IMG/VR virus record: IMGVR_UViG_3300014019_000001
Location: 32,001-96,000 of that record
Direction: 5' to 3' (one strand)
Length of the DNA stretch: 64,000 bases
Source of the DNA: a virus
Taxonomy: Duplodnaviria > Caudoviricetes
Positions 1 through 64,000 of this stretch are shown in pieces. Under the pieces are notes generated by a model, which saw only the letters and a list, made by a program, of their open reading frames with translations, ran no database searches and was not told where the DNA came from. A program made the translations under genes and the position numbers. Position 1 is the stretch's first letter; each line of letters starts with the position of its first letter.

Positions 1-257
1 GCTTGATTTACAGCCGCCTGCTGCACCGCTGCCTGCACCTCATGAGCGCGCGAGCCGCGACGAATGCCGTTGTTCTTGAAGCGCTGCGAGAGATTCTGCC
101 GGGAGACGCCGAATTCGTCGGCAAGTTCAACGACGCCTTTGATACCCAGCTCGTAGGATTCCACGATCTGTGCCCATTCAGCATCGGTGAGCCGGCGACT
201 CTTTTTGTCCTCGCCGGCGGAGTTCTCATCCGAACCGGAGAGTGTTTCCTCTGACAT
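1..257 (-). CDS. N-terminal part of an HTH protein, probable terminase small subunit (runs off window)
   Basis: Not in the ORF track; read manually as MSEETLSG...LTDAEWAQIVESYELGIKGVVELADEFGVSRQNLSQRFKNNGI. HTH pattern, GGAAGGGA RBS, follows the ParB/ABC/GNAT operon. The terminase call is from context. Confidence 0.55.
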   Translation of the reverse strand, partial: MSEETLSGSDENSAGEDKKSRRLTDAEWAQIVESYELGIKGVVELADEFGVSRQNLSQRFKNNGIRRGSRAHEVQAAVQQAAVNQ

Positions 258-295
258 ATTCCCTTCCAGCATAACTAAGCAGTGACTTACATTCT

Positions 296-403
296 AGCCG
301 GAGGAGTTTTCCCTGTCCATCTTCATACTAAGTTATTAATTACTTACTTTAGAGTAGATAATAACTAAGTATGAAAGAGGCGAGGGAAACATCTCCGGCT
401 CGT
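296..403. repeat. Imperfect ~105-bp inverted repeat with AT-rich core (copy 1)
   Basis: AGCCGGAG..TTCCCT..TTCATACTAAGTTATT / AATAACTAAGTATGAA..AGGGAA..CTCCGGCT; related copy at 13387-13511. Confidence 0.7.
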
Positions 404-664
404 CTAACGTCCTCCGGATCGGAACCAGTCGTAGGCCGAAGGAGTGGGACGAATGATCTTGAACATTCCGGCGCGCTCCAGCTCGATGATGCCGCGCTTT
501 ACCAGGAAACGGAGACTGGTCCGGAGAGACCCGTAGGCGCAGGTGTATGGCAGCGCCTGGTGCAGCTCCGTCACGGTGTAAAAGGTTCCGTTGTCGGCTG
601 CCTCCAGGACAAGGTGCATGATCTGGCGCTGCTTGTCGGTGCGCTTTGGCTTAGATCGGCGCAT
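404..664 (-). CDS. Small winged-helix DNA-binding protein
   Basis: TVTELHQAL...SLRTSLRFLVKRGIIE pattern; overlaps the GNAT stop codon. Confidence 0.65.
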   Translation of the reverse strand: MRRSKPKRTDKQRQIMHLVLEAADNGTFYTVTELHQALPYTCAYGSLRTSLRFLVKRGIIELERAGMFKIIRPTPSAYDWFRSGGR

Positions 665-1532
665 GGAGCTTCAGCCTCTCGTTCGGCCCTTGGAGATCGA
701 ATTGCGTGATCGGTAGACGCTCCGGAACGCTGCCCTTCGGGTCCGGGCATTGCCAGACGCCATACATGGGCGAAGCCAGGCTCATCTGCTGAATGCCCTT
801 GATCACTTCGACGGTCGACATGGCGGCCACGCGCGCCGCTCCGCGCTCCCGGTTGGCGCCGGTGTTCTCCAGCGCGGAGTTGCGCAGATAGAAGTCCTTG
901 CACGCCTGGATCAGCTTCTCGCGCGCCGCCGGGCTCTTAGCCTCGATCTCGGCGACAATCGCCAGGTAGTCCTGCGGCGAGGCTTCGAAATGAGAACGGA
1001 AGAACTTCATGCCAGCGTCGAATTTGTTGGCGTTCATCGGCTCCACAAAGCGGAAGCCGGCCTTCTGGCCGAAGAGGTTGAACTTCGACATGGACGACTG
1101 GATCTCCATGAAGGTGTTACCCTCCATTCGCGAGACCAGGTTCATCATCCGGTAGCCGACGCCGATCCCGCGATACATAGTGTCCACCACGAAGCGCGAG
1201 ATCACTCGGAAGTTCTGGTTGATGTAGAGATAGCGGTTGGTGTTCGTGAGCCTGGTTTCGCCAGAACCGGGCGCCAGCTTAGGAAACACCAGATGGCGCT
1301 CCCGGAGCATGCCCTTGGGCGAACCGGTCACGATCACTCCGATGGTCTCCTCGCGCAGTCGCAGGCGCCAGAAACGGGGGCCGAAAGGCAGCGCCTCTGC
1401 CTTGTAATGGAGATCGTGAAGAAGATCCCAATCGGTCTTGTCCCCACGCTCGACCATCATTTCGCGGGCAAGCGCGAAATTCGCTCGTGGGTTCGGGTTG
1501 CGCTCGATCAGCGTGTCGGTGTCAAGCATCAC
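651..1532 (-). CDS. GNAT-fold acetyltransferase (Mom/TmcA-like), putative DNA base-modifying enzyme
   Basis: Acetyl-CoA motif A ISRFVVDTMYRGIGVG and N-terminal LHY; same operon as the ABC ATPase and ParB-N genes. Confidence 0.7.
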   Translation of the reverse strand: MMLDTDTLIERNPNPRANFALAREMMVERGDKTDWDLLHDLHYKAEALPFGPRFWRLRLREETIGVIVTGSPKGMLRERHLVFPKLAPGSGETRLTNTNRYLYINQNFRVISRFVVDTMYRGIGVGYRMMNLVSRMEGNTFMEIQSSMSKFNLFGQKAGFRFVEPMNANKFDAGMKFFRSHFEASPQDYLAIVAEIEAKSPAAREKLIQACKDFYLRNSALENTGANRERGAARVAAMSTVEVIKGIQQMSLASPMYGVWQCPDPKGSVPERLPITQFDLQGPNERLKLHAPI

Positions 1533-1746
1533 GTCGAAACCAGCCCTTGCGCTTCCCTGTGCGAATGAGCGTGCGCCAGAAGTCGCTGAGTGATGCGCCC
1601 AGCCAGATCAGCAGCACAGCATAGAGACTATTGGCGATCAGCTCGCTCATCCGTCGTCCTCCTCGCCGCGACGCAGCCGCACTTCGAGGAAGGCCAGAAA
1701 CAGGATGATCACGAGCAGAATGGCGAGGAGCTCGACCCAGCTTCCT

Positions 1747-1959
1747 TCACTTCCGGCCATTAACTTCCCTCCACCACTTCAGGGTTTTGTCACAGTGATT
1801 GAGATCCACGGTGTCGAGGATCTGGCAGAGCACGCAGCCCCACCTCTTCCGATCGTCGCGTGCGCGAGCGGCTCGATAGGACAGCGTTTCGGTGGGCGCG
1901 CCGCCGAGCAGCGCATTCACCAGGATTGAAACCGCTACGGCGATCGAGCGGACGGACAT
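1747..1959 (-). CDS. Small phage protein (TLSYRA...CxxL...HC motif)
   Basis: ORF track 1747..1995; start trimmed to MSVRS. Confidence 0.55.
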   Translation of the reverse strand: MSVRSIAVAVSILVNALLGGAPTETLSYRAARARDDRKRWGCVLCQILDTVDLNHCDKTLKWWREVNGRK

Positions 1960-2037
1960 GCGCCCTACCCCGCCAGGACCGGCGCGACGGCGCATCCACT
2001 CAGAAAGAGCGAAATAGCGAAAACGGCAAAGCGCGAT

Positions 2038-2364
2038 TTAGCCATTTCCGACCCGTCGACCGGTGTTGTATTCGACCTGAACGGCGCGATCGTCCCAGAA
2101 CTCGATGAGACCGAGATCCTTGACGCAGGTGATCGGAAGGGTCCGGCCAAACTGCATCATGCAGAACACGTTGATCGCCGGCGCGTAGTTCTCGTTGGTC
2201 GAGGCGCGCGCCGTGAAGATGCGCACGTCCTTGCCTTCGTCGAGCCACTGGCGCACTCGGCCGACCATCGCGGGAATGGGAGCGCCGACGTGATCGATGC
2301 CGCGCCAGTGGTCGTATTCCGCCAGCGTGCCGTCGAGATCGACGCCGATCCAGCCCTTAGCCAT
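2038..2364 (-). CDS. HAD-superfamily phosphatase (PNK 3'-phosphatase-like)
   Basis: IGVDLDGTLA motif I, FTAR motif II, K...FWDDR motifs III/IV. Confidence 0.8.
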   Translation of the reverse strand: MAKGWIGVDLDGTLAEYDHWRGIDHVGAPIPAMVGRVRQWLDEGKDVRIFTARASTNENYAPAINVFCMMQFGRTLPITCVKDLGLIEFWDDRAVQVEYNTGRRVGNG

Positions 2365-2653
2365 CGACGATCTCCCAATCCTCTGCGAGGATATCGGTCT
2401 GCGAGGCGAGCCAGCCGGTCACGGTCGAGCCGTCAGCAGCACGCAGATTGAGGTTGGGCATACGAACCGACGTGCCGCGATCGCCTTCCTCGAAGAGGGA
2501 GTTGCGCACGCCGCCGGTGAGCAGCGCATTCGTGGTGAGCGGCGGCCGGGAACCCTTGTTGAGGAAGACGAACATCCCCTTTCCGTTCCAGCCGTCACGG
2601 GCGACACGCCCGCCGCCCGACTTCAGGTGTTCGATTGCAGCTCCGAAATTCAT
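2357..2653 (-). CDS. DUF2829 protein, Tad2-like anti-defence sponge
   Basis: MNFGAAIEHLKSG..VARDGWNGKGMF ... WLASQTDILAEDW, the signature of DUF2829. Confidence 0.8.
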   Translation of the reverse strand: MNFGAAIEHLKSGGGRVARDGWNGKGMFVFLNKGSRPPLTTNALLTGGVRNSLFEEGDRGTSVRMPNLNLRAADGSTVTGWLASQTDILAEDWEIVDG

Positions 2654-3294
2654 GTCATTTCCTTCCGTTCGACTTCGACACGCTCGCGAAAACGCTTGGT
2701 GATCGTCAGATCAGGGCCAAGCTCCTCGCCGAGGTCCGTGTGGGTGGTTGCGACCATGAAGGTCTTGCCGAGACGTCGGGCGACCTTCTGGATGTTGAAC
2801 GCCACGATCTTTGCCGTGACGCGATCAAGGACGGCGCCGAACTCGTCTGCGATCCAGACGTCGGCGTCCTGCTCCATGATTTTTGCGAGCTTCAGTCGGT
2901 AGCGCTGGCCGTCCGACAACTCCGATGGTTTGCGAATGTAGATCCAGGCGTCGGAGATGCCGGCTTTCGCGAGCAGATCGGTCGCTTCGACAGTGGTCTT
3001 GCCCACAAGGTCGATGACCGGGCGCTCTTCGAGCTGGATTTCACCGAGATCGGCGATCCTGAGCCCCTGCCCTGCCATCTGGGTCTTCAGATCGCGCAGC
3101 AGCAGCGACTTGCCGGAGCCCGACTGGCCGGTGATGTAGACGACATCGCCTTGGTTCACATCGATCTTCAGGTTGTCGTAGATGACGAACTTCTTGTCCG
3201 ACAGCGCCAGGCCAAAGCTCTCACCGATTTCGAGCACGCGGGACGTGCGCTCCACATTGCTCTCGAATGCGCGGGAGATCGTGTAGGTCGTCAT
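2650..3294 (-). CDS. Stand-alone ABC-type ATPase
   Basis: Walker A GQSGSGKS, signature LSDGQRYR, Walker B IADEF, H-loop ATTH; no permease nearby; start trimmed to MTTY. Confidence 0.9.
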   Translation of the reverse strand: MTTYTISRAFESNVERTSRVLEIGESFGLALSDKKFVIYDNLKIDVNQGDVVYITGQSGSGKSLLLRDLKTQMAGQGLRIADLGEIQLEERPVIDLVGKTTVEATDLLAKAGISDAWIYIRKPSELSDGQRYRLKLAKIMEQDADVWIADEFGAVLDRVTAKIVAFNIQKVARRLGKTFMVATTHTDLGEELGPDLTITKRFRERVEVERKEMT

Positions 3295-3659
3295 TCCATG
3301 TCCACCAGGATTTCGTTCTGAACGATGTCGAGGAGTGCGGCCTTCACGGTTTCCAGGTAGCCGATGAGCTTGCACGCCGAGAGGTCGGCGTGATCGTCGT
3401 TCGGCAGCACGAGATCGGAGAAGAAGCACTTGTCCTGGGCGTTCCAGCCCACAATGAGCGCGCCAGAGTAGCGGCCGTCGTAGACCATCTCCGCGAAGTT
3501 CTCGACGAGCTCCACGGTGTCTGCATCCGGCTCGGGGGCCTTCAGTTCGTCCGGCAGCTCTTGCTCGACCTCTGCGAGCTCCTCGTTCGGCACCTCGCGG
3601 CGCGTCTTGATCGAGATGATCTTTGCCTTGGGAATTTCGTCCTGCGGGATGTCGCTCAT
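3291..3659 (-). CDS. Hypothetical protein
   Basis: Acidic 122-aa ORF, translationally coupled to the ATPase. Confidence 0.65.
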   Translation of the reverse strand: MSDIPQDEIPKAKIISIKTRREVPNEELAEVEQELPDELKAPEPDADTVELVENFAEMVYDGRYSGALIVGWNAQDKCFFSDLVLPNDDHADLSACKLIGYLETVKAALLDIVQNEILVDME

Positions 3660-3673
3660 ACGTAAGTCATTAC

Positions 3674-4327
3674 TTATGAATTGAGTTCGATGAAAGCGAC
3701 CAGGGCATCAGCGCCCTTGAGGGCGGTTTCGTCCTCAACGCGGCTCATGAAGCTTCGGATTGCTCGGGACTGGGCGATGGTCACACGCTTGAAGCCAAAT
3801 GCATCGGCGATCGGCGCGGCCGTATCGTCCACCTCGTCGGCCTTCTTCGCATTGGCCTGCTGCTGGGCTTCGACGGCGCCGGAGATGTCCTCGACGAAGA
3901 AGTCCGTAGAGATTTCGCCAAGGTCGGAGGTCGAGAATTCCAGCTCTTTTTCGTCGAAGCCGAGGGTGAGCAGATCGATGTCAGTCTCGGCGAGCCGGCG
4001 CAGTTCGTCCTGGATCAACGACATGTCGTAGGACGCGCCTGTCACCCGGTTGTCGGCGAGGCGCAGCGCGTCGGCTTGCTCCTTGGTCAGATCCGAGCGG
4101 ACGATGACCGGCACCTTCTTCCGGCCGAGCTTGATGGCTGCCAGACGCCGGCCATGGCCGGCGATGATCTCGCCGTTGGTCCAGACCACGATCGGTTGCG
4201 TCCAGCCGTAGGTGAGGATCGCCTTCGCGAGCTTTTCGATCTCGTGCTCGGGATGGTTCTTGGCGTTGAGCGCGTAAGGGATCAGCTTATCGACGTCCCA
4301 AAGCTCGATCTTCGGCTGATCACTCAT
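3674..4327 (-). CDS. ParB/Srx N-terminal domain protein
   Basis: LIPYALNAKNH, GWTQPIVV, IIAGHGRRLAA, LADNR; start trimmed to MSDQP. Confidence 0.9.
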   Translation of the reverse strand: MSDQPKIELWDVDKLIPYALNAKNHPEHEIEKLAKAILTYGWTQPIVVWTNGEIIAGHGRRLAAIKLGRKKVPVIVRSDLTKEQADALRLADNRVTGASYDMSLIQDELRRLAETDIDLLTLGFDEKELEFSTSDLGEISTDFFVEDISGAVEAQQQANAKKADEVDDTAAPIADAFGFKRVTIAQSRAIRSFMSRVEDETALKGADALVAFIELNS

Positions 4328-4493
4328 CGTAGTCTTTCCTGTAGATGTCCCAGAGCTCCTCGTTAGAGGGCTGCCGGGTGTTGATTTTCGGTTCGAAGAA
4401 CTCCCCTGCCCCACAGGCCCGGCACTCCGGGCGAACGATCCTGGGGTTGAAGTAACGGCATCCGGTGCAGTCGGAGAACTTCGGCTCTTTCAC
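4320..4493 (-). CDS. Small CxxC...CxxC zinc-binding protein
   Basis: Manual reading from a GTG start: ..FSDCTGCRYF..PECRACGAGEF..; fills the gap between the two ParB-N genes with overlapping stop/start. Confidence 0.5.
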   Translation of the reverse strand: MKEPKFSDCTGCRYFNPRIVRPECRACGAGEFFEPKINTRQPSNEELWDIYRKDYDE

Positions 4494-5218
4494 GCGGCGA
4501 TCTCCGCCAGCGCTGCATCGAGGTCTGCTTCGTCGACGGCATTCTGGGTGCTGCGGGACTCGAACTGACCGACAAGGAGATGAACCAGAGCATCGCCGGC
4601 GTTCGTCAGGTCGTCCTGCGTGGTGAAGCCCTGTGCCTTCATCGTTTTGGCGATGAGCGCTGTGAGGCGCTCGGCGTCGCCCAAGGAAACCTTGAAGCGC
4701 ATCTGGGTGTGGGTCTTGGGCGCCTTCGCTGCCGGCGGCTCCGGGTCAGGCTGATCGCCCGGCGACTCGAAATTCCCGTCAATGTCCAGATCATCGAGCG
4801 CTATATCAGTGCTTGAGAAGATCGTTGTCAGGTCTTCGTCGGCAAAGGGCAGGAAACTCTGAAGCTCGCCAACATCACCGAGGGTCTTGAGAAGTTCGGC
4901 GAAAGACAGTGTGTCGTCGGCGCCGTAGCGAGCATTGTCGAGAACAGAGATTTCCTTGGCTCGTTTGTCGTCAATCTGCCCGAGGTTGACGACAGGAATC
5001 TCCGAAAGCCCGATCTTCTTCGCGATGTGCCAGCGGTGCTCGCCGCCGATGATCTCGTATGTGCCGTTTACTTCACGCACGACCACCGGCTTGAAAAGGC
5101 CATTTCGTTTGATCGATTCCTCAAGCTTCGCCTCGTTGTCGGGGGAGACGATGTTGGTGTTCCAGGAATTCGGAACGAGCTTTTCGGGATCGAGATTGAG
5201 CAATTGCGGTTGCGACAA
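4490..5218 (-). CDS. ParB/Srx N-terminal domain protein
   Basis: LVPNSWNTN, LEESIKRNGLFKPVVVR, IIGGEHRW. Confidence 0.9.
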   Translation of the reverse strand: MSQPQLLNLDPEKLVPNSWNTNIVSPDNEAKLEESIKRNGLFKPVVVREVNGTYEIIGGEHRWHIAKKIGLSEIPVVNLGQIDDKRAKEISVLDNARYGADDTLSFAELLKTLGDVGELQSFLPFADEDLTTIFSSTDIALDDLDIDGNFESPGDQPDPEPPAAKAPKTHTQMRFKVSLGDAERLTALIAKTMKAQGFTTQDDLTNAGDALVHLLVGQFESRSTQNAVDEADLDAALAEIAA

Positions 5219-5294
5219 TGGTTCATCCTCTGATAAGTAATCTATTACTTACCACATAACCGAAAGCCTGCAAGAGGCAATGAGGAAAATTTGA

Positions 5295-6887
5295 ATGGCT
5301 GTTCTTCAGCTCGCCCACAACGCAGTCGCCGCCAAGCTGATCAATCCGCCGGCTGAGGTTGCCCAGGCAACGGCCGACCTGCTCTCCTACGTCGTGGATG
5401 GCGCCGATCACATCTGGTCGGTCAATTCAGGGCGCTGGGATGGCCGGTCGAGTTTCTACGACACGACCAAGCACGCCTTCCCAGCCGGTTTCGTCTATCT
5501 GGTTCACGCAGAACTCACCAAACGGGGCCACACCGTTCATCTCGTTCGTAAGCCGCACGCCCCTCCCCTCGGCCCCGAGAACCCCATCGTGGATGAGTTC
5601 GGGAATGACGATCCGCGTTACGACTACCAGATCCGGGCGCTGCGCCAGGTCGAGAAGCATGGGCGCGGGATCATCCAGGTGGCCACCGGCGGCGGCAAGT
5701 CGAAGATCGCCAAGCTCATCATGGCGCGATACCGCCGGATGACCCTCTTTCTGACGACGCGCGGCATTCTGCTCTACCAGATGGATGACCAGCTCAAGAA
5801 GCTCGGGCTCAACACCGGCCAGATCGGCGACGGCGAGTTCAAGGTCACGCGGGGTGTGAACCTTGGGATGGTCCAGACGCTGGTTCAGGCGCTTGAGGTT
5901 CCGGATCTGCACGCGGAACGCCGGGCGGTCGTGAAGTCGATCCATCTTTCGAAGTCGAAGGACGAGAATCTCTCCAACGAGGAAATTAGCAAAATCGCTA
6001 AAGAGCGATTTGACGAAAAGACGAAAAAGCGAAATCAGATCCTGAAGATTCTGGATATGATCGAGGTGGTCATCGGCGAGGAAGCTCACGAGGCCGGCGG
6101 CGAGAGCTATTACAAGATCCTGCAGCACTGCAAGAACGCCACGATCCGGGTCGCGCTAACCGCCACGCCGTTCATGCGCGACAGCGCCGAGGACAACATG
6201 CGCCTGATGGCTGCATTCGGTCCGAAGCTGATCATCATTACCGAGAAGATGCTGATCGAGCGGGGCATCCTGGCAAAGCCCTACTTCAAGTTCGTGGACT
6301 GCCGCCCTCACCCCAAGCTGCGCCGCACGAGCCCGTGGGAGCGCGCCTACAAGCTCGGCTACATCGACAACGACTTCATGCTTCAGGAGGCTCTCCGCGA
6401 CGCTCTGAACGCCAAGCGCGTCGGCCTGCCCGTGATGGCGCTGTGCGTGCGCAAGGAGCACGGTCAGAAGATCGAAGCCTTCTATACCGCCAACGGACTG
6501 AAGGCGAAGTTCATCTATGGTGAGTCCAAGATGGAGATCCGCCGGCGCTTCATCGAAATGCTGGCAACCGGCGACATCGACGTTCTGATCGGCACCACCA
6601 TCCTCGATGTCGGCGTGGACGTGCCGGCTGTCGGTCTGGTGCAGCGACTCGGAGGCTACAAGGCCGAGATCCAGCTTCGCCAGCAGATCGGCCGTGGGCT
6701 TCGCGCCAAGAAGAACATCCCGAACTATGCGTTCATTGCCGACTACTCCTGCAACATCAACACGACCTTGAACGAGCACGCGCGCCAGCGCCGGGCGATC
6801 GTGGAAAGCACACCTGGCTTTGCCGAAGGCATTCTGCCCGCCAATCAGGACTTCCCCTGGGCGATCTTCGAGAGGAAAGCGGCGTGA
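5295..6887 (+). CDS. Superfamily 2 DNA helicase (UvsW/ResIII-like)
   Basis: YQ motif, ATGGGKS, EEAH, LTATP, ILDVGVDVP, QQIGRGLR. Confidence 0.9.
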   Translation: MAVLQLAHNAVAAKLINPPAEVAQATADLLSYVVDGADHIWSVNSGRWDGRSSFYDTTKHAFPAGFVYLVHAELTKRGHTVHLVRKPHAPPLGPENPIVDEFGNDDPRYDYQIRALRQVEKHGRGIIQVATGGGKSKIAKLIMARYRRMTLFLTTRGILLYQMDDQLKKLGLNTGQIGDGEFKVTRGVNLGMVQTLVQALEVPDLHAERRAVVKSIHLSKSKDENLSNEEISKIAKERFDEKTKKRNQILKILDMIEVVIGEEAHEAGGESYYKILQHCKNATIRVALTATPFMRDSAEDNMRLMAAFGPKLIIITEKMLIERGILAKPYFKFVDCRPHPKLRRTSPWERAYKLGYIDNDFMLQEALRDALNAKRVGLPVMALCVRKEHGQKIEAFYTANGLKAKFIYGESKMEIRRRFIEMLATGDIDVLIGTTILDVGVDVPAVGLVQRLGGYKAEIQLRQQIGRGLRAKKNIPNYAFIADYSCNINTTLNEHARQRRAIVESTPGFAEGILPANQDFPWAIFERKAA

Positions 6888-7075
6888 GGAAATTGGTCGA
6901 TCCGGTGCACTTTTTCGACGCCCATGGGAAGTCCATGCTGACCCGGAAGCACGAGGAGCAGCGCATTGCAGAGCTTGAGGCCGAGATTGTCAGGCTCAAG
7001 CAGCTTCTCAAGCGAACCGTGGATGCGCTAAAGAGCGAAAGGGCGAAACCACGAAATAGCGAAATGAGGAACTAG
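6884..7075 (+). CDS. Hypothetical coiled-coil protein
   Basis: Overlaps the helicase stop codon. Confidence 0.5.
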   Translation: MRKLVDPVHFFDAHGKSMLTRKHEEQRIAELEAEIVRLKQLLKRTVDALKSERAKPRNSEMRN

Positions 7076-7156
7076 CTCAAGCGCGAAATCGCTGAATACC
7101 TGTTTCGTCCCGCTATAGATAAGTAATCAATTACTTCTCTATCAGCAGGGCCTTCA

Positions 7157-7723
7157 ATGTCTTCGCACCCCTACCCCCGCTTTATCGGCATCTGCGGAAA
7201 TCCGAAATCGGGCAAGTCGCTCGCCCAGGAAATTCTGTCCCAGGATCTGAACTATCTTCCGATCGACGACGGGCATGTGCTGCGCGAATTCGCCGTCAAC
7301 AAGCTCGGCCTCACCTGGGACGACGTTCAGACCCAGGAAGGCAAGCAGCGCGTCACCGAGATTCTCGGGAAAGAATGGCAGCACCGGATTCTGCTGGGCG
7401 AGCTGGGCAATCGTCTTGAGGAGATGTTCGGCGACCACATCATGCCGTTCATCGCCACGCGCAACCTCTACCCCAATGCGCGCTACTCCTTCGGCTCCGT
7501 TCGCAAGAACCAAGGGCATTTCTTCCGCGCCAATGGCGGCATCATCATCGAGATCGTCAATCCCCTCGCCCCGCCGAGCGGTAACGCTTTCGACCTCTAC
7601 GATACGTCGGCAATCACGCGCACCGTCATCAACGATGGTATGCAGCGCTTCCCGGACGCCCCGGAGCGCGCCAGGGCGCATTTCCGTGCCGAGTTGCTGT
7701 CTGCTGTCGAGGCGGCCGTGTGA
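7157..7723 (+). CDS. Deoxynucleoside monophosphate kinase-like P-loop protein
   Basis: IGICGNPKSGKS; R-x-x-L-G-E-L-G motif resembling T4 gp1-type dNMP kinases. Confidence 0.7.
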   Translation: MSSHPYPRFIGICGNPKSGKSLAQEILSQDLNYLPIDDGHVLREFAVNKLGLTWDDVQTQEGKQRVTEILGKEWQHRILLGELGNRLEEMFGDHIMPFIATRNLYPNARYSFGSVRKNQGHFFRANGGIIIEIVNPLAPPSGNAFDLYDTSAITRTVINDGMQRFPDAPERARAHFRAELLSAVEAAV

Positions 7724-8256
7724 TGGCGAGTGTTTTGGATCTCGATGCCGGCACTTTCACGATGAACAGCCAGGACGGGCCTTCGGTTCTGCGCGGTGGG
7801 TCGGTCCAGCTTTCGCAACTGGCACCTCGCGCTGCTGACCAGGACCCCGGCATGCAGGTGTGGTGCGAAGGCGAGCTTATCGGTTGGCTTGCCGTGGACC
7901 CGAATTACCTTCGTGGCGGCTTCTACGATCTCGTCATGATAGACGATCTTCCGTCGCTGACCGCCGGCTACGACGATCTGACGTCGCTGCCAGTCCCTTC
8001 ACCCCGTCAGATCAGTCTGCGCGTGGTTCGACGCACTGCCTCGATCTCTCTGTTCGAGGTCAACATGGCGAGGAACGAGGTCGAAGTGCAGGCGCTGTTC
8101 CGCAAGCGTCACAATGTTCCGTCGTCGGCCTCCATGGATCGGGACAACAACACCGACGCCTACGTCTTTCGGTGGCGCGTCTTCGATGTGACCGTCGCTC
8201 AGTCGGAAACCATCTTCGACCTGGACAACTTCACGCCCAATCCGGACCATCGCTAG
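7720..8256 (+). CDS. Hypothetical protein
   Basis: Coupled ORF, 178 aa. Confidence 0.6.
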   Translation: MMASVLDLDAGTFTMNSQDGPSVLRGGSVQLSQLAPRAADQDPGMQVWCEGELIGWLAVDPNYLRGGFYDLVMIDDLPSLTAGYDDLTSLPVPSPRQISLRVVRRTASISLFEVNMARNEVEVQALFRKRHNVPSSASMDRDNNTDAYVFRWRVFDVTVAQSETIFDLDNFTPNPDHR

Positions 8257-8274
8257 ACTTCGTTAACCAGAATC

Positions 8275-8325
8275 GGCTATCCGCTTTTAGCTAAATCTCG
8301 TTCTAGCGAAAGGCGGATATAGCCA
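8275..8325. promoter_or_regulatory. Octamer array upstream of parA (candidate parS/operator)
   Basis: GCTAAATC/GCGAAAGG-type 8-mers directly before the parA ATG; the same arrays are dispersed over 2-30 kb. Confidence 0.5.
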
Positions 8326-8973
8326 ATGAGCGAATTAGTGATCGCATGCCTGTCCCAGAAGGGCGGCGTCGGCAAAAGCACCCTCGCCCGTTTGATCGCC
8401 CGGACATACGCCTCGGCCGGCTGGAGCGTGAAGATTGCCGACTTCAACACGAAGCAGCTCACCTCGGTCGACTGGGTTGGAACACGGATGAAGCTCGGCC
8501 TTGAGCCGGTCATCCACGCCGAGCCCTATGCCTCGGTCAAGAACTTCAAGCGCGAGAACTTCGACCTGATCGTCGCTGACGGTAAGCCGGACAGCGACGA
8601 CACCTCGCTTGCCATCGCGCGCATCGCCCAGCTCATCGTCATCCCGACCGGTCTCTCCACGGACGACCTCAAGCCGCAGATCCTGTTCGCGAACGAGCTG
8701 GTGCAGAAAGGCGTGCCTCGGGATCGCATCATGATCGTCCTGAACAAGGTGACGGAGAGCGAAGCCTCGGTGCAGGAGGTTCGCCAGATCCTGCGCTCGA
8801 CCGGCTATCAGATCGCCGAATACGACCTGACGGCGAAGACTGGCTATCAGAAGGCTCAGGACGCCGGCCGCTCAGTCGCCGAAACGACCTTCCCAACGCT
8901 GAACGAACGCGCCGACGGTCTCGCTTCCGAGATCGTGGTCAAAATGAATGAACTGTCGGAGAAAGCAGCATGA
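8326..8973 (+). CDS. parA: ParA partition ATPase (type Ib)
   Basis: SQKGGVGKST deviant Walker A; short, with no N-terminal HTH. Confidence 0.92.
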   Translation: MSELVIACLSQKGGVGKSTLARLIARTYASAGWSVKIADFNTKQLTSVDWVGTRMKLGLEPVIHAEPYASVKNFKRENFDLIVADGKPDSDDTSLAIARIAQLIVIPTGLSTDDLKPQILFANELVQKGVPRDRIMIVLNKVTESEASVQEVRQILRSTGYQIAEYDLTAKTGYQKAQDAGRSVAETTFPTLNERADGLASEIVVKMNELSEKAA

Positions 8974-9209
8974 CGAAGACACCGACGAAAGCTCCGGTCC
9001 CGAAGCCTGCAAGTCTGAAGATGGATTTCATGGCCCAGGCCACGCAGGCGGCCGCCAACAACATGTCCGACAAGCTGAAGGATATGAGCTTCAAGGTGCC
9101 GGAGGAGTTTCATCGCCGCTACAAGTCGGCGGCCGCAATGCATGGTATCCAGATGAAGGACATCCTTGAGCAGAGTTTCGAGCTCTGGCTCAAGCGCGCA
9201 GACCAATAG
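8970..9209 (+). CDS. Ribbon-helix-helix partition protein (ParG/omega-like)
   Basis: 79 aa, coupled to parA; MSFKVPEEFHRRYKSAAAMHGIQMKDIL RHH pattern. Confidence 0.75.
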   Translation: MTKTPTKAPVPKPASLKMDFMAQATQAAANNMSDKLKDMSFKVPEEFHRRYKSAAAMHGIQMKDILEQSFELWLKRADQ

Positions 9210-9325
9210 TCAGAACATACGGGGCGCCCCGGAAAGGGCGCTTTCCGTAAATGCCGAAAAAGCTAAATCCCGAAATGACGAGCGCCGAGAACGCCGCCAT
9301 GAACAGGAAATAGGTGGCCACGGCG

Positions 9326-9778
9326 TCAATCACTGTGCTTCACCGAACGCACCTCGCCGCCGGTCCATGGGTCGACCTCAATGGTCAGCCGGATCGCGTC
9401 CTCGGCGCTCTTGCCCAGCTTCATCGCCATGTAGGCGCTCTGCTGCCCGGAGCCGATGGCGTAGAAGTCGGCTTTGACCGGTCCTGTGAATGCCCGGCCG
9501 TCGTTCCAGTAGAAGGCAGATCCGTCCGGCTCGACGACCAGCGCCTGAACAAGGTGCTCCTGATCGGCCACAGCGCGCTCCAGGGCGGCGTCATCCGGTA
9601 GACTGTTCAACCAGGCCAGAAAGTTGCTGGGCGCGCCCACGACGCTGCTGGAGACGCCCACAAGGCGGCCGCCGCGCAGGCGAAAGACCTTGGTCTTGTT
9701 CCCGATGGGATGCTTGTCGCCGGAATAGGCCCGGCTGTCACCTGCGAGGATGCCGGCGCGATAGGCGATTGTCGTCAT
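9326..9778 (-). CDS. Ntn-hydrolase, HslV/proteasome-beta-like peptidase
   Basis: Starts MTTIAY..LAGDS; K; AIGSG; D.WTGG. Confidence 0.75.
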   Translation of the reverse strand: MTTIAYRAGILAGDSRAYSGDKHPIGNKTKVFRLRGGRLVGVSSSVVGAPSNFLAWLNSLPDDAALERAVADQEHLVQALVVEPDGSAFYWNDGRAFTGPVKADFYAIGSGQQSAYMAMKLGKSAEDAIRLTIEVDPWTGGEVRSVKHSD

Positions 9779-10116
9779 GCAAGATCGCCCAGAATGCGCT
9801 TCGGCTGCATGATCGCCCGGTTGAGGCGATAGAAGGCGTCCTCGACGTGCCGGCGCGCGATCTGCACGGAAGCTTGGTCGATCTCCTGGCTGTCCCGGTT
9901 GCGAACGTGCTCATCGACGCGGCGCAGAACCTTTTCCTCCAGGATCTTGTTCTCGTTCACCATGTCGATCTTCCACTGCTCGACGGTCTTGGCGTAGCCG
10001 GCGACGGGCAGGCCGGAATGACCGGGAATAGGCGAGGGCGCCTTCTGGTCGTCAAAGAGGGGAAGTTGATGCGTGTCGGCAACCTCGGCGGCACGCTGCT
10101 GCTCGGTTCGGTCCAT
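9775..10116 (-). CDS. Acb2-like anti-CBASS nucleotide sponge
   Basis: VAGY...IDMVNENK...IARRHVEDAFYRLNRAIMQP matches the Acb2 pattern (GY..ID.MN..K...RAIAQP); start trimmed so it does not overlap the tRNA. Confidence 0.7.
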   Translation of the reverse strand: MDRTEQQRAAEVADTHQLPLFDDQKAPSPIPGHSGLPVAGYAKTVEQWKIDMVNENKILEEKVLRRVDEHVRNRDSQEIDQASVQIARRHVEDAFYRLNRAIMQPKRILGDLA

Positions 10117-10142
10117 TCGATGATCCTGTGGGGTAGGGGAGT

Positions 10143-10218
10143 TGGCTGAGGAGGCTGGGCTCGAACCAGCGACAGGGCGATTAACAGTCGCCAGCTCTAC
10201 CATCTGAGCTACTCCCCA
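10143..10218 (-). tRNA. tRNA-Asn(GTT)
   Basis: TGGGGAGTAGCTCAGATGGTAGAGC..GGCGA CT GTT AA TCGCC..GGTTCGAGCC..GCCA; 76-nt cloverleaf. Confidence 0.95.
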
Positions 10219-10222
10219 ACGT

Positions 10223-10299
<77 letters not shown>

Positions 10300-10551
10300 T
10301 TGATGGGAAGATCCTAAGTAAGTGATTACCTACAGTCAAGCGCGATTTAGCGAAAAGGCTATTTGGCTATAGAGCGCTATCGCTAGGAGAGGTGGCTACA
10401 GGCAGTTCCGGATCTGTGGGGCCGGGGTAGACGCAACTTAGGTCAAGGTCCATCTCGTCGGGACACAGAGGAGAGGTGGCTAGGATGCCGGGGAGTTGGT
10501 GAGCGATGGAGGTATCCCCTTGAAATCACACGCAAATCTCTAAGACTTCGC

Positions 10552-10580
10552 TTGCACTACTCGCAGCAAACGTCTAATGT
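10552..10580 (+). promoter_or_regulatory. Sigma70-type promoter of the GG-free gene
   Basis: TTGCAC (10552-57), 17-nt spacer, TAATGT (10575-80). Confidence 0.65.
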
Positions 10581-10720
10581 GTATTCATCAACAGAGAGCA
10601 AGTAGCTCAGTTGATTTGAAGCAAGCGCTTCAAGCTCTTTGACATTCGAATAGATGACATGCGACGCATCCCGATTGAGCGCGTTCATGTCACAGAAAGC
10701 TAATATTTCATCTTCAATAG

Positions 10721-10738
10721 TAAGTCATTACTGACTTA
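10721..10738. promoter_or_regulatory. 18-bp palindromic operator TAAGTCATTACTGACTTA
   Basis: Member of the dispersed TAAGTMA-N4-TKACTTA family; lies just upstream of the GAGAGAG RBS. Confidence 0.7.
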
Positions 10739-10760
10739 CACAACATGAGAGAGAACGAAC

Positions 10761-11336
10761 ATGACTGACAATAACAACGTATTCTCGACCGCTCTTAACG
10801 CTCGCGTTGACGCTGCTGTCAAAGCTGACAAGATGAGCGAGAGCAACCGTGAGAAGCTTCGCAACTTCGCGAAAGAGTGCAACAAGTCTGAAAAGCTCGT
10901 CGCTTTCTTGAGCGCGTGCGCTGTTGACGTGCGCGTATTTGAAAACGACGTCTACGAGATCGACAAGCTGCGCAATCTGTCGCGCTTCGCAGTCGATGAA
11001 ATCGCAGCGCGCGATTTCAACGAAATGAACAGATGCGTGTTCCTGACAGCGCTCGCTTTCGAACGCGCTGATATCGCGTTCACGAGAGAAGACGCGACAC
11101 ACGCTTGCAGCGCGCATTACAAAATCAAAGACGCGAAAAAGCGCGCGCTGACTTCGCAGAACGCAAAGACTGTCGCTGACAGCACAGTCGCATCGCAGCA
11201 TAGAAGCTCGCTCAAAGCGCTTGAAGCGCTGAACGTGCTTCGCAGCGTCAACAAGAGCGAGTTTCGCATGAACCTGCAAAGCGATGCGACGATTAAGCTC
11301 GCAGCGAAATTCAATATCGACCTGACGGCTAAGTAA
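10761..11336 (+). CDS. Gly/Pro/Trp-free protein, paralog of 12351..13136; putative immediate-early DNA-binding regulator
   Basis: 191-aa ORF with promoter and RBS; shares DVYEIDKL/NVYAADKL, AF..A...FT.E.A and TV...T...Q..S...AL with the paralog. Confidence 0.8.
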   Translation: MTDNNNVFSTALNARVDAAVKADKMSESNREKLRNFAKECNKSEKLVAFLSACAVDVRVFENDVYEIDKLRNLSRFAVDEIAARDFNEMNRCVFLTALAFERADIAFTREDATHACSAHYKIKDAKKRALTSQNAKTVADSTVASQHRSSLKALEALNVLRSVNKSEFRMNLQSDATIKLAAKFNIDLTAK

Positions 11337-11422
11337 GCACTTACTGCTAGAGCGCTAGAAATAGCGCTCTAGCTATTTCGCTAAATAGCCCAACCGGGCA
11401 TCCCGCGCCCCTGGAGCCACCC

Positions 11423-11584
11423 ATGAACCTCCTCCTGATCGCCGTTGGCGTGCTCTTTGCCGTCATCCGCGCAGCCGCCTGCTATCTGGACCCTCATCCG
11501 GGCAACCAGTTCAACCTCATCATGAGCCTGCTCCTTGCCGGCGTCCTCATCGTCGGCAGCCTGGAACAGCCGGACTATGTATGA
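11423..11584 (+). CDS. Small membrane protein
   Basis: Manual reading MNLLLIAVGVLFAVIR...; GGAG RBS; two hydrophobic stretches. Confidence 0.45.
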   Translation: MNLLLIAVGVLFAVIRAAACYLDPHPGNQFNLIMSLLLAGVLIVGSLEQPDYV

Positions 11585-11771
11585 GCTGCTCCTGATCACC
11601 ATCGTCAGCGCGTCCAGCGCTGGCGCCTCCGCCATCGAGACCCAGGCGATCGAGACCTACGATACCGCCGACGCCTGCCTCGATGCCGTCAGCCAGATGC
11701 CGATCCGGAAGATCCAGCTCCCGACCGGACAGACCCTCACCCTGAAACTCGCCTGCGAGAAACGACCATGA
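11577..11771 (+). CDS. Small secreted protein
   Basis: Signal-like MYELLLITIVS, two Cys; start trimmed. Confidence 0.5.
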   Translation: MYELLLITIVSASSAGASAIETQAIETYDTADACLDAVSQMPIRKIQLPTGQTLTLKLACEKRP

Positions 11772-11953
11772 GCAAGCACCAGCCCGTGCAGGACGACACC
11801 TGCCGCCACAAATTCAAACCGTCGACACTGGCAGCCAGACAGGCTGCCTACGACACCCTGGACGAGGATTGGCTCGATGACGTCGAGCACCTGGCGTTGC
11901 CGCACTATCGCTTCGGCGATGGCGTGCGCCACTACCTGGAAGGAATCGAATAG
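11768..11953 (+). CDS. Hypothetical protein
   Basis: ATGA overlap with the upstream ORF. Confidence 0.5.
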   Translation: MSKHQPVQDDTCRHKFKPSTLAARQAAYDTLDEDWLDDVEHLALPHYRFGDGVRHYLEGIE

Positions 11954-11999
11954 CCCCAAGGCGCCCTACCAAGGGCGCCAGCGGGAGCCGCCCGCCGAC

Positions 12000-12285
12000 C
12001 CATGGAAGCCCACGGAGCCCCGTGGAGAGCGTTTCCCATGGTCGCATGAGCGCTGGCCCGTCCGAAGGGCCAAACGCGCGTCCTGGGCCGCCTGTGCCAA
12101 TATGCGCCCCATGGGGTGCCATGGCGAAAGCCCGAAATCAGGAAATAGCGAAATCGGGAAAGGAATACGAAGGTGCTGGTCCTACGGCCGACCAGCACCG
12201 GATCCCATGGAGCCCACCGGTTCCCCTAAGCCGCTCCGCCTGAATTCGCCCTAGGCTCACAATCGCCGCCCATGGAAACCCATGG
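12000..12285. repeat. Phased CCRYGG array
   Basis: Sites start at 12000, 12010, 12020, 12036, 12109, 12119, 12205, 12270, 12280. Confidence 0.75.
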
Positions 12286-12302
12286 GCCGTAACCCGCCAC
12301 GA

Positions 12303-12330
12303 AGAAGGGCAGCCCGTAGACTGCCCTCTC
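12303..12330. terminator. Hairpin terminator between converging units
   Basis: AGGGCAG-cccgtaga-CTGCCCT stem downstream of the 12351 stop. Confidence 0.55.
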
Positions 12331-12350
12331 GTTCTCTCTGGACTTGTGCC

Positions 12351-13136
12351 TTACGCCGCCAGCACCTCCTGGAGGCGCTTGGTCTGCGGCGTGTCGGTCA
12401 GCTCGTAGACGGGCGCGCGGAACGTGCCGGAGTTCTTGACGATGCCCATCGTCTGGAGAGCCGTCATGGTCGAGGACGTCTGCGTCGACATGGTGCCCGG
12501 ATCGACGGTGTGGCGGATGAGGATCTTCTGCATGGCGGCGCTGACCTTCACCTTGTCGCAGGCTGCAGCCTTCGCCATCTCCCCGGTGAACTTCTCGCCG
12601 GCGGCGCGGAAGGCGAAGAGGCTCTTGCAGATGGCGATGTTGATCTTGTTGGTCAGGGCGCCGTCCCGGAGACCCTTCACCAGGTCAGCGAGCTTGTCCG
12701 CCGCGTAGACGTTGAAGCGGCTGCCTTCCGAGACGGACCGGTTGATGAAGTCGGGCTCGACCTGGGCGGCGATGAGGATTGCCGCTGCGGAGGGCAGGGT
12801 GAGCTTGGCGCGCGTCTTGTCCAGGCTCTTGTGGATCCGCTCGTTGTTCGGGTTCTTGGTCTTCTCGTAGGTCGCCCGGTCGTCGAAGCCCTTGGCGACC
12901 TTCTGCGCCATTGCCAGCTTCTGCTCGTCCGTGTAGCTGTCAGCGATCTGGGGCAGGGTGAGCTCGACAGCGCCGTCGCCGGCCGGGCCGGGGTCAGACT
13001 GGACCGTTTCCGAGACTACGACAGTATTGCCGTCGCCCGTTTCGAGACCGGCGAGAATAGCAACTTCGTGATCCGTGATGACTTCCTCGGATACGACGGT
13101 CGCCTGTGCCTTCTTTGCGTTGTTGTTCTTAGCCAT
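12351..13136 (-). CDS. Conserved hypothetical protein, probable C-terminal winged helix; paralog of the GG-free gene
   Basis: Start trimmed to MAKNN (AGGA RBS); motif sharing with 10761..11336. Confidence 0.8.
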   Translation of the reverse strand: MAKNNNAKKAQATVVSEEVITDHEVAILAGLETGDGNTVVVSETVQSDPGPAGDGAVELTLPQIADSYTDEQKLAMAQKVAKGFDDRATYEKTKNPNNERIHKSLDKTRAKLTLPSAAAILIAAQVEPDFINRSVSEGSRFNVYAADKLADLVKGLRDGALTNKINIAICKSLFAFRAAGEKFTGEMAKAAACDKVKVSAAMQKILIRHTVDPGTMSTQTSSTMTALQTMGIVKNSGTFRAPVYELTDTPQTKRLQEVLAA

Positions 13137-13267
13137 TTCGTGTTTCCTTCTCTCTCGTTTTCCTCTCAAGCGCTTCATTGCTCTTGATGATTACAAGATA
13201 GAACGTGTCTCTATGGGTGTCGGCTGGGAAGAACAGGCATGTTGCATGGTAATACAGGACCGTTACT

Positions 13268-13575
13268 CCATGGGACCGGAAGGTTCTCCACGGAGCCCCA
13301 CGGAACGCCATGGCTGACCGTGGAGAGGGGAGGGCGAGCCATGGGCCGGGAAGATGATTTGTCCCTAAGGAGACGGCGCGCGTTTTACGAGCCGGAGGAG
13401 TGCCATTTTAGTTTTCCCTTAATTCGCGTCTCCATACTATGTATATATACCCTTTAAAGACGTAATAACTTACTTAGTATGGAAGAGGCGAGGGAAGCGT
13501 CTCCGGCTCGTGGGTTGGTAGGCGATTCCGTGGGTGGATGGGTTTCCGGCCGTGGAAGTCCGTGGTGAACCTTGG
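13268..13575. repeat. Phased CCRYGG arrays flanking copy 2 of the AT-cored inverted repeat (13387-13511)
   Basis: Sites at 13268, 13288, 13298, 13308, 13318, 13339, 13528, 13550, 13560 and CCTTGG at 13570. Confidence 0.75.
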
Positions 13576-14618
13576 CGCGGCCACCTCACCACCGCTTTTC
13601 GATCGCCCTTCAATCTTCCTAGGCTCTTCGCTTTCTTCACCCTCTACGCGTTCACGCTGTCGCTCACTCTAGCCTCAGTCTCCCTATAGCTCTCCTAGGC
13701 TACGCTCCTTTCTACAGTCGCACGTTCACCTCATACGCACCTGGTCTTCTCCGGCTCGTGCTTCTTCTGGTGATCGCCCTTTCGCTCATTCGGGAAATAG
13801 CTATTTCGTGTGATCGCTATTGCGCTACGCCAGTGTGTTGCCAGTTGCTGCGTCTCCTGTGTGCTGTTTCGCTCAGGGTTGATCACCTGATAGCGTCCAT
13901 GACTCTTCTGCGTGTCGTTGCTGCTCTCGGGCGTGTTTGCTTGCTGGTGAGCTTCTATGCGTCTTTGAGGGTTTCGCCTGTTCATGGCTGTAGCGGTTTA
14001 CCGAAATCGCTTTTTCGCTATTTACGGATTTGGCTGCAAACCTGGTGCTAAGCTAGGGCTAAGGATCCTCTTATTCCGGATAAGAAGGTTGGCGGCCGGG
14101 CCTAGGTTCATTTCGATGGCGAAACGGTATGGAGCCATGGGATTGAGCGCCCGTGGAAGGCCGTGGAGTTGACGGCGCGCAAAGGAAAGGGCAGAGCGCG
14201 GAGAAAGGATAAGCCGCGACATCTGCCCTTTGGTAGGTGCCCAAGCACCCGGCGAGCGATAGTTTGCAGACTACCGCCGCCCTTCCTTTGCCTGACCTGC
14301 CGGGGGAGAAACTCCGGCATTCAGTGCTGTCGGTGTTATTCCACTAGGAGGGCGCATGAATCCCACCTGCTTGCACGACCGCCGACTGCGCGCTAGTAAC
14401 CGCTTACTTAGTTATAGCGGCCGGAGAGAGGCTTGCGCCTATTCTTCGACGGGCTCTGCCTGGTAGTCCTCGAAGAAGTTCTCAACGCCGAGGCGTTTTG
14501 CCTCTGCCTGTGCCTCGGTGATTCCGGCCGATGGTGTTCCGGTCCAGGTGAAGATGTGGACGCGACGCTTGGCCGGTGCGCTGTAGGCGGTGATCTTGTG
14601 GCGCATTGTCATTCCCCT

Positions 14619-14843
14619 TTAGGCCAGTCGGATGATGTCGAAGAGCAGGTGAATGTTGTTCCAGATCTCCTGCTGTTCCTCGGAGCCGTCAGCTACGGGC
14701 ATGACGTCGTTGTTCTGCTCCTCGGCGCGCTGGGCGGCCTCTACCGGGTCGTGGCCGTATTGCGTCGCGTCGATGATTGCCTTGAGGACGCGGTGCTGGG
14801 CTTCCGTCAGCACGATGGTTTTGGTCTTCTTCGGCTTGCTCAT
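14619..14843 (-). CDS. Hypothetical protein
   Basis: GGAG RBS and AACCC-box promoter upstream; start trimmed. Confidence 0.55.
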   Translation of the reverse strand: MSKPKKTKTIVLTEAQHRVLKAIIDATQYGHDPVEAAQRAEEQNNDVMPVADGSEEQQEIWNNIHLLFDIIRLA

Positions 14844-14920
14844 CGCTTGTCTCCGTCTCGCGTTTCGATGATTCACTGTCGCACGACGCGAGACGGGTTG
14901 CGGGAGGGCCGTGACGGCTG

Positions 14921-15211
14921 TTATCGGGTGCGCAGGTAGTCGTAGTTCCGCAGGTAGTTGCGGATGACAATCGGTGTGAGCTGGGTCAGCACGGCTTCGT
15001 CGTTGATCAGGTCACGCATAGCGGCACCAGTGAGGAACAGGTGCGCCGGCAGGTTCGGCACATGGTTGTTCTGCGGCGAACGCGGGCAGCGGAAGCGAAG
15101 ACGGCGCGACAGCAGTTTGACGCGCCCGACATACTCGCCGTTGACATACGCCTTGGCGAGTTCGTGATCGATGGTGTCGTAGGTGACGTTCAGGGCGATG
15201 GGCTTTGTCAT
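14921..15211 (-). CDS. Hypothetical protein
   Basis: Start trimmed to MTKPI; coupled to the upstream ORF. Confidence 0.5.
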   Translation of the reverse strand: MTKPIALNVTYDTIDHELAKAYVNGEYVGRVKLLSRRLRFRCPRSPQNNHVPNLPAHLFLTGAAMRDLINDEAVLTQLTPIVIRNYLRNYDYLRTR

Positions 15212-15537
15212 GTTCGATACTCTCCGGTTTTGTGATGGCGGAACAGCATGGTGGCGGGGCACCAGATCCAACCTTCTCGCGCCATGGCTTGGCGATGCTC
15301 CTCTTCCAGCTCGCGGCGGCGCTTCGTCTCGGCCTCCTTCTGGCGCGCCAGGAGCTGACCTTCCGGACTCTCGGTAAACTGAGTGTCCTTGATCCACCTC
15401 TCGGCGTCGGCGTAGCTGTAGGTCGTGTAGCAGGGGGTCAATGACCAATTCTTGAGCGGCCATGGACCGAGCGCCTTGCGGACGAAATAGGTGATGGAGG
15501 TGCCGGAGGCGCGGGGCTCGATCTTGTATTCAGCCAT
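15208..15537 (-). CDS. Hypothetical protein
   Basis: GGAGAG RBS. Confidence 0.6.
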   Translation of the reverse strand: MAEYKIEPRASGTSITYFVRKALGPWPLKNWSLTPCYTTYSYADAERWIKDTQFTESPEGQLLARQKEAETKRRRELEEEHRQAMAREGWIWCPATMLFRHHKTGEYRT

Positions 15538-15621
15538 GGATTCTCTCCATGATCACGGAGATGGTCGCGAGCAGCATGAGCGCGACCAGGACTGTCGCCA
15601 TGATGTGGTCGGCGAAGGTCT

Positions 15622-15906
15622 TCATCGGATGTTCCTCTCGCACCAGAAGTCGATCCAGTCGTCTGTGCCGGTGTCAGCGATGCGCTCGTCTTCCGGCAGG
15701 CCGTTCACGATCAGGCACCAGCCAATGCGTCGTCCGCCTTCGTGCTCAAACAGGATCACCTGGGCCTCATCGACGGCGTTCACGGCTGCCTCGGCGCGTG
15801 AGGCACGCGTGCCTTGGTAGTCGGGCTCATCGCCGCCGCCGTCGACCACGATGAAGTGCCCGGCGTCAGCAGCGTCTTTGAGGAGCTTGCGAACGAAGTT
15901 CGTCAT
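15622..15906 (-). CDS. Hypothetical protein
   Basis: GGAG RBS, in an operon array. Confidence 0.6.
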   Translation of the reverse strand: MTNFVRKLLKDAADAGHFIVVDGGGDEPDYQGTRASRAEAAVNAVDEAQVILFEHEGGRRIGWCLIVNGLPEDERIADTGTDDWIDFWCERNIR

Positions 15907-15908
15907 GG

Positions 15909-16154
15909 TCAGCTCCTCTGCAGGATCTCGGTGACGGCGGCGGAGGCCAGGGCGAGCGTCGGATGACCTCCGTGATCCCTCATGCCGGTGATCTGCCCGG
16001 CGCCGTCGCGATAATATTGATTGACCCAGAACTCGCCGAAGGAGTGCTGGATGGCAAAGTCCGACTCCTTGCCGTCTACGAGAACGACCGTCTGGTCATC
16101 CTCGGACTCAGGGCACTCGGACGCTTCGAAGCGAAAGGTGATCTGTTTGGTCAC
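15909..16154 (-). CDS. Hypothetical protein
   Basis: First gene after the operator/promoter at 16166-16210. Confidence 0.6.
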   Translation of the reverse strand: MTKQITFRFEASECPESEDDQTVVLVDGKESDFAIQHSFGEFWVNQYYRDGAGQITGMRDHGGHPTLALASAAVTEILQRS

Positions 16155-16232
16155 TGCTGTTCTCCTAAGTAATTCAATACTTAGAGAATAGCGTTTCGAC
16201 AGCCGGGTTACGGCTGGTTTGTTGCGGTAGGC

Positions 16233-16862
16233 TTAGGGAGTCGTCTTGGACTGCAGGTAGTGGCGATAGTAGCCGGTGCGCTCCACGGGCTCGAACTCGA
16301 TGAGTTCCTCGGAACTGATCAGCGCCGGCAGACCTTCCTTCAGGACCTTGGCTGCATTCTCACCGGTGATCTGGTGAAGGACGATCGCCTTCACGCTGAT
16401 GGTGGGCACGGCATCCGGGTTCTTCGACCATGCCTTTGCCTGGACAGCGCGCACCTGGCGAGTGACCTCCCGGAGGGTCGGGAGTGAGTAGGTTTTGCCG
16501 CCGTGCTGGAATTCGTAGATCGTGACGCCCTTGGCTCGGCCTGACTTCCTCTTGGCCCGTTTGGCGCGGGGCGGTTTCGCCTTGGCAGCCTGGCGCCGGA
16601 TCTCAGGAAGGTTGTTATGCGCCCGGCGGCCGGCATCGGTCAGCTCCACACCGCCCGTTTCGTTGAAGGCGACGAAATCGATGCCTAGGAGCTTTCGGAT
16701 CAGCACAGCGCCCACGAAGCGGCCGGCGGCCGGCTTGCTGGTGTGGTTGTTGCCTACACCCCAGACGTTGAAGCCAGCCGGGTAAAGCGCGCCCTCTCCG
16801 AGGAGACGAAGGGCGGATTTCATGGCTGGGGTGACGATGACGTCTTTTCCGGATTCGCTCAT
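16233..16862 (-). CDS. Hypothetical basic protein, possible winged helix
   Basis: VELTDAGR wing motif, Lys/Arg-rich linker. Confidence 0.55.
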   Translation of the reverse strand: MSESGKDVIVTPAMKSALRLLGEGALYPAGFNVWGVGNNHTSKPAAGRFVGAVLIRKLLGIDFVAFNETGGVELTDAGRRAHNNLPEIRRQAAKAKPPRAKRAKRKSGRAKGVTIYEFQHGGKTYSLPTLREVTRQVRAVQAKAWSKNPDAVPTISVKAIVLHQITGENAAKVLKEGLPALISSEELIEFEPVERTGYYRHYLQSKTTP

Positions 16863-16917
16863 GGCAGTGGCTTATCTTATTGCGGATAAGATGAGCTAGA
16901 TTGCCCGGAAGGATAGG

Positions 16918-17196
16918 TCAACCCTGAGTGTCAGCCTGGCGAGATCGCGGCGGGTAGATGTTCACCCGGAAGAGGGGCTTCATCATGCCGCTGTTCTTCA
17001 TCATCGCCATGGCGTTGTCGGCCACGTCCCGGTCTTCGAACTTGTTGCCGTGGACGACTCGCCCGCTGTCGTCGTAGACCGTCATGAAGCCGATGGGCTC
17101 AGGTTTGCGGAGCTCGCCAAGGACCTCAAGGTCATCCTCGATCATCTCCGCAATCCACCTCTCCAGATCGTCGAGTGGATCGCTTGCAGCGTTCAT
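16918..17196 (-). CDS. Hypothetical protein
   Basis: Start trimmed to MNAAS; ATGA overlap. Confidence 0.5.
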   Translation of the reverse strand: MNAASDPLDDLERWIAEMIEDDLEVLGELRKPEPIGFMTVYDDSGRVVHGNKFEDRDVADNAMAMMKNSGMMKPLFRVNIYPPRSRQADTQG

Positions 17197-17819
17197 CGCC
17201 GTGGCCCCTCCAGTTTCTCGACGGCGATCCAGAACTTCTGCTTCTGATACAGGTCGGTTCTGCTGACCAGAGCAGTGTCCCGGTCCAGGCGATGGACATG
17301 CACAGATCCGGGCGTGTGGCCTTTCACGTCGTCTCTGATGCGCGCCAGGCCGGGCACGGAGAACGGAAGCGAGAGGGTCGGCTCGCGGGGCGTCGACAGC
17401 AATGATGCCTTGATCTTCGGGAGATTGATGGGTTCCGGAAACTGCACCTCGATCGGAATGAGGTTCGTCGGGCAGTCTCCTTTGCCGCCCGTCGTCCGGC
17501 CGAGGTCGCCACAGGAATCGGAGCGGTTGTAACGGTGAATGCCCTTGTCGCAGAAGACGCACTCGTAGCCCTTGGTGTCGGCGCGACCCTTGATCGTGAC
17601 CAGCTCGCCGCCGAGGCTCATATAGGTCTTGCCGACCTCGAACCGGAAATTCTCCGGCGCGTTGATGTCCGGGCGAAATTTCAGCAAGCAGGCGATCGCC
17701 TGGAGACGATTGCGCGTGTTGGTGTCGAGGATCTTTTCGCCGCCGAGCTTCCACAGCCAGTCGGCGTGCGACCATACCTTCGGATCGATCTTGGCTTCGT
17801 ATTCTGCCATTGTGGTCAT
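17193..17819 (-). CDS. Hypothetical protein
   Basis: 208 aa, coupled. Confidence 0.6.
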   Translation of the reverse strand: MTTMAEYEAKIDPKVWSHADWLWKLGGEKILDTNTRNRLQAIACLLKFRPDINAPENFRFEVGKTYMSLGGELVTIKGRADTKGYECVFCDKGIHRYNRSDSCGDLGRTTGGKGDCPTNLIPIEVQFPEPINLPKIKASLLSTPREPTLSLPFSVPGLARIRDDVKGHTPGSVHVHRLDRDTALVSRTDLYQKQKFWIAVEKLEGPRR

Positions 17820-18115
17820 GCTGCGAGCTCCTTTGCAGAAAGTGGGCCGGTGGGCGGCTCAAGGTCGATGAGGTGCGCGGCGGTTTCCTTCACGATCTCC
17901 TGCTTGTCGCCGACAAGCAGCCATCCGTCGTCGTCACTCAAGGGATCGTAGATGACCTGGCAATCGGGCGAGGCATACTTCTGGGCGCGTTCAAGCAGAC
18001 CATCCGGTCGATCCGAGGCGTTCTCGAACTCCTTCCAGGTGGCGAGCTTGAAGCCGTAGGACTCGACAGCCTTCAGTGAAGCATCGAAATTCGCGAGCAG
18101 TTCCTCGGTCGTCAC
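17816..18115 (-). CDS. Hypothetical protein
   Basis: GGAGG RBS, coupled. Confidence 0.6.
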   Translation of the reverse strand: MTTEELLANFDASLKAVESYGFKLATWKEFENASDRPDGLLERAQKYASPDCQVIYDPLSDDDGWLLVGDKQEIVKETAAHLIDLEPPTGPLSAKELAA

Positions 18116-18351
18116 GTCGGCCTCCCGTCGCAGCAGGGGCAGGTCTCGAAACGGCCGTTGCGCTCGTCGGCGTAGTTGTAGATGGCTGCGCCGTTGACCG
18201 AAGCCTGCTCTGGATATTCTGCACAGGGGTCGCCGTGGCAGAATGCACAGGTTCCGTCAGGTCCACGGGCGTATTCGGCGATATAGGCTACTTCGCACTC
18301 GTAGCCTGAGATATGCATCTTGGGCATTGGGTTTTCCTTCTGAGGGTTCAT
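18112..18351 (-). CDS. Small Cys-rich protein
   Basis: CxxC...CPCC motifs. Confidence 0.55.
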   Translation of the reverse strand: MNPQKENPMPKMHISGYECEVAYIAEYARGPDGTCAFCHGDPCAEYPEQASVNGAAIYNYADERNGRFETCPCCDGRPT

Positions 18352-18419
18352 TGATCACCCTCCGCAGCCTACTGATCCCGAATTAGCTATAGCGCTAATT
18401 GGCGATTTCGGATTCTTGG

Positions 18420-18755
18420 AGGGGATCGTGAGCACTCAAGCGGGCACACTTCCCGGAAATGGCTGGTTGGTCTTTTGACCGCCAAGAGCGGGGTAGGGAC
18501 TTTTCACCCAGACTGTCCGAACGGACGGGGCGACGGATTTACCGATGATCGGCTATTTGCGTTCGGAGGTAGCCACCCTCATTCGGACGTCGGCGTCGAG
18601 CGCATGTTTCTCCTCGCGTTCTGCCGGTAATTCAGGCGACCGGCGGCACCATCGTCTCAAACGTTCAGTGCTGATGGGCTGTTTGCGTCCGAGGTTGCCA
18701 TCCTCATCACTTGATCCAGGTCGTGCGCGCTCTCCTCGCTGCTCTGCTTTGATGC
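18420..18755 (-). ncRNA. Candidate structured RNA or leader with two pseudoknot-like repeats
   Basis: No convincing ORF; related 36-37-nt units at 18546-18582 and 18672-18707; promoter-like element at 18760-18790. Confidence 0.4.
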
Positions 18756-18887
18756 TTAGACAGTAGCGCGATGCGATCAGGTTTGCGGCCGGATCGTCAC
18801 GGTAAGTAAGCGGTTAGCTCTATAGCGGGACGCAGAAGGGTCGCCACGGGTTTGTGGCGAAGGTGATACGGAGGAGAGGCGGAGTGC

Positions 18888-19118
18888 TTACGAGAAGGGG
18901 TGGGGCTGGGTTTGCATGAAGAGCTCGGCCTGCCCCATGGCATCCCGATGCTGGCTGATCTGGTAGAGCTCCTCGACCGTGATCTTGAAGACCTGATCTC
19001 GGAGCCGGAGATACATGTCGCCGCTCGACCCTTGGGCGACACTCGAATCCTGATCAAGCTGGCCATCGCGAATGATGGCGTTGGCGATCATCTTGTAGAC
19101 TTCGTTCCGGCTGGTCAT
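18888..19118 (-). CDS. Hypothetical protein
   Basis: GGAG RBS. Confidence 0.5.
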   Translation of the reverse strand: MTSRNEVYKMIANAIIRDGQLDQDSSVAQGSSGDMYLRLRDQVFKITVEELYQISQHRDAMGQAELFMQTQPHPFS

Positions 19119-19378
19119 GACTTTCTCCCAAGCTGATGAGGGAGATTAAGCCATGAATCCGGTCGGAGGAAAGAACCCAGCGTAATCATCTAGGTCGTTT
19201 ACGTCGATGGTGATGTTTTCTGTCACCCCAGCGCCGTCCGTCACCTCAAAGGTGATCTTCTTGTCATCCATCATGGCGCGCATGAGTTCCTTATAAGCCT
19301 CAAGAGCTGCATGACGGTTATCGGTCACATTTTGGATCTTCGAGGTGATCGAGACGATATGGGGCACAGCGCACTCCC

Positions 19379-19759
19379 TTAAAGGTTCTTCAGGTTCTCG
19401 AGCTCCGTGAAGCGCTCGTAGCGGATCTCCGGCGAGCGGCACCAGGCGGTGTTTTCGTAGACGCCCGTCGGCCGGCCGTTGCTCATGGCGACGACGTAGC
19501 CCATTCGGCCGACGTATCCGCCAAAGCCGTTTTTGCTGTTCGCCTTCACGCAGACGTAATTGTGGGTAGCGTTACCCATGATCCAGGAGATCTGGGCGTC
19601 ACGCACGGAGTAGGGGTCTCGAAGCGCGTCGCGCGCTGCCTCGGCGATCGCCACACGCACCGCCTTGGTGACGGGCTTCTGGCTGGCGAGCTGCTCAGGA
19701 CCGGTCATGCAGCCGGATAGTGCAACGGCTGCGGTAGTGAGAAGGATGATTGAACGCAT
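19379..19759 (-). CDS. Lipoprotein
   Basis: Lipobox ALSGC; LRDPYS..VCVKANSKNGFGGYVG motif. Confidence 0.8.
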   Translation of the reverse strand: MRSIILLTTAAVALSGCMTGPEQLASQKPVTKAVRVAIAEAARDALRDPYSVRDAQISWIMGNATHNYVCVKANSKNGFGGYVGRMGYVVAMSNGRPTGVYENTAWCRSPEIRYERFTELENLKNL

Positions 19760-19839
19760 AGATACCCCTCAAACGCGAAATTCTCTCATAAGAGGAATAT
19801 AGCGATGCTGCAACGGGGTAGCGTTGGGTGCCCGAAGAC

Positions 19840-20301
19840 TCACGCCTCGTCCGGATCGATGCCGGTGATATTGTGGAGCTCGTCGAGCGACAGATGAAGC
19901 TCGTCTTCCTCGGGAATGATGTAGTCCGCGAGGTAAGTTTCAAATTCGTGGGTGGTGCGGATGCGCTCGATCAATTCGATGAAAGCCACGGCCATCAGAT
20001 CGTGGTCGGCATCTGGGTGAATTGTCCAGCCATTGGCATTGAGGAATAGGAAACCTGCGTCAAACGCCGTGCGTTTGTTGCCTTGCTCAAAAGCGTGCGC
20101 CATGGCGATACCCTCCATGTAGGATACCGCCAGATTCAGAGCATCCGGCTCTTCGTAAGCCCACAGGTTTTGAGGGCGCATAAGTGCGCCCTCAAGCTTC
20201 TCTGGGAACAACAGGGCATGATGCTCGCCTGTCGCTATGGTGTTTTCGAGATTGATATTGACGACGACTTCGGTAGGAAGCCAAATAGGTTCACTTCGCA
20301 A
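19840..20301 (-). CDS. doc: Doc/Fic-family toxin
   Basis: HAFEQGNKRTA motif (Doc-type K); LEGALMRPQN. Confidence 0.85.
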   Translation of the reverse strand: MRSEPIWLPTEVVVNINLENTIATGEHHALLFPEKLEGALMRPQNLWAYEEPDALNLAVSYMEGIAMAHAFEQGNKRTAFDAGFLFLNANGWTIHPDADHDLMAVAFIELIERIRTTHEFETYLADYIIPEEDELHLSLDELHNITGIDPDEA

Positions 20302-20434
20302 GGACGGCGTGAACCTTCGGGAAGCGCTTCATGGCGGTCGCGATCAGCTTGTCATAGTTCACCGGCGCCTTCGAAGGACGCACGTCGAACGTCTTCCTGG
20401 TTTCGGTAACGGTGATAGCTTTTACGGCGCTCAT
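20291..20434 (-). CDS. Putative 47-aa antitoxin of Doc
   Basis: Manual reading MSAVKAIT...MKRFPKVHAVLAK; overlaps the doc start; GAGG RBS. Confidence 0.55.
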   Translation of the reverse strand: MSAVKAITVTETRKTFDVRPSKAPVNYDKLIATAMKRFPKVHAVLAK

Positions 20435-20567
20435 AGTAGTGGCCTCTCTTTATGCGATCTGTTTTATCAGTTGAGTCTTAGGGATGCAAACTGAATCAAC
20501 AGGAGGCGAACGGGCAGCGAGCAGCGATGTTCCCCTAAAGTTACGCATTGACTCATGAAGCCATAGT

Positions 20568-20582
20568 GAACAAATAAGGAAC
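20568..20582 (+). promoter_or_regulatory. Alphaproteobacterial LexA (SOS) box
   Basis: GAAC-AAATAAG-GAAC abutting the ATG at 20583; TTGACT at 20548. Confidence 0.7.
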
Positions 20583-20873
20583 ATGAGGCATCGACGTGGC
20601 ATTGACCTGACAGTGCGGGAGAGCCGCTACGACATTCTTTACCTGGGACCGCTCCTGGATCCGGTGCATACGACCTTTGACGATATCCCGGAGTGGCACG
20701 CCCTGGGCGGCCATTGTGCCCGTTGCGAGCGCACCGGCTGGATCAACCGCTGGGAGGTCTCAAGGAAGTGGGGCAAGCACACTTTCCTAGGCTCACTCGC
20801 CGGTCGACTGAGGTGCTTAGGGTGCGGCAACAAGGATGGGAACAAGTGGATTCTCGGCAAGCTGCCAAGATAA
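20583..20873 (+). CDS. Zinc-ribbon protein, SOS-controlled
   Basis: CARC...LRCLGC; preceded by the SOS box. Confidence 0.7.
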   Translation: MRHRRGIDLTVRESRYDILYLGPLLDPVHTTFDDIPEWHALGGHCARCERTGWINRWEVSRKWGKHTFLGSLAGRLRCLGCGNKDGNKWILGKLPR

Positions 20874-20934
20874 TTCTTGCAAAATAAATAGTGGCCACTA
20901 AATATATAACCGTCGCTAACGAAAGGAGACGGTT

Positions 20935-21276
20935 ATGGAAAGAAGGCATGAGGATCAGATGCGCGCCGTGATCGAGCGCGTTCAAACCCACGGCGTCGCA
21001 GAGGTTCTGAAGAGTGAGATCCGCTTGTGGTTTGGCCAGGACAGAGTAGGGCGCCGCACCTGGCGCCAGATCGCCCAGATGTGGCGCGAGACCAGTCAGG
21101 ACATCTCCAAGCACAAGATGTTGGTCGGCGGGCTCGACACCGAGCATTGGTATTTCGTCTATGCCTACAACGCACCGACCAACGCGGCTTCGTATCTCAA
21201 GGACGTGCGTTACCTCGCCGGCGAGGTCAATCCGGAAGGGCTGCCGGTTGCAATTCCGGAAGACGGCGAGGAGTGA
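20935..21276 (+). CDS. Hypothetical protein
   Basis: AGGAG RBS. Confidence 0.6.
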   Translation: MERRHEDQMRAVIERVQTHGVAEVLKSEIRLWFGQDRVGRRTWRQIAQMWRETSQDISKHKMLVGGLDTEHWYFVYAYNAPTNAASYLKDVRYLAGEVNPEGLPVAIPEDGEE

Positions 21277-21450
21277 ATATTGCCTAGGAGCGAGCGTAGT
21301 TGATACGCTCGTCTTCCTGAACCTGCCATGGGAGCGGCGGCCGGATTGTTAACCACCTGTTAAGGTTAATGGTTTCTTACGCTGAAAACTCTAGTGGACC
21401 ATTAAGGTTCGCTAGAGAGGAGGGTAGGGAAGGAGAGGGTGTTGCTGCTC

Positions 21451-21972
21451 TCACAAATACCTTCCCAGGAACTGGCGCACTTCGTCATCGGTCATGTCGC
21501 CGAGGTCGCTGGCGCCAGGGCAGACAAGAACGTCATCGCCGAGCTTCGCCAGCGGCACACCGCTTGGTCCAGGGTCACACACCGCAACCGTTGCTCTCGA
21601 TATCGAGCGCAGCCAAGGAATGATCTGCTTCGGATCGTTCGACAGCGTGCCGATGCCGGCCAAGCCCAGGTTATGAACGCGCACGGCATCGAACAGGCCT
21701 TCCATCAGGAAGAGAGGGCCGGGGCGGTCAAAGGTTTCCAGTCCGAACACAGCGATGTGCCCGTTTGATCGATAGGTGTAGTAACGCCCGTCGCGCGGAT
21801 GGTTCTTCGCCTTCTTGTCAGCATCTGGGCGATACTGCTGATAGCCGCACAGCACGCCTGACAGATTGTAGAGCATAAAGGTCGCGACACGCTCCCGCTC
21901 ATCGATCGCTGGTGAATAGAGGGAGAAGTCGACGTGCCGGTCCTTCAGGTGCTGAATCATTGAAGGTGTCAT
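21451..21972 (-). CDS. Minimal TOPRIM (primase-like) protein
   Basis: LMEGLFDA, VCDPGPSG, DLGDM. Confidence 0.75.
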   Translation of the reverse strand: MTPSMIQHLKDRHVDFSLYSPAIDERERVATFMLYNLSGVLCGYQQYRPDADKKAKNHPRDGRYYTYRSNGHIAVFGLETFDRPGPLFLMEGLFDAVRVHNLGLAGIGTLSNDPKQIIPWLRSISRATVAVCDPGPSGVPLAKLGDDVLVCPGASDLGDMTDDEVRQFLGRYL

Positions 21973-24258
21973 CCGCCCACCTGCTCGGCCATAAGGGCGT
22001 ATTTGGCTTCGAGCACAGGCACCAGCGCCAGCATCTCCGTCTCGGTCAGATCGTCGTGCTCCTCGATCTCGGGAATGATGCCGCCCTCATCGGGGTCGCC
22101 GCGCACCAGGATGTCGTAATAGTGGATCTCCTCACCGCGCTCAGCGATGCGATCATCGTGCATGGCGAAGACCTGAATCTCGGTCGCAGGCGTCACTTGC
22201 TTTCTTCCTTGAGGCAGCTCGGGCAAACGTCTTCCCGGAAATTGACGTCCGGCTCGCAAACGATGCGCCAGCCGGCCTCTTGCGCGGCTCTCTTGGTCTC
22301 GCCGTCGTAGGGCCAGGGAAGGTTCAGGCTGAACGTCGTCACCTTGCATCGATCACACAGAATGTATCGGCCGCCTTGGGGCATCAGAATCTCCCGTATT
22401 TGGGGCTGGAGCGCATCGCGTCAGCCTCGGCTAGACGGAGCGCCCGTTCACCGGAACGGTGCTCGCGGACTCCCTGTGCGCCTTCTGCGAGGTAGATTTC
22501 GTGTTCCTCTTCCGTATCGAAGGCGTCGGTGCAGAAGCTGCATGGAGGATTGCCCGTCCAGCACGAACATCCACGGTCGAGTAACTCGCCATCCGGATCT
22601 TCGAATATCTTTCTCTCCGCTGGCGCTCCGTGATGAGCTGGAAGATTAAGTCGCATCACTCGACCTCATTGGAGAGCGACCCGGAGCGAGATCCTCTGGT
22701 CTTCGTTACCGACGAAGTGAATGACCTGCTCGACCATGTGAATGTCGCCTCGTGGCGCGCTGTCGATGATCAGGATCTCGCCGGCTCTAGGAACGTGTTT
22801 GAGATTGACCTCCCAATACCGCCCGGTCAGTTCCTGCGTATCGCTGACCTCTTCCACTTGAACCTTCATCAATCGACACTCCACGTTTTCACGATTTCTT
22901 CCACGGATTCGAACTTCATTGGCGCCTTGCCTTCCTCGATCACCGTGAGGATGTCGCTGCAATGGATCAGGGCGAAGCGCATACGGCGCTCGGCATTCGT
23001 GATCCACGGCTGCGTCTTGAGCGGCAGGTGGTTCATGGGCCAGGAGGCGACATCGCGGATCTTCTCGGCATCATGCTTCATACGCTCCTGATAATGGGCG
23101 TCACGGATTTGCTTCTTCTTCAGGGCGCGCTCGTTGAGGAGATCGGCGAGACGCCGGCCGGGATCTGCCGCCCGTGCTGCTTCTTGCGTCAGGGCACGCA
23201 CGTCCTCGGGGCTGAGAAGCATGAATTCGCGGAGCTCGTCCTTGATATGGGCATGCGCTGCTTTCCAGATATCGGGGCGCTGGTGCCAGGGGAGGGTGTT
23301 GTTAGACATGGTTCAGTCCACCGGAGCGAGTTGTTTCCAGATCCAGATGTCGCCGGCCTCGTCTTCGTAGCAGGTCTCGCCGTTTTCATCGGGAAGCGGC
23401 ACCTGTGTATCCCAATGGACCTTGCTCTCGCCGGCGTAGCAGGGCGTGCCGTCAGGCTTGAAGCCAGACACCGCTGCCGTCACAAGGACATGCTCGCAGA
23501 CGCCGACGATCACAGCGCCGGTTGGCGATTTGTAGCGGCTTGGCTCCTGAAGATCCGCGAGATAGTTGTTCAGCGCGTCCTCGACCTCGGTCTTCGTGAC
23601 CATTTCCATGATTTTGACCGCCTGGGATCAGGCCGTCTTCGATCTCGGATCGGTCGCTTCCCAGAATTTGTGACCGACCGGCGCCTGGTAGCCACTGCCG
23701 ATCAACTCAGCGAGGATGTGGCGGGCCAGATCGTTCGTTTCGTGGACAATCTGCTCGTCGGTTCTCATGATGCCTTTCCTTCGATTGCTGTGCCGGCGGG
23801 GCGATAGCTGTCGTCAAATTCCGGCTGTTTGGATCGGGCGATGACGTCGCGGATCTTCATCAGCAGCTCTCGCGGGAAGATGCTCTCCACCGCCTTGCAT
23901 GCCTCCAGGTTTTCGACCGAGGCGCCACAGAGCGGGCAGGGGTTGGGCACGTCGTTGTGGCAAGGGCATCGCTTTGACGCCCAATCCACCACTTCCTTGA
24001 GCATGGCCACGGCATCAGTCATCACCAGCGTCCTTCTGTGATCATGCGCGCCTGAATGCCGTTGGCGTCGTAGTCGCCGGGACGAAGCTCCAACTGGCGC
24101 GCCGCTTCGTCGATGAAGTGGCTGTAACTCGGACCCATGCCGACGTCCGGGCATGCGTCGTCGTAGCGCTTGAGCGCCATAGCCAGTCGGAAGACGGCAA
24201 TGTTGGCGTCGACACACTTCATGGCTTCGACTCCAGGCCCATCATCAGGGTGCAGCAC
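21969..24258 (-). other. Array of about 9 short coupled hypothetical ORFs (21969..22196, 22193..22384, 22384..22659, 22666..22869, 22869..23309, 23313..23609, 23765..24022, 24022..24258)
   Basis: Overlapping stop/start codons; several carry CxxC motifs. Confidence 0.55.
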
Positions 24259-24776
24259 TGCGACCAGGCGCGCTGCCAGAGCGTTTCGTCGCCACCACGC
24301 AGGGCGCGTTCCAGCAGCTCCTTCTTCTCGCGCAGATAGACGGGCGCGAAGCCGGGGTCGTAAAGGGCGATCGAGGACGTGTTGTCGATCAGGTCGGCGA
24401 TCTTGATGGTCTTGGTCTGGTTCGACGCCTCGGCCAGCCGGTTGAGGTTGATCTCGAAGCGCTCCTTGCGATTGCCCGCCTCCAGACCGACATTCGTCAG
24501 CGCCTGGACCTTCAAGTAGACCACGGTGCCAAACTGGTCCTCGATGTGGTCGAGGGTGATGCCGGTGTCTTCCACCACGTCATGCAGCAAGGCGGCTGCG
24601 ACGTCGGTCCAGTGATGCCCGTGGACGGTCTGCACGATGGCGGCCACGGCACGCGGATGGGCGATATAGGCTTCGCCCGTGTATTTGCGCACCTGGCGGG
24701 CACCGGTATGTGCCGCGAAGGCGAACAGATCCGCCGTCTGGATCATGCGAGATCCGAGGTTGGAATAGTGGTTCAT
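24219..24776 (-). CDS. HD-domain small alarmone hydrolase (Mesh1/SpoT-like)
   Basis: RKYTGEAYIAHP, AALLHDVVEDT, KIADLIDN. Confidence 0.85.
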   Translation of the reverse strand: MNHYSNLGSRMIQTADLFAFAAHTGARQVRKYTGEAYIAHPRAVAAIVQTVHGHHWTDVAAALLHDVVEDTGITLDHIEDQFGTVVYLKVQALTNVGLEAGNRKERFEINLNRLAEASNQTKTIKIADLIDNTSSIALYDPGFAPVYLREKKELLERALRGGDETLWQRAWSQCCTLMMGLESKP

Positions 24777-25107
24777 CCGAAGAACCCTCCGCAGGCGAGC
24801 ACGATCAGGGTGATGAGGGTGACGACGATCTGCACGGGCGCGCGAATGACGACCTCCTTCCCGTTCTTGGATGCTGCCGCGATCATGCCGAAGGCAAGCC
24901 ACGCGAGGATGACCCACTGCGGCCAGCCGAAGGATGCGACGTTGATCATTCCATTTCCTCTCTCGTTTTGCGCTATAGGTAAGCGCTTACTGATCATGCT
25001 CGGGGTCAAAGCGCCTTGGTCGGACAAGGCTTCCCACGAGTTTCGGGGTGCTACTGAAACGCCCTCATGCGTGACGGAGTTCGCACATACCCGCCGACAA
25101 GCTAAAC

Positions 25108-25194
25108 TGGAGTGCTGAGCAGGATTCGAACCTGCGACGCCCTTACGGGACCGGATTTGCAATCCGGCGCGTTCAACCACTTCGCTACCAGCAC
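25108..25194 (-). tRNA. tRNA-Cys(GCA) with a long variable arm
   Basis: Acceptor GTGCTGG/TCAGCAC, U73, CCA; anticodon arm CCGGA TTGCAAA TCCGG; variable arm CCC-GTAA-GGG; 87 nt. Confidence 0.85.
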
Positions 25195-25196
25195 GA

Positions 25197-25920
25197 ATGA
25201 CGATGGACACAAGGCAAGCTCGAAGCTGCATCCGGTTCTCCCGGATCACTACGGGCGATCAACTCCGCAAGCCATCGTCATCTTGGCGAGCTTCCATCGC
25301 GCCTCCCCAGGTGTCTTTTTGCGACTGAGGTCTACCTGGTTACACCTGCTTGCCGTCGCTATTCAGCGCCAGCGAATTTCTCCTGGGAGAGACAGCCAAT
25401 CTCTCCTTTCTCAGCGCCGCAGATTGTCGAAGGCTTTCTCCGCTGCGCCACTACTCAGCCCGTCAATTCGGACCCAAGACCTTGTTGCCCATTCGGGCGA
25501 AACTGGCGCTCACGAGAGGAGTCGAACCTCTAGCCGGCTGGCCTGTGACTTGCGTCACTCCGACTGCTTCCGACGTCACCCGACAGCTATTCGACCCTTA
25601 TCCGGAGTCCAGATCGACATCGCCTGGAAGCTAGAGCATTGTGCGGCACTCTCTCCGCCCGTCACGATTTCACTCGTCGCCGAGGTCGCGACCCTCGGAT
25701 GCCTTAATTTTCAGCCCACGCTGGAGACATAGGATAGCTACTCCTCGCTCCGTCACTGACCAGATCAACGCCCGCCTAGAATAGGCAGAAGATCCAGAGG
25801 CTACCGGCGCCCGTGGCGCTTGGGCAGTGGGCATTATCGGCGCTTCAATTCTGGCGTTACCGCCAACTCTGACGCACCAATCTCACTTATTTCATTCCCG
25901 ACACCTCATTCGCTGTTGCT
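25197..25920 (-). ncRNA. Large structured ncRNA, GOLLD-like candidate
   Basis: About 720 nt without a credible ORF, downstream of the promoter at 25950-25975; many hairpins, an internal T-arm, and long-range pairing ATGACGATGG/CCATCGTCAT; abuts the tRNA. Confidence 0.55.
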
Positions 25921-25992
25921 GTGCGATCTAACTAAGTGCTTACATATCTCTTATAACGCGCTTAGCGTCGGGTCACTATTGGATTCTTCAGG

Positions 25993-26346
25993 TCAGTAAT
26001 CGGAGGCGTAGAACAGGGACAGGACGCGGATGGTCACGGCGGGATCCTCCGGGTGATTGCTGCCGCTCTCCTCGTCCAAGGCGTAGTAGTCGATCTTGAA
26101 CATGAAGGGCTTGCTCTCGCCCTCAACCGTGAACGTGCCGAAATCGTGCTCATGGTAGGGATCATTGTCCTCCGGCCAGTCGTCGAAGGTTCGCAGCGCC
26201 TGGATGATCGGTGTCAGCCGCTCACGGTCAGGGCGTTCCCGCGCGAGATCGCCGGTAAGAATGCTGTGACCGTTGATCGATCTTCCGGTTGTCCGAAGCT
26301 CGTCGTTGAGATTGCGGGTGCGGATTTTCTTCTCTTCCTCTGTCAC
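25993..26346 (-). CDS. DUF3768-like protein
   Basis: LNDELR, DNDPYHEHDFG, FKIDYY, RVL. Confidence 0.75.
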   Translation of the reverse strand: MTEEEKKIRTRNLNDELRTTGRSINGHSILTGDLARERPDRERLTPIIQALRTFDDWPEDNDPYHEHDFGTFTVEGESKPFMFKIDYYALDEESGSNHPEDPAVTIRVLSLFYASDY

Positions 26347-29012
26347 CACAGATCCTCGGAATAGAGCGACGGCCCCTTGCTGTCGCTGATGATTTGCTTG
26401 GCGCGCCAGGCAATACCGTATGCCTCGACGCGGTTGACGTAGCGCCCGGTGCTTGTGACAAAGCCTTGGCATTGCGGGATCATGGCCGACCCGTTCAGCC
26501 CCATAGTCTGATCCATGGTCTGGATGATCGTGTGATGGCGCGCCGGTGGTGGTAGACTGACTATGGCGCCGAAATAGACGGCGGCCGCAGCTATGCGTTC
26601 ATCCATTGCGAATCCTCGCTATTTCAGCCTGAACCTCTTCCAGTTGCTGTCTCAGCATCCGCTCTCGAACCATCAGCGGCGCCAGGCGCTCAAGCTCGCC
26701 AATGACCGTCTCTGCGATCTTTTGGTGGTCGTCGAAATCATCGGGAACGATTGTGGTGAACTCGATTCTGTGGTGCATGCGAACGGGCTCGTAATTGGCC
26801 ATCAGAACCTCCCGAAGTTGGGGTTTGCTTGCTTCATGTCGGCGGTGAGCGCATCGACCAGCCGGGCGTGCATCTGCTCGCCGATGACCTTTGCCATCGC
26901 TAGGGAAGGGTATTCTTTGCCGACGCGGCGGTCTCCGACCCTGATGGTCCAGAAGCTGCGAGGTCCGGCTGCAGGGTTGGGGTTGCGCGGATCGTGCGCG
27001 TCACCTCTCACCCGGATGATGTCGACCTTGGCTGCCGGAAACACCTCGTTCTCGAAGGAGAAGTCTGGCGGCGATGGCGGCAGAGATCGCGGCCAGGTGA
27101 AGGACAGCTCATCGATCCAAAAATGCGTGATAGCCTTCCCGGAAAGCGTGCCGCGATCCTTGAGCTTCGTCAGGGTGAAATCGGACTTAGGATAGGGCGT
27201 TGGCAGTGCCATATCGATGATCGGCAGTTTTCTCATCTTGCCGAGGTCGTCTTCAAACTCCAGGGAGTAGCTGGTCAGAGCCATCTGGGCACCACATGGT
27301 CCACACGGTTGAATGGAATGAAGACCGAATTGCCATGAGTGCCCGTGTCGAGAAACAACTGCGTGTCCTGCTCGGTTTGCAGCTCCAGGAAATACTCATT
27401 CATCGACTTCAACGTGCCTTGGAAACGATGCCCCGAGAGCGTGGTGACGATCAGCTCGAAGGCTTTGCCCTTCGCCTGCGTCTCGATGTGTTTCAGAATC
27501 CGATAAGCGCTCATACGTGTGCCAGCTCCCTTCTCACCCGGCGGATCTGCGAAATGACGTTCTTGATGGCGCGGCGGTTGTTATCGCCGGTAGTCTTGCG
27601 GGGAACGACGCCGGCAAGCTGGCCGCATACCCGGATGTGGTAGTGGCGGGTGCCATTCTCGATCTCCCAGTCGTCCTGCTTCTCGAGCTCCGTCATGAGG
27701 ATCGGCGGAAGGCGGTTGCTCACGTCACAGCCCTCGGGAACGACACGACGTTGGTCGCCGGCTGCTCGGGCTCCTCCTTCTTGACGGGCGCGGCCGCCGG
27801 CGCCTCGATGACCTCTTCGACTTGCTCATCCGTGGGCACGACGCAGCTCGCCAAGCGCAGATAGGCGCCGCCGATCTTAACCTTCAGTATGAAGCGACCG
27901 GGCGCAGGCTGCGTGATTACGAGCCGGCCGGACGCCAGCGCTGAGTTGATCAGGTATTCGACGATCATCGTTCACTCCTTCGCTAAGTCAGTTATTACTT
28001 AGTATAGCGAGAGAGTGAGCGGGTTGCGTTTGGATTCAGTCGGCCGCCGCGAAACGCCGCTCCGACCAGTTGGCGAAAGCGGCGTCGGCCTTGGTCTCGG
28101 TCAGGCGCAATGCAGAATCGACGGCGTTGATGAACACGCCACGGTCGGCTTCACTGTATTCTGCAAGGCTCGCCTTGATCGGGCACTCCTCGCCGGGATG
28201 GCGCGCGGTATAGGCCCGCCGCATGGATGCAAGAAAGCCCTCGGCGGCGAACTCAAGGCGCAGGCGGCTCAAGCTCAAGATTCAACTCCTTCAGTAGGCG
28301 GCGGACGTCGGCGTAGGTCCAGGTCTTCCTGCTCTTCGACGGCCCATAGGCTGTTTCGTTCAGGGCTATAGCGATCTCGTGTCCGTTCGCGTCCGTCTTC
28401 AATCGACGGATATTCAGAACGACCGGGGTCAGAGCCCGAAGCATTTCCTCGTGATAGGCACGTTTCGCGGCATTCATGGCTGGAATCGCCAGCGCGCCGC
28501 GCTCCTTGGCTGTCATCGGCCGGCGCAAGAGCATCATGCCCGGCGCCAGATCTTCGATCAGTGTGGGATCGATCGCCAGGAGATCTTTGATGAGGTCGAC
28601 GGCGTGCTCTGCCCCAGCCTGCATGTCGAGGCGGTCGAACGAAATCTCCTGTCGGACCGCCTCTTTGAGCCTAGTGCTTGGCGACATCGATCAACTGCTC
28701 CGGCCCCACGACGCCCTCGGCGATCTCGTAGAGGATGGACATGATCTGCTCGTTCTGGAGCGCGACGCTGAGCGCCATCAGGCGCTTGCCGATTTCGAGC
28801 TGGGCGAGCTCGGTCTCACCCCACTTCTCCGGGTTCTCCTTCAAGGAACTTATTCCTGTCGAAAAGACCTCAACTTCGCCATTAACGCGAAGAATGATGC
28901 CGCAATCGCCCTCTTTGATGAGCGGCTCATCGGTTCTCGGCTTGGGGGACAGGGTGTCGAACAAGCTCGGAACTGTGGTTTGGGACATCTGACTGCAAAC
29001 TCCTAAATTCAC
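26343..29012 (-). other. Array of short hypothetical ORFs (26343..26606, 26599..26802, 26802..27284, 27275..27514, 27511..27723, 27720..27968, 28036..28278, 28253..28687, 28671..29012)
   Basis: Tightly coupled ORFs behind two AACCC-box promoters (about 28002-28026 and 29042-29066). Confidence 0.6.
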
Positions 29013-29171
29013 TCAATTTTATGTGCTTTTGTGCTTTTGCTGTTATAGCAGACGTGCATCGGGTCTTGTTGGCAATTCTACAGGTTGTTGTGAAACAAAT
29101 GAAGAACATTGTTGCCATCCTAGGATGAACGGCGTTATATGGGGTAGGTCAGAATTCCTAGTGGAGATATC

Positions 29172-29441
29172 ATGAGAGAGACGCAATTCAACGAGGAAGT
29201 GGACGCGCTGACGGAGGCCGTGCTCGTCGCCATGGAGGAACACTTCAAAATCAAAGGCTTGCACTTTGAGAGGGCGAATTTCGTCAGGGAGACGTCGGCC
29301 GACCTGGACCAGATCAGCCGGGAGGCTTACTTCTTCGGGGCGGAAACATTTCCTGACATCGAGCGCTCCGCCGTGGAACGCGTCATTCCGGCGCCGTTTC
29401 GACGACCTTCACCGCTTCCTTCAGCTCACTTTCCGTCATGA
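29172..29441 (+). CDS. Hypothetical protein
   Basis: GGAG RBS; oriented opposite to its neighbours. Confidence 0.5.
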   Translation: MRETQFNEEVDALTEAVLVAMEEHFKIKGLHFERANFVRETSADLDQISREAYFFGAETFPDIERSAVERVIPAPFRRPSPLPSAHFPS

Positions 29442-29702
29442 GCGCGCACTGCTGGCGCTGGTAGATCACCGTTTCGCCCTTGTCGTTGAACTTGGGCGGC
29501 GCCATGCTCTCATTGATCTGCGCGACCTGACGCTCGCATTCCTTGAGGGGCAGGACGTCCAAGACTTTCGTGTCGATCCTCGGCTCGGCGGTTCCGCCGA
29601 TCATCTGCACCAGGATTATCACGCCAACAAGTTTCATCTCTACCAGCCTTCGGTTCCGGAGTTGCAATGCGCGATTGTAGCCGCGCATTGCACTTGTAGG
29701 AA

Positions 29703-29999
29703 TCATGTGACGCGATTGGAAGACCAGTTTTTCTTCAATTCGCAAATTCCCCGGAGCGCGTCTTCGTGGACATAGTTCGGGTGACGATACCAGAAGGCGA
29801 GGGCCTTCTCGCAGAGCACGATTTCCTTTTCCGCCTGGCGTTTCTCGACAGGTGACGAGCGTGGATTGTCGCGAACGAATTTCAGGAAGAGGAGCTGATC
29901 GTAATGCTTCAGGTAGTGCTTGGTGCCGTTCCACTTCCAGACGTTCAATGCAGGCCGGTCAGCACCTGCAACTCGGCTCGTATCATAGAAATAGGTCAT
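29703..29999 (-). CDS. Conserved phage hypothetical protein
   Basis: Start trimmed to MTYFY; EKRQAEKEIVLCEKAL.FW.RHPN motif. Confidence 0.65.
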   Translation of the reverse strand: MTYFYDTSRVAGADRPALNVWKWNGTKHYLKHYDQLLFLKFVRDNPRSSPVEKRQAEKEIVLCEKALAFWYRHPNYVHEDALRGICELKKNWSSNRVT

Positions 30000-30111
30000 A
30001 GCGTTTTCTCTCTTTAGCGATTTAGCTAATTGAAGAGTAGCGCGCTCAGACGAGGAATGCGGCTGGCTGTTGCGACGTTGGGAAGGAACCCCATGGGACG
30101 CGCCGCCCATG

Positions 30112-30140
30112 AAAAAGCCCAGGGCGCGAACCCTGGGCTT
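30112..30140 (-). terminator. Rho-independent terminator
   Basis: AAGCCCAGGG-TTCGCG-CCCTGGGCTTTTT on the minus strand. Confidence 0.8.
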
Positions 30141-30166
30141 GGGGCCGAGACTGCTTGGGAGGAGGA

Positions 30167-30706
30167 TTAGTCTTCGGCCACATTCCGGACCATGAGCGGG
30201 CGCTGGGAGAGGCGCAGCGGCTGGTCCGAGAACAGATAGTCGCCGTGCCATTCGACATAGGCGTTGGTGTCGGCGGTGAAGAAGAAGATCCCCTCGGTAT
30301 TCTCGCCGTAGGCGCCGTCGTAGTCGGGCTGCTCGATCTTCTCAAGGACGGTCGTGCCGCCGACGGAGAACTTCTGCGGCGCTTCGCCGGCCATCAGGTA
30401 GCTCTTGAGCGACGTGACCTTACCCCGGATCGGGTATTCGGCGACGACGTTGCCGTAGGAGAGCAGGTAGATGTAGCCGGACATGTTCTGCTGGTTGATG
30501 CGCTCCAGGCGCTCGACCAGGTTCTTGCGCTCCAGCGACGTTTCGAGACGCGGATTGGGAATCGCGTTCATGAGACGCTGCTGGTTGCTTTCGACCTGGG
30601 CTGCGTTGCGCTGCGTGGTGGTCGGCTCGGCGGGCTCACAACCGGCGAGAACGGCAAGAGCCATGAGGCCGGCGAGCAGCGCGTAATGATGGCGGGTGCG
30701 GGACAT
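30167..30706 (-). CDS. Phage lipoprotein
   Basis: Lipobox LAGC. Confidence 0.7.
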   Translation of the reverse strand: MSRTRHHYALLAGLMALAVLAGCEPAEPTTTQRNAAQVESNQQRLMNAIPNPRLETSLERKNLVERLERINQQNMSGYIYLLSYGNVVAEYPIRGKVTSLKSYLMAGEAPQKFSVGGTTVLEKIEQPDYDGAYGENTEGIFFFTADTNAYVEWHGDYLFSDQPLRLSQRPLMVRNVAED

Positions 30707-30715
30707 TGACGATCC

Positions 30716-31144
30716 TTAGTTCAGCTCCGCCGGCAGATCGCTCGTGCGGAAGAGGTTGCGATTGGCCATCTGGGTCTTGGCGTTGTATTCGGCGACCATC
30801 TGGGCGCGCTGACCACGGAGACCGAGGAGAACGTTGTTGAGGCGCGCCCACTCCTGGCGATCCTCGAACTTCCAGGTGGAGCGCGCACCGGCGCTCTGCT
30901 CGAAGGATGCAAGCGACGCCTCGGCCGCGCCGATCTTCACGCCGATCGCCTGAACGTCCTGGTATTGCCGTTTGAACCACTCGTAATTGTGGATCATGTT
31001 GTCGGCGTTGAAGGTGCGCTCCGCTACGCCCGAGGCGGCGCGGAAGGGCAGGGTGAGAATGCCGGCTACAGAACCGGCGATCACCAGGCCGGATACGATG
31101 CCGATGGCAGCAAGTCCGGCTACGAAGATTTCGCGGGCTTTCAA
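30716..31144 (-). CDS. Membrane-anchored coiled-coil protein
   Basis: N-terminal TM helix; NYEWF...EYNA motif. Confidence 0.65.
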   Translation of the reverse strand: MKAREIFVAGLAAIGIVSGLVIAGSVAGILTLPFRAASGVAERTFNADNMIHNYEWFKRQYQDVQAIGVKIGAAEASLASFEQSAGARSTWKFEDRQEWARLNNVLLGLRGQRAQMVAEYNAKTQMANRNLFRTSDLPAELN

Positions 31145-31245
31145 GTTCGCTTCCTTTCAGGGCGATAGAGCATCCAAGCGCTCACCGCCAAACCGATCAG
31201 GAAGGGTCCGAGAACAGCGGCGGTGAGCGCGAGTTTCATGGTCGA

Positions 31246-31590
31246 TTAGCCGCGACGACCGACCGGGCCGCCGGCGTGAAGGCCGAAGAGGGTGGCGAGG
31301 ATCGCTTCCGGCGGAATCGTGAAGCCAGCGGTCTCGCATTCGCACGGCGGCAGTTTGGTCGAGTCGACGCCGAGCTCTTCGAGCTGGTCGGAGACCTTTT
31401 CTTCCTTCTGGGCGAGTTCGATGAGGGCGAGCTTCTGGAAGGTTTCCAGGGTGTTCTGGGACAGATCGACGTGAGCGCCGGAGCCAGCCGCCACGCGAAC
31501 GCCGAGGTCCTCGACAGCGGCAATCTGGGCACGGATTGCCGTCAGTTCGGACGACAGCTTGGACACCTGGTTGAGATCGGAAATGTGCAT
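31246..31590 (-). CDS. Hypothetical protein
   Basis: AGGAG RBS; AACCC-box promoter upstream. Confidence 0.6.
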   Translation of the reverse strand: MHISDLNQVSKLSSELTAIRAQIAAVEDLGVRVAAGSGAHVDLSQNTLETFQKLALIELAQKEEKVSDQLEELGVDSTKLPPCECETAGFTIPPEAILATLFGLHAGGPVGRRG

Positions 31591-31691
31591 TCTTACGCTC
31601 CTTTTGCGTTTCGTGATGCTCGTCTAACTCATCACTTACTTACTTTATAGCGAGTCAGACGCTGGGTTACTTGTGGTTTCTGTCGGTGTTA

Positions 31692-33122
31692 TCAGGCTGC
31701 TTCAGGAAGCTCTGCCACCTCCTTGTGCGTTGCCAACATTGCCTGGTGGGCGCGCTCGCGCACGTCGGCGAAGCTGGTGAGCTGGCTCATGCCGTCGCTG
31801 TAGACGACCTTCAGGAGGTTCTTGAGCTTCTCGTCCGGCCGAGCTTCGCTCTCCTTGATCGCAATGAGCCCGTGGCCGGTGTCGATGACGATCTGCCGCC
31901 CCGCCTTGGACGTCTTGGCGGGATCGGTCGCAGGCTTCTTCTGCAGGTCCGCCCAGCCGGCGCCGGTATCAATCGCGTTCGCCTTCATCGCGAAGTTGAG
32001 GTCGTTACGCGAATGCCCCTGGAGCAGCCCGCCGCCCATGCCAAAGGCGATATTGTCGATGGACCAGCGATTTTCGATCAGCGCGCGGCACAGCCGGCTG
32101 ATGGAGTTGAGGTTCATTCCGTCACCCTGGATGACGCCGATCTTCTCGTGGAGCACCTTGAAGCCCTTCGAGTTGGTGGTGCCGCCGAACTTGTTCCAGA
32201 GCGTTTCGAGCACCTTGATGGGCGTCGTCACCGGGTCGCCGGAGTCTGGCCGGATGATCAGCTTGCCGTCGATGTTCTGGATCTTCTCCTTCAGGCTGCT
32301 GCCGTAGATGTTCTCCAGGGCGTTGAAGAGGTCGTAGCTGTCAGAGACGACCGAGAAGAGACCGTCGCCGAACTTGTCGAGCATGTTGCTGTAGGCATCG
32401 GTCTCGTGCTGGCGGCCCCATGCAGTCATCGTGGAGTGCTCGGATGCGGGGATCGAGAAGCCGGCGCACCCGTCCTTCTCCTGGTAGACCCGGCGAACGG
32501 CGAGAAGCGCCTCAAGGGTGTCGGTGCCCTGGAAGTTCACCAGATGCGCCATGCCACCGATGCCGGCAGATTCACCGGACGACACGCCGCGCCCGCCGAA
32601 GTCGTGCAGCTTGAAGGCGATATCCGGAGCGTCAGAGGTCTTGAGAGCGGTGTCGTAGATGATCACCTTGGTCACGAAGGACAGCGTTGCGACCGAGGTG
32701 GCATACCAGACAGCGCGCAGAAGGGCCGTTTCGATGAAGCTCGTCAGCCACGGAACCTCCGGGTCGGTGTTGCGCACCTGGACCAGCGGCGTGCCGCGCT
32801 CGACGATGGAACCTTCGGGAAGCGCCTCGATCTCCAGCGGCAGGTAGCCGTTGTGATGCTTCCAGATGTGCAGCCAGCCGTCGCGATTGAAGGGCAACCC
32901 GTGCTTTTCGAGGAGTTCCCCGGCTTCATCGATGTCGCTCAAGGTGATCGGCTTCATCAGGTAGTCCTGAATGAACGCCTGGATGCCGAAGAACAGCACC
33001 TTGCCGTCGACGGCCGCGTTCCCACGCGCCTCGATGTAGGAGGACACGAACTTCGTGCCTTCCGGGTATTGCAGGAAGTGGGAGTGCTTATAGCTGTCAC
33101 TCGCCAGGATGATGTTGACCAT
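31692..33122 (-). CDS. nadV: Nicotinamide phosphoribosyltransferase (NAMPT)
   Basis: SDSYKHSH, LHDFGGRG, ASEHS, SVVSDSYD, IRPDSGDP, IQGDG. Confidence 0.95.
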   Translation of the reverse strand: MVNIILASDSYKHSHFLQYPEGTKFVSSYIEARGNAAVDGKVLFFGIQAFIQDYLMKPITLSDIDEAGELLEKHGLPFNRDGWLHIWKHHNGYLPLEIEALPEGSIVERGTPLVQVRNTDPEVPWLTSFIETALLRAVWYATSVATLSFVTKVIIYDTALKTSDAPDIAFKLHDFGGRGVSSGESAGIGGMAHLVNFQGTDTLEALLAVRRVYQEKDGCAGFSIPASEHSTMTAWGRQHETDAYSNMLDKFGDGLFSVVSDSYDLFNALENIYGSSLKEKIQNIDGKLIIRPDSGDPVTTPIKVLETLWNKFGGTTNSKGFKVLHEKIGVIQGDGMNLNSISRLCRALIENRWSIDNIAFGMGGGLLQGHSRNDLNFAMKANAIDTGAGWADLQKKPATDPAKTSKAGRQIVIDTGHGLIAIKESEARPDEKLKNLLKVVYSDGMSQLTSFADVRERAHQAMLATHKEVAELPEAA

Positions 33123-33135
33123 CAGCGTCTCGCTT

Positions 33136-34164
33136 TCAGAGGAAATTGGAGATGAGGTTGTGGTGGTCCTCGAAGAACAGCTCCGGGGACAGATCATCGA
33201 AGGAATACCAATCGGCTTTCGCCGCATCATCGCCGCCTTCGACCTTCGGCAGATTGACAGGGGTAGGAATCTCGAAGTGGTAGACCATCGAGACGATCCG
33301 GCCGCGCAGTGAGCGGTGCGGATTATCTGCGACCATGTGGCCGACCATGTAGTGCTCCAGATCGTTGATCGAGAGCCCGGTTTCTTCCCTCAGTTCACGG
33401 CAAGCGGCATCAAAGAAACGCTCGTTCTTGTCCACGAAGCCGCCGGGCATCGCCAGCGTTCCTCGACCGACAGCTTTGCCGCGCGTGACGAGAAGGATCT
33501 TGCCCCGGTGCACGACAAGCGCGTCAGCGGCCAGGAACGGGCCGGCACCATAGGTTTGACGCCCGACCTGGATCGCGTCCTTGTAGGCGACAAGATCCTT
33601 GAACTTCTCGGACAGCGCGAAGTCCTTCAGCCAGGCGAGAACGCTCGGCGACACGGCGTCGTGGGGCATGCGCGGGAGCCGCCGAATGTAGTCCTCGCGA
33701 ATATCCGACGCATTGATGGTGCCGTGCTGCGTCGTGAGCTGGATCGAATCCCATTGAGGGAACATGTTGAGATAGTATGACGAGGCGTCCTTGCCGTAGC
33801 CGGCGAGGGAGATATCCGCGTCCTGGGTGCCGTGAAGCTGGACACCGCCCTTATTGAGGTGGCGCAGGACGATCTGGTTGACCAGGCCGCGCAGCTCACC
33901 GGCCCATGCTGTATCCGGATCGAAATCCTCAAGCAGGGCGACGACCAGACGGCCGGTGGCAACTTCGTGCCGGAACACCGCCTCAATCATGGCGCGGCGC
34001 TCGTCGCCGGTGAAGGGGTTGACCGGCGTGCGTGCCTGATAGGCACTGCCGACGACGACAATCAGCGTATCGACCTTGGAGAGCGCCTCGCGGATCACAT
34101 GCTCATGACCGATGTGAAGCGGCTGGAAACGTCCGATATAGACGCCGAAATGGGGCTTAGACAT
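33136..34164 (-). CDS. nadM: Bifunctional NMN adenylyltransferase / Nudix (ADP-ribose) hydrolase
   Basis: GRFQPLHIGH; Nudix box GGFVDKNERFFDAACRELREETGL; FFEDH. Confidence 0.92.
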   Translation of the reverse strand: MSKPHFGVYIGRFQPLHIGHEHVIREALSKVDTLIVVVGSAYQARTPVNPFTGDERRAMIEAVFRHEVATGRLVVALLEDFDPDTAWAGELRGLVNQIVLRHLNKGGVQLHGTQDADISLAGYGKDASSYYLNMFPQWDSIQLTTQHGTINASDIREDYIRRLPRMPHDAVSPSVLAWLKDFALSEKFKDLVAYKDAIQVGRQTYGAGPFLAADALVVHRGKILLVTRGKAVGRGTLAMPGGFVDKNERFFDAACRELREETGLSINDLEHYMVGHMVADNPHRSLRGRIVSMVYHFEIPTPVNLPKVEGGDDAAKADWYSFDDLSPELFFEDHHNLISNFL

Positions 34165-34489
34165 TCATCAGGTTCCTCTCGATGCGGAAGGTCTGCTCAC
34201 CGCAACGCACGATGTTGCCGTCAATCTCGTCCACCGGATCGGTGTAGAAGGTCTGGCCATCGGGCTTATTGGTGAAGCCTTGAGTGGTGCCGCCGACGAC
34301 TACGCGGTTGGTTCCCACATCGAGGAAGCGGGCATTCTTGAGCACTCCCAAAAACATTCTCGTCTCTCCAAAATGAGTAATCGCTGACTTATGTGTCGGC
34401 GCGCGTCGAAGCGACCTTTGCTCGCTTCGATGTTTCATCATCGCAGCATATGAGCAGGGTTGCGGCAGGGGCTTTTCGGTTAGTGCAGG

Positions 34490-35110
34490 TTACTGGCTCG
34501 CCCAGACCACACGCGCCATCCACTCGACATCGGCGTGGTCGAGTGTTCGGTTCGGGTGCTCGGGATTGAGCGAGACAAGCTCGATGGCGCGGGGGCTTTG
34601 GCGTTGCAGGCTTTTGACCATCACCTCGCCCTCGCGCGTCCTTACGACGACGCGATCGCCACGGCGAACCTGCGCGCCCGGCTCGATGATAAGGATGTCG
34701 CCGTCACGGTAGACCGGCTGCATGCTGTCGCCTTGGACTTCGAGCGCGTAGTGCCCAGGTTTGCCGGGAAACTCTACGACATCCCAGCCTTCGCCCGTGG
34801 GAAAGCCGCCATCGTCAAAGAAACCGCCGGCGCCCGCCTGGGCGAAGCCCAGAAGAGGCATCGTGGCTGATTTTGGCCCCGTCGGCGCGGCTATCTCGAA
34901 AAAGTCATCGATGCCTGTGCCGGTTGCATCAAGCAGCTTCGCGATCGATTCCGTGGACGGCCAGCGCTGACGGCCATCTGCGCCCTGCCGCTTGGACTTG
35001 TTGAAGGACGTTGGGTCCAGCCCTGCACGGCGGGCAAGGCCGGAGGGTGAGAGACCGCGACGCTGGGCGAGGTTATCGATCGCCGCCCAAATTCTGTCGT
35101 GAGAGAACAT
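34490..35110 (-). CDS. HTH / S24 peptidase (LexA/CI-like) transcriptional regulator
   Basis: N-terminal HTH, AQAG cleavage-type site, GDSM serine and VMVK lysine; start trimmed to MFSHD. Confidence 0.9.
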   Translation of the reverse strand: MFSHDRIWAAIDNLAQRRGLSPSGLARRAGLDPTSFNKSKRQGADGRQRWPSTESIAKLLDATGTGIDDFFEIAAPTGPKSATMPLLGFAQAGAGGFFDDGGFPTGEGWDVVEFPGKPGHYALEVQGDSMQPVYRDGDILIIEPGAQVRRGDRVVVRTREGEVMVKSLQRQSPRAIELVSLNPEHPNRTLDHADVEWMARVVWASQ

Positions 35111-35228
35111 GAAGGGAGATCCCGATATGGCTGTGGACCGGCAAATGCCGGTCCTTTCAAGCGCGAACATAGAGGATGATTCCTATTCAGTAAAGGAGAA
35201 GCAGGATTATTTTCCTGTATGAGTGGGA

Positions 35229-35648
35229 TCAGCCGTCGAGGGCGTCGAGACGCTTGAGAATTTCGTCCTTGGACAGCTTGGTGATCTCTTCGCTTTCCTT
35301 CGCGGCGTAGGCTTCGAGCAGCTTGCGACGCTCCTCGGCATTCGAGGCGCGCTTGGCGGCGGCTGCGATTTCAGCCTGCTTCACACCGATGATGTGCTTG
35401 AGGATTTCGAGCTTCGCCTCCAGCTCGCCGACGCGCGGATCGGGCTTCGCGCTGACGAACGAGCCTTCACCGATAGACTTCAGCTCGGCGTTGATAGAGC
35501 GGGCGATCGTGTCGAGGTCGGTCTTGACCTCGCGCGTTGCGCCGGTGGCGACGAGGGGAAGATCCCAGAGCTGCTCGGTGGAGAGCTCGCCCTTCGCCGA
35601 TGCGAAACGGTATTTCTTGCGGGTGGCGGTTTCAAAGATGTTCGACAT
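35229..35648 (-). CDS. Conserved phage protein
   Basis: MSNIFETATRKKYRF..KG.LS.EQLWDLPL; start trimmed. Confidence 0.75.
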   Translation of the reverse strand: MSNIFETATRKKYRFASAKGELSTEQLWDLPLVATGATREVKTDLDTIARSINAELKSIGEGSFVSAKPDPRVGELEAKLEILKHIIGVKQAEIAAAAKRASNAEERRKLLEAYAAKESEEITKLSKDEILKRLDALDG

Positions 35649-35691
35649 TTTCCAGTTTCCTTGTGGTTTTCGAGGGAAGGTGACGCCCGGA

Positions 35692-37680
35692 TCAGAAGTT
35701 GATCCGGAACGCCTTGTTGATGGTCGCGCCCTTGACGACGACGATGGCGGTGTCCTGGCGGGTGGACGAGAAGCCGAGGCCGGAGAGCTGCTCGGTGGAC
35801 TTCGGCGTCTTGGTCTTGGCACCGAGGATCTCGAAGACCTTCCGGTGCGGCTCGAGCTCGCCACGGAGGAACTCGTTGTAGATGCCGCGCGCCTGGTCAG
35901 GGTTCACGCAGTCCTTCAGGATGAAGAACCAGTGCTTGTTGCCGACCTGCTGATCACCCCAATGATTGGGCGACAGAAGCAGCGTGTCGACAGGCACGAG
36001 CGTCTCGGTATTCACACCCCACTTTTCGATGGAGCCGGAGGTGGCTGTGAGCGTCGGGCCGGGTTTGAAGCCCTGCACCTTGCCGCCGATCACGTCGAAC
36101 GTGGCGAGCTGAATGCTCTCACCCTGGCTGACGATCTTCGGATAGGCGAAGGTGCGCGTCTCGCCGTTGAAGAAGAACTCGACCTCGAAGCCGCCGTCCT
36201 CACGCCTGCGCTGCGAATACTGGTTGACGTAGATCGTGTAATTGCCGTCGCGGGGCGAGCCCCAGCTCAGGTTCTCAACCGGGTTCTTCGGGTCGTGCCG
36301 GTCCATACCGTTCATGTCGACATCGAGAACCCCGAGACGCTGGCGGTAGTAGATGTGCCCCGCCGGCGTGTGGGCGTGCAGATCCAGGTCGTCGGAATTG
36401 TGCCAGGCGAGCGACACACGCAGCGGCGCGTCGATGTTGCCGCCGGCCGTTTTCACGCGCTCCTTGATCGAATCCGTCACTTCGCCGTCATAGGACCAGG
36501 CGAAATCATTCGCCCATTTGAACAGCCGCCCTGTGTTCTCGTGGACCGGCGCCGTAAGGCTCATGAAGTTGCCGGCATGGCGGTTCTCGACCAGGAGTGA
36601 GATCGAGGAGGCCAGGTGCAGCTTGTGCTTGATGAAGTCCTCGACCGAGATATCCTCGGCGTTCTTGACGTCGACCACGGCCGGCTTCACCGCCTCCATC
36701 AGGAGACCAGTCAGGCTGCCGTCCTTCATCTTGCCGCGCACCTCGTTGTCCACGAACAGAATGTCGTTGACGGACACGTCGGAGATCTTGGCGAAACGGC
36801 GTTCGACGGCGTTCTCGAGACCCAGCTCCTTGAGCTTGTCCACGGCCTGCTCGATCATCTTCGCCGTGATCAGCGACTTGGGGCGCTTGTAGTTCTGCGG
36901 CGCGACCTTGCTTTCAAACTTACGCACGGCGCTTTCGAGGTCGTCGCCGGCCGACAGGTCGATGACGAGCGAGCCAATGACCGTGCTGCGGAAGAGAGCG
37001 AAGCGATCCGTCACCTTCTGCCACAGGAACAGCTCCTTGTTGGGCGCGGCGTCGTAGTCGGTCTTCAGGCGATAGAAGCCATTGACGGCAGCAGAGTGCT
37101 CGGCGCCACGGTAGAGGTTGTTCTGGTTGATCAGGTCGACGACCGTGTTCAGGGCGTCAATCGTCAGCTCCTCGCAGCCGCGCTTGAAGACGCCAAGGTT
37201 CGTGGTGATGGAGCCGCGATCGGCGTCCGGACGGGTGCTGCGATGCTTCCGGTCGATCGCCGTGAAGAAGTGGGTGAACTGGTAGGTCTTGTTGTCGATG
37301 TAGTCGATGTTGGGCTTGTGGCCGAAGACCGATTCCTTCGTGCGGAAGACGCTGCGGATCGCCTTCGAGCGCACCACGGCGGCGAGCGCGGCGGCGACGA
37401 CATCGTAGGGATGCGGCAGACCCTTGAGATCCCAGAGCGTCTCGATCTTGCCATCGATGATAGCGATCAGGTGGCCGGCATGGCGAACGAACGCCCGGTC
37501 ATAGGAGCCGTCATGCACGGTGCGCACACGGAAGATCGGGTCAGTGCCGGCCGGGAAGGCGGCGAGGTAGATGCCCCAGAGTTCGTCGCGCTCGGCGTCG
37601 ACCTCATAGAGTTCGTGCTTGGAAAGCAGGGCGAAACGATCTTCGACCGCCTTCGAGAATTTCGGGAAATTGTCGCTCAT
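35692..37680 (-). CDS. Large conserved phage protein with a YfaP/DUF2135-like module
   Basis: LRVSLAWHNSDDLDLH..LDVD..PVEN motif; 662 aa. Confidence 0.75.
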   Translation of the reverse strand: MSDNFPKFSKAVEDRFALLSKHELYEVDAERDELWGIYLAAFPAGTDPIFRVRTVHDGSYDRAFVRHAGHLIAIIDGKIETLWDLKGLPHPYDVVAAALAAVVRSKAIRSVFRTKESVFGHKPNIDYIDNKTYQFTHFFTAIDRKHRSTRPDADRGSITTNLGVFKRGCEELTIDALNTVVDLINQNNLYRGAEHSAAVNGFYRLKTDYDAAPNKELFLWQKVTDRFALFRSTVIGSLVIDLSAGDDLESAVRKFESKVAPQNYKRPKSLITAKMIEQAVDKLKELGLENAVERRFAKISDVSVNDILFVDNEVRGKMKDGSLTGLLMEAVKPAVVDVKNAEDISVEDFIKHKLHLASSISLLVENRHAGNFMSLTAPVHENTGRLFKWANDFAWSYDGEVTDSIKERVKTAGGNIDAPLRVSLAWHNSDDLDLHAHTPAGHIYYRQRLGVLDVDMNGMDRHDPKNPVENLSWGSPRDGNYTIYVNQYSQRRREDGGFEVEFFFNGETRTFAYPKIVSQGESIQLATFDVIGGKVQGFKPGPTLTATSGSIEKWGVNTETLVPVDTLLLSPNHWGDQQVGNKHWFFILKDCVNPDQARGIYNEFLRGELEPHRKVFEILGAKTKTPKSTEQLSGLGFSSTRQDTAIVVVKGATINKAFRINF

Positions 37681-38023
37681 CGGGTTTTCAGGCTCCGTTA
37701 ATAAGTAAGCGCTGACTGCGCTTTGTTGACAAAATAAGAGTAGCGTTAGCTGCTACGGGTTGCGGCAGGGACGTCGCGGAGACGTTGATCTCCCTCAGCC
37801 CAGTCGTGGACGTAGGCGACAGTGGAGCGCCGGTCGCAGCGCTCGCAGCGGCAGGAAAGGCTGACGTGGTGACGACCGATGCCGTCGATGGGACCGGCCG
37901 TGGGGCGCAGATACGGGCGATCACCCCACCAACCGGAGCGCCAGACGTGACCGAAGAGGCGGCACATCAGGGGCACGTTTTCTTCCCATTTGCGCGCCGG
38001 CCAGCGGAGAACGACCTTGCTCA

Positions 38024-38395
38024 TTATGCGTAAGCCTCGTCCCAGGTCTCGGCAAAGCGGCAGTTCTCCGGCATGTCGGCGAAGAACGGCTTGATCTGCT
38101 CGCGTTTGTAGCCGGCGAGGCCACAGCCCACAGGCGTCACGTAGAACCGGAGATCCGGCCGGCTGCGCGCGAATTCCTTGAAATCCTCGATATGCCGGCC
38201 GATGGCGTCGAGCGTGAGGGTCTGAATGCGCAGATCTTTCGTCGGCAGTGCGTAGCTGCGCCCCTGCAAGCCTTCGCCCTGGAACAGGATCGCGCCATAC
38301 TGCTTGAGGGCAGTGAGCGCAGCGCCGGCTCCGTGGCGGCCGGCAAGGTTGGAGCCGAAAACGAATACCTCGTTCGGTTTAATGCCTTCTCTCAT
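38024..38395 (-). CDS. Macrodomain-like phage protein (VFVFGSN family)
   Basis: VFVFGSNLAGRHGAGAA, SYALPT, VTPVGCGLAG. Confidence 0.7.
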   Translation of the reverse strand: MREGIKPNEVFVFGSNLAGRHGAGAALTALKQYGAILFQGEGLQGRSYALPTKDLRIQTLTLDAIGRHIEDFKEFARSRPDLRFYVTPVGCGLAGYKREQIKPFFADMPENCRFAETWDEAYA

Positions 38396-38442
38396 TGTTG
38401 CTTCCTCTCTCAGTAAGCGGTTAGTTATATTTCAGGGCAAAC

Positions 38443-40092
38443 CTATTCGTAGTTCTCCGGGTGGAGTTTCTGGTCGGTCTTGTCGGCGCAGCCTGGACAC
38501 TCGCCGTCGTAGCCATCGCCACCCTCGGCGTAGTGCTCTCCGCACGAACGGCAGACGAGAAAGTCGTCATCCTCGCTGTCTTCGATCACCTCGGCGAAGT
38601 TCATGTCGAACGCCCGGCGGGTGAGCGCGAGAAGGTTATCGCCTTCAACGCCGTGGTCGCGGCGCGCCAGGTGCAGCAGATCACCGATGAGGTCCTGAAT
38701 GTGCGCCTTGTCGTCTTCGTCACACTGATGGCTCGCCTTGTAGGCGTTGAGCGCCTTCTTGGCCCAGCCGGCGCGCATTTCGTTGGTAATCTGGGTCGTC
38801 GGTTCGTCCGGCCTGCGCTGCGCCTGGATTTCCTCGCGCAAAGCCTCGTGGCGATCAGCTTTGTCATCGAGCCGGATCGTGGTCGAGCTGCCGGTGGTTA
38901 GCTTATCAGCGACACGGCGGATCTCCGTCTCACGGTAGGAGAGGGCGCTCTCCAGCATGTCGATCTGAACGTCATCAAGGATCAAGACCGCCATCAGTAT
39001 TTCTCCATCCTACCGAGGATCAGCACGAGGCGCGGATTTTCGGTCATTTCCGGGCGCGGATAGGCATCGCGAAACAGAGTGCGCGCCTCAGCCGGTGACT
39101 CGAAAATCTCGTAGAATTCCTCGCGCGGATCATCCTTCGCAGGATCAAGACCCTCGTAGCTATCGTAGACGACGGCATAAAAGGGATGACCCTCGTGGCC
39201 GTGCTTGAAAGCGGCGACGGCGAGACGGAGGCGGGCAAAGAACCGATAGAGAGTCTTACGCATCACGCAGCCTCCTTGCCGCTCAATGCGTTGGGAAAAA
39301 CGGTCAGGTAGAGCCGCTCGTCGCGTTCAACAGCGGCGATGGATTCATGGATAGGCTTGGGTTTGGTGGCGCGCTCCAGGCGCCGCTGAAGCTCTCTGCG
39401 AAGACCCCTAAAATATTGGAGGTTTTGCTCGTGCTCGAAGTGGAGGTTCGGCACCTCGATAATGGTCATGCCGGCGGCTTCAGCCTGGCGGCGGATCTTC
39501 CCGCGATGAGCGGATGTCGAAGTGCTGTAGGGCATGTTGTTGATCAACATCACGCCGTTGTGCTTACGGGCGATCAGCACGTCGTAGGAATAAGCTTTGC
39601 TGCCGTCGAAGCGCATTTCGCCGCATTTGGCGACGCGGTGGGTGCCGGTCACGAAAGCGCGCGCCAGATCGATATGATTGATCACTGGTTCAGCTCCTCG
39701 CACAGACGGTCGATTTGCTCGTCGGAGAGACCTTCGTGGGCGCCGTCATTAGTGAGAATGTCGTGCAGCGCGGCATGCAATTCGCCGGCATTCATGGTGC
39801 GCATATCCTGGAGGCAGCGCAGGCCGGCGAGAATTGCGTCACGTTCGATAGCGGAGAATGAGTAAGTGATTACTTCCGGCAATTCGCAAATGGAATCGTC
39901 ACCGAGTTCTTCGGTTTCGCCTTCCATAAGCTGGAAGTCGTCAAACTCAGCGATGTCGCCGATCTCGACCCAATCGCCCGTGTAAAGTGGGTTCATGGCC
40001 GTCATTTCGGCTTCTTCCTGGGTGTCTGCTTCGACAAGGGTGGCATACTTCACCCATGCGTCGTGACCCTTCACGACCTTGAACTTTGCCAT
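38443..40092 (-). other. Four coupled hypothetical ORFs (38443..38994, 38994..39266, 39263..~39700, 39682..40092)
   Basis: Follow the promoter/operator at 40112-40156. Confidence 0.6.
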
Positions 40093-40224
40093 TTCTCTCT
40101 CCGTCGCGCACTAAGCGCTTACTTATCTATCTATAGCGATAGCAAGGCGGGTTGCAATAGGATTCTTTCGGGGCCGAAGCGGCGCATCGCAGGATCGGGA
40201 CGCGCCGCTGGCTGGCGGCATGGC

Positions 40225-41013
40225 TCAGGCCGTCTGCGCCGGAGGATTCAAGATCGCGCGCAGGCTGGCGGCGACCGTCGAGTTCTGGTTACGCGCGAGC
40301 GCCTGTTTCGTGCGCGTGGCGATCTTCACCGCGTCGAAGAGGTTCATGATCTGCCCGGCCTGGCTGCGCGCCGTTCCCTCGTTGTAGCCCTCGGTGTCGC
40401 TCTTGGCGCCGGGCGACTTATACGCGGCGACGAGATCAGCCGAGGAGATCGAGCCCTGCTTTTCGAGAAGGTTGAAGGCGATGACGACGAACGTGGACGG
40501 CGCTTTGCCGGCGGCGATCGCGCCGAAGAGATTCTCGAATTTCTCCGCGACCTTCTTCTGCTTGGGGATCAGGCCGAGGGTGTCGGTCTTCGCCTTGTCG
40601 AGCACCGCCGGATCGGACGGAACGGCGCCTTCGAGAACGAAGTGCTTGGCATCGATGTTCTTCAGGTCGCGCGGCGTGCGCGGGGTCGACGGCGCGCGGG
40701 GCGTCTTCGCAGCCTTCACGACGGTCTGGGCGGGGGCGGCCGGCGTGGTGCTGGCGACGACGGTCGATTCCTGCTCCTGGTAGGCTTCCTCGCGCTCGAT
40801 AGCCGCCTCGACCTTGCGGATCTCCTCGTCGTTCAGAACGAGTTCGCCGAGGGTGTCATCGATCGCCGGCTGGCTGGCGCCAACAGCTTCATCGACGGCT
40901 TCGATCAGTTCCTCGACGCTGGCGTCAGACGCGCTGACGTCCAGGCCGTCGAGAAGGTTGTCCAGTTCTGCAATGTCGGCCGCGCCGACGGGGGCATTCG
41001 CCTGATTTTCCAT
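40225..41013 (-). CDS. Conserved hypothetical protein: acidic N-terminus, possible C-terminal winged helix
   Basis: GGAG RBS, own AACCC-box promoter; YNEGTARSQAGQIMNLF. Confidence 0.75.
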   Translation of the reverse strand: MENQANAPVGAADIAELDNLLDGLDVSASDASVEELIEAVDEAVGASQPAIDDTLGELVLNDEEIRKVEAAIEREEAYQEQESTVVASTTPAAPAQTVVKAAKTPRAPSTPRTPRDLKNIDAKHFVLEGAVPSDPAVLDKAKTDTLGLIPKQKKVAEKFENLFGAIAAGKAPSTFVVIAFNLLEKQGSISSADLVAAYKSPGAKSDTEGYNEGTARSQAGQIMNLFDAVKIATRTKQALARNQNSTVAASLRAILNPPAQTA

Positions 41014-41100
41014 TCTCAGTCTCCGTTTCGCTCTCTTTGCGCTCTTTCGCGCTCACAGTTTCGTTATACGAGAGAGCAAAACGGGTTGCGGCTGGGTAGA

Positions 41101-41655
41101 TCAGGCCGCGAGAGGCATCTTCTGTTGTTCCGGCAGGCTGAACCAGCCTTGGCGATAGCCCTTGAAGAAGCACGCCATCATGCGATCCACGTCGTAGGCT
41201 GCCGCGTGGGCGAGCGCGGGATCGTATTCCTCGTTCATGGCGAAGCAGAGCTCCTGCAGAGTGGGTTTCTTGCCATCAGGCGTCGCCCAGATGCCTTCCA
41301 TCATCGTGTCGACGATGGGCCGCTCCGGCAGCTTGAGCTTCATCCGCTCCAACTCGTATTTGAGGAATCCCGTATCGAACGGCGCATTGTGAATGACGAA
41401 AGCGGAGGATTTCTCCAACACCTTCTGGACCGCCGGCGCGACCTTCGCCCAGGTGGGCTTGCCGATCAGGTCGGACGAGGAGATCCCATGCACGCGCTGC
41501 GCATCCACGGCGATCGAGCGCTCGGGGTCAATGCGCTGCTCGAATGCGAAGACCTTGGTGCCGTCGAGCTTCCAGAGGCCGATATAGACCTCGATCAGCC
41601 GGTGATCGCCGACCTCAAGGCCCGTGGTTTCAGTGTCGAGACCTGCCAGAAGCAT
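41101..41655 (-). CDS. DnaQ-like DEDDh 3'-5' exonuclease
   Basis: LDTETTG, HNAPFD, VDT, AHAAAYD. Confidence 0.92.
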   Translation of the reverse strand: MLLAGLDTETTGLEVGDHRLIEVYIGLWKLDGTKVFAFEQRIDPERSIAVDAQRVHGISSSDLIGKPTWAKVAPAVQKVLEKSSAFVIHNAPFDTGFLKYELERMKLKLPERPIVDTMMEGIWATPDGKKPTLQELCFAMNEEYDPALAHAAAYDVDRMMACFFKGYRQGWFSLPEQQKMPLAA

Positions 41656-41803
41656 TACTTGCCATCCTCTCGGGTCATGTTGAACAACAGCTTGCCGAAG
41701 CCAAGGGCAAGCAGGAAAAGCGGCATGCCGATTACCACCGCGCAGACGAGGGCAACGCAAGCAATCTGGGCGATGTCGATGAGGGTCTGCATGGCGGCTC
41801 CTT

Positions 41804-42391
41804 TCAGATGTGCTGCCAGGTGGTGCGATTGAGGATGTTCACGACGGTCGAGCGCGCGATGCCGAAGCGCTTCATGAGCTCCGGGATGGAGGCGCCGTCG
41901 CTGGCGTGCTGGCGTCGGATCTCGATGACCTGGCCGGCGCTGAGCTTCGCGTTGGAATTCTGGGATCCACGGCCAGACTTGAGACCCGTCCGGTGCGCGT
42001 GCTTCTCGTTGTCACTCCCGGTCGACCATTCGAGCTGATATTCGCCCCATTTGGCGCGCAGCTCAGGTGTTGGTTGACGCAGGTAATTGTGCTCCTTATT
42101 GCCGTCGATGTGGTTGACCTGCGGCAGGTTGAGCGGGTTCGGCAGGAAGCGCAGCGCGATCACCCGGTTGAGCAGAATGGACTTCGTGAAGCCCATCCAG
42201 GTCATGTTCGCATAGACCCGGCCGGTGGCCTTGTGGACGCGGAACTTGATCGGCTCGTATTCGTCGGAGAGGAGCTCGCCCTTGTCGCTGGCGCGCTTGC
42301 AGCGCAGAACCGTGCCGTCCTCCCTCGGAATGATGTAGCGGCTCTTGATCGCGTGCAGGATCCATTTGTCCTTTGAAAATTTCTTGGTCAC
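41804..42391 (-). CDS. HNH endonuclease-like protein with a C-terminal HTH
   Basis: PQVNHIDGNK.HN...LEW.T..DN.KHA. Confidence 0.85.
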   Translation of the reverse strand: MTKKFSKDKWILHAIKSRYIIPREDGTVLRCKRASDKGELLSDEYEPIKFRVHKATGRVYANMTWMGFTKSILLNRVIALRFLPNPLNLPQVNHIDGNKEHNYLRQPTPELRAKWGEYQLEWSTGSDNEKHAHRTGLKSGRGSQNSNAKLSAGQVIEIRRQHASDGASIPELMKRFGIARSTVVNILNRTTWQHI

Positions 42392-42909
42392 AGCCGCGCG
42401 AACTCCTTGTGAGCAGCCTTGTAGGCCGTGTCATAGGCATCCTTCGCCTCGGTCATCGTTGAATAGCTGCCGAGGAACTTCGCCTTCCCGTTGATCCTGA
42501 TTTGAGCGAGGAAGCGCCCATTGCGCTCTCTCACACCGCGCACGCCGCTCGTATTCGTAGATGGCGTTTTGCGATTGGCGATACTCTGCACGCCCGTAGC
42601 CAGGCGCAGGTTCGACCACCTGTTATTCGACGGGTTGAGGTCGATATGATCGACAATCAGAACCGGCCACTGCCCGGTCATCATCGCCCAAGCGATCCGC
42701 TGGCCGAGACATGGGCTGCTATCGATGGAGATGACGACGTATCCATCTTTGCGAACCGTGCCGGCGAGATCGCCAGCTTTCGCGCCCTTACAGCCGCCGC
42801 GATCGATCTTCCAGCGAAGCTCCCCGGTAAACGAATCATAAGTAAGAAGTTCGTGAAGGCGCTGAACAGTCGGCTCCTTCCTCACTCTCTTTCGTCCTGG
42901 TTTAGCCAC
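42388..42909 (-). CDS. HNH-AP2 homing endonuclease
   Basis: VDHIDLNPSNNRWSNLRLAT; NTSGVRGV..AQIRING..LGSY AP2 domain. Confidence 0.88.
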   Translation of the reverse strand: MAKPGRKRVRKEPTVQRLHELLTYDSFTGELRWKIDRGGCKGAKAGDLAGTVRKDGYVVISIDSSPCLGQRIAWAMMTGQWPVLIVDHIDLNPSNNRWSNLRLATGVQSIANRKTPSTNTSGVRGVRERNGRFLAQIRINGKAKFLGSYSTMTEAKDAYDTAYKAAHKEFARL

Positions 42910-43150
42910 GGTTCTTCCTCATCTGGCGGATTTCTTCGATGACCTGCTCCAGGTTCCTGAGCAGCTCTTTGTCGGCGAGGCCGGAAACGGTGTCCCAGAT
43001 CGCGTTGGCGACGATGAAGAGCTCCCGGTCGGTGATCTTTCCGGCCTCATAGGCTGCCACCCACTTCGCAAGCTGCGCGCTGCCTTTGCGCGTCAACTCC
43101 TCGGAGAAGGTCGGCCATTCGTCTGTCATTTCGTCACCTGCATAATTCAC
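42902..43150 (-). CDS. Hypothetical protein
   Basis: Downstream of the operator at 43143-43160. Confidence 0.55.
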   Translation of the reverse strand: MNYAGDEMTDEWPTFSEELTRKGSAQLAKWVAAYEAGKITDRELFIVANAIWDTVSGLADKELLRNLEQVIEEIRQMRKNRG

Positions 43151-43183
43151 TGCTTACTTATAGCAAGCGATCAGACGGAATGC

Positions 43184-43846
43184 TCACGGGTTCACGAAGC
43201 GCATGTCGGCATAGCGATGACGACGGGACATGGCGTCCTCGTAGGCCATCAGAAAGTATTCCTTGGCCTGGTAGGCGCTCATCATTTCGATCTCGTAGGG
43301 CGCGCAGAGCGCGTCGGGATCGAGCATTTCAGAAGGGTCGTCCGGCTGGTGCGGCACGATCTGCCGGAATTCGGCCGTGCAGACGGCGTTGTCGGCGATC
43401 TTGATCTCCTTGGGCAACGGGCAGATCAGCCCGAAGCGCTGCGCCACGGCCCACTCGGCGCGATCCTCAATGGGCTTGATGATGGCATGCACCATCGGGT
43501 GATGCTTCACCGGCCGGATCATATCGCCGAAGAGGTATTCAGGCGCATCGTGCAGCAGAGCTTCCAGCTCCAGATCTGGGCGGTGGAGATGCTCGACCAT
43601 GAATTTCGCGCACAGAACCGAATGTTCGGCCACGGAGAACGAGATACGGCTGCGGAACTGCTTGTGCTGGGTGGCGCCGTTCCAGCGATTGTTGTTCGCC
43701 AGGTGATGAGCCACCACCTCGATCTTGATTTCCTCCGGGCGCGGATCGAACGGGTAGATTTTGTGACCGTCTGAGGCGTTCATCGTCGGGCCACGGCTGG
43801 GAGCCGGCGACGGGCTTGTGATTTCGGTATGCTTCGGGGTGGTCAT
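43184..43846 (-). CDS. HD-domain nucleotidase (YfbR-like)
   Basis: RWNG, SVAEHS, ALLHDAPE..GD, KIAD. Confidence 0.85.
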   Translation of the reverse strand: MTTPKHTEITSPSPAPSRGPTMNASDGHKIYPFDPRPEEIKIEVVAHHLANNNRWNGATQHKQFRSRISFSVAEHSVLCAKFMVEHLHRPDLELEALLHDAPEYLFGDMIRPVKHHPMVHAIIKPIEDRAEWAVAQRFGLICPLPKEIKIADNAVCTAEFRQIVPHQPDDPSEMLDPDALCAPYEIEMMSAYQAKEYFLMAYEDAMSRRHRYADMRFVNP

Positions 43847-43865
43847 CGGCGCTTCTCGCTCGGGG

Positions 43866-43896
43866 AAAAGAAAAGGGCGGGATTGCTCCCGCCCTT
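43866..43896 (-). terminator. Rho-independent terminator
   Basis: AAGGGCGGGA-GCAA-TCCCGCCCTTTTCTTTT on the minus strand. Confidence 0.8.
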
Positions 43897-43913
43897 GCTT
43901 CGGAAGTCAGTGA

Positions 43914-45443
43914 TTACTTACCTTCGATCTCACGACGAAGGGCGCGCAGCTTCTTGGCGGAGATGCTGTAGAGGCGCTCCGCTTCGCGCTGGCTGATCTC
44001 GCCAGCCTTCACGCGATTGTAGGCTTCGCGCCACTTCTCCGGGATCGTCGAGGTCTGCATCGGCGGCTGCGGCTGGCTCATCTTCGCGGGAGCCGCCGGG
44101 CGCGTCACGACCTTGCTCGGCTTCTTGTTGACGCCGCCCTTCTTCGGGCTGACCTGGGCGGCGCGCTGCGCTGCTTCTTCCTTGATCGAGACAGCCTTCG
44201 TCTTCTTCGGAGCCGGCGCCTTCTTCACGTCAGCCTTGGCGGCCTTCGCAGCAGCGCGTTGTTCCTTCTCCGCCTTCTTTTCGGCGACGACCTCTTCGAC
44301 AGCCTTCTTCACCTCCTTGACCGAGACGACGTTCTTGTCCAGGCTTTCGTCGAGGGCTTCCACCTTCGCCACGTCGGTCTTGACCTCGGCGACGGACGCG
44401 AGCTTGTCGATGGTGACGCCACGACGCGGGGTGGTGACGACATTCGTGCCCTTCGCGCCGCCGATCACCACGTCTTCAACGACCTCGATGTGGTCGCCGG
44501 CAATGACGTTCGCGAGGATCTTCGCAGACGGCTCGTGGCTCGTCATCGGCTTGTTGCGGAGAAGCAGATGATAGCCCTCCTCCGGGACACGGGCGACGAT
44601 GTGGTAGGCGGCAGCGCGCATCTTGTCCGGCTCGTTGTAGGGCACGGCGATGACATCTTCCGGCGCCACCTTGATCAGCGTGATCAGGTCATATCGGAAG
44701 CCGGCGATATAGCCGCGCCGGGCGACGTGCAGACCACTGGAGCACTGGATGCGACGCGACGGGTCAACCAGGCTTTCAGCCATCGAGACGCGCGAGCCGA
44801 CGCGCTGGTGGACCTTGCGCGTGTGCGGATCGACGAAGACATCCTTGTCGTAGCTGGAGAAGCACAGGATCTTGTAGCCGACGATCGTGCCGTCATCAGC
44901 GATCGGAAGGTCGGCGCGCTCGATGAAGTGCAGCAGCTCCTGAACGGAGTGGCCGCGCTTGTCGATGACCTTGGACAGACGCTCCAGGAAGCGCTGGAGA
45001 CCCTTCACGTTCTGGAAGGCGGCATATTCGATCTGCTTTTCGAGCTTCTCCATGCCGGGAATCTCCTTGCCGTCGACGATGGCAACGAGCGTTTCGGCAT
45101 CGGGATCGACCACCGGGCCGGTGGGCTGCTCGATAGTCTCGCCCTCAGCAGTCACCTGACTGTCGCCGTAGCTGCCGAGGTTGAAGTGACCGACGAAATC
45201 GCGGAACTTCTTGCGGACGAAGCGGATGAGGCCGCCGGTCTTGGCTTCGACCTTCGCTTCGAGCGAGTAGGAGTCGAGGTCGATTTCGACGGTCTTGTGC
45301 TTGGCGAGAGGCTTCGTGATCTCGTCCATGATGGACTTGGTGCGATAGCCGGTCGCCGGGAGATTGATCTCCTTTCCGTCCGTCGTATAGAGCGTCACCC
45401 CGGCGGCGCTGGTGATCGCGGATGTGATCTTGACCTTGTTCAT
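43914..45443 (-). CDS. rIIB: rIIB-like protein
   Basis: LPIADDG.IVGYK, CSSGLHVA, KVAPEDVIAVP; follows rIIA. Confidence 0.85.
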   Translation of the reverse strand: MNKVKITSAITSAAGVTLYTTDGKEINLPATGYRTKSIMDEITKPLAKHKTVEIDLDSYSLEAKVEAKTGGLIRFVRKKFRDFVGHFNLGSYGDSQVTAEGETIEQPTGPVVDPDAETLVAIVDGKEIPGMEKLEKQIEYAAFQNVKGLQRFLERLSKVIDKRGHSVQELLHFIERADLPIADDGTIVGYKILCFSSYDKDVFVDPHTRKVHQRVGSRVSMAESLVDPSRRIQCSSGLHVARRGYIAGFRYDLITLIKVAPEDVIAVPYNEPDKMRAAAYHIVARVPEEGYHLLLRNKPMTSHEPSAKILANVIAGDHIEVVEDVVIGGAKGTNVVTTPRRGVTIDKLASVAEVKTDVAKVEALDESLDKNVVSVKEVKKAVEEVVAEKKAEKEQRAAAKAAKADVKKAPAPKKTKAVSIKEEAAQRAAQVSPKKGGVNKKPSKVVTRPAAPAKMSQPQPPMQTSTIPEKWREAYNRVKAGEISQREAERLYSISAKKLRALRREIEGK

Positions 45444-47977
45444 TATGCTGCTTCCTTTTCGGTGATGACGGCCGGCGGCAGAGCAGCCGGGATGATCGTC
45501 AGGGCGGTGGATTGAGGTTTGGGAGCTTCTGCAGCCGGCATCGCCTCGACGTCGACGGCTTCGGGTTCAGCGACTTTTGCGTCCTCGCTGCTTCGGACTT
45601 TGATGCGCGCCTTATGGCGGCGTTCCATGAAGCGCATCACCGCAAAGAGATCCTGGACGCGCTCCTCGTCGGAGTAGTCCATGTAGTAGTGAATGCCGGC
45701 GAGGGACTTGAATGCCGCGAACTGCTCGTTGGCCTCGACACGGCTGACGCGAAGCGAGCCGAAGTTCTTCAACGCCATGTTCTCCAGGTCACGGAGCTCG
45801 GAGCGAAGCCACTCCTTCTGCTCCGTGTGAGACTTGGTGTTGTTCATGTTGCTTCGGACGCTCGAAACGACTTGAATGAGGTCGTAAGCCTTGCGGCCGA
45901 CATCGGTCATGCGCACCTTCGGCGGGAAGAAATGCATCGTCATTTCGAGGCTGCGACTGGAGAGCTCGCTGATCATCTGGGAGCACTCGGCGTAGCCGCT
46001 ACTGGTCACGAAGCCCTTGCGCGCCATCCAGGCATACTGGACGTCCCGCTTGTCCTGGTTCTCCTTGAGGAAGCGGACCATCGCTTCAAGGAGCGGCTCG
46101 GCGCCGGTTTTCGCCCGGATCTTGGCTTCTTCTTTCGCGTCGAACACCACGGCAATGTCGCCGAAGTGCTTTGTCAGCACATCACGGGAGACCTGATACT
46201 GGCCGGCGCCCTTGTAATCCCGCCAGTCGTTCTGGCCACGGACGTAGTATTTTGCCGTCTCCAGGCTCTCAGCCTTCGGCAGCTTGCCGTCGTTGAGGTC
46301 CATGAGCGAGTGGTAAAGGTCGGTTTTGACGACCTTCGGCGCACGCTTCGGCGGGGGCGTGATCTTCACCTCGACCGGCTCGAAGCCGAACTTCTGCGCC
46401 AGTGCCTTGATCTTGTCGATCTGGGCATGCTGGCCGCGCTTGAGGACGAAGACCATATGCGCCTGGCACTGGTCATAGTTGACGTGCCTGACGGTCTTGT
46501 CGATTGCACGATCCTTGGCGATCTGCGCCACGGCATCGCGCTGATTGAAGCTGATATAGAGCTTCTTGCTGACGATCTGGGTGTAGTCCTTGATCGTCTT
46601 GTCCATGCGTGTCGGGCGAATGTTGCCGCTGTGCGAGCTGCCATCGATGAGAAAAGCATAGAGGTTCTCGAACAGCCCGAGCTTGTTCGCGATGCGCTGG
46701 AACAGCCGGGACTCGATCCGGAAGCCGTTGATGCGGGGCAACCGGGCACCGTAGTAGCGCTCGATCGTCGGGCGAATGTAGGCTGCCTTCCGGAAGTAGT
46801 TGCGCATGTCGCGCGGAACGGCCTTCGCGAACGCCAGACGCCACATCTTGTATTGGTTCTTCACCAGCGACTGGATGTGGGCCGCCGCGCACGCCTTGTG
46901 GATCTGATCCAGGGTGAGCGAGGCGCTGTGCTGCGGCATGAAGCGGACGAAATCCGAACTCACGAGCTGACGGTTCCAGGGAAGCTCCTTCTCCTTCTTC
47001 ACGACGTTCTCGGCGCCCTTGAAAATGATCTCCTTGGCGTGAGGCTTCATGCCGTTGCGGATAATGCGATCGGCACGCGCCAGAAGCTCCAGAAGCGTTT
47101 CCTTCGTCTTGTCCGTGTAGGAGAGGGACTCGCGGGAGGGCGTGACACCGACGCTGTTCGGCGGCGCGATGATAACGAGGCGACCAACGCTGCCGGTGAT
47201 TTCCGAGACCTTGGTGACGGCTTCCATCAGTTCCCGTTCAGTCGTCTGGACAGGATAGAGCACCGTGCCGTAGAGGCAGTAGACATTGCTCTCGCGCATG
47301 TCGTGGCCTGGAATGATCGCGAAGCCATGCGTCGCCTGGCTGTAGTCGTAGCCTTCAATGAGCGCGCCGCCGTTGATGACGACCTTCATGCCGCCCTGCA
47401 TCACGACGGACTTCAGGATGCTCATGAAGAGATCCTTGTCCTTCGGTTCCTTCAGGGGGATCGAGACAGTGACACCGCTCTCGGTCGTCGGGACCTTCAC
47501 CATCTGCCGGAAGTCGGGCTTGCCGTCGGTCTCAGCGCCACCGCGCGAGATCGCATAGACGTGCTTGAAGCCGTTGACGCAGCTCGTCACGGAGAAGTGG
47601 TCGGAATAGGCGAACGGAGCCTTCGAGCCGAGGCCGAAGCCGCCGGTCTGGTTCTCGTCTTTCACCTTGGTCGATGCGCCGTAGCGGCAATAGATCGGGC
47701 CGATCTTGTCGGCGGGGATGCCGGGACCGAAGTCCTTGATGACCAGCTCGGTATCGGTGAGGGTCACTTCGACGGGGCGATCCTTCTGGCCGGACACGAT
47801 ATGCGCGTCCCAGGCGTTGCAGAAGACTTCACGGATGACCGCCCGCTTCTTGTCGCGGTAGAGGGTATCAGACAGGACGGTGAAGAACTCGGCCGACTCC
47901 GACATGGTGAAGGCTTGGGCTTTGCCGCCGCCGATAATGGCGTGGGTATCGAGCCCTGCGATTTGCGATACTTCCAT
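45443..47977 (-). CDS. rIIA: rIIA-like protein (GHKL ATPase N-terminus)
   Basis: LSDTLYRDK..AVIRE..CNAWDAH, DFGPGI, GGFGLGSKAPFAYSD; start trimmed. Confidence 0.9.
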   Translation of the reverse strand: MEVSQIAGLDTHAIIGGGKAQAFTMSESAEFFTVLSDTLYRDKKRAVIREVFCNAWDAHIVSGQKDRPVEVTLTDTELVIKDFGPGIPADKIGPIYCRYGASTKVKDENQTGGFGLGSKAPFAYSDHFSVTSCVNGFKHVYAISRGGAETDGKPDFRQMVKVPTTESGVTVSIPLKEPKDKDLFMSILKSVVMQGGMKVVINGGALIEGYDYSQATHGFAIIPGHDMRESNVYCLYGTVLYPVQTTERELMEAVTKVSEITGSVGRLVIIAPPNSVGVTPSRESLSYTDKTKETLLELLARADRIIRNGMKPHAKEIIFKGAENVVKKEKELPWNRQLVSSDFVRFMPQHSASLTLDQIHKACAAAHIQSLVKNQYKMWRLAFAKAVPRDMRNYFRKAAYIRPTIERYYGARLPRINGFRIESRLFQRIANKLGLFENLYAFLIDGSSHSGNIRPTRMDKTIKDYTQIVSKKLYISFNQRDAVAQIAKDRAIDKTVRHVNYDQCQAHMVFVLKRGQHAQIDKIKALAQKFGFEPVEVKITPPPKRAPKVVKTDLYHSLMDLNDGKLPKAESLETAKYYVRGQNDWRDYKGAGQYQVSRDVLTKHFGDIAVVFDAKEEAKIRAKTGAEPLLEAMVRFLKENQDKRDVQYAWMARKGFVTSSGYAECSQMISELSSRSLEMTMHFFPPKVRMTDVGRKAYDLIQVVSSVRSNMNNTKSHTEQKEWLRSELRDLENMALKNFGSLRVSRVEANEQFAAFKSLAGIHYYMDYSDEERVQDLFAVMRFMERRHKARIKVRSSEDAKVAEPEAVDVEAMPAAEAPKPQSTALTIIPAALPPAVITEKEAA

Positions 47978-48095
47978 CTTTCTCTCTCTTCCTTTCGTGA
48001 GCGCTCTAAGAACTAAGCGCTTACTTATGTTGCTATAGCAGACGAGAAGAGGGTTGCTCACGGAATCTCGAGGCTCTTGATTCCGTGAGCGAGCG

Positions 48096-48716
48096 TCAGT
48101 TGAGGTGGATTGCGCTGCGGCGCTCCCTGTCGATGACGTCGAGGCGCTGCACGATGGTCTCGTGCAGGAAGTCCTTGCGAACGTCCCAATCCGTGTCGAA
48201 GATCAGGGCGGAATTGACCTGTTCCTTGAGCTCGGAGATACCGCCTTGCACGACGAGCGCGTGGTGCATCTGGTAGATGGGATTCTCCGACGGCTTGCCG
48301 TCCTCGACCACGTAATCCGGCAGAGGTGCCAGATAGAACACGAAGTCGTAGACGGAGCGCGTGGCTTCCAGGCACTTGTCGGCGAAGTTCGCCGCCTGGC
48401 GCAGGACCTCCAGATCAACGTTGTCGCCGTTCTTCATGGTGAACTCGCAAGCGAGATAGCCAAGGAAGTCGAGCGGCGTCCGGTCGCAGATCAGCGGCCG
48501 GCTGCGCTTGTCGAGCTCCTCCAGGTGGTTCTGGAGGAGCAGCGTCTGAAGGTGCAGACGATCCATGAGCGACAGGTCGCCCGTGGCATCGTAGCCGAAC
48601 GACTTGGCCGTCTTGGAGATCGAGGTCTCGTAAAAATCGATCCCGAGCTCCTCTGCGACGGCGCGCGCCAGTGTGGTCTTGCCGGAGCGGTGCGCTCCTG
48701 TCAGGCCAAACAACAT
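48096..48716 (-). CDS. P-loop nucleotide kinase (AAA_28-like)
   Basis: GAHRSGKTTL, ICDRTPLD. Confidence 0.75.
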   Translation of the reverse strand: MLFGLTGAHRSGKTTLARAVAEELGIDFYETSISKTAKSFGYDATGDLSLMDRLHLQTLLLQNHLEELDKRSRPLICDRTPLDFLGYLACEFTMKNGDNVDLEVLRQAANFADKCLEATRSVYDFVFYLAPLPDYVVEDGKPSENPIYQMHHALVVQGGISELKEQVNSALIFDTDWDVRKDFLHETIVQRLDVIDRERRSAIHLN

Positions 48717-49180
48717 CAGAGCCTTCCGGTGCTGCCAAAGCCGGCGGCACCACGGTCAGAAATGTCCAGCTCCTCGACCTCAGCGAACTGTGCGCGGAGA
48801 ACCGGCGCGATGACGAGCTGCCCGATGCGCTCACCCGGCGACATCTGATATGCCTTGTTCGACGTGTTGAGCAGGATCACCTTGATCTCGCCGCGATAGT
48901 CGCTGTCGACCGTGCCGGGCGTGTTGACGATGGTCAGGCCGTGCTTGGCGGCGAGACCAGAGCGAGGGCGCACCTGGAATTCAAAGCCGACGGGCAGCTC
49001 AACGGCAATTCCGGTCGAAATCATGCGCCGCTCGCCGGGTGCAAGCCACAGATCGTCGTTCTTGTCGAAGACGGCATAGACGTCGGCGCCGGCGGCCTCG
49101 GCGCTGCCATAGGTCGGAATGGTGGCGTCCTGACGCAGACGCTTGATCTTGACCGGCACGAGGGGAATGGATGCGCCCAT
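48716..49180 (-). CDS. dut: Trimeric dUTPase
   Basis: AAGAD, RPRSGLA, GTVDSDYRGEI, RGAAGFGSTG. Confidence 0.97.
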   Translation of the reverse strand: MGASIPLVPVKIKRLRQDATIPTYGSAEAAGADVYAVFDKNDDLWLAPGERRMISTGIAVELPVGFEFQVRPRSGLAAKHGLTIVNTPGTVDSDYRGEIKVILLNTSNKAYQMSPGERIGQLVIAPVLRAQFAEVEELDISDRGAAGFGSTGRL

Positions 49181-49393
49181 TTTCAGTTTCCTTTCAGGAG
49201 TTCACGCGCAGCGGCGGCGTAGCCGTCGGCGATGGATTTCACGGCTGCGTGCTTCGCAGCCTCGGGATCGGCTTCCGGGCCGGCCCAGTGGCAATCCTCG
49301 TCCGGACCTTCATCGAGGGTCCAGTAGAAGCCCGGCTGGAGATCGGGGTGTTCCCCGATCTCCTTGATGCGAAGGGAGAACGTGGTGTTGCCG

Positions 49394-49663
49394 TCACTCA
49401 TAACGAACCGTCACATTCTTGAAGAAGCCGCCGCACACGACGCCGGAGACCGGCTTGCCGTTCACGCCGATGGCGCGGAACGACGTGCTGTAGGTCTCGC
49501 CCCGGCTGCAGCCGAGGAACGAATAGCCATCGAGGCGGACGTTGGTGAGACCCTGCGCCTCAAGTGCGCGGCGAGCGGTGGCCGGATCGACGTTGCCCAT
49601 GGTGGCGAACGTGATCAGACCGAGAACTGCGAGACCGCCAAGCAAGATACCTGCTTCCTTCAT
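49394..49663 (-). CDS. Small secreted or membrane phage protein
   Basis: N-terminal TM segment; VSGVVCGG. Confidence 0.6.
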   Translation of the reverse strand: MKEAGILLGGLAVLGLITFATMGNVDPATARRALEAQGLTNVRLDGYSFLGCSRGETYSTSFRAIGVNGKPVSGVVCGGFFKNVTVRYE

Positions 49664-49670
49664 GATGAAC

Positions 49671-50678
49671 CTACTTCGAGACCGGGGCTTTGATCGCTGC
49701 GGCGGGGTGGTAATCGATCAACTCCACGTCATCGACGCCGACATCGAAGATGCTGCCGTCGTGATGGAGCATGACCTGCGGCAGCTCGACGGGCTGACGG
49801 GTGAGCTGCTCCTTCGCCTGCTCAACGTGGTTGGCGTAGAGGTGCAGGTCGCCGAAGGTGTGAACGAACTCGCCCGGCTCCAGACCGACCTCGTGTGCAA
49901 CCAGCATCGTCAGCAGCGCGTAGGACGCGATATTGAAGGGAACGCCGAGGAACCAATCAGCGCTGCGCTGATAGAGCTGGCAATTCAGCTTGCCGTTGGC
50001 GACGTGGAACTGGAACATGGTGTGACACGGCGGCAAGGCCATGCTGTCGACCTCGACCGGGTTCCAGGCGCTAACAATGTGCCTGCGGCCGTAGGGGTCT
50101 CTCTTGAGCCCTTCGATCACGTTCTTGAGCTGGTCGATGTGAACCGGAACGTGTTCCGAGGCGCCAGACGTGTTATCGTAGACGACCTTCTTCGCACCGA
50201 TCCAGTCGCGCCACTGCTTGCCGTAGACCGGGCCGAGATCGCCGTTCTCGTCAGCCCATTCGTCCCAGATCGAGACGTTGTGATCTTTCAGGAACTTGAT
50301 GTTGGTGTCGCCGCGCAGAAACCAGAGCAACTCGACCAGGATCGAGTGGAAGTGGACCTTCTTGGTCGTCAGCAGCGGGAAGCCTTCCGACAGATCGAAC
50401 CGGAGCTGCTCGCCGAAGAGACCGTAGGTGCCGCCGTTGCGGCCCTCGCGATAGACGCCCTTGTCGATCAGCTTGCGCAGGACGCGCAGATACTGGTGAT
50501 CGGCCATGTTGCCGATGAGACGCAGGTTCTGTTCGCTGTAGATATGGAGAGCGCCCCGGTCATCCTCAACCACGTAGCGCGTTTTGTTATCCAGCTTGTC
50601 GAAGACAGAAACGATCGTCCCGTCAAAGCTGTAATCGCCGGTGACTTTCGTCACAGCATCGAGATCCGAAAAGGGCAA
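49671..50678 (-). CDS. thyA: Thymidylate synthase with an N-terminal DfrB-like SH3 extension
   Basis: [38 protein letters not shown]. Confidence 0.95.
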
Positions 50679-50688
50679 AGTTGCCTCC

Positions 50689-51265
50689 TTACTTCTTGAG
50701 AATGTCGGCGGCGACTTCGAGCAGGATGTCCGGAAGCTCTTTCGTGCCGTCGTTGATTTTCGTGGTGAGTTGGCCGGAGAAGTCTTTCATCTCCGAGTAG
50801 GTGAGGCCCTGGATGAGCCCCGCCAGGTTCTTGAGTTTGGCGTTGGGATCCGCCTTTACCTTGTCGCCGAGCGTGAGGCGGCGCTCCTTGTCTGTGCGGA
50901 AGTCGTCAAACGCCACCAACAAGCTCCCGTGCCTTGCCGACAGCGATGGACGCGCGCTTTTCGAGGTCGCAGCCGCAGTAGCCGGTGTGCTCCGACTTCT
51001 CGATCAGCAGCGTGTCCTGCTCGTTGGAGATCCGGGCGAGTTCGCGCAGAAGGCAACGCGACTCGACGAGTTCCTTCTGGAGACGGGCGGCCGAACCGGC
51101 CTGGTTGCGATTGCGGCGCTCCAGATCAGCGATTTCACGCTGAAGGGCGATGATGGTGTCCTTGTCGGCCGGGCTATCTTCGGCCTCCTCGGCAGCGCCG
51201 AAGAAATTGCACATGTTGACCTGGTGAACGATGCTGACCTGCGGCCGGCGAAGGAAGTTGAACAT
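50689..51265 (-). other. Two hypothetical ORFs (50689..50922, 50906..51265)
   Basis: Follow the promoter/operator at 51284-51322. Confidence 0.5.
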
Positions 51266-51340
51266 CTGCCTTTCCTTTCTAGCTAAGTGATTACTTATGT
51301 TATAGCGCGCGTGAAACGGGTCACGCGCGCTATTGAGAGG

Positions 51341-51565
51341 TCAGAGACTGTCGAGATAAGCCTTGAGCTTGTCGGACCCGCCGACGTGCACGTCGCCATG
51401 GAAGATCTGCGGAACAGTCGAGTGGCCGGCGGCGCGGAAGCGCTGGAACTGCAGGTCAGTCACCAGCACCTCCTCCTCGAAATCGATGCCGCGAACCGCC
51501 AGCAAAGCCTTCGCGCGGCTGCAATAGACGCAGGTCGGCGTGGAAATCACTCGCCACTTTGCCAT
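51341..51565 (-). CDS. Glutaredoxin
   Basis: CVYC, TVPQIF, VGG; adjacent to the RNR. Confidence 0.92.
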   Translation of the reverse strand: MAKWRVISTPTCVYCSRAKALLAVRGIDFEEEVLVTDLQFQRFRAAGHSTVPQIFHGDVHVGGSDKLKAYLDSL

Positions 51566-53853
51566 TACGCCGCCTCCTTTCGATCTTCCGAGAAGTCGAT
51601 CGGGCACGCGCCGGCGCCGCAGTCCACATGCTCGAAGCCGATGTCCTCCTTGACGTCATCACCCTGGATGGCGGCGGCGATCAGTTCGAACTGCTGCTTC
51701 GTGACGGGCTGTTCCGGCTGATACTCGTAGGCCGAGGTATCGGTCTGGGGCATGACCGAGCAGCAGCGGATGGAGAACTGGCCGTCGATCAGCGTGTGCA
51801 GGAAGTGCTCGAAATCAACCTTCTTCGGGTCATACTTGAGCGTATAGCTGACCTGATTGCCGGTCTCATGGGCGAGGGACTCGCCGTTGGCATCGACACC
51901 GTGGATCCAGTATTTCTCCAGCAGGCGCAGGAATTCATACTGTTCCTCGGGCGTTGCCTCGGCGGCCGTGACCACCCATTCGCCGCCATCGAGCTCGCAG
52001 ATGCGCGGCTTCGTCGGGAAGCCAACGACGGTGGTGCCCTCGTAGGTCTTCAGACGCTTCACCGGATAGCCCATGGCCTCGTAGTCAGCGACGAGCGGAT
52101 CGTCATTGCGGAACTGCACCCAGCGGATGAACTCGCGCATGGACGGCAGGTGCGCGCCTTCGGTCAGACCGAAGAGCTTCGATGTGGTGCCGGCCGGCTT
52201 GAAGGTCGTGTTGGTGTGCGGGACGACGACGCCCAACTCCTTCGCGAACTTCTCAGCCTCGTCATCGATCGCCCGCTTGAACCGGGAGAGCGTGAGCCAC
52301 ATTTCCTTGGACTTCTGCTCGTTCACGATATCGTGCCAGGTGAACTTGAAGCGGTCGTAGGCCCATTCGTGGAAGCCGGTGATGCCGACGCCGATACGAT
52401 TGGTCCGGTTGACCTCGCGCCGGTAGAGGCAGTCCATCGTGTTCACGCGGATCAGAGCGCGCACAGCCGCCCGGAACGCATCCTCGGCGTCATCGTCGTT
52501 CTGCGCGTGGAAGGGCACCACGTCAGCGATCACGCAATAGGCGCCGAGCATCAGCAGGGTGATCTCGCCGCACGGATTGGTGATCATGGTGTATTTCACG
52601 TCCATGACGACCTTCGCCAGCGCCGACATCAGCGGGATCGTGTCCGCATCAACCTGGAAGCGGCTGGAGCCTGCATAGAGACCGTCAACGTAGGATTCGA
52701 TGCCCTCGTTGTTCTGCGTGAGCTTGTCCTGGTTGATGATGCCGGGCTCGCCGGTGCCATCGAAATAGGATGCCTTCGCCAGCTCGATCAGCACGCGCCA
52801 GGCGTGGGCTTCCGTGACGGTGATCGCGCCGACGCCGAGAAGGAAGATGAGGCGCGGGACGGACGTGCCGAGATCGGCATCACCAAGCTGATTGCGAACC
52901 TTGGCGCAGGCGGCGCGGAACTCGTCATCGATCGTGACCGAGTTGTTGGACGACCACAGGAACCCACCCCGCTTGAGCTGGATGAAGTCGAAGATGGTCG
53001 CGTCCTTCCAGTGCTTCGTCGCCATCCGGGCAGCGCGGCGCGCACCGCCGACGAGAACGCACTCGGCAGCATAGTGGTCGGCATACATGGCGGCGCGCCA
53101 GGGGGCCATGCCGGCGTCGCGGAGGAGGGCGATGTTCGCGATTGCCGACATCAGCGGGCCGGGGCCGGACGCCGGCCGGTTCTGCATGCCCTTAATCGGA
53201 CTGCCGCGCTTTCGGACCTGGGTGAAGTCCAGAATCAGAACTTCGTCGCGCCGGTTCTCGAACGCCATGCGCTCGATGATTTCGACGGCCTTCGCCCAGC
53301 CTTCGCGGCTGTCCGGCACTTCGAACACGGTGATCTTGCGATCGGCATAGAGGTGCTCGGCGTCCCGGCGTGTCTTATAGCCGGAGATCACACCGCTCTG
53401 CACGTCGCCGTGCGACCAGTCGATCACCGGAACGACGATAGGCATATTGTTCAGATCCGCCTGGATCATCGCGTCATCATAGGCGCGGCCGACGCCGGAG
53501 CCATTGAGCAGCAGATAGAAGAGCAGGAACGTCGCGGCCGCCGTGGAGCAGTTCGTGAAGACCTCCTGATTGCGCTCCGGCTGCGTCTCGTCGCCGTGCT
53601 GAAGGTGCCGGCCGGACATGAGCAGCGAAGCCTGGCGCAGGTGGTGATTGAGGTTGGCGTATTCGCTCTGGGCGGCGTTCGCGCCGCGCGGGTCGAGCAG
53701 CGAGTTGCCAAGGGCCACGCGATGGGCGACCTCAGCCCAGGTCTCGACGCGCGTGCTGCCATCCGGATCGGTGATCTTGCGGTTGATGGTGCGATCGGCG
53801 ACGGCCTGGCCCATACCGGCGAAGTATTCCCTCGCAGGGGTGTGCGAACTCAT
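51565..53853 (-). CDS. nrdJ: Class II (B12-dependent) ribonucleotide reductase
   Basis: FTNC, TNPCGEI, KPAGTTSK, C-terminal CGAGACP; no beta subunit nearby. Confidence 0.88.
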   Translation of the reverse strand: MSSHTPAREYFAGMGQAVADRTINRKITDPDGSTRVETWAEVAHRVALGNSLLDPRGANAAQSEYANLNHHLRQASLLMSGRHLQHGDETQPERNQEVFTNCSTAAATFLLFYLLLNGSGVGRAYDDAMIQADLNNMPIVVPVIDWSHGDVQSGVISGYKTRRDAEHLYADRKITVFEVPDSREGWAKAVEIIERMAFENRRDEVLILDFTQVRKRGSPIKGMQNRPASGPGPLMSAIANIALLRDAGMAPWRAAMYADHYAAECVLVGGARRAARMATKHWKDATIFDFIQLKRGGFLWSSNNSVTIDDEFRAACAKVRNQLGDADLGTSVPRLIFLLGVGAITVTEAHAWRVLIELAKASYFDGTGEPGIINQDKLTQNNEGIESYVDGLYAGSSRFQVDADTIPLMSALAKVVMDVKYTMITNPCGEITLLMLGAYCVIADVVPFHAQNDDDAEDAFRAAVRALIRVNTMDCLYRREVNRTNRIGVGITGFHEWAYDRFKFTWHDIVNEQKSKEMWLTLSRFKRAIDDEAEKFAKELGVVVPHTNTTFKPAGTTSKLFGLTEGAHLPSMREFIRWVQFRNDDPLVADYEAMGYPVKRLKTYEGTTVVGFPTKPRICELDGGEWVVTAAEATPEEQYEFLRLLEKYWIHGVDANGESLAHETGNQVSYTLKYDPKKVDFEHFLHTLIDGQFSIRCCSVMPQTDTSAYEYQPEQPVTKQQFELIAAAIQGDDVKEDIGFEHVDCGAGACPIDFSEDRKEAA

Positions 53854-53928
53854 ATTGACTCCTTTTGGTGCTTGGATGCTACATATAGTAGCTAAGCGCT
53901 TACTTATGCGCTAGAGGAAAAATAAAGA

Positions 53929-54495
53929 TCAGGCCGCGCGCTGGGCCAAAATTGCCTGAACCTGCTTGAACGCAGGGGTGACGATGCCGGCGTGACAGAT
54001 GGCTGCGGCGTCGGCCAGGTGCTCGTTCTTGAGGGTCGGCACAAGGACGCCTGCGCGCTTGGTCGTCAGCCAGGGCGCGTTCGGATAGGTCTCCGATGCC
54101 CACTCGATCATTTCCTGCTTGCTGGCGGTCCTGGTGCCGACGGTGCACTTCTTCGTCTCGATAGGCGCCACTTCGAGCAGGGGAATCTTGATGCCGGCAT
54201 AGATGCCGATGGTGATGCCGAACCCAAGGACGGCGTTGTAATCTTGTCCGCCGGAAGGCACCTCGGCGAAGCAGACGGTCACGTCCTTCAGGAAGTCGTC
54301 GACACCACGGGCAATTTCCTGCGCCCGGAGAAGATTGTCGGATGAGGCGCGCACGGACTTGGACTTGTCCTTCTGGGTCTCGATCAGCTTCAAATCGAGA
54401 ATATCGAGCGCACCCGAGGTGATGTCGAAGGACATCTTGGTCATGCCGAAATTGCGCAGCGAGCCGTCGAGCCCCGCGATGATGAGTTTGGACAT
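53929..54495 (-). CDS. RuvC-like Holliday junction resolvase
   Basis: GLDGSLRNFG, E, KQEMIEWA, HLADA. Confidence 0.8.
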   Translation of the reverse strand: MSKLIIAGLDGSLRNFGMTKMSFDITSGALDILDLKLIETQKDKSKSVRASSDNLLRAQEIARGVDDFLKDVTVCFAEVPSGGQDYNAVLGFGITIGIYAGIKIPLLEVAPIETKKCTVGTRTASKQEMIEWASETYPNAPWLTTKRAGVLVPTLKNEHLADAAAICHAGIVTPAFKQVQAILAQRAA

Positions 54496-54974
54496 CAGAA
54501 CCTTCCGAACTTGGGATTGTCTTTGTGCATTTCCGCCGCCGTGACCTTCTCCAGCTCGATCTCATCGAGCATGGCCTTCTCGGTATCGGCGATGAAGGTT
54601 GTGATCAGATCGGGGAGCTTTTCGATCAGGTTGGCGTAGCCGAGCTTTTCGCAGGCGTTGCTGGCGAAGAGCGGAATGGCCTGGTCGAGGTGCGCGGCGT
54701 CCCATTCGCACTGCTTCCATGGCGCATCATCGACAGGCGTAAACGAGAACAGGATCTTCCCGCTTTTGCCGACGCGAACGTCCTTGAAGAACAGCTCCTG
54801 GTCGCCGAACACCGGCTTGGTGCGATAGGTGTCGTCGGGAAGGAGAACTGACGCCTGGGGCGCGCCTTCTACGGTGAAGACGGCGCCTTTCAGCGCCGTA
54901 TTGATGGTGTCGATCACGCGCTCGTAGAGCTTATCCTTGTCGAGCTGCGTATCGGTCATGTGGATGTTCGACAT
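54495..54974 (-). CDS. Hypothetical protein
   Basis: After the operator at 54989. Confidence 0.65.
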   Translation of the reverse strand: MSNIHMTDTQLDKDKLYERVIDTINTALKGAVFTVEGAPQASVLLPDDTYRTKPVFGDQELFFKDVRVGKSGKILFSFTPVDDAPWKQCEWDAAHLDQAIPLFASNACEKLGYANLIEKLPDLITTFIADTEKAMLDEIELEKVTAAEMHKDNPKFGRF

Positions 54975-55066
54975 TTCCGAAACCTTCGTAAGTGCTTACT
55001 TAGTGAATTATAGCACTTTCGCGCAGGAGCACGCGCTTAAAGCGGGATGGGATCAGCCGCTGGCCT

Positions 55067-57010
55067 TCAGGCAGTCACCTCAGTCACGGTGGTCTTGCCG
55101 CCCTTCATCTCCACCTGGACGATGTTGGAGATCCAGTCGCGCAATGAATTGTGGGAGATGACGAACACGGAGCCGCGCTCCTTCGCCTTGTCTTCCAGGA
55201 TTTGCATCAGGCGCTCCAGGCCGGCGGGGTCGAGGGCGTCATCGATTTCGTCGCCGATGAAGAGCTCGATGGGCTTGGTGGCGCGCGTTGCGACAAGATC
55301 CTGAAGGGCAAGCGCCGCCGCGATCCGGACCTTGCGCTTCTCGCCGCCAGAAAGGCCAGCGAATGACTTGGAGCCGGACTTCTTCTCGACCTCGATGGAG
55401 AACTTCTCGCGGAGCTCGCCCTTAGCGTTCTTCACGAGGGTCGTCCAGTTGGCCGAAATGTTGCCGTCGGACAGGATCGCGAGATACTTGGCCGTCTGCT
55501 GATTGAGGAAAGGCGTCACCTCGTCGAGGATGTGGGCGCGCACGCCGGCCGGCGAGAACACCTTCGTCACCGCCTCGGCGATCTCCATCGCTTTCATGAC
55601 CTCATTCAGCTTGTCCTGGAGATCCTTTCCAGCCTTGTCGGCGGCTTCGAGCTGCTTATGGCATTCAGCGATGTTCGCTTCGAACGGATTGACTGCCGCC
55701 GAAAGCGTTTTCACGCCCTCACCAAGCGTTTTTGCAGCGATAGCGAGTTGCGCCCGTTTCTGCTTCAAAAGCTCGCCAGCGCTCAACTGTGCTTGTTTCT
55801 GCGCACGTTCCGCGCTGACCTGTGACGTGTCGGTCATCTTCGACTGAAACGCCTTGGCGGCGACCTCGGTTTCCTCAACCAGCTTCGTTGCAGCCGCGAC
55901 CTTCTTCTTCGCGTCAGCAAGCTCCATGTTGGCTTCTTCGACACGATCGCCGGCCGCTTTTTTCGCCGCGCCCAGCTCCGCCTCGGTCATAGGTCTGCCG
56001 CACTCGTCGCACGGGCAGCCGATCTTGTGCTGAACGTTGGCAAGCTCTGCCTGGAAGCGCGACAGAAGTCGGTTCGCATTGGCGACATTGTTCGTCGCCG
56101 CCACGAGCTGAGTCTGGGCCTGGGCCGCCTCCTTCACGAGCGCCGCATGCTGCTGTCCCTCCTGACTGACAGCCGCGATCTTCGCGTCGCATTCGGCTAT
56201 CGCCTTCTGGAGACCGGCGAAGTCAACGGCGCCGATCTGCGCATCAAGCACCTTGATCTGATCCACCTTATTCCGAATCTCCGACTTATCGGCGGAAATC
56301 TTGAGGCGCTGTGTGTTCGTCCAGCCGTCGCGACTTGCAATTTCCTGGGTGAGCTGATGAGTGATCCAGGCTTTCCGCTGGTCGCACTGAGCGATGGACG
56401 CGGCCACCTGATCGTATTCAGCCTTCTTCTTGCCGAGGCGCTCGCGTGCCTCCTTATAGGCTTCCTCGAGAAGGGTGACGCCGGCGGCTTCCTCGATCAG
56501 GATCTTGAGCTGCTTGTCGGTCATCGCCGGAAGGTCGGGCATCTGCTCCTGGCCGGCGTAGATCGCGCCCTTGAACACCTCGTAGGAGGCGCCAAGGATC
56601 TTGTTGACCACATCCTGGGTGAGCTTGTCCGTGCCCTTCGTCAGGTCGATGTCGAACATCTTGGTCTGATCGTTGAATTTCCTGACCTGGAGGCTGTTCT
56701 TACCGTCCTTGTGCTTGCGGTGACGCGCGATACGATAGGCGTCAGGACCGTCTTCGATCTCGACACAAGCGCGCGTGCCCTTGCCGGCGGCGTCATTGAT
56801 GACGTCATCGCCAGAGACGCCGCGCGCTGTCGTGCCGTAAAGACACCAGCACAGAGCATCCGCGAGCGAGGACTTGCCGGAGCCGTTTGAATCCGCCGAG
56901 GTGTCGTCAGCATTGATGCCCTGGATAAGGACCAAGCCTCGATCCGCAAATTTAACCTCAGCTTTGGTGATGGCGAGGAACTCCTCGACCGTCATCTTGG
57001 AGAATTTCAT
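55067..57010 (-). CDS. SbcC/Rad50 (gp46-like) recombination ATPase
   Basis: NGSGKSS, coiled coil with CPCDEC zinc hook, LSGGEK, IGDEIDDALD. Confidence 0.93.
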   Translation of the reverse strand: MKFSKMTVEEFLAITKAEVKFADRGLVLIQGINADDTSADSNGSGKSSLADALCWCLYGTTARGVSGDDVINDAAGKGTRACVEIEDGPDAYRIARHRKHKDGKNSLQVRKFNDQTKMFDIDLTKGTDKLTQDVVNKILGASYEVFKGAIYAGQEQMPDLPAMTDKQLKILIEEAAGVTLLEEAYKEARERLGKKKAEYDQVAASIAQCDQRKAWITHQLTQEIASRDGWTNTQRLKISADKSEIRNKVDQIKVLDAQIGAVDFAGLQKAIAECDAKIAAVSQEGQQHAALVKEAAQAQTQLVAATNNVANANRLLSRFQAELANVQHKIGCPCDECGRPMTEAELGAAKKAAGDRVEEANMELADAKKKVAAATKLVEETEVAAKAFQSKMTDTSQVSAERAQKQAQLSAGELLKQKRAQLAIAAKTLGEGVKTLSAAVNPFEANIAECHKQLEAADKAGKDLQDKLNEVMKAMEIAEAVTKVFSPAGVRAHILDEVTPFLNQQTAKYLAILSDGNISANWTTLVKNAKGELREKFSIEVEKKSGSKSFAGLSGGEKRKVRIAAALALQDLVATRATKPIELFIGDEIDDALDPAGLERLMQILEDKAKERGSVFVISHNSLRDWISNIVQVEMKGGKTTVTEVTA

Positions 57011-57186
57011 AACCTACTCCGGATAGATAATTTCTTCTGGGAGATCGATGTCGTAACGCAAGCGAACGGGAAGGCCAGTTTCGTTGGCTTTCTTCTGGGC
57101 TTGCTCCCGAGTATGCTGCTTGGCGATCTCCAAGCCGCGCTCTCGCATGGCTTTGAAAATCTTATCTACTTGGTCGACTGACATCG

Positions 57187-57540
57187 TTACTCCTTCGCGT
57201 TGATCGCAGCGGTCATGTTGCCAGTCGCTGCAGCCTGTTGAACGTTGGTCTGATGCGTGGGACGAGCCGCAGGGGCCTGCTTTGTCGCTGGCGCCGACGC
57301 GGCCTTCTTCGCGCTGCGAACGACGTCACGTCCACGGCCGCGATCGCCGAACTCGCGCATGTCCTGCTTGATGATCTGGACGCTGGCGGCGTCCTTCTTC
57401 CGATACATTTCGGCGGTGGGAAGCGGCAGGTCGCAGATGGTCTGCTTGATCAGCTCCGTGCGCTCGCCCGTCTTCCTTCCCTTCTCGTCGAAGGTCGAAA
57501 TCAGATGCTTGTTCTCCAGAATGACCGTGTAAAGCTGCAT
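57187..57540 (-). CDS. Hypothetical protein
   Basis: GGAGAG RBS; operator at 57551. Confidence 0.65.
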   Translation of the reverse strand: MQLYTVILENKHLISTFDEKGRKTGERTELIKQTICDLPLPTAEMYRKKDAASVQIIKQDMREFGDRGRGRDVVRSAKKAASAPATKQAPAARPTHQTNVQQAAATGNMTAAINAKE

Positions 57541-57605
57541 GTCTCTCTCCTAAGTAGCTACTGACTTAGACTAGCAGCTACACGAATGGCGTTCGGCTGG
57601 GATCG

Positions 57606-58706
57606 TCAGGCTTCTTCGTAGACGCTCTCGGCGGCCTTCAGCACGTCGGCGGCGGCCGTCTTCACGGCGTTCCGATCGATATGCTGTGGAAGCTCCATCT
57701 TGTCGCCGAATGCCGCGACCGACTGAGCAAGTGTCAGCGTCTTTCCGTTCTGGACAGCCTGCCCGGTGCGCTGGTTGATCTGCGCCGGCGGCACCTGAAT
57801 GGACGTGCCGAGCGCGCCATGCGTCTCGAAGAACGTTTTCAGGTCCTTCATGTCCTCGGCCGTCATCTGGCTGCCACGGAAGCGGATATAGTTGCCGTCG
57901 CACTGGAGCTTGATTTCATCCTCATCACGCCCGGAAACGTCGATGAACTTCGGCGCGTGGCTGTCCATGAACTTGATGTTCTGATGGTCGACCAGGAGGA
58001 AGCCCGCCTTGGTGCCGACATCGCCCCAGGTCTGGTGCGTGGTCGCGCCGATCGACACGATACCGCCGGGCATGACTTTGTGATTGTGGTAGTGGCCGGC
58101 GAAAATCCGGCGGAAGCCGAACTGCGCGAGACGCGCGTCAGAAATTCCGTGGCCGGCCGGCATGCCCGGCAGCACGCCGTCGATGCCTGCGTGAATGAAC
58201 ACGTCGATTTCATCGACGCCATTGCCAACAGCGCCGGCGAGTTTGCCGAGATCGTTCAGGAGCGCCTCGTCGTTGGAATGCCAGGGAACGAACCCCAGGT
58301 GGTAGCCATCATCCGTCGTGATCAGGCGGGGTTCGTTGATGACGGTGAAGGTTCCGTGTTCCGAGAACGTCTGGGAGAGCGTCTGGATCGCCGAACCGAG
58401 CTCCGACGTTTCCTTGCCTTTCAGGTCGTGATTGCCGGGGATCGCCAGGATCGAAACACCCGAGTCCAGGATCTTCCGGATCGCGTCCTGCGTCGGGTTC
58501 AGCACCTCCGGGTCGATCGAGCCGCGAACATGGAAGATATCGCCAGCGATGACCATCACCTTGCCGCCGGCCTTTTTCAGCTCGGCTGCCGCGCGCTCCA
58601 TTTCGCTGAGGATGATACCGAGACGATTATTTACCCCGTCGCTCCGGACATGCGAAAACAGGGACCAGTTATGGGCGTGCAGGTCGGACAGGACTGCAAA
58701 AGTCAT
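57606..58706 (-). CDS. SbcD/Mre11 (gp47-like) nuclease
   Basis: SDLH, AGDIF, PGNHD, GHYH. Confidence 0.92.
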   Translation of the reverse strand: MTFAVLSDLHAHNWSLFSHVRSDGVNNRLGIILSEMERAAAELKKAGGKVMVIAGDIFHVRGSIDPEVLNPTQDAIRKILDSGVSILAIPGNHDLKGKETSELGSAIQTLSQTFSEHGTFTVINEPRLITTDDGYHLGFVPWHSNDEALLNDLGKLAGAVGNGVDEIDVFIHAGIDGVLPGMPAGHGISDARLAQFGFRRIFAGHYHNHKVMPGGIVSIGATTHQTWGDVGTKAGFLLVDHQNIKFMDSHAPKFIDVSGRDEDEIKLQCDGNYIRFRGSQMTAEDMKDLKTFFETHGALGTSIQVPPAQINQRTGQAVQNGKTLTLAQSVAAFGDKMELPQHIDRNAVKTAAADVLKAAESVYEEA

Positions 58707-58770
58707 TTCTCTCTCCAGATGCTCTAAGCGCTTACTTACGTTATAGCGCTTAGAGCGAGGGTTGTTGCGG

Positions 58771-59727
58771 CTACTTCAAGGAGTTCTTGAAATTGTCGAT
58801 ATTGGTCAGGTTCGGCCGGCGCTTGAGCGTGACACTGCCCTTCTCAACCGCCTTCAGCATGTAACTGATAATCCGGTGCATCGCCTTCTGGGCGTCACCG
58901 TTGCCGGTCCCGAATTTGCCGTTCCACGTCGCCGAGTTGTTCTCGTCGCCATTCACGCCGCAGCGCAGATAGGTGTCGAGATAGAAATGAGCATTACCCT
59001 CGCCGTTGTTGAAGACGATCCCGGTCTTGTTATTGTAGGCCTCGATCATCTTCTGCGTGGAGACACCCATGTCACGGCGGAGCATGAGCAAGGCACTCGC
59101 CAGGAACGGAACCTTGAAGCGAGCCTGGACCGGGCTCATCTTATCGAGAGCCTTCAGCTCGGCGCAGAAGAATTTGATCTGGGCATCGCGATCATTCTTA
59201 CCGGGAGCGCCGCTGACATAGGAGCAGGCGAGTGTCAGCGCTTCGCCGAAACTGCCCTTTGCCAGCCAATCAGTCTGAAGATTGATGTCGGCGGCGTTCA
59301 TGAGGCCCTGAATGGTATCAGGTGAAGTCTTCACCGAACGCCGACTGTCGTGGCTGTTGTAGAGCCGCTCGGACTCAGTTTTCAGGCTGATTTTCGGGTC
59401 GAGGAGGTCGTAGACGATCACGAAGAGCGTAGTCAGTCCGCTCATCTTGCGCCCGATCAGGTATGCGCGCGTATGCCCGTCGATCTTGACCGAATTTCCA
59501 TGCACGTCGCGCGCCATAAAGACGACGCCGTGTTCCGGACGAAGGTCATTCAGATGAAGCGTGTTACGAAGACTTTCATTGCGCTGGATCGAATTGCGCG
59601 GAACCTGCTCCCACTCTGCCGCCGTCATGATCTCGGCGGAGATACGCACATTCTCGATGATCACGGATGTCGCCGGAACGATCGGCGACACGAGCTTCGG
59701 GGAAGAAGTGCGAAGTGCCTGTGCCAT
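58771..59727 (-). CDS. Hypothetical protein with a ParB-like IDGHTR motif
   Basis: IQRN...KIDGHTRA; lower GC than its flanks; own promoter and operator. Confidence 0.6.
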   Translation of the reverse strand: MAQALRTSSPKLVSPIVPATSVIIENVRISAEIMTAAEWEQVPRNSIQRNESLRNTLHLNDLRPEHGVVFMARDVHGNSVKIDGHTRAYLIGRKMSGLTTLFVIVYDLLDPKISLKTESERLYNSHDSRRSVKTSPDTIQGLMNAADINLQTDWLAKGSFGEALTLACSYVSGAPGKNDRDAQIKFFCAELKALDKMSPVQARFKVPFLASALLMLRRDMGVSTQKMIEAYNNKTGIVFNNGEGNAHFYLDTYLRCGVNGDENNSATWNGKFGTGNGDAQKAMHRIISYMLKAVEKGSVTLKRRPNLTNIDNFKNSLK

Positions 59728-59803
59728 ATGTCTATCTCTCTTTCTCGCTAATGCATTGATTACTTACGTATAACGCGAAAGAAAAAGGACTTCGGCTGGA
59801 TAG

Positions 59804-60247
59804 TTAAGGACGCGCGACGGCAGCTTTGCGCTTGAACTCCTTCAGGGGCAAATAGCGCTGGAGCGCGCCGCCACGGCTCTCGTAGTTCATGATCCGGGCG
59901 TGGCTGGTGTCGAAGAACTTGTCGATCGGGGCAAGCCAAATATCGTCCGATTCCTTGCACAGAACGCCGACGACCTTGATGCCTTCCACCCGTCGATCCC
60001 GGAGAGTTTCCTCATCGATCGCCCAGGCGGCCACTCCTTCGCGAATGGCCTCGGAGATGTTCTTTTTACCCGCCCGGAAAATCTCTCCGAGCCGGCGATA
60101 CGCGAGATAGACCTGGGTGCCGTTAGGCAAGGTGTAGACGGCTCCGTAGAGCCGCCGGCCCTTCTTGACGAGCCGCTTGGGCAGCTTGTCCATCTGCTTC
60201 CGCAAGGTTGGCGGTTTGCGCGCCACTTTCAAATCCTTTCCACTCAA
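59804..60247 (-). CDS. Conserved phage hypothetical protein
   Basis: Basic 147-aa ORF; exact start uncertain. Confidence 0.6.
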   Translation of the reverse strand: MSGKDLKVARKPPTLRKQMDKLPKRLVKKGRRLYGAVYTLPNGTQVYLAYRRLGEIFRAGKKNISEAIREGVAAWAIDEETLRDRRVEGIKVVGVLCKESDDIWLAPIDKFFDTSHARIMNYESRGGALQRYLPLKEFKRKAAVARP

Positions 60248-60653
60248 ATAGCCCCTGTTTTCCCTGAATAGGGATCGGATGCTCCAGCACTTCCGGCCGC
60301 ATCATCCGCCAGGCGTAATTTCCAATCGAGAACCAGCCGTAGGAACGCTCTTCCTCGGTGATGTCCTCCAGAAACTCCTCAGTGACGACCTCGAAGCTGT
60401 CCAAGATCACCGTGCCGAGGAGGTAGCCTCTCGGCAGTTCTTCGAGAGGCGGCAGACCGGTCATCGCGTAGTAGCGCTGCATCAGTGGATCGGCGGCTGC
60501 GTTGCGCTGGTCCGGGGTGATGCTCTTGGTCGACGCGATCCCGATCCGCTGACCGATTGCAGACTTGGGCGGCGCCCAGGTCCTCGTTTCGAAGATTTTG
60601 AAGCCGTGGACCACAAGTGAGGTCCACGGCTGCCAGATAGAGATTACCTTCAT
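60123..60653 (-). CDS. ASCH-domain protein
   Basis: ISIWQPWTSLVVHGFKIFETRTW (GxKxxExR) and PIPIQGKQGLF; start trimmed. Confidence 0.85.
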   Translation of the reverse strand: MKVISIWQPWTSLVVHGFKIFETRTWAPPKSAIGQRIGIASTKSITPDQRNAAADPLMQRYYAMTGLPPLEELPRGYLLGTVILDSFEVVTEEFLEDITEEERSYGWFSIGNYAWRMMRPEVLEHPIPIQGKQGLFEWKGFESGAQTANLAEADGQAAQAARQEGPAALRSRLHLA

Positions 60654-60726
60654 ATCGACCCCGTGATTTGCTGATTGAGCTATAGCAAGAACGGAGTCGG
60701 GATGAATCCCCTGGAAAGGGAAATCG

Positions 60727-60939
60727 CTAGTCGGATACCTCCGCGAGGATCTCCACCTCACCGACCTTCAGATCACGAACCGGAAGGTCTTTGATCGCCT
60801 CCGACCACTCGATCAGTTCCGCCGGGGTCTGGAGCGCGATTTCTCGCGCTTCTTCCTCGGTCGCAGCCTCGACGTTGAGCGTGGCGTGCTGGATCTGCTC
60901 GATGCGTCGGACAAGGACGATCTCGTAAAGCTGCTTCAT
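60727..60939 (-). CDS. Hypothetical protein
   Basis: VEAATEEEAREIA motif; coupled to recA. Confidence 0.6.
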   Translation of the reverse strand: MKQLYEIVLVRRIEQIQHATLNVEAATEEEAREIALQTPAELIEWSEAIKDLPVRDLKVGEVEILAEVSD

Positions 60940-62066
60940 GCCGCTTCCTTGACGTCATCCTCCTCGGGCGCGTCGGTCGAGATATCGACTTCGGCGACCA
61001 CCGGCGGTTCGTATTCCGGCGGCAAGAGAGCCGTCAGCTTCTTGAAGCCGCTTTCGCCTTCAGCTTCGATTTGGCGAGCAAGCGCCTCGCGGCCGATCTG
61101 TTTGCCTTCCCAGAGGACGTGGCCGGCCTTGACGTTCTTGTCGTTGCCCTTCTCGTCCTTGTAGGTCGTCGGCAGCAGCCCCTGTTCGTTGAGGAACTCG
61201 ACCAGGCTGCGCTCACGGTCGAAGCGACCAGTGCCGTCCTGCTGGAACATAAAGCGCCAGGAGGCAGTCTGGAACGGCCGATTGACCTTGTTCTTCCGGA
61301 AGCCGCCGGTCACTTCCATACCGATGACGTCCTTGCCGAGCTTGATCTGCGAGGCCGACAGCCACAGGCGCTGCGAGAAGTAGAACTCGGGCGCGTCGCC
61401 GCCGGTCGTCTTGCGCGGATCGCCGAACGTGACGCCGATCTTGTTGCGCATCTGGTTGAGGAAGATCGAGCAGACGCCGTAGTCCTCGGAGATCTGCGCG
61501 ACCGACGGGAAGTGCGTGGAGGTGCAGACGGCCAGCTCCAGCTTGTCGCGCATGTTGCGCTTGTCGATTTCACGCAGATTGCCCTTGTCGTCGTAGAGGA
61601 GGGCATGCGGCGTCATAGCGGCGAGCGAGTCCCAAACCCAGCAGATCGGCGCATCCTTCGGGATCAGTTTCTTCTCGCGGATCGTGCGCACGGCCTGGGC
61701 GAAGATGGCGATCGACTGTTCGAAGGTCTCGGGCTTGCGATAGACGAGGCGGCCGGGGGTCGTGTCGAGGCCGAGACGCGGCGCCAGCTTCAGCGAGAAG
61801 GAGCGCTCGTGGTCCATGAAGCCGGCGATGCCGCCGAGCTCCTGCGCGGCTGCCATGGCGCGCGTCGCGATGGCAGTCTTGCCGGAGGAGGGCGGGCCGG
61901 CGATTTCGATCATGCGACCGACCGGGAAGCAGCCCGTCCAGGAATTCGACGATGCGTTGTTCAGGGGCGGGAAGCCGCTGTCGAGCCAGTGCTTGACCGT
62001 TGCCTCCTCATCGTTGTCGCCGATGACGCCAAAGAGAGTTTTGGCGATGTCACTTGCAGAAGCCAT
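60936..62066 (-). CDS. recA: RecA/UvsX-like recombinase
   Basis: PVGRMIEIAGPPSSGKT, WDSLAA, FLNQMR.KIGV.FGDP..TTGG, KNKV. Confidence 0.92.
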   Translation of the reverse strand: MASASDIAKTLFGVIGDNDEEATVKHWLDSGFPPLNNASSNSWTGCFPVGRMIEIAGPPSSGKTAIATRAMAAAQELGGIAGFMDHERSFSLKLAPRLGLDTTPGRLVYRKPETFEQSIAIFAQAVRTIREKKLIPKDAPICWVWDSLAAMTPHALLYDDKGNLREIDKRNMRDKLELAVCTSTHFPSVAQISEDYGVCSIFLNQMRNKIGVTFGDPRKTTGGDAPEFYFSQRLWLSASQIKLGKDVIGMEVTGGFRKNKVNRPFQTASWRFMFQQDGTGRFDRERSLVEFLNEQGLLPTTYKDEKGNDKNVKAGHVLWEGKQIGREALARQIEAEGESGFKKLTALLPPEYEPPVVAEVDISTDAPEEDDVKEAA

Positions 62067-62082
62067 TTGCTTTCCTTCCTGC

Positions 62083-62499
62083 TTACGAGTCTACGAAATC
62101 CACATCTTCATCTGCCGCAACGAGGGCAGGCTTCGGCTTTCCTTGTCCGACGAGACGCTCACGAACAGGCGGCGCAGCGGGACGCGCCGCTGGTGCCTGG
62201 TATTCCTTGTCGAGCGAGAAGCCGCCGTTCGCCGCAAGCGCAGTGCGCAGGGACAGTTCCGCCTTGCTACGGCTGTCGCTCTGCACGGTCGCAAGGAAGT
62301 TGAAGGTCTTGGCGATGTCGGTCTCTTCGACGCTGCTGCTGCCTTCGATCAGGCGAACCAGATCGTGATAGGCACGAGCGACCTTGCCAACGGCCGCTTC
62401 GAGCTTGGCCCGGTCAGGCTGCTTGGTAGTTTCGGATGTCATCGAGATAAGCCTCCGGAATCCAGAGATTGCAGGTATTGAGCGCACCCTTGCGCTCAC
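62083..62499 (-). CDS. Hypothetical protein
   Basis: True start is probably MTSET (about 62442). Confidence 0.55.
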   Translation of the reverse strand: MSARVRSIPAISGFRRLISMTSETTKQPDRAKLEAAVGKVARAYHDLVRLIEGSSSVEETDIAKTFNFLATVQSDSRSKAELSLRTALAANGGFSLDKEYQAPAARPAAPPVRERLVGQGKPKPALVAADEDVDFVDS

Positions 62500-62752
62500 G
62501 CTTTTCGTTCAGAGCCTTCATAACCTCCGCCCAGTTGACGTCGTTCATGCTGGCGAGGCTCATCAGGCACTCCAGAACGTCGGCGTATTCCTCCGGATTG
62601 GAGATATCGCGGGCGATCTCCTCAGCTTCCGAATGAAGCTTGGCGACGAGCAAAGCGGTCGCGACAGCCGGCGAGACGGCGAGGTTCAGCTCCGTGATGC
62701 CTGGACGCGGGACCATCTTGTCCCGGACAAGCTGCGGAATTCGCGTTTTCAT
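62414..62752 (-). CDS. MazG-like nucleotide pyrophosphohydrolase
   Basis: LVRDK..KL.SE..E..EEYADVLE..KRERKG. Confidence 0.75.
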   Translation of the reverse strand: MKTRIPQLVRDKMVPRPGITELNLAVSPAVATALLVAKLHSEAEEIARDISNPEEYADVLECLMSLASMNDVNWAEVMKALNEKRERKGALNTCNLWIPEAYLDDIRNYQAA

Positions 62753-63699
62753 GCTGCCTCCTGCATGATTGCCTGGTAGGCCGGGAAGACCGACGACCAG
62801 TTTTCGAGATCTTGGGTGAGGGATCGGAACAGCAGCCGGTCGCAGAACGCGCGCAGCTTGTTGATGTCCGGCTCACCCTTGGTGACGCGCAGATTGATGG
62901 GCGCCGGACGATGCGGCGTCTTGAGATCCATCAGCTTGATGTTGGAGGCGAAGGCGATCGCCTTGCTCTCATCCTCGACGAGCGCGCGATATTTCTTCGG
63001 CAGCTTGGCGACATCGACGGTCTTTTCGAGAATGCACTGGTTGGTGAAGCTGGCGAACGAGCCATAGGTCTGAAGGAACTCTTTCGCGCCCTTCTCACCG
63101 ATACCGCCGACGCCCGGAATGTTGTCGCCCAGGTCGCCCATCAGCGCCTTCATTTCGATGAACTGATGCACGTCCTTGACGCCGTATTTCTCCGGCAGCA
63201 TCGAAGGTGTCATCTTCCGATCGTTGATCGGGTCGAACCATGTGACGTTGGGGCTGATAAGCTGAATCCAGTCCCGGTCGGCCGAGACGAGGATGATCTT
63301 GTCGCCACGAGGCTCAAAGCGCTGCACCATGATGCCGGCGAGGTCGTCGGCCTCCATGTTCGCTGCGCGCACCTGATTGATCCCGAGGAGCTGAATGCCG
63401 ATCTCGATCAGGCGCGCCTGCTTCTTGAGCTGTTCCTTCTGCGCTTTCAGCGCGGCAGCCGCCGGCGTGTCGTCCTTGTCGCGATTGGCCTTATATTCCG
63501 GGTATTCGATCTTGCGCCAGGAGGCGCCGTCCCAGAGGACGGAGGGGGTGTAGAGATTGCCGTAGACCGCCATCAGCCGGCGGAGGGTGCGCATCATGCC
63601 GAAGACGGCCTGAACCTGCGTCTGGCCGACGGTGAGCGTCGTGCCGGCATTTGCAGCATGCGCGATTGAATTGCCATCAATGAGGAGGTGACTAGCCAT
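62749..63699 (-). CDS. 5'-3' exonuclease (FEN/T4 RNase H-like)
   Basis: LLIDGNS, YKANR, EADD, SADRDW, GDLGDNIPGVGGIGEK. Confidence 0.93.
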   Translation of the reverse strand: MASHLLIDGNSIAHAANAGTTLTVGQTQVQAVFGMMRTLRRLMAVYGNLYTPSVLWDGASWRKIEYPEYKANRDKDDTPAAAALKAQKEQLKKQARLIEIGIQLLGINQVRAANMEADDLAGIMVQRFEPRGDKIILVSADRDWIQLISPNVTWFDPINDRKMTPSMLPEKYGVKDVHQFIEMKALMGDLGDNIPGVGGIGEKGAKEFLQTYGSFASFTNQCILEKTVDVAKLPKKYRALVEDESKAIAFASNIKLMDLKTPHRPAPINLRVTKGEPDINKLRAFCDRLLFRSLTQDLENWSSVFPAYQAIMQEAA

Positions 63700-63719
63700 T
63701 TTCGACCTTTCGAAATGAG

Positions 63720-63826
63720 AGCGGCGGCACGCGAACCAGGAACGTGCCGCCGCTTGTGCTGACCCTCTATTGCGGCGAGAGGGTCAGCAGCGCAGCGCCC
63801 GAGGGGGCAGGGAGGCGCTGCGCGCT
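63720..63826. terminator. Three consecutive hairpins
   Basis: GCGGCGGCACG/CGTGCCGCCGC, GCTGACCCTCT/AGAGGGTCAGC, GCGCAGCGCC/GGCGCTGCGC. Confidence 0.6.
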
Positions 63827-63831
63827 ACTCG

Positions 63832-64000
63832 TCAGACGATCAGGCCGTCGAGCTCGGCGAGAACGTCATCCACCTCGGCCGAAGACAGAGCGTCATTCTG
63901 TGCGGGAGCCGCCGTCGCAGCAGCCTGGGCCGGCTGTGCAGCGGGTTCAGCCGGAGCGGCTTCCTCGACAGCAGCGACGGCTGCTTCAAGCTCGGCGTCC
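63832..64000 (-). CDS. C-terminus of an acidic-tailed protein, possibly SSB (partial)
   Basis: ..AELEAAVAAVEEAAPAEP..SSAEVDDVLAELDGLIV*. Confidence 0.5.
   Translation of the reverse strand, partial: DAELEAAVAAVEEAAPAEPAAQPAQAAATAAPAQNDALSSAEVDDVLAELDGLIV

Follow-up and report, generated by a model that had tools for sequence, protein, structure and literature searches.

A non-coding RNA locus with its own promoter and a terminal cysteine tRNA in a Rhizobium-type phage-plasmid

GOLLD (RF01998) and ROOL (RF03087) are large, structured, non-coding RNAs that are borne by phages and prophages and often lie beside tRNA genes. Phage T4 carries, among its tRNA genes, two small stable non-tRNA RNAs, rnaC and rnaD ('species 1 and 2'), which are co-transcribed with these tRNAs and excised along with them and whose function is unknown. 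Two further points of comparison are the boxB hairpin of the phage lambda nut site and the tRNA-like architecture of tmRNA and bacterial Y RNA (YrlA, RF02553), in which an acceptor-like stem and a T arm are combined with a large non-tRNA insert. Phage HK022 putL and putR are RNA-only processive antiterminators of ~70 nt that form several hairpins and act in cis on the nascent transcript; each follows a promoter or sits immediately behind a gene, with ~270 nt separating putR from the start (PMC9378689).

Here we describe a gene-free 0.8-kb stretch that is a promoter-driven non-coding RNA locus with a cysteine tRNA as its end, in a Rhizobium-type phage-plasmid. The DNA analysed (64,000 nt, hereafter the window) is part of a 116-kb virus record. 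The locus shares with GOLLD and ROOL a phage location beside a tRNA gene, with tRNA-Cys directly downstream, but it has neither a match to their models nor a multi-domain architecture kept across its relatives, and consists of a chain of independently occurring modules. It resembles T4 rnaC and rnaD, by description only, in placing small non-tRNA RNAs amid phage tRNA genes, but differs from them in that its modules are found between protein genes and in the leaders of capsid genes as well. On sequence comparison, the locus is a series of swappable small folded RNA modules rather than a single giant GOLLD-like RNA. Three of these modules are common among phages and have no Rfam entry.

Organization of the locus

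The elements of the locus, in the direction of transcription, and the motifs quoted in a first-pass annotation of the sequence are as follows.

25932–25975, minus strand: phage promoter/operator, with a TATA-like hexamer (25950–25955) and then a 12-nt palindrome (25932–25943)
25713–25931, minus strand: lineage-specific leader, ~220 nt, including the quoted hairpin 25852–25865
25635–25712, minus strand: Module A, a three-hairpin motif of 78 nt (models R1 and R2; covariation)
25504–25637, minus strand: Module B, 134 nt, an enlarged element with the shape of a tRNA; it combines a weak acceptor-like stem, a GNRA hairpin (25545–25558), a T arm (25515–25531), a discriminator G and CCA (25504–25506)
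25484–25503, minus strand: H, a 20-nt punctuation hairpin with a 4-bp GC stem, a 4-nt loop and a U-rich 5′ flank
25372–25503, minus strand: Module C, comprising H and a three-way junction (three hairpins, closing stem) with conserved purine-rich joining strands
25350–25379, minus strand: H′, a longer version of the H-type hairpin that shares its flanks and loop with H
25195–25349, minus strand: lineage-specific tail, including a local helix (25272–25281/25197–25206) and a hairpin (25230–25246); fold z = −1.39
25108–25194, minus strand: tRNA-Cys (GCA), 87 nt (ARAGORN; 61.6 bits with the Rfam tRNA model)
24950–25107, minus strand: conserved trailer, then the next promoter/operator (palindrome 24979–24990)
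25852–25865, 25545–25558, 25664–25677 and 25230–25246, minus strand: quoted hairpins, located by sequence check
25515–25531, 25504–25514 and 25812–25819, minus strand: quoted T arm, CCA-ending 11-mer and proposed upstream partner, located by sequence check

The first-pass annotation had assigned the stretch its own minus-strand promoter and operator, and the recurrence of the motif supports the assignment. Specifically, the window contains 31 strand-wise matches to the palindrome motif, corresponding to ~20 sites, where 0.73 would be expected. The motif usually lies directly 3′ of a TATA-like hexamer and upstream of genes; the hexamer is 3–6 nt upstream of it and, where the gene encodes a protein, a ribosome site and an ATG follow 10–45 nt downstream. 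In addition, phages B1VFA and RHph_X66 have the same hexamer-palindrome arrangement after their own tRNA-Cys. A generic scan for sigma-70 promoters found nothing. The palindrome at 25932–25943 probably lies at or near the transcript start. Beyond the tRNA, the promoter/operator with the palindrome at 24979–24990 serves a gene for a 57-aa membrane protein and an HD-domain gene.

The absence of a credible minus-strand ORF was likewise confirmed. The minus-strand ORFs of the stretch reach at most 54 aa, a 206-aa ORF on the plus strand is antisense and passes through the tRNA, and a Pfam search of the ORFs in the stretch returned 0 matches. Comparison with the relatives by tblastn gave no more than short patches, which fall on the conserved RNA modules, and in the Shinella relative the proteins on either side of the gap map beyond its limits.

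The gene order of the window, a DUF3768 gene, the gap, tRNA-Cys, a small membrane ORF and an HD gene, is repeated in Shinella plasmid NZ_CP132310, and comparable gaps occur in pLM21S1 (Sinorhizobium) and Rhizobium phage B1VFA. The window and these syntenic relatives have in common only the 78-nt Module A, a 20-nt H-type hairpin and tRNA-Cys; the interior of the gap has been exchanged among them, making this a mosaic locus, and the conserved modules are also found singly, in unrelated phages and other contexts. The tRNA-Cys, which has a long variable arm, U73 and an encoded CCA, is kept in B1VFA and the Shinella plasmid, and the segment 24945–25203 is 78.5% identical to Shinella. A search for relatives through the HD-domain protein yielded only distant loci that lack the RNA region.

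The locus had been proposed as one ornate, GOLLD-like RNA of ~720 nt, possibly of a new class. Such an RNA, with a single tertiary architecture, possibly multimeric and with the tRNA attached, would suit a phage-borne region of ~740 nt with its own promoter and a tRNA directly downstream, and would suit its hairpins of the T-loop and GNRA types, a frequent source of tertiary contacts in large RNAs. We consider it very unlikely. Rfam cmscan, run on the window at the gathering threshold and on 24800–26300 at E ≤ 10, gave no covariance-model match to GOLLD in either search and none to ROOL at E ≤ 10; besides tRNA, the matches at E ≤ 10 to any family at the locus were sub-threshold and at chance level. 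The syntenic relatives share only the three parts named above, and every module that is conserved also stands alone in unrelated phages and contexts.

Folding statistics and proposed long-range pairings weigh further against a single fold. The motifs that had been quoted are all present on the minus strand, but the density of hairpins is unremarkable: the fold z is −1.65 for the whole region and ranges from +0.2 to −1.5 for single segments, and thermodynamic stability is uninformative as evidence of structure at this locus. The arms of the 'long-range' helix 25272–25281/25197–25206 exist, but they span only ~75 nt and have no counterpart in the relatives, including Shinella. The suggested pairing of the CCA-proximal strand with 25812–25819 lacks comparative support; in the relatives the 5′ partner of this strand lies directly after Module A. 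What stands of the first-pass annotation is a promoter-driven, structured phage non-coding RNA that holds a tRNA-like T arm with a CCA end and is joined to a co-oriented tRNA; the family assignment and the single fold fall away, and the idea of a new class holds for individual modules and not for the whole stretch.

Two segments, 25713–25931 and 25195–25349, make up ~40% of the region and are without comparative support. The leader has no similarity to the Shinella or pLM21S1 relatives, shows short look-alike words only, judged by eye, with the leaders of B1VFA and RHph_N1_10, and has a fold z of +0.17 over 25713–25860. Within the tail, only 25290–25348 resembles another locus (contig L026, 78% over 60 nt).

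Module A

Module A is composed of a variable P1, P2 (25664–25677), a GACA linker, P3 with a GAGAGA-type loop, and ACA, with a two-hairpin core at 25638–25680. It is carried by more than 70 uncultured-phage contigs, Rhizobium phage B1VFA and E. coli phage D6. The window copy scores 86.8 bits (E 2.7e-24) with model R1, which was built with that copy included, and 35.7 bits with model R2, which was built without it; the R1 search gave 64 matches in 63 searched sources. P1 and P3 covary, with compensatory changes in 9 of 15 pairs and G-U pairs that fix the strand. P2 covaries as well, being 100% paired with double changes in 3 of 5 pairs, a score reached by none of 500 shuffles. Module A has no Rfam match at the window locus or at nine other loci, and GOLLD, ROOL, tmRNA, YrlA, group I intron, C4 and ribozyme families are unmatched at the locus, in the Shinella relative and at the nine other Module A loci.

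Module A is strand-specific and occurs once in the 116-kb genome. In many phages it lies directly behind stop codons or heads untranslated, hairpin-rich stretches. An upstream ORF ends 6–17 nt before it in 11 loci, and most copies lie 15–50 nt before an ordinary ribosome site. Among 66 instances, a tRNA starts within 15 nt downstream in five, a tRNA ends within 40 nt upstream in six, and H follows within 12 nt in five. The neighbouring genes (integrase, DNA polymerase, TerC, DUF6378) are mutually unrelated. Plasmids hold very few copies of Module A or H, the clear ones being the two related phage-plasmids.

These contexts suggest that Module A is probably a cis-acting read-through or stability element, which would most likely either promote polymerase read-through (put-like, anti-Rho) or protect or define RNA ends. 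HK022 put is a possible functional analogue, but it has two stem-loops where Module A has three hairpins, and its conserved core is different. Homology to put was rejected, as model R2, which represents the core of Module A, found nothing at E ≤ 10 in the complete genome of HK022. A read-through role is weakened by the position of most copies 15–50 nt ahead of a ribosome site, where little help with read-through should be needed. Furthermore, in contig L015 and phage D6 Module A stands just before a terminator, where a small RNA or a 3′-UTR element fits equally well.

The same contexts bear on two other roles, to both of which we give little credence. Under the first, one or more modules would form a long regulatory leader that senses a ligand or protein and controls tRNA-Cys or the downstream genes, in keeping with the closeness of Module A to ribosome sites, with the position of Module C 35–40 nt before an ORF in RHph_N1_10 and L004, and with the many invariant unpaired bases of Modules A and C. 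However, neither module overlaps a terminator or ribosome site as an expression platform would, the genes that follow Module A have no relation to one another and in some cases are tRNAs, and the downstream protein genes of the window have their own promoter; we judge this reading very improbable.

Under the second, Module A would be a self-cleaving ribozyme of an undescribed class that cuts polycistronic and tRNA-array transcripts of phages. Hammerhead, twister and HDV-like ribozymes occur in phages between genes and inside tRNA arrays. Module A is found in the same two settings, and, with the covarying stems set aside, roughly half of its 65 nt do not vary. However, it matches no ribozyme family in Rfam, fits neither a hammerhead core nor an HDV-like strand order (by eye only), and has no feature that marks a cleavage site; a ribozyme seems to us highly improbable.

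Complementarity to ribosomal RNA was also considered. Against 23S rRNA nothing rises above shuffles. In the window and D6 variant, 11 contiguous bases are complementary to 16S positions 1399–1409; the family consensus has one or two mismatches to these positions and half of the stretch is paired in P3, and the complementarity is probably due to chance.

Module B, hairpin H and Module C

Module B begins 2–4 nt past Module A, at a position where B1VFA has tRNA-Cys itself. The internal T arm with a CCA end that had been reported was verified, with the T arm at 25515–25531, G73 and CCA in place. The last 27 nt of Module B equal the 3′ end of a tRNA-like gene lacking the D arm in a 198-kb phage. 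In the same slot, the Shinella relative has a different element of 127 nt, in which a T arm and GCCA accompany an acceptor with 7 of 7 pairs formed; the window copy forms 5 of the 7. Module B itself has no match to the tRNA model at E ≤ 10 and no ARAGORN call, and its fold z is 0.07. A look-alike in contig L056 scores 25.6 bits with the tRNA model (Rfam gathering score, 29 bits).

Module B and its Shinella counterpart resemble tmRNA and Y RNA in having an acceptor-like stem, a T arm and a large non-tRNA insert, and Module B shares a CCA end with the tRNA-like domain of tmRNA. Identity with tmRNA, including the two-piece alphaproteobacterial form, was rejected: ARAGORN called no tmRNA in the window, the trace in Rfam is a match to the T arm only (8.6 bits against a gathering score of 84), and position 70 of the acceptor strand is A, so that there is no G3-U70 pair. 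A Y RNA was rejected as well, because YrlA has no match at the locus or in the Shinella relative and no Ro60/TROVE gene was matched in the 116-kb genome, with positive controls. The idea of an attP site, in which the T-arm/CCA piece would copy the 3′ end of a host tRNA, is not supported at the level of exact matches: across 185,579 species genomes, the 22-nt T-arm/CCA pattern was found exactly in only two Verrucomicrobia fragments. No gene for a CCA-adding enzyme was found in the phage.

The 5 of 7 acceptor pairs and the loss of the T arm in the pLM21S1 copy suggest that Module B may be a decaying tRNA gene and not a functional RNA. Extended to the whole locus, this reading would make Module B and its equivalents broken tRNAs, the spacers drifting sequence, and Modules A and H selfish or hitch-hiking repeats without a role. 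A tRNA 3′ half with a poor acceptor stem and no tRNA-model match agrees with it, as do uncalled tRNA-like genes at a similar position in RHph_X66 and contig L056 and the fast turnover of the interior. However, the pairing of Modules A and C is preserved by compensatory changes across distant phages, and comparison of the window with the pLM21S1 copy, which is 74% identical, shows full compensation in the GNRA hairpin of Module B. In addition, the promoter and the position are kept in four relatives, and Module A, in one strand-specific copy per genome, does not behave like a spreading repeat. We therefore regard a decaying tRNA island as unlikely.

H directly follows the CCA of Module B and also forms the first hairpin of Module C. 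It is present once in the window's genome, and its exact 17-mer occurs in 18 uncultured-phage contigs, Rhizobium phages RHph_N1_10 and RHph_X66, Caulobacter phage CcrPW and five Brevundimonas jumbo phages. H is positioned after tRNA CCA ends, after Module A, before tRNA-Cys and in leaders of major capsid genes, and in several loci it is repeated two to four times at a spacing of 90–210 nt. These positions support a role for H as a spacer between RNA modules in alphaproteobacterial phages. H bears a resemblance, and no more, to boxB: it too is a short hairpin with a GC stem and a purine-rich loop, its stem sequence is similar, and it is found in the leaders of long transcripts. Its loop, however, consists of four bases and is not of the GNRA kind, and no partner like boxA was seen. 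Conserved across unrelated alphaproteobacterial phages, H is more suggestive of a host factor than of a phage N protein.

Module C is common to the window, RHph_N1_10 and the uncultured contigs L004 and L039. Its three-way junction covers ~120 nt, and the RNAalifold consensus of the four sequences has 34 pairs, 16 of them with compensatory changes. A metagenome scan for further members returned at least 120 matches, which were chance matches, none with the flanking features among the matches listed. H′ is 97% identical over 30 nt to a hairpin of the Shinella relative that stands directly after the CCA of the tRNA-like element, so that, relative to Shinella, the window holds an extra cassette of H and Module C between two H-type repeats.

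Proposed processing and implications

We think it fairly likely that, in a Rhizobiaceae phage-plasmid resembling B1VFA, the locus as a whole is a separate non-coding transcription unit whose modular precursor is cut into tRNA-Cys and small RNAs. In the proposed scheme, a phage-type promoter near 25950 would drive an RNA of ~830 nt between the DUF3768 gene and tRNA-Cys, with the tRNA as its 3′ end and the order leader, Module A, Module B, H, Module C, second H-type hairpin, tail and tRNA. Host RNase P would cut the precursor at the 5′ end of the tRNA and probably also at that of Module B, while host RNase E would probably cut the U-rich stretch before each H-type hairpin, so that tRNA-Cys and several small RNAs would be freed. 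The proposal of RNase E follows from its site preference, reportedly a purine, any base, the cut, A or U, U and U in published mapping in Salmonella. The stem of H hardly varies, however, and recognition by a sequence-specific protein or a site at the DNA level fits this near-invariance as well as an RNase E site does. The H-type repeats might double as recombination points and thereby allow phages to exchange modules.

More tentatively, and with doubt as to the whole, Modules A, H and C may represent three undescribed classes of phage RNA element. Module A would then be an RNA-only anti-termination or anti-decay device, common to phages of Alpha- and Gammaproteobacteria (including the cultured D6 and B1VFA) and acting across untranslated stretches such as tRNA arrays, and the H-type hairpins would bound small-RNA cassettes, which phages would swap in the way that integrons swap protein genes.

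Phage tRNA islands and long gene-free leaders usually go unannotated. In the present case, one such gap consists of defined RNA modules with covarying pairs; dozens of unrelated phages carry them, and Rfam has no entry for them. The case is also a caution that a large phage gap beside a tRNA is not automatically GOLLD-like. The question is open to direct test, because carriers are in culture: B1VFA (R. leguminosarum VF39SM), D6 (E. coli C600), pLM21S1 and the Shinella plasmid. Should the small RNAs act in trans, they would enlarge the non-coding repertoire of phage-plasmids, about which little is known. If Module A governs read-through or RNA stability, phages would have in it a general, host-independent tool for expressing untranslated RNA, and synthetic biology a compact part.

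Architecture of the gap upstream of tRNA-Cys

The gap of about 800 nt between a DUF3768-family gene and tRNA-Cys had been proposed, in a first-pass annotation, to encode a single ornate, GOLLD-like RNA of about 720 nt. All motifs quoted for that RNA are located in the gap at the coordinates assigned to them. Pairwise comparison with the gaps of a Shinella plasmid, plasmid pLM21S1, phages B1VFA and RHph_N1_10, and contig L026, however, reveals a mosaic of modules rather than one fold: the compared gaps have only Module A, H-type hairpins, tRNA-Cys and single modules in common, in combinations that differ by partner, which rules out one conserved 720-nt architecture. The features of the locus are listed below.

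Features of the RNA locus in the window
25993, minus: end of the DUF3768-family gene, 5′ border of the gap
25932-25943, minus: palindrome of the RNA locus, member of a recurrent motif
25635-25712, minus: Module A, a three-hairpin motif
25504-25637, minus: Module B, whose 3′ part is made up of a T arm, an acceptor-type strand of 7 nt, G and CCA
25484-25503, minus: H, a 20-nt hairpin right after the Module B CCA
25372-25503, minus: Module C, comprising H and a three-way junction
25350-25379, minus: H′, with the flanks and loop of H and a longer stem
25108-25194, minus: tRNA-Cys (ARAGORN and Rfam tRNA model), 3′ border of the gap

The window belongs to a 116-kb virus record whose kin are Rhizobium phage B1VFA, for which phage-plasmid features are reported (PMC12509600), a 117-kb Shinella zoogloeoides plasmid and the 117.5-kb Sinorhizobium plasmid pLM21S1. 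The Shinella replicon, the closest relative, is syntenic: its DUF3768 gene is followed, after a gap of 754 nt, by tRNA-Cys, a membrane ORF of 57 aa and an HD-domain gene (69% identity to its window counterpart); its gap-flanking proteins map outside the window gap. Minus-strand ORFs in the gap do not exceed 54 aa, in agreement with the earlier reading that none is credible, and a 206-aa plus-strand ORF runs antisense across tRNA-Cys. A Pfam search of the gap ORFs gave no match for any of them, and tblastn against the relatives gave only short patches, which coincide with the conserved RNA modules. The dense hairpins described earlier are present, but their density is not beyond chance (z = −1.65 for the whole-region fold, +0.2 to −1.5 for segments); evidence for structure must therefore come from sequence comparison.

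The GOLLD-like assignment was not borne out by cmscan, which at gathering thresholds found three tRNAs and nothing else in the window, and at E ≤ 10 found in 24800-26300, besides tRNA, far-sub-threshold matches only, including a tmRNA T-arm match of 8.6 bits. ARAGORN found no tmRNA, and an Rfam search of the Shinella gap and nine other Module A loci returned no family. The locus is thus not a member of GOLLD or ROOL; its known kind is that of phage loci for non-coding RNA that are linked to tRNA genes, and its building blocks are unclassified motif families, on which our incomplete coverage of the literature yielded no publication.

Module A

B1VFA and 22 uncultured-phage contigs contain an 18-nt word from the third hairpin of the first-pass annotation; in B1VFA, Module A ends 5 nt before tRNA-Cys. 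Module A consists of P1, with a 5-7-nt loop; P2, which starts with A-C, ends with G-U and is followed by a GACA linker; and P3, which has a GAGAGA loop and, after it, ACA. Covariation of P1 and P3 is seen as compensatory changes in 9 of 15 pairs, and G-U pairs in these stems fix the RNA strand. A second search, anchored on P3, retrieved 53 contigs whose P2 sequences differ widely. For 26 of them, pairing of P2 is 100%, with double changes in three of five pairs; the covariation score is 0.384, a value that none of 500 shuffles reaches (0.090 in shuffles) and that drops to 0.087 or less with the partner slid.

A covariance model built with the window copy (R1) finds 64 Module A copies in 63 sources, with a single one in the window's genome. 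Among 66 copies, five border on the start of a tRNA, six come after the end of one, and H follows five. The neighbouring genes are unrelated to one another; in eleven loci an ORF stop lies 6-17 nt upstream, and in many a ribosome site lies 15-50 nt downstream. In two prophage-like contigs (L006 3741-4854; L018 151-1471), Module A begins 6 nt past the stop codon of a tyrosine integrase, with tRNA-Leu 205 nt farther on in L006.

The two-hairpin core of Module A is also found in cultured E. coli phage D6, just ahead of a terminator in a 1.2-kb gene-free gap adjoining tRNAs. This gap (L107 873-2108; MF356679 about 7850-9085) lies between a scaffolding-like gene and tRNA genes, and contains the core, a long hairpin and a terminator matching the 'dicF-like region' of P1. 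The window and D6 have in common an identical 24-nt linker and P3 variant, within which 11 contiguous bases (window 25655-25665, minus; L107 1501-1511) are complementary to 16S rRNA 1399-1409, the decoding centre; since one or two of these bases are mismatched in the family consensus, the complementarity is probably due to chance.

An end-protecting element, a released small RNA, a ribozyme and a read-through element are all possible readings of Module A. Its placement right after stop codons and at the start of untranslated stretches, in single copy and on a fixed strand, suggests a cis-acting read-through or stability element. The likeness to HK022 put RNA that we propose is one of function and not of homology, as a model built without the window copy (R2) gave no match in the whole HK022 genome at E ≤ 10.

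tRNA-like elements and H-type hairpins

Module B starts 2-4 nt past Module A, a slot occupied in B1VFA by the tRNA itself. The pLM21S1 copy is 74% identical, with a fully compensated GNRA hairpin and the T arm missing, while in the Shinella plasmid this slot is taken by another element, of 127 nt, which has a T arm, GCCA and an acceptor stem with all 7 bp perfect (z = −2.2). The acceptor of window Module B forms only five of seven pairs, and a tRNA model search gave no match over it. Its last 27 nt are identical to the 3′ terminus of a tRNA-like gene that lacks a D arm and lies in the tRNA array of a 198-kb phage; this gene scores 25.6 bits against a 29-bit tRNA threshold. The pairing proposed earlier between the CCA-proximal strand and 25812-25819 is unsupported, as that segment is common to no relative. 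An origin of the T-arm/CCA piece from a common host tRNA end is not supported at exact-match level, as a 22-nt pattern hit only two Verrucomicrobia fragments among 185,579 species genomes.

ARAGORN missed both the D-arm-less gene (L056 5340-5419; anticodon ACG, long variable arm) and an element of Rhizobium phage RHph_X66 (L228 548-625) that is tRNA-like and has both a T arm and CCA. The window tRNA-Cys(GCA) is 87 nt long with a class II-like stem-loop variable arm, despite which it keeps U73 and an encoded CCA. The 87-nt long-arm form also occurs in B1VFA (L002 344-430) and the Shinella plasmid (L057 4486-4572), an 88-nt form with a different arm sequence in contig L032 (2151-2238), and the ordinary 76-nt form in pLM21S1 and RHph_X66.

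The stem of H is nearly invariant. An identical 17-mer of H is found in 18 uncultured-phage contigs, Rhizobium phages N1_10 and X66, Caulobacter phage CcrPW and five Brevundimonas jumbo phages, the named hosts being Alphaproteobacteria; plasmids besides pLM21S1 hold hardly any copies. H directly follows tRNA CCA ends (L032, L038) or Module A (L026, L027, L067, L093, L098), lies directly 5′ of tRNA-Cys in X66, and is repeated two to four times at 90-210-nt spacing in pLM21S1, L026, L028, L029 and L037. It also occurs in the leader, about 300 nt long, of the major capsid gene. These leaders are conserved and hairpin-rich in CcrPW (L059 2398-2700) and Brevundimonas phage Kabachok (L060 2383-2702), and hold a second H-type element. 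In Shinella, H′ lies directly 3′ of the CCA of the tRNA-like element, so that the window, compared with Shinella, holds an additional cassette made up of H and Module C, set between two H-type repeats.

Module C is common to the 525-nt gap of RHph_N1_10 and contigs L004 and L039, and in N1_10 and L004 lies 35-40 nt ahead of an ORF. Among only four sequences, 16 of the 34 pairs in its consensus structure show compensatory changes. A further covarying three-hairpin module, absent from the window, is present in RHph_N1_10 (L003 2890-3000) and L026 (13860-13972; z = −3.9 and −3.2, respectively); its first arm encloses a T-loop-type hairpin.

Proposed transcription and processing

Counted strand-wise, a 12-nt palindrome motif matches the window 31 times (about 20 sites) versus 0.73 expected, for example at 58724-58735, 48013-48024, 40111-40122 and 24979-24990. 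Most copies have a TATA-like hexamer 3-6 nt upstream; where the gene encodes a protein, a ribosome site rich in purines and an ATG lie 10-45 nt downstream. The motif probably represents the main promoter/operator class of the phage, bound by a dimeric regulator. A generic σ70 promoter scan found nothing, so the assignment of a putative promoter rests on motif recurrence. The RNA locus has its own hexamer-palindrome arrangement (25932-25955), and the gene after tRNA-Cys has another copy (24979-24990); gap and tRNA-Cys together are therefore best taken to form a separate transcription unit.

Most of the mechanism as a whole we infer. Since the modules share a strand and internal promoter motifs are absent, the simplest reading is a single precursor transcribed from a putative promoter at about 25950. 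RNase P would cut the 5′ end of the tRNA and plausibly also Module B. RNase E, whose site preference is known from Salmonella, would cut the U-rich stretch ahead of each H-type hairpin, which fits that preference, and the hairpin would cap the downstream product. Such cutting and capping would also explain the presence of H in capsid-gene leaders.

Follow-up and report, generated by a model that had tools for sequence, protein, structure and literature searches.

A DfrB (R67)-like SH3 domain fused to thymidylate synthase in a Rhizobium-type phage

We found that a thyA gene of a Rhizobium-type phage very probably encodes a working bifunctional DfrB-TS, with the activity assigned by analogy to a published relative. 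Residues 8 to 54 of its product form an SH3 barrel like that of DfrB (R67, the type II DHFR), of the branch called cluster II, and residues 58 to 335 are a normal ThyA. A DfrB-TS fusion has already been described and tested for activity (Lemay-St-Denis et al., Mol Biol Evol 2025;42:msaf215; PMC12486381), and thus the protein that we describe is one more example. The new contribution is modest: we place the fusion in complete, cultured RHEph10-like rhizobiophage genomes, where current annotation misses its reductase domain.

RESULTS

A thyA gene with an additional N-terminal piece

The window, by which we mean the whole 64,000-nucleotide stretch of DNA that was analyzed, comes from a virus record of 116,399 bases that is estimated to be 99% complete. 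Its thyA DNA is 81% identical to that of Rhizobium phage RHEph10. The gene and its main parts are as follows.

49671-50678, minus strand: complete DfrB-TS gene of 335 codons and a stop codon, starting at TTG (open reading frame list and translation).
50684-50690, minus strand: Shine-Dalgarno sequence AAGGAGG, with a 5-nt spacer to the TTG (read from the sequence).
50676-50678, minus strand: TTG start codon of the DfrB-TS gene.
50511-50678, minus strand: N-terminal extension, residues 1 to 56, the interval marked by the first-pass annotation (translation).
49674-50507, minus strand: ThyA thymidylate synthase domain, residues 58 to 335 (Pfam PF00303, E of 1e-109; PHROG 160).
50025-50027, minus strand: catalytic Cys218 in the PPCH motif, which is invariant.

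The first-pass annotation of this DNA had described an extension of about 56 amino acids at the N terminus of thyA, and our translation of that interval is identical to the peptide that it quoted. The Pfam Thymidylat_synt match spans residues 61 to 334, so residues 1 to 57 are an additional N-terminal piece. The same match covers positions 1 to 265 of the 266 in the PF00303 profile. Just upstream, the TAA stop codon of the preceding gene overlaps the AAGGAGG site.

A search restricted to residues 1 to 60 recovered 26 further ThyA proteins of 314 to 352 amino acids, with 65 to 98% identity. Among the fusion proteins, Cys218 and its flanking motifs are invariant, and mean pairwise identity is 74% for the domain and 80 to 81% for the TS part. 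The loop that follows the GKQWR motif (ThyA residues 158 to 180; window positions 50139-50207, minus strand) is highly variable in length among these proteins. In homolog P0024, an insert contains two CxxC pairs and resembles a small zinc ribbon.

The N-terminal domain is predicted to fold like R67 DHFR

50517-50657, minus strand: DfrB-like SH3-type five-stranded barrel, residues 8 to 54 (AF2 pLDDT of 93.2 and Foldseek).

In the AlphaFold model of residues 1 to 58 (pLDDT, 93.2), the strands of the barrel are residues 8 to 11, 19 to 27, 33 to 38, 44 to 47, and 52 to 54. In the model of the full-length protein (pLDDT, 85.7), the barrel (residues 8 to 54) is followed directly, at residue 58, by the first TS helix. 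The barrel and ThyA are joined by Ile-Gly-Asn, so that a linker is all but missing.

We compared the model with known structures using Foldseek. As the first-pass annotation had recognized, the domain resembles R67: PDB ranks 1 to 7 were all R67 DHFR, with TM scores of 0.76 to 0.81, rmsd values of 1.8 to 1.9 Å, and 28 to 29% identity. The top match was the Q67H mutant 2p4t, which aligned with all 58 residues (TM, 0.81; rmsd, 1.9 Å; 29% identity). The matches that came after R67 were Tudor and chromo domains at 10 to 20% identity. In BFVD, which holds predicted structures of viral proteins, rank 3 was A0A6J5PTB3 (36% identity; TM, 0.87), which is an active, trimethoprim-resistant cluster II tetramer with the motif LHIF (PMC12486381).

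Relatives of the domain link it to DfrB

The assignment of the domain to the DHFR_2 (R67) family was favored at low probability in profile-profile comparison and did not hold in the Pfam search. hmmscan gave no match of residues 1 to 58 to Pfam DHFR_2 (PF06442), a profile with a 25-bit cutoff. With the same residues, BLASTP against DfrB2 returned no alignment, phmmer against the PDB returned chance matches only, and PHROGs returned just weak families of unknown function. A Pfam CSD match to residues 1 to 58 was rejected as chance-level.

We also built our own DfrB HMM. It scored the window's domain at 2.7 bits, which is inside the range of shuffled decoys. Among members of the domain family, 45 of 176 scored at least 8 bits with this HMM, as did 0 of 1,760 shuffled decoys. 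PF06442 was the Pfam family most often matched by the relatives of the domain (4 of 49 at an E of ≤1). A profile of 49 relatives aligned by hhalign with DfrB2 of plasmid R388 (taken from L003:30918-31151) at an E of 3e-4 over 54 collinear columns with 30% identity and a probability of only 38%. Aligned with a set of 28 DfrB proteins, the same profile gave an E of 7e-4 over 56 columns and a probability of only 25%. When the domain-family profile was compared with PDB sequences, R67 was reached at an E of 0.6 only.

Because relatives match the DfrB HMM while the window's own copy falls among decoys, the link is an indirect one: judged from these comparisons, the relationship between the domain and DfrB is real but runs through relatives. 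The homology rests on the profile-profile comparison, on the fold, and on the relatives that link the domain to DfrB. The modeled structure is clearer evidence than sequence for likeness to R67.

When we searched the phage genome with PF06442, the DfrB-TS locus was not reported. The sole PF06442 match in the genome, at G000:C1:13278-13400 (positions 1501-1623 of locus L002; outside the window), scored 14 bits with an E of 0.004 and was judged spurious. It sits in a 1,700-amino-acid frame that resembles a tail or host-specificity protein.

The K32 equivalent is kept, the pore motif is LHIY, and an R67-like tetramer is predicted

50538-50549, minus strand: strand B4 pore motif LHIY, residues 44 to 47 (hhalign onto VQIY, residues 66 to 69 of R67).
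50646-50648, minus strand: Lys11, equivalent of the ligand-binding K32 of R67 (hhalign).

The first-pass annotation had placed LHIY at the position of the active-site VQIY, and hhalign aligned the two motifs in this way. It also paired K11 with K32, F18 with W38, and G42 with G64. All 27 fusion proteins have K11. Their motif is LHIY in 22, LHVY in 4, and LHVF in 1. Several interface and pore residues of R67 are changed here: F replaces W38, V replaces W45, D replaces H62, and H replaces Q67. This natural His at the Q67 position explains why the engineered Q67H mutant 2p4t ranks first among the structural matches.

Modeled as a set of four, the domain is predicted to assemble into an R67-like tetramer. 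The four copies were predicted to bind with an ipSAE of 0.66, against 0.05 for the best control, a result that may mirror likeness to the R67 tetramer, which has already been solved, rather than provide independent evidence. Of the proteins solved as one-chain pairs, 20 of 30 attain the ipSAE mark that we used, compared with 1 of 23 of those solved as a single chain. Three runs shared 100% of contacts, with pLDDT values of at least 85. In the predicted assembly, one interface joins strand B2 to strand B2 (residues 21 to 30, 34 to 38, 44, and 46), and the other joins loop L1 (residues 15 to 18) to loop L3 (residues 41 to 44). The B2-B2 and L1-L3 interfaces are the layout defined as DfrB1-like by Lemay-St-Denis et al., who found that the R67-type tetramer layout goes along with catalysis (PMC12486381).

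DfrB-TS lies in a nucleotide module of a phage that lacks FolA and ThyX

The neighbors of the DfrB-TS gene are as follows; all of them are on the same strand as DfrB-TS.

48096-48716, minus strand: P-loop NTPase (Pfam AAA_28; the RHEph10 counterpart is annotated as thymidylate kinase).
48716-49180, minus strand: dUTPase, which supplies dUMP to ThyA (Pfam PF00692, E of 3e-27).
51341-51607, minus strand: glutaredoxin (Pfam PF00462, E of 4e-11).
51565-53853, minus strand: ribonucleotide reductase of the class II (B12-dependent) type (Pfam RNR-II_ins_dom and Ribonuc_red_lgC).

The first-pass annotation had seen no FolA gene in this cluster. We found that FolA (PF00186) has no match anywhere in the whole 116-kb phage genome (estimated to be 99% complete), and neither does ThyX (PF02511).

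At the equivalent position in the module, the window has a single 762-amino-acid class II ribonucleotide reductase, and in RHEph10 the alpha and beta subunits of a class I enzyme are encoded there (L001 1948-4607). This looks like a swap of ribonucleotide reductase class between otherwise syntenic phages.

We propose the following mechanism. Four N-terminal barrels would assemble into an R67-like D2 tetramer, and its central pore, lined by LHIY and Lys11, would bind NADPH and dihydrofolate so that hydride passes directly between them. The ThyA dimers joined to the barrels would convert dUMP and methylene-THF to dTMP and dihydrofolate, and the reductase part would convert the dihydrofolate from ThyA to tetrahydrofolate. 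The outcome would be a trimethoprim-insensitive dTMP cycle of the phage's own that needs neither FolA nor ThyX. The fold, the key residues, and the predicted tetramer all support the bifunctional DHFR-TS built from the trimethoprim-insensitive fold that the first-pass annotation had suggested, an idea that, as noted above, was already in print.

The barrel could instead be just an oligomerization or nucleotide-binding module that clusters ThyA dimers, with useful dihydrofolate reduction carried out by the FolA of the host. A Rhizobium host is expected to carry its own FolA, which counts in favor of this reading, as does the lack of a Pfam DHFR_2 match to the domain. Lemay-St-Denis et al. suggested binding or oligomerization as possible native roles of DfrB domains, with dihydrofolate reduction perhaps a side activity, and they reported that clusters III to V of DfrB homologs are noncatalytic (PMC12486381). 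However, the motif LHIY is identical to that of the assayed, active DfrB-TS and is close to the LHIF of the active A0A6J5PTB3, and the equivalent of K32 does not vary. In addition, the layout of the predicted tetramer is the one that accompanies catalysis, and the phage carries ThyA in a genome without FolA or ThyX. We consider a purely structural or binding role for the barrel unlikely and favor the bifunctional DfrB-TS.

The N-terminal extension is translated

If the extension were not translated, ThyA would start at the internal ATG (Met58), where the sequence reads MADHQ, and the upstream 170 nt would be a leader. The GenBank coding sequences in NC_034248 and MN988505 do begin at this ATG, and the upstream start codon is a TTG. 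This reading has almost nothing left to recommend it and is already refuted as an account of the sole product: it conflicts with selection on the extension, with the absence of Met58 from many fusion proteins, with the ribosome-binding signals, and with a confidently modeled fold (pLDDT, 93) that has protein relatives of its own. The evidence on each of these points is given below.

We calculated dN/dS over residues 9 to 57 against five related phage copies and obtained 0.07 to 0.09, with synonymous sites close to saturation. The extension is under strong purifying selection. A Met is present at position 58 in 12 of the 27 fusion proteins and absent from the other 15 (window's protein included in the count), and for this reason the internal ATG cannot be a general start. 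We saw no purine-rich site ahead of the internal ATG in the window sequence.

In contrast, a Shine-Dalgarno sequence followed by TTG or ATG is found at the place equivalent to the window's start in 5 of the 6 related loci examined (the window counted). AAGGA followed by TTG also lies ahead of the domain in phage loci L004, L007, and L008, and AAGGA followed by ATG does so in L010; L012 has a TTG without the AAGGA motif. In each of these five loci, this codon is the sole in-frame start ahead of the domain.

Both records that we inspected, those of RHEph10 and RHph_N1_10, place the start of ThyA at the internal ATG and leave an "intergenic" gap of about 190 bases before it. To judge from their tblastn matches, MN988506 and MN988543 probably have the start misplaced as well. 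In RHEph10 (NC_034248/JX483881; L001 5960-6148) and RHph_N1_10 (MN988505; L004 2977-3172), these roughly 190 unannotated bases encode the DfrB-like domain, and the real ThyA start in both records is the TTG after AAGGA. Because the coding sequence is begun at the internal ATG, neither database searches nor resistance-gene surveys can see the reductase domain.

Fused and standalone relatives occur in phages

By phmmer, the domain has 563 relatives at an E of ≤0.001 among 1.8 billion representative proteins. Most are standalone proteins of 57 to 140 amino acids, and they share a conserved core with the LHIY motif at its end. An earlier word-indexed search for standalone proteins of 31 to 102 amino acids had found none; the exhaustive phmmer search later gave the 563.

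Besides the 26 other proteins described above, the DfrB-ThyA architecture is found at six phage loci in addition to the window (L001, L004, L007, L009, L010, and L012). Among deposited phage genomes, tblastn found the fused form in Rhizobium phages RHEph10, RHph_N1_10, N1_15, and N2_6, and standalone relatives occur in phages of Pelagibacter, Ruegeria, and Erythrobacter. IMG/VR holds more fused copies, on contigs of 30 to 116 kb. We found no fused copy in 185,579 species-representative bacterial and archaeal genomes searched with peptide patterns that included the near-invariant EDDRGALH. In Pelagibacter phage Kolga, a 150-amino-acid protein has the domain at its C terminus and ends 4 nt before thyA.

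In a tree of the domain (48 columns), all 27 TS-fused copies fall on one side of a weakly supported branch (SH-aLRT, 78); the tree came from a quick search, and most of its forks are unresolved. Such a tree is compatible with a single fusion event and does not show one. We infer that the fusion arose by loss of the stop codon between neighboring dfrB-like and thyA genes.

Several relatives have other arrangements. Among longer relatives with other partners, Pfam gave only one weak match, to MazG in P0145. That P0145 joins the domain to a weakly MazG-like stretch agrees with the NTP pyrophosphohydrolase fusions in PMC12486381. P0029, P0030, and P0040 have two matched stretches each, which suggests tandem DfrB-like domains within one chain. 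In the giant proteins P0130 (5,306 amino acids) and P0152 (6,351 amino acids), residues 2 to 34 were matched in 22 and 7 stretches, respectively; these may be a repeated beta-hairpin akin to the N-terminal half of the barrel or a chance effect of composition. Finally, locus L011 (IMGVR_UViG_3300031825_000371) has the domain, with the motif LHIF, at about residues 397 to 441 of a 469-codon frame (positions 1813-3222) that has no TS motif.

DISCUSSION

The R67/DfrB fold has long been seen as an odd, "primitive" trimethoprim resistance enzyme of unknown origin. The protein described here provides independent confirmation of the 2025 claim that this fold naturally serves in the thymidylate cycle. 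The published DfrB-TS came without genomic context, and it now has a home in complete, cultured, and genetically tractable Rhizobium phages.

DfrB-TS may be an invention of phages and not of bacteria, a proposal for which we put the chances at about even. According to this proposal, a cluster II dfrB-like gene of an alphaproteobacterial phage stood before thyA, and the stop codon between the two was lost once, giving the RHEph10-like fusion. If this is correct, the catalytic branch of DfrB would natively serve to recycle folate for phage dTMP synthesis, and phages would be a natural reservoir of the trimethoprim-insensitive fold.

The closest known system is the published DfrB-TS (BBD027md-00173_03685), in which a cluster II DfrB domain is fused to ThyA (PMC12486381). 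That protein has the motif LHIY and 31% local identity to DfrB1. Both of its activities were measured; for dihydrofolate reduction, the KM(DHF) was 28 μM and the kcat was 2.3 per s, for a kcat/KM of about 0.08 per s per μM. It showed trimethoprim resistance and was found in tetramer and octamer states. It came from a short bit-GEM contig for which annotation failed, and its authors called the protein bacterial (PMC12486381). The window's protein is like it in having an N-terminal DfrB-type SH3 domain followed by ThyA, the motif LHIY in B4, a predicted tetramer, and membership in cluster II. The two are likened by the motif and by identity to DfrB1, which is 28 to 30% for the window's domain. 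They differ in setting: the published protein is on a short single-cell or metagenome contig without genomic context, whereas the window's is in the nucleotide module of a complete, 116-kb RHEph10-like genome.

The viral cluster II homologs are another close system. Viral cluster II genes have been found beside thyA, one of them just 5 bp away (PMC12486381). They share with the window the gene order of dfrB-like and then thyA, but there they are two genes and here they are one frame. A0A6J5PTB3 and gp36-gp35 of phage Kolga belong to the same domain family as the window's domain, with 36 to 69% identity by Foldseek, BFVD, and tblastn.

R67 (DfrB1) and DfrB2 themselves (PDB 1vie, 2rk1, and 2p4t; PF06442) have the same fold, with a TM of 0.81 and rmsd values of 1.8 to 1.9 Å. 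Like the window's domain, they have a Lys at the K32 position, Ile and Tyr in the motif, a Gly in front of the motif, and D2-type interfaces, which are predicted for the window's domain. In contrast, R67/DfrB is a 78-amino-acid standalone protein on integrons and plasmids, whereas the window's is a phage domain fused to ThyA; the R67 motif is VQIY and not LHIY, and the window's match falls under the Pfam threshold.

The DHFR-TS of eukaryotes, including protozoa, carries out the same two consecutive reactions on one chain, also with the reductase at the N terminus. Its reductase has the unrelated, monomeric FolA fold, whereas that of the window's protein is of the DfrB type. Since the FolA-fold reductase is unrelated to DfrB, the DHFR-TS and DfrB-TS fusions are convergent.
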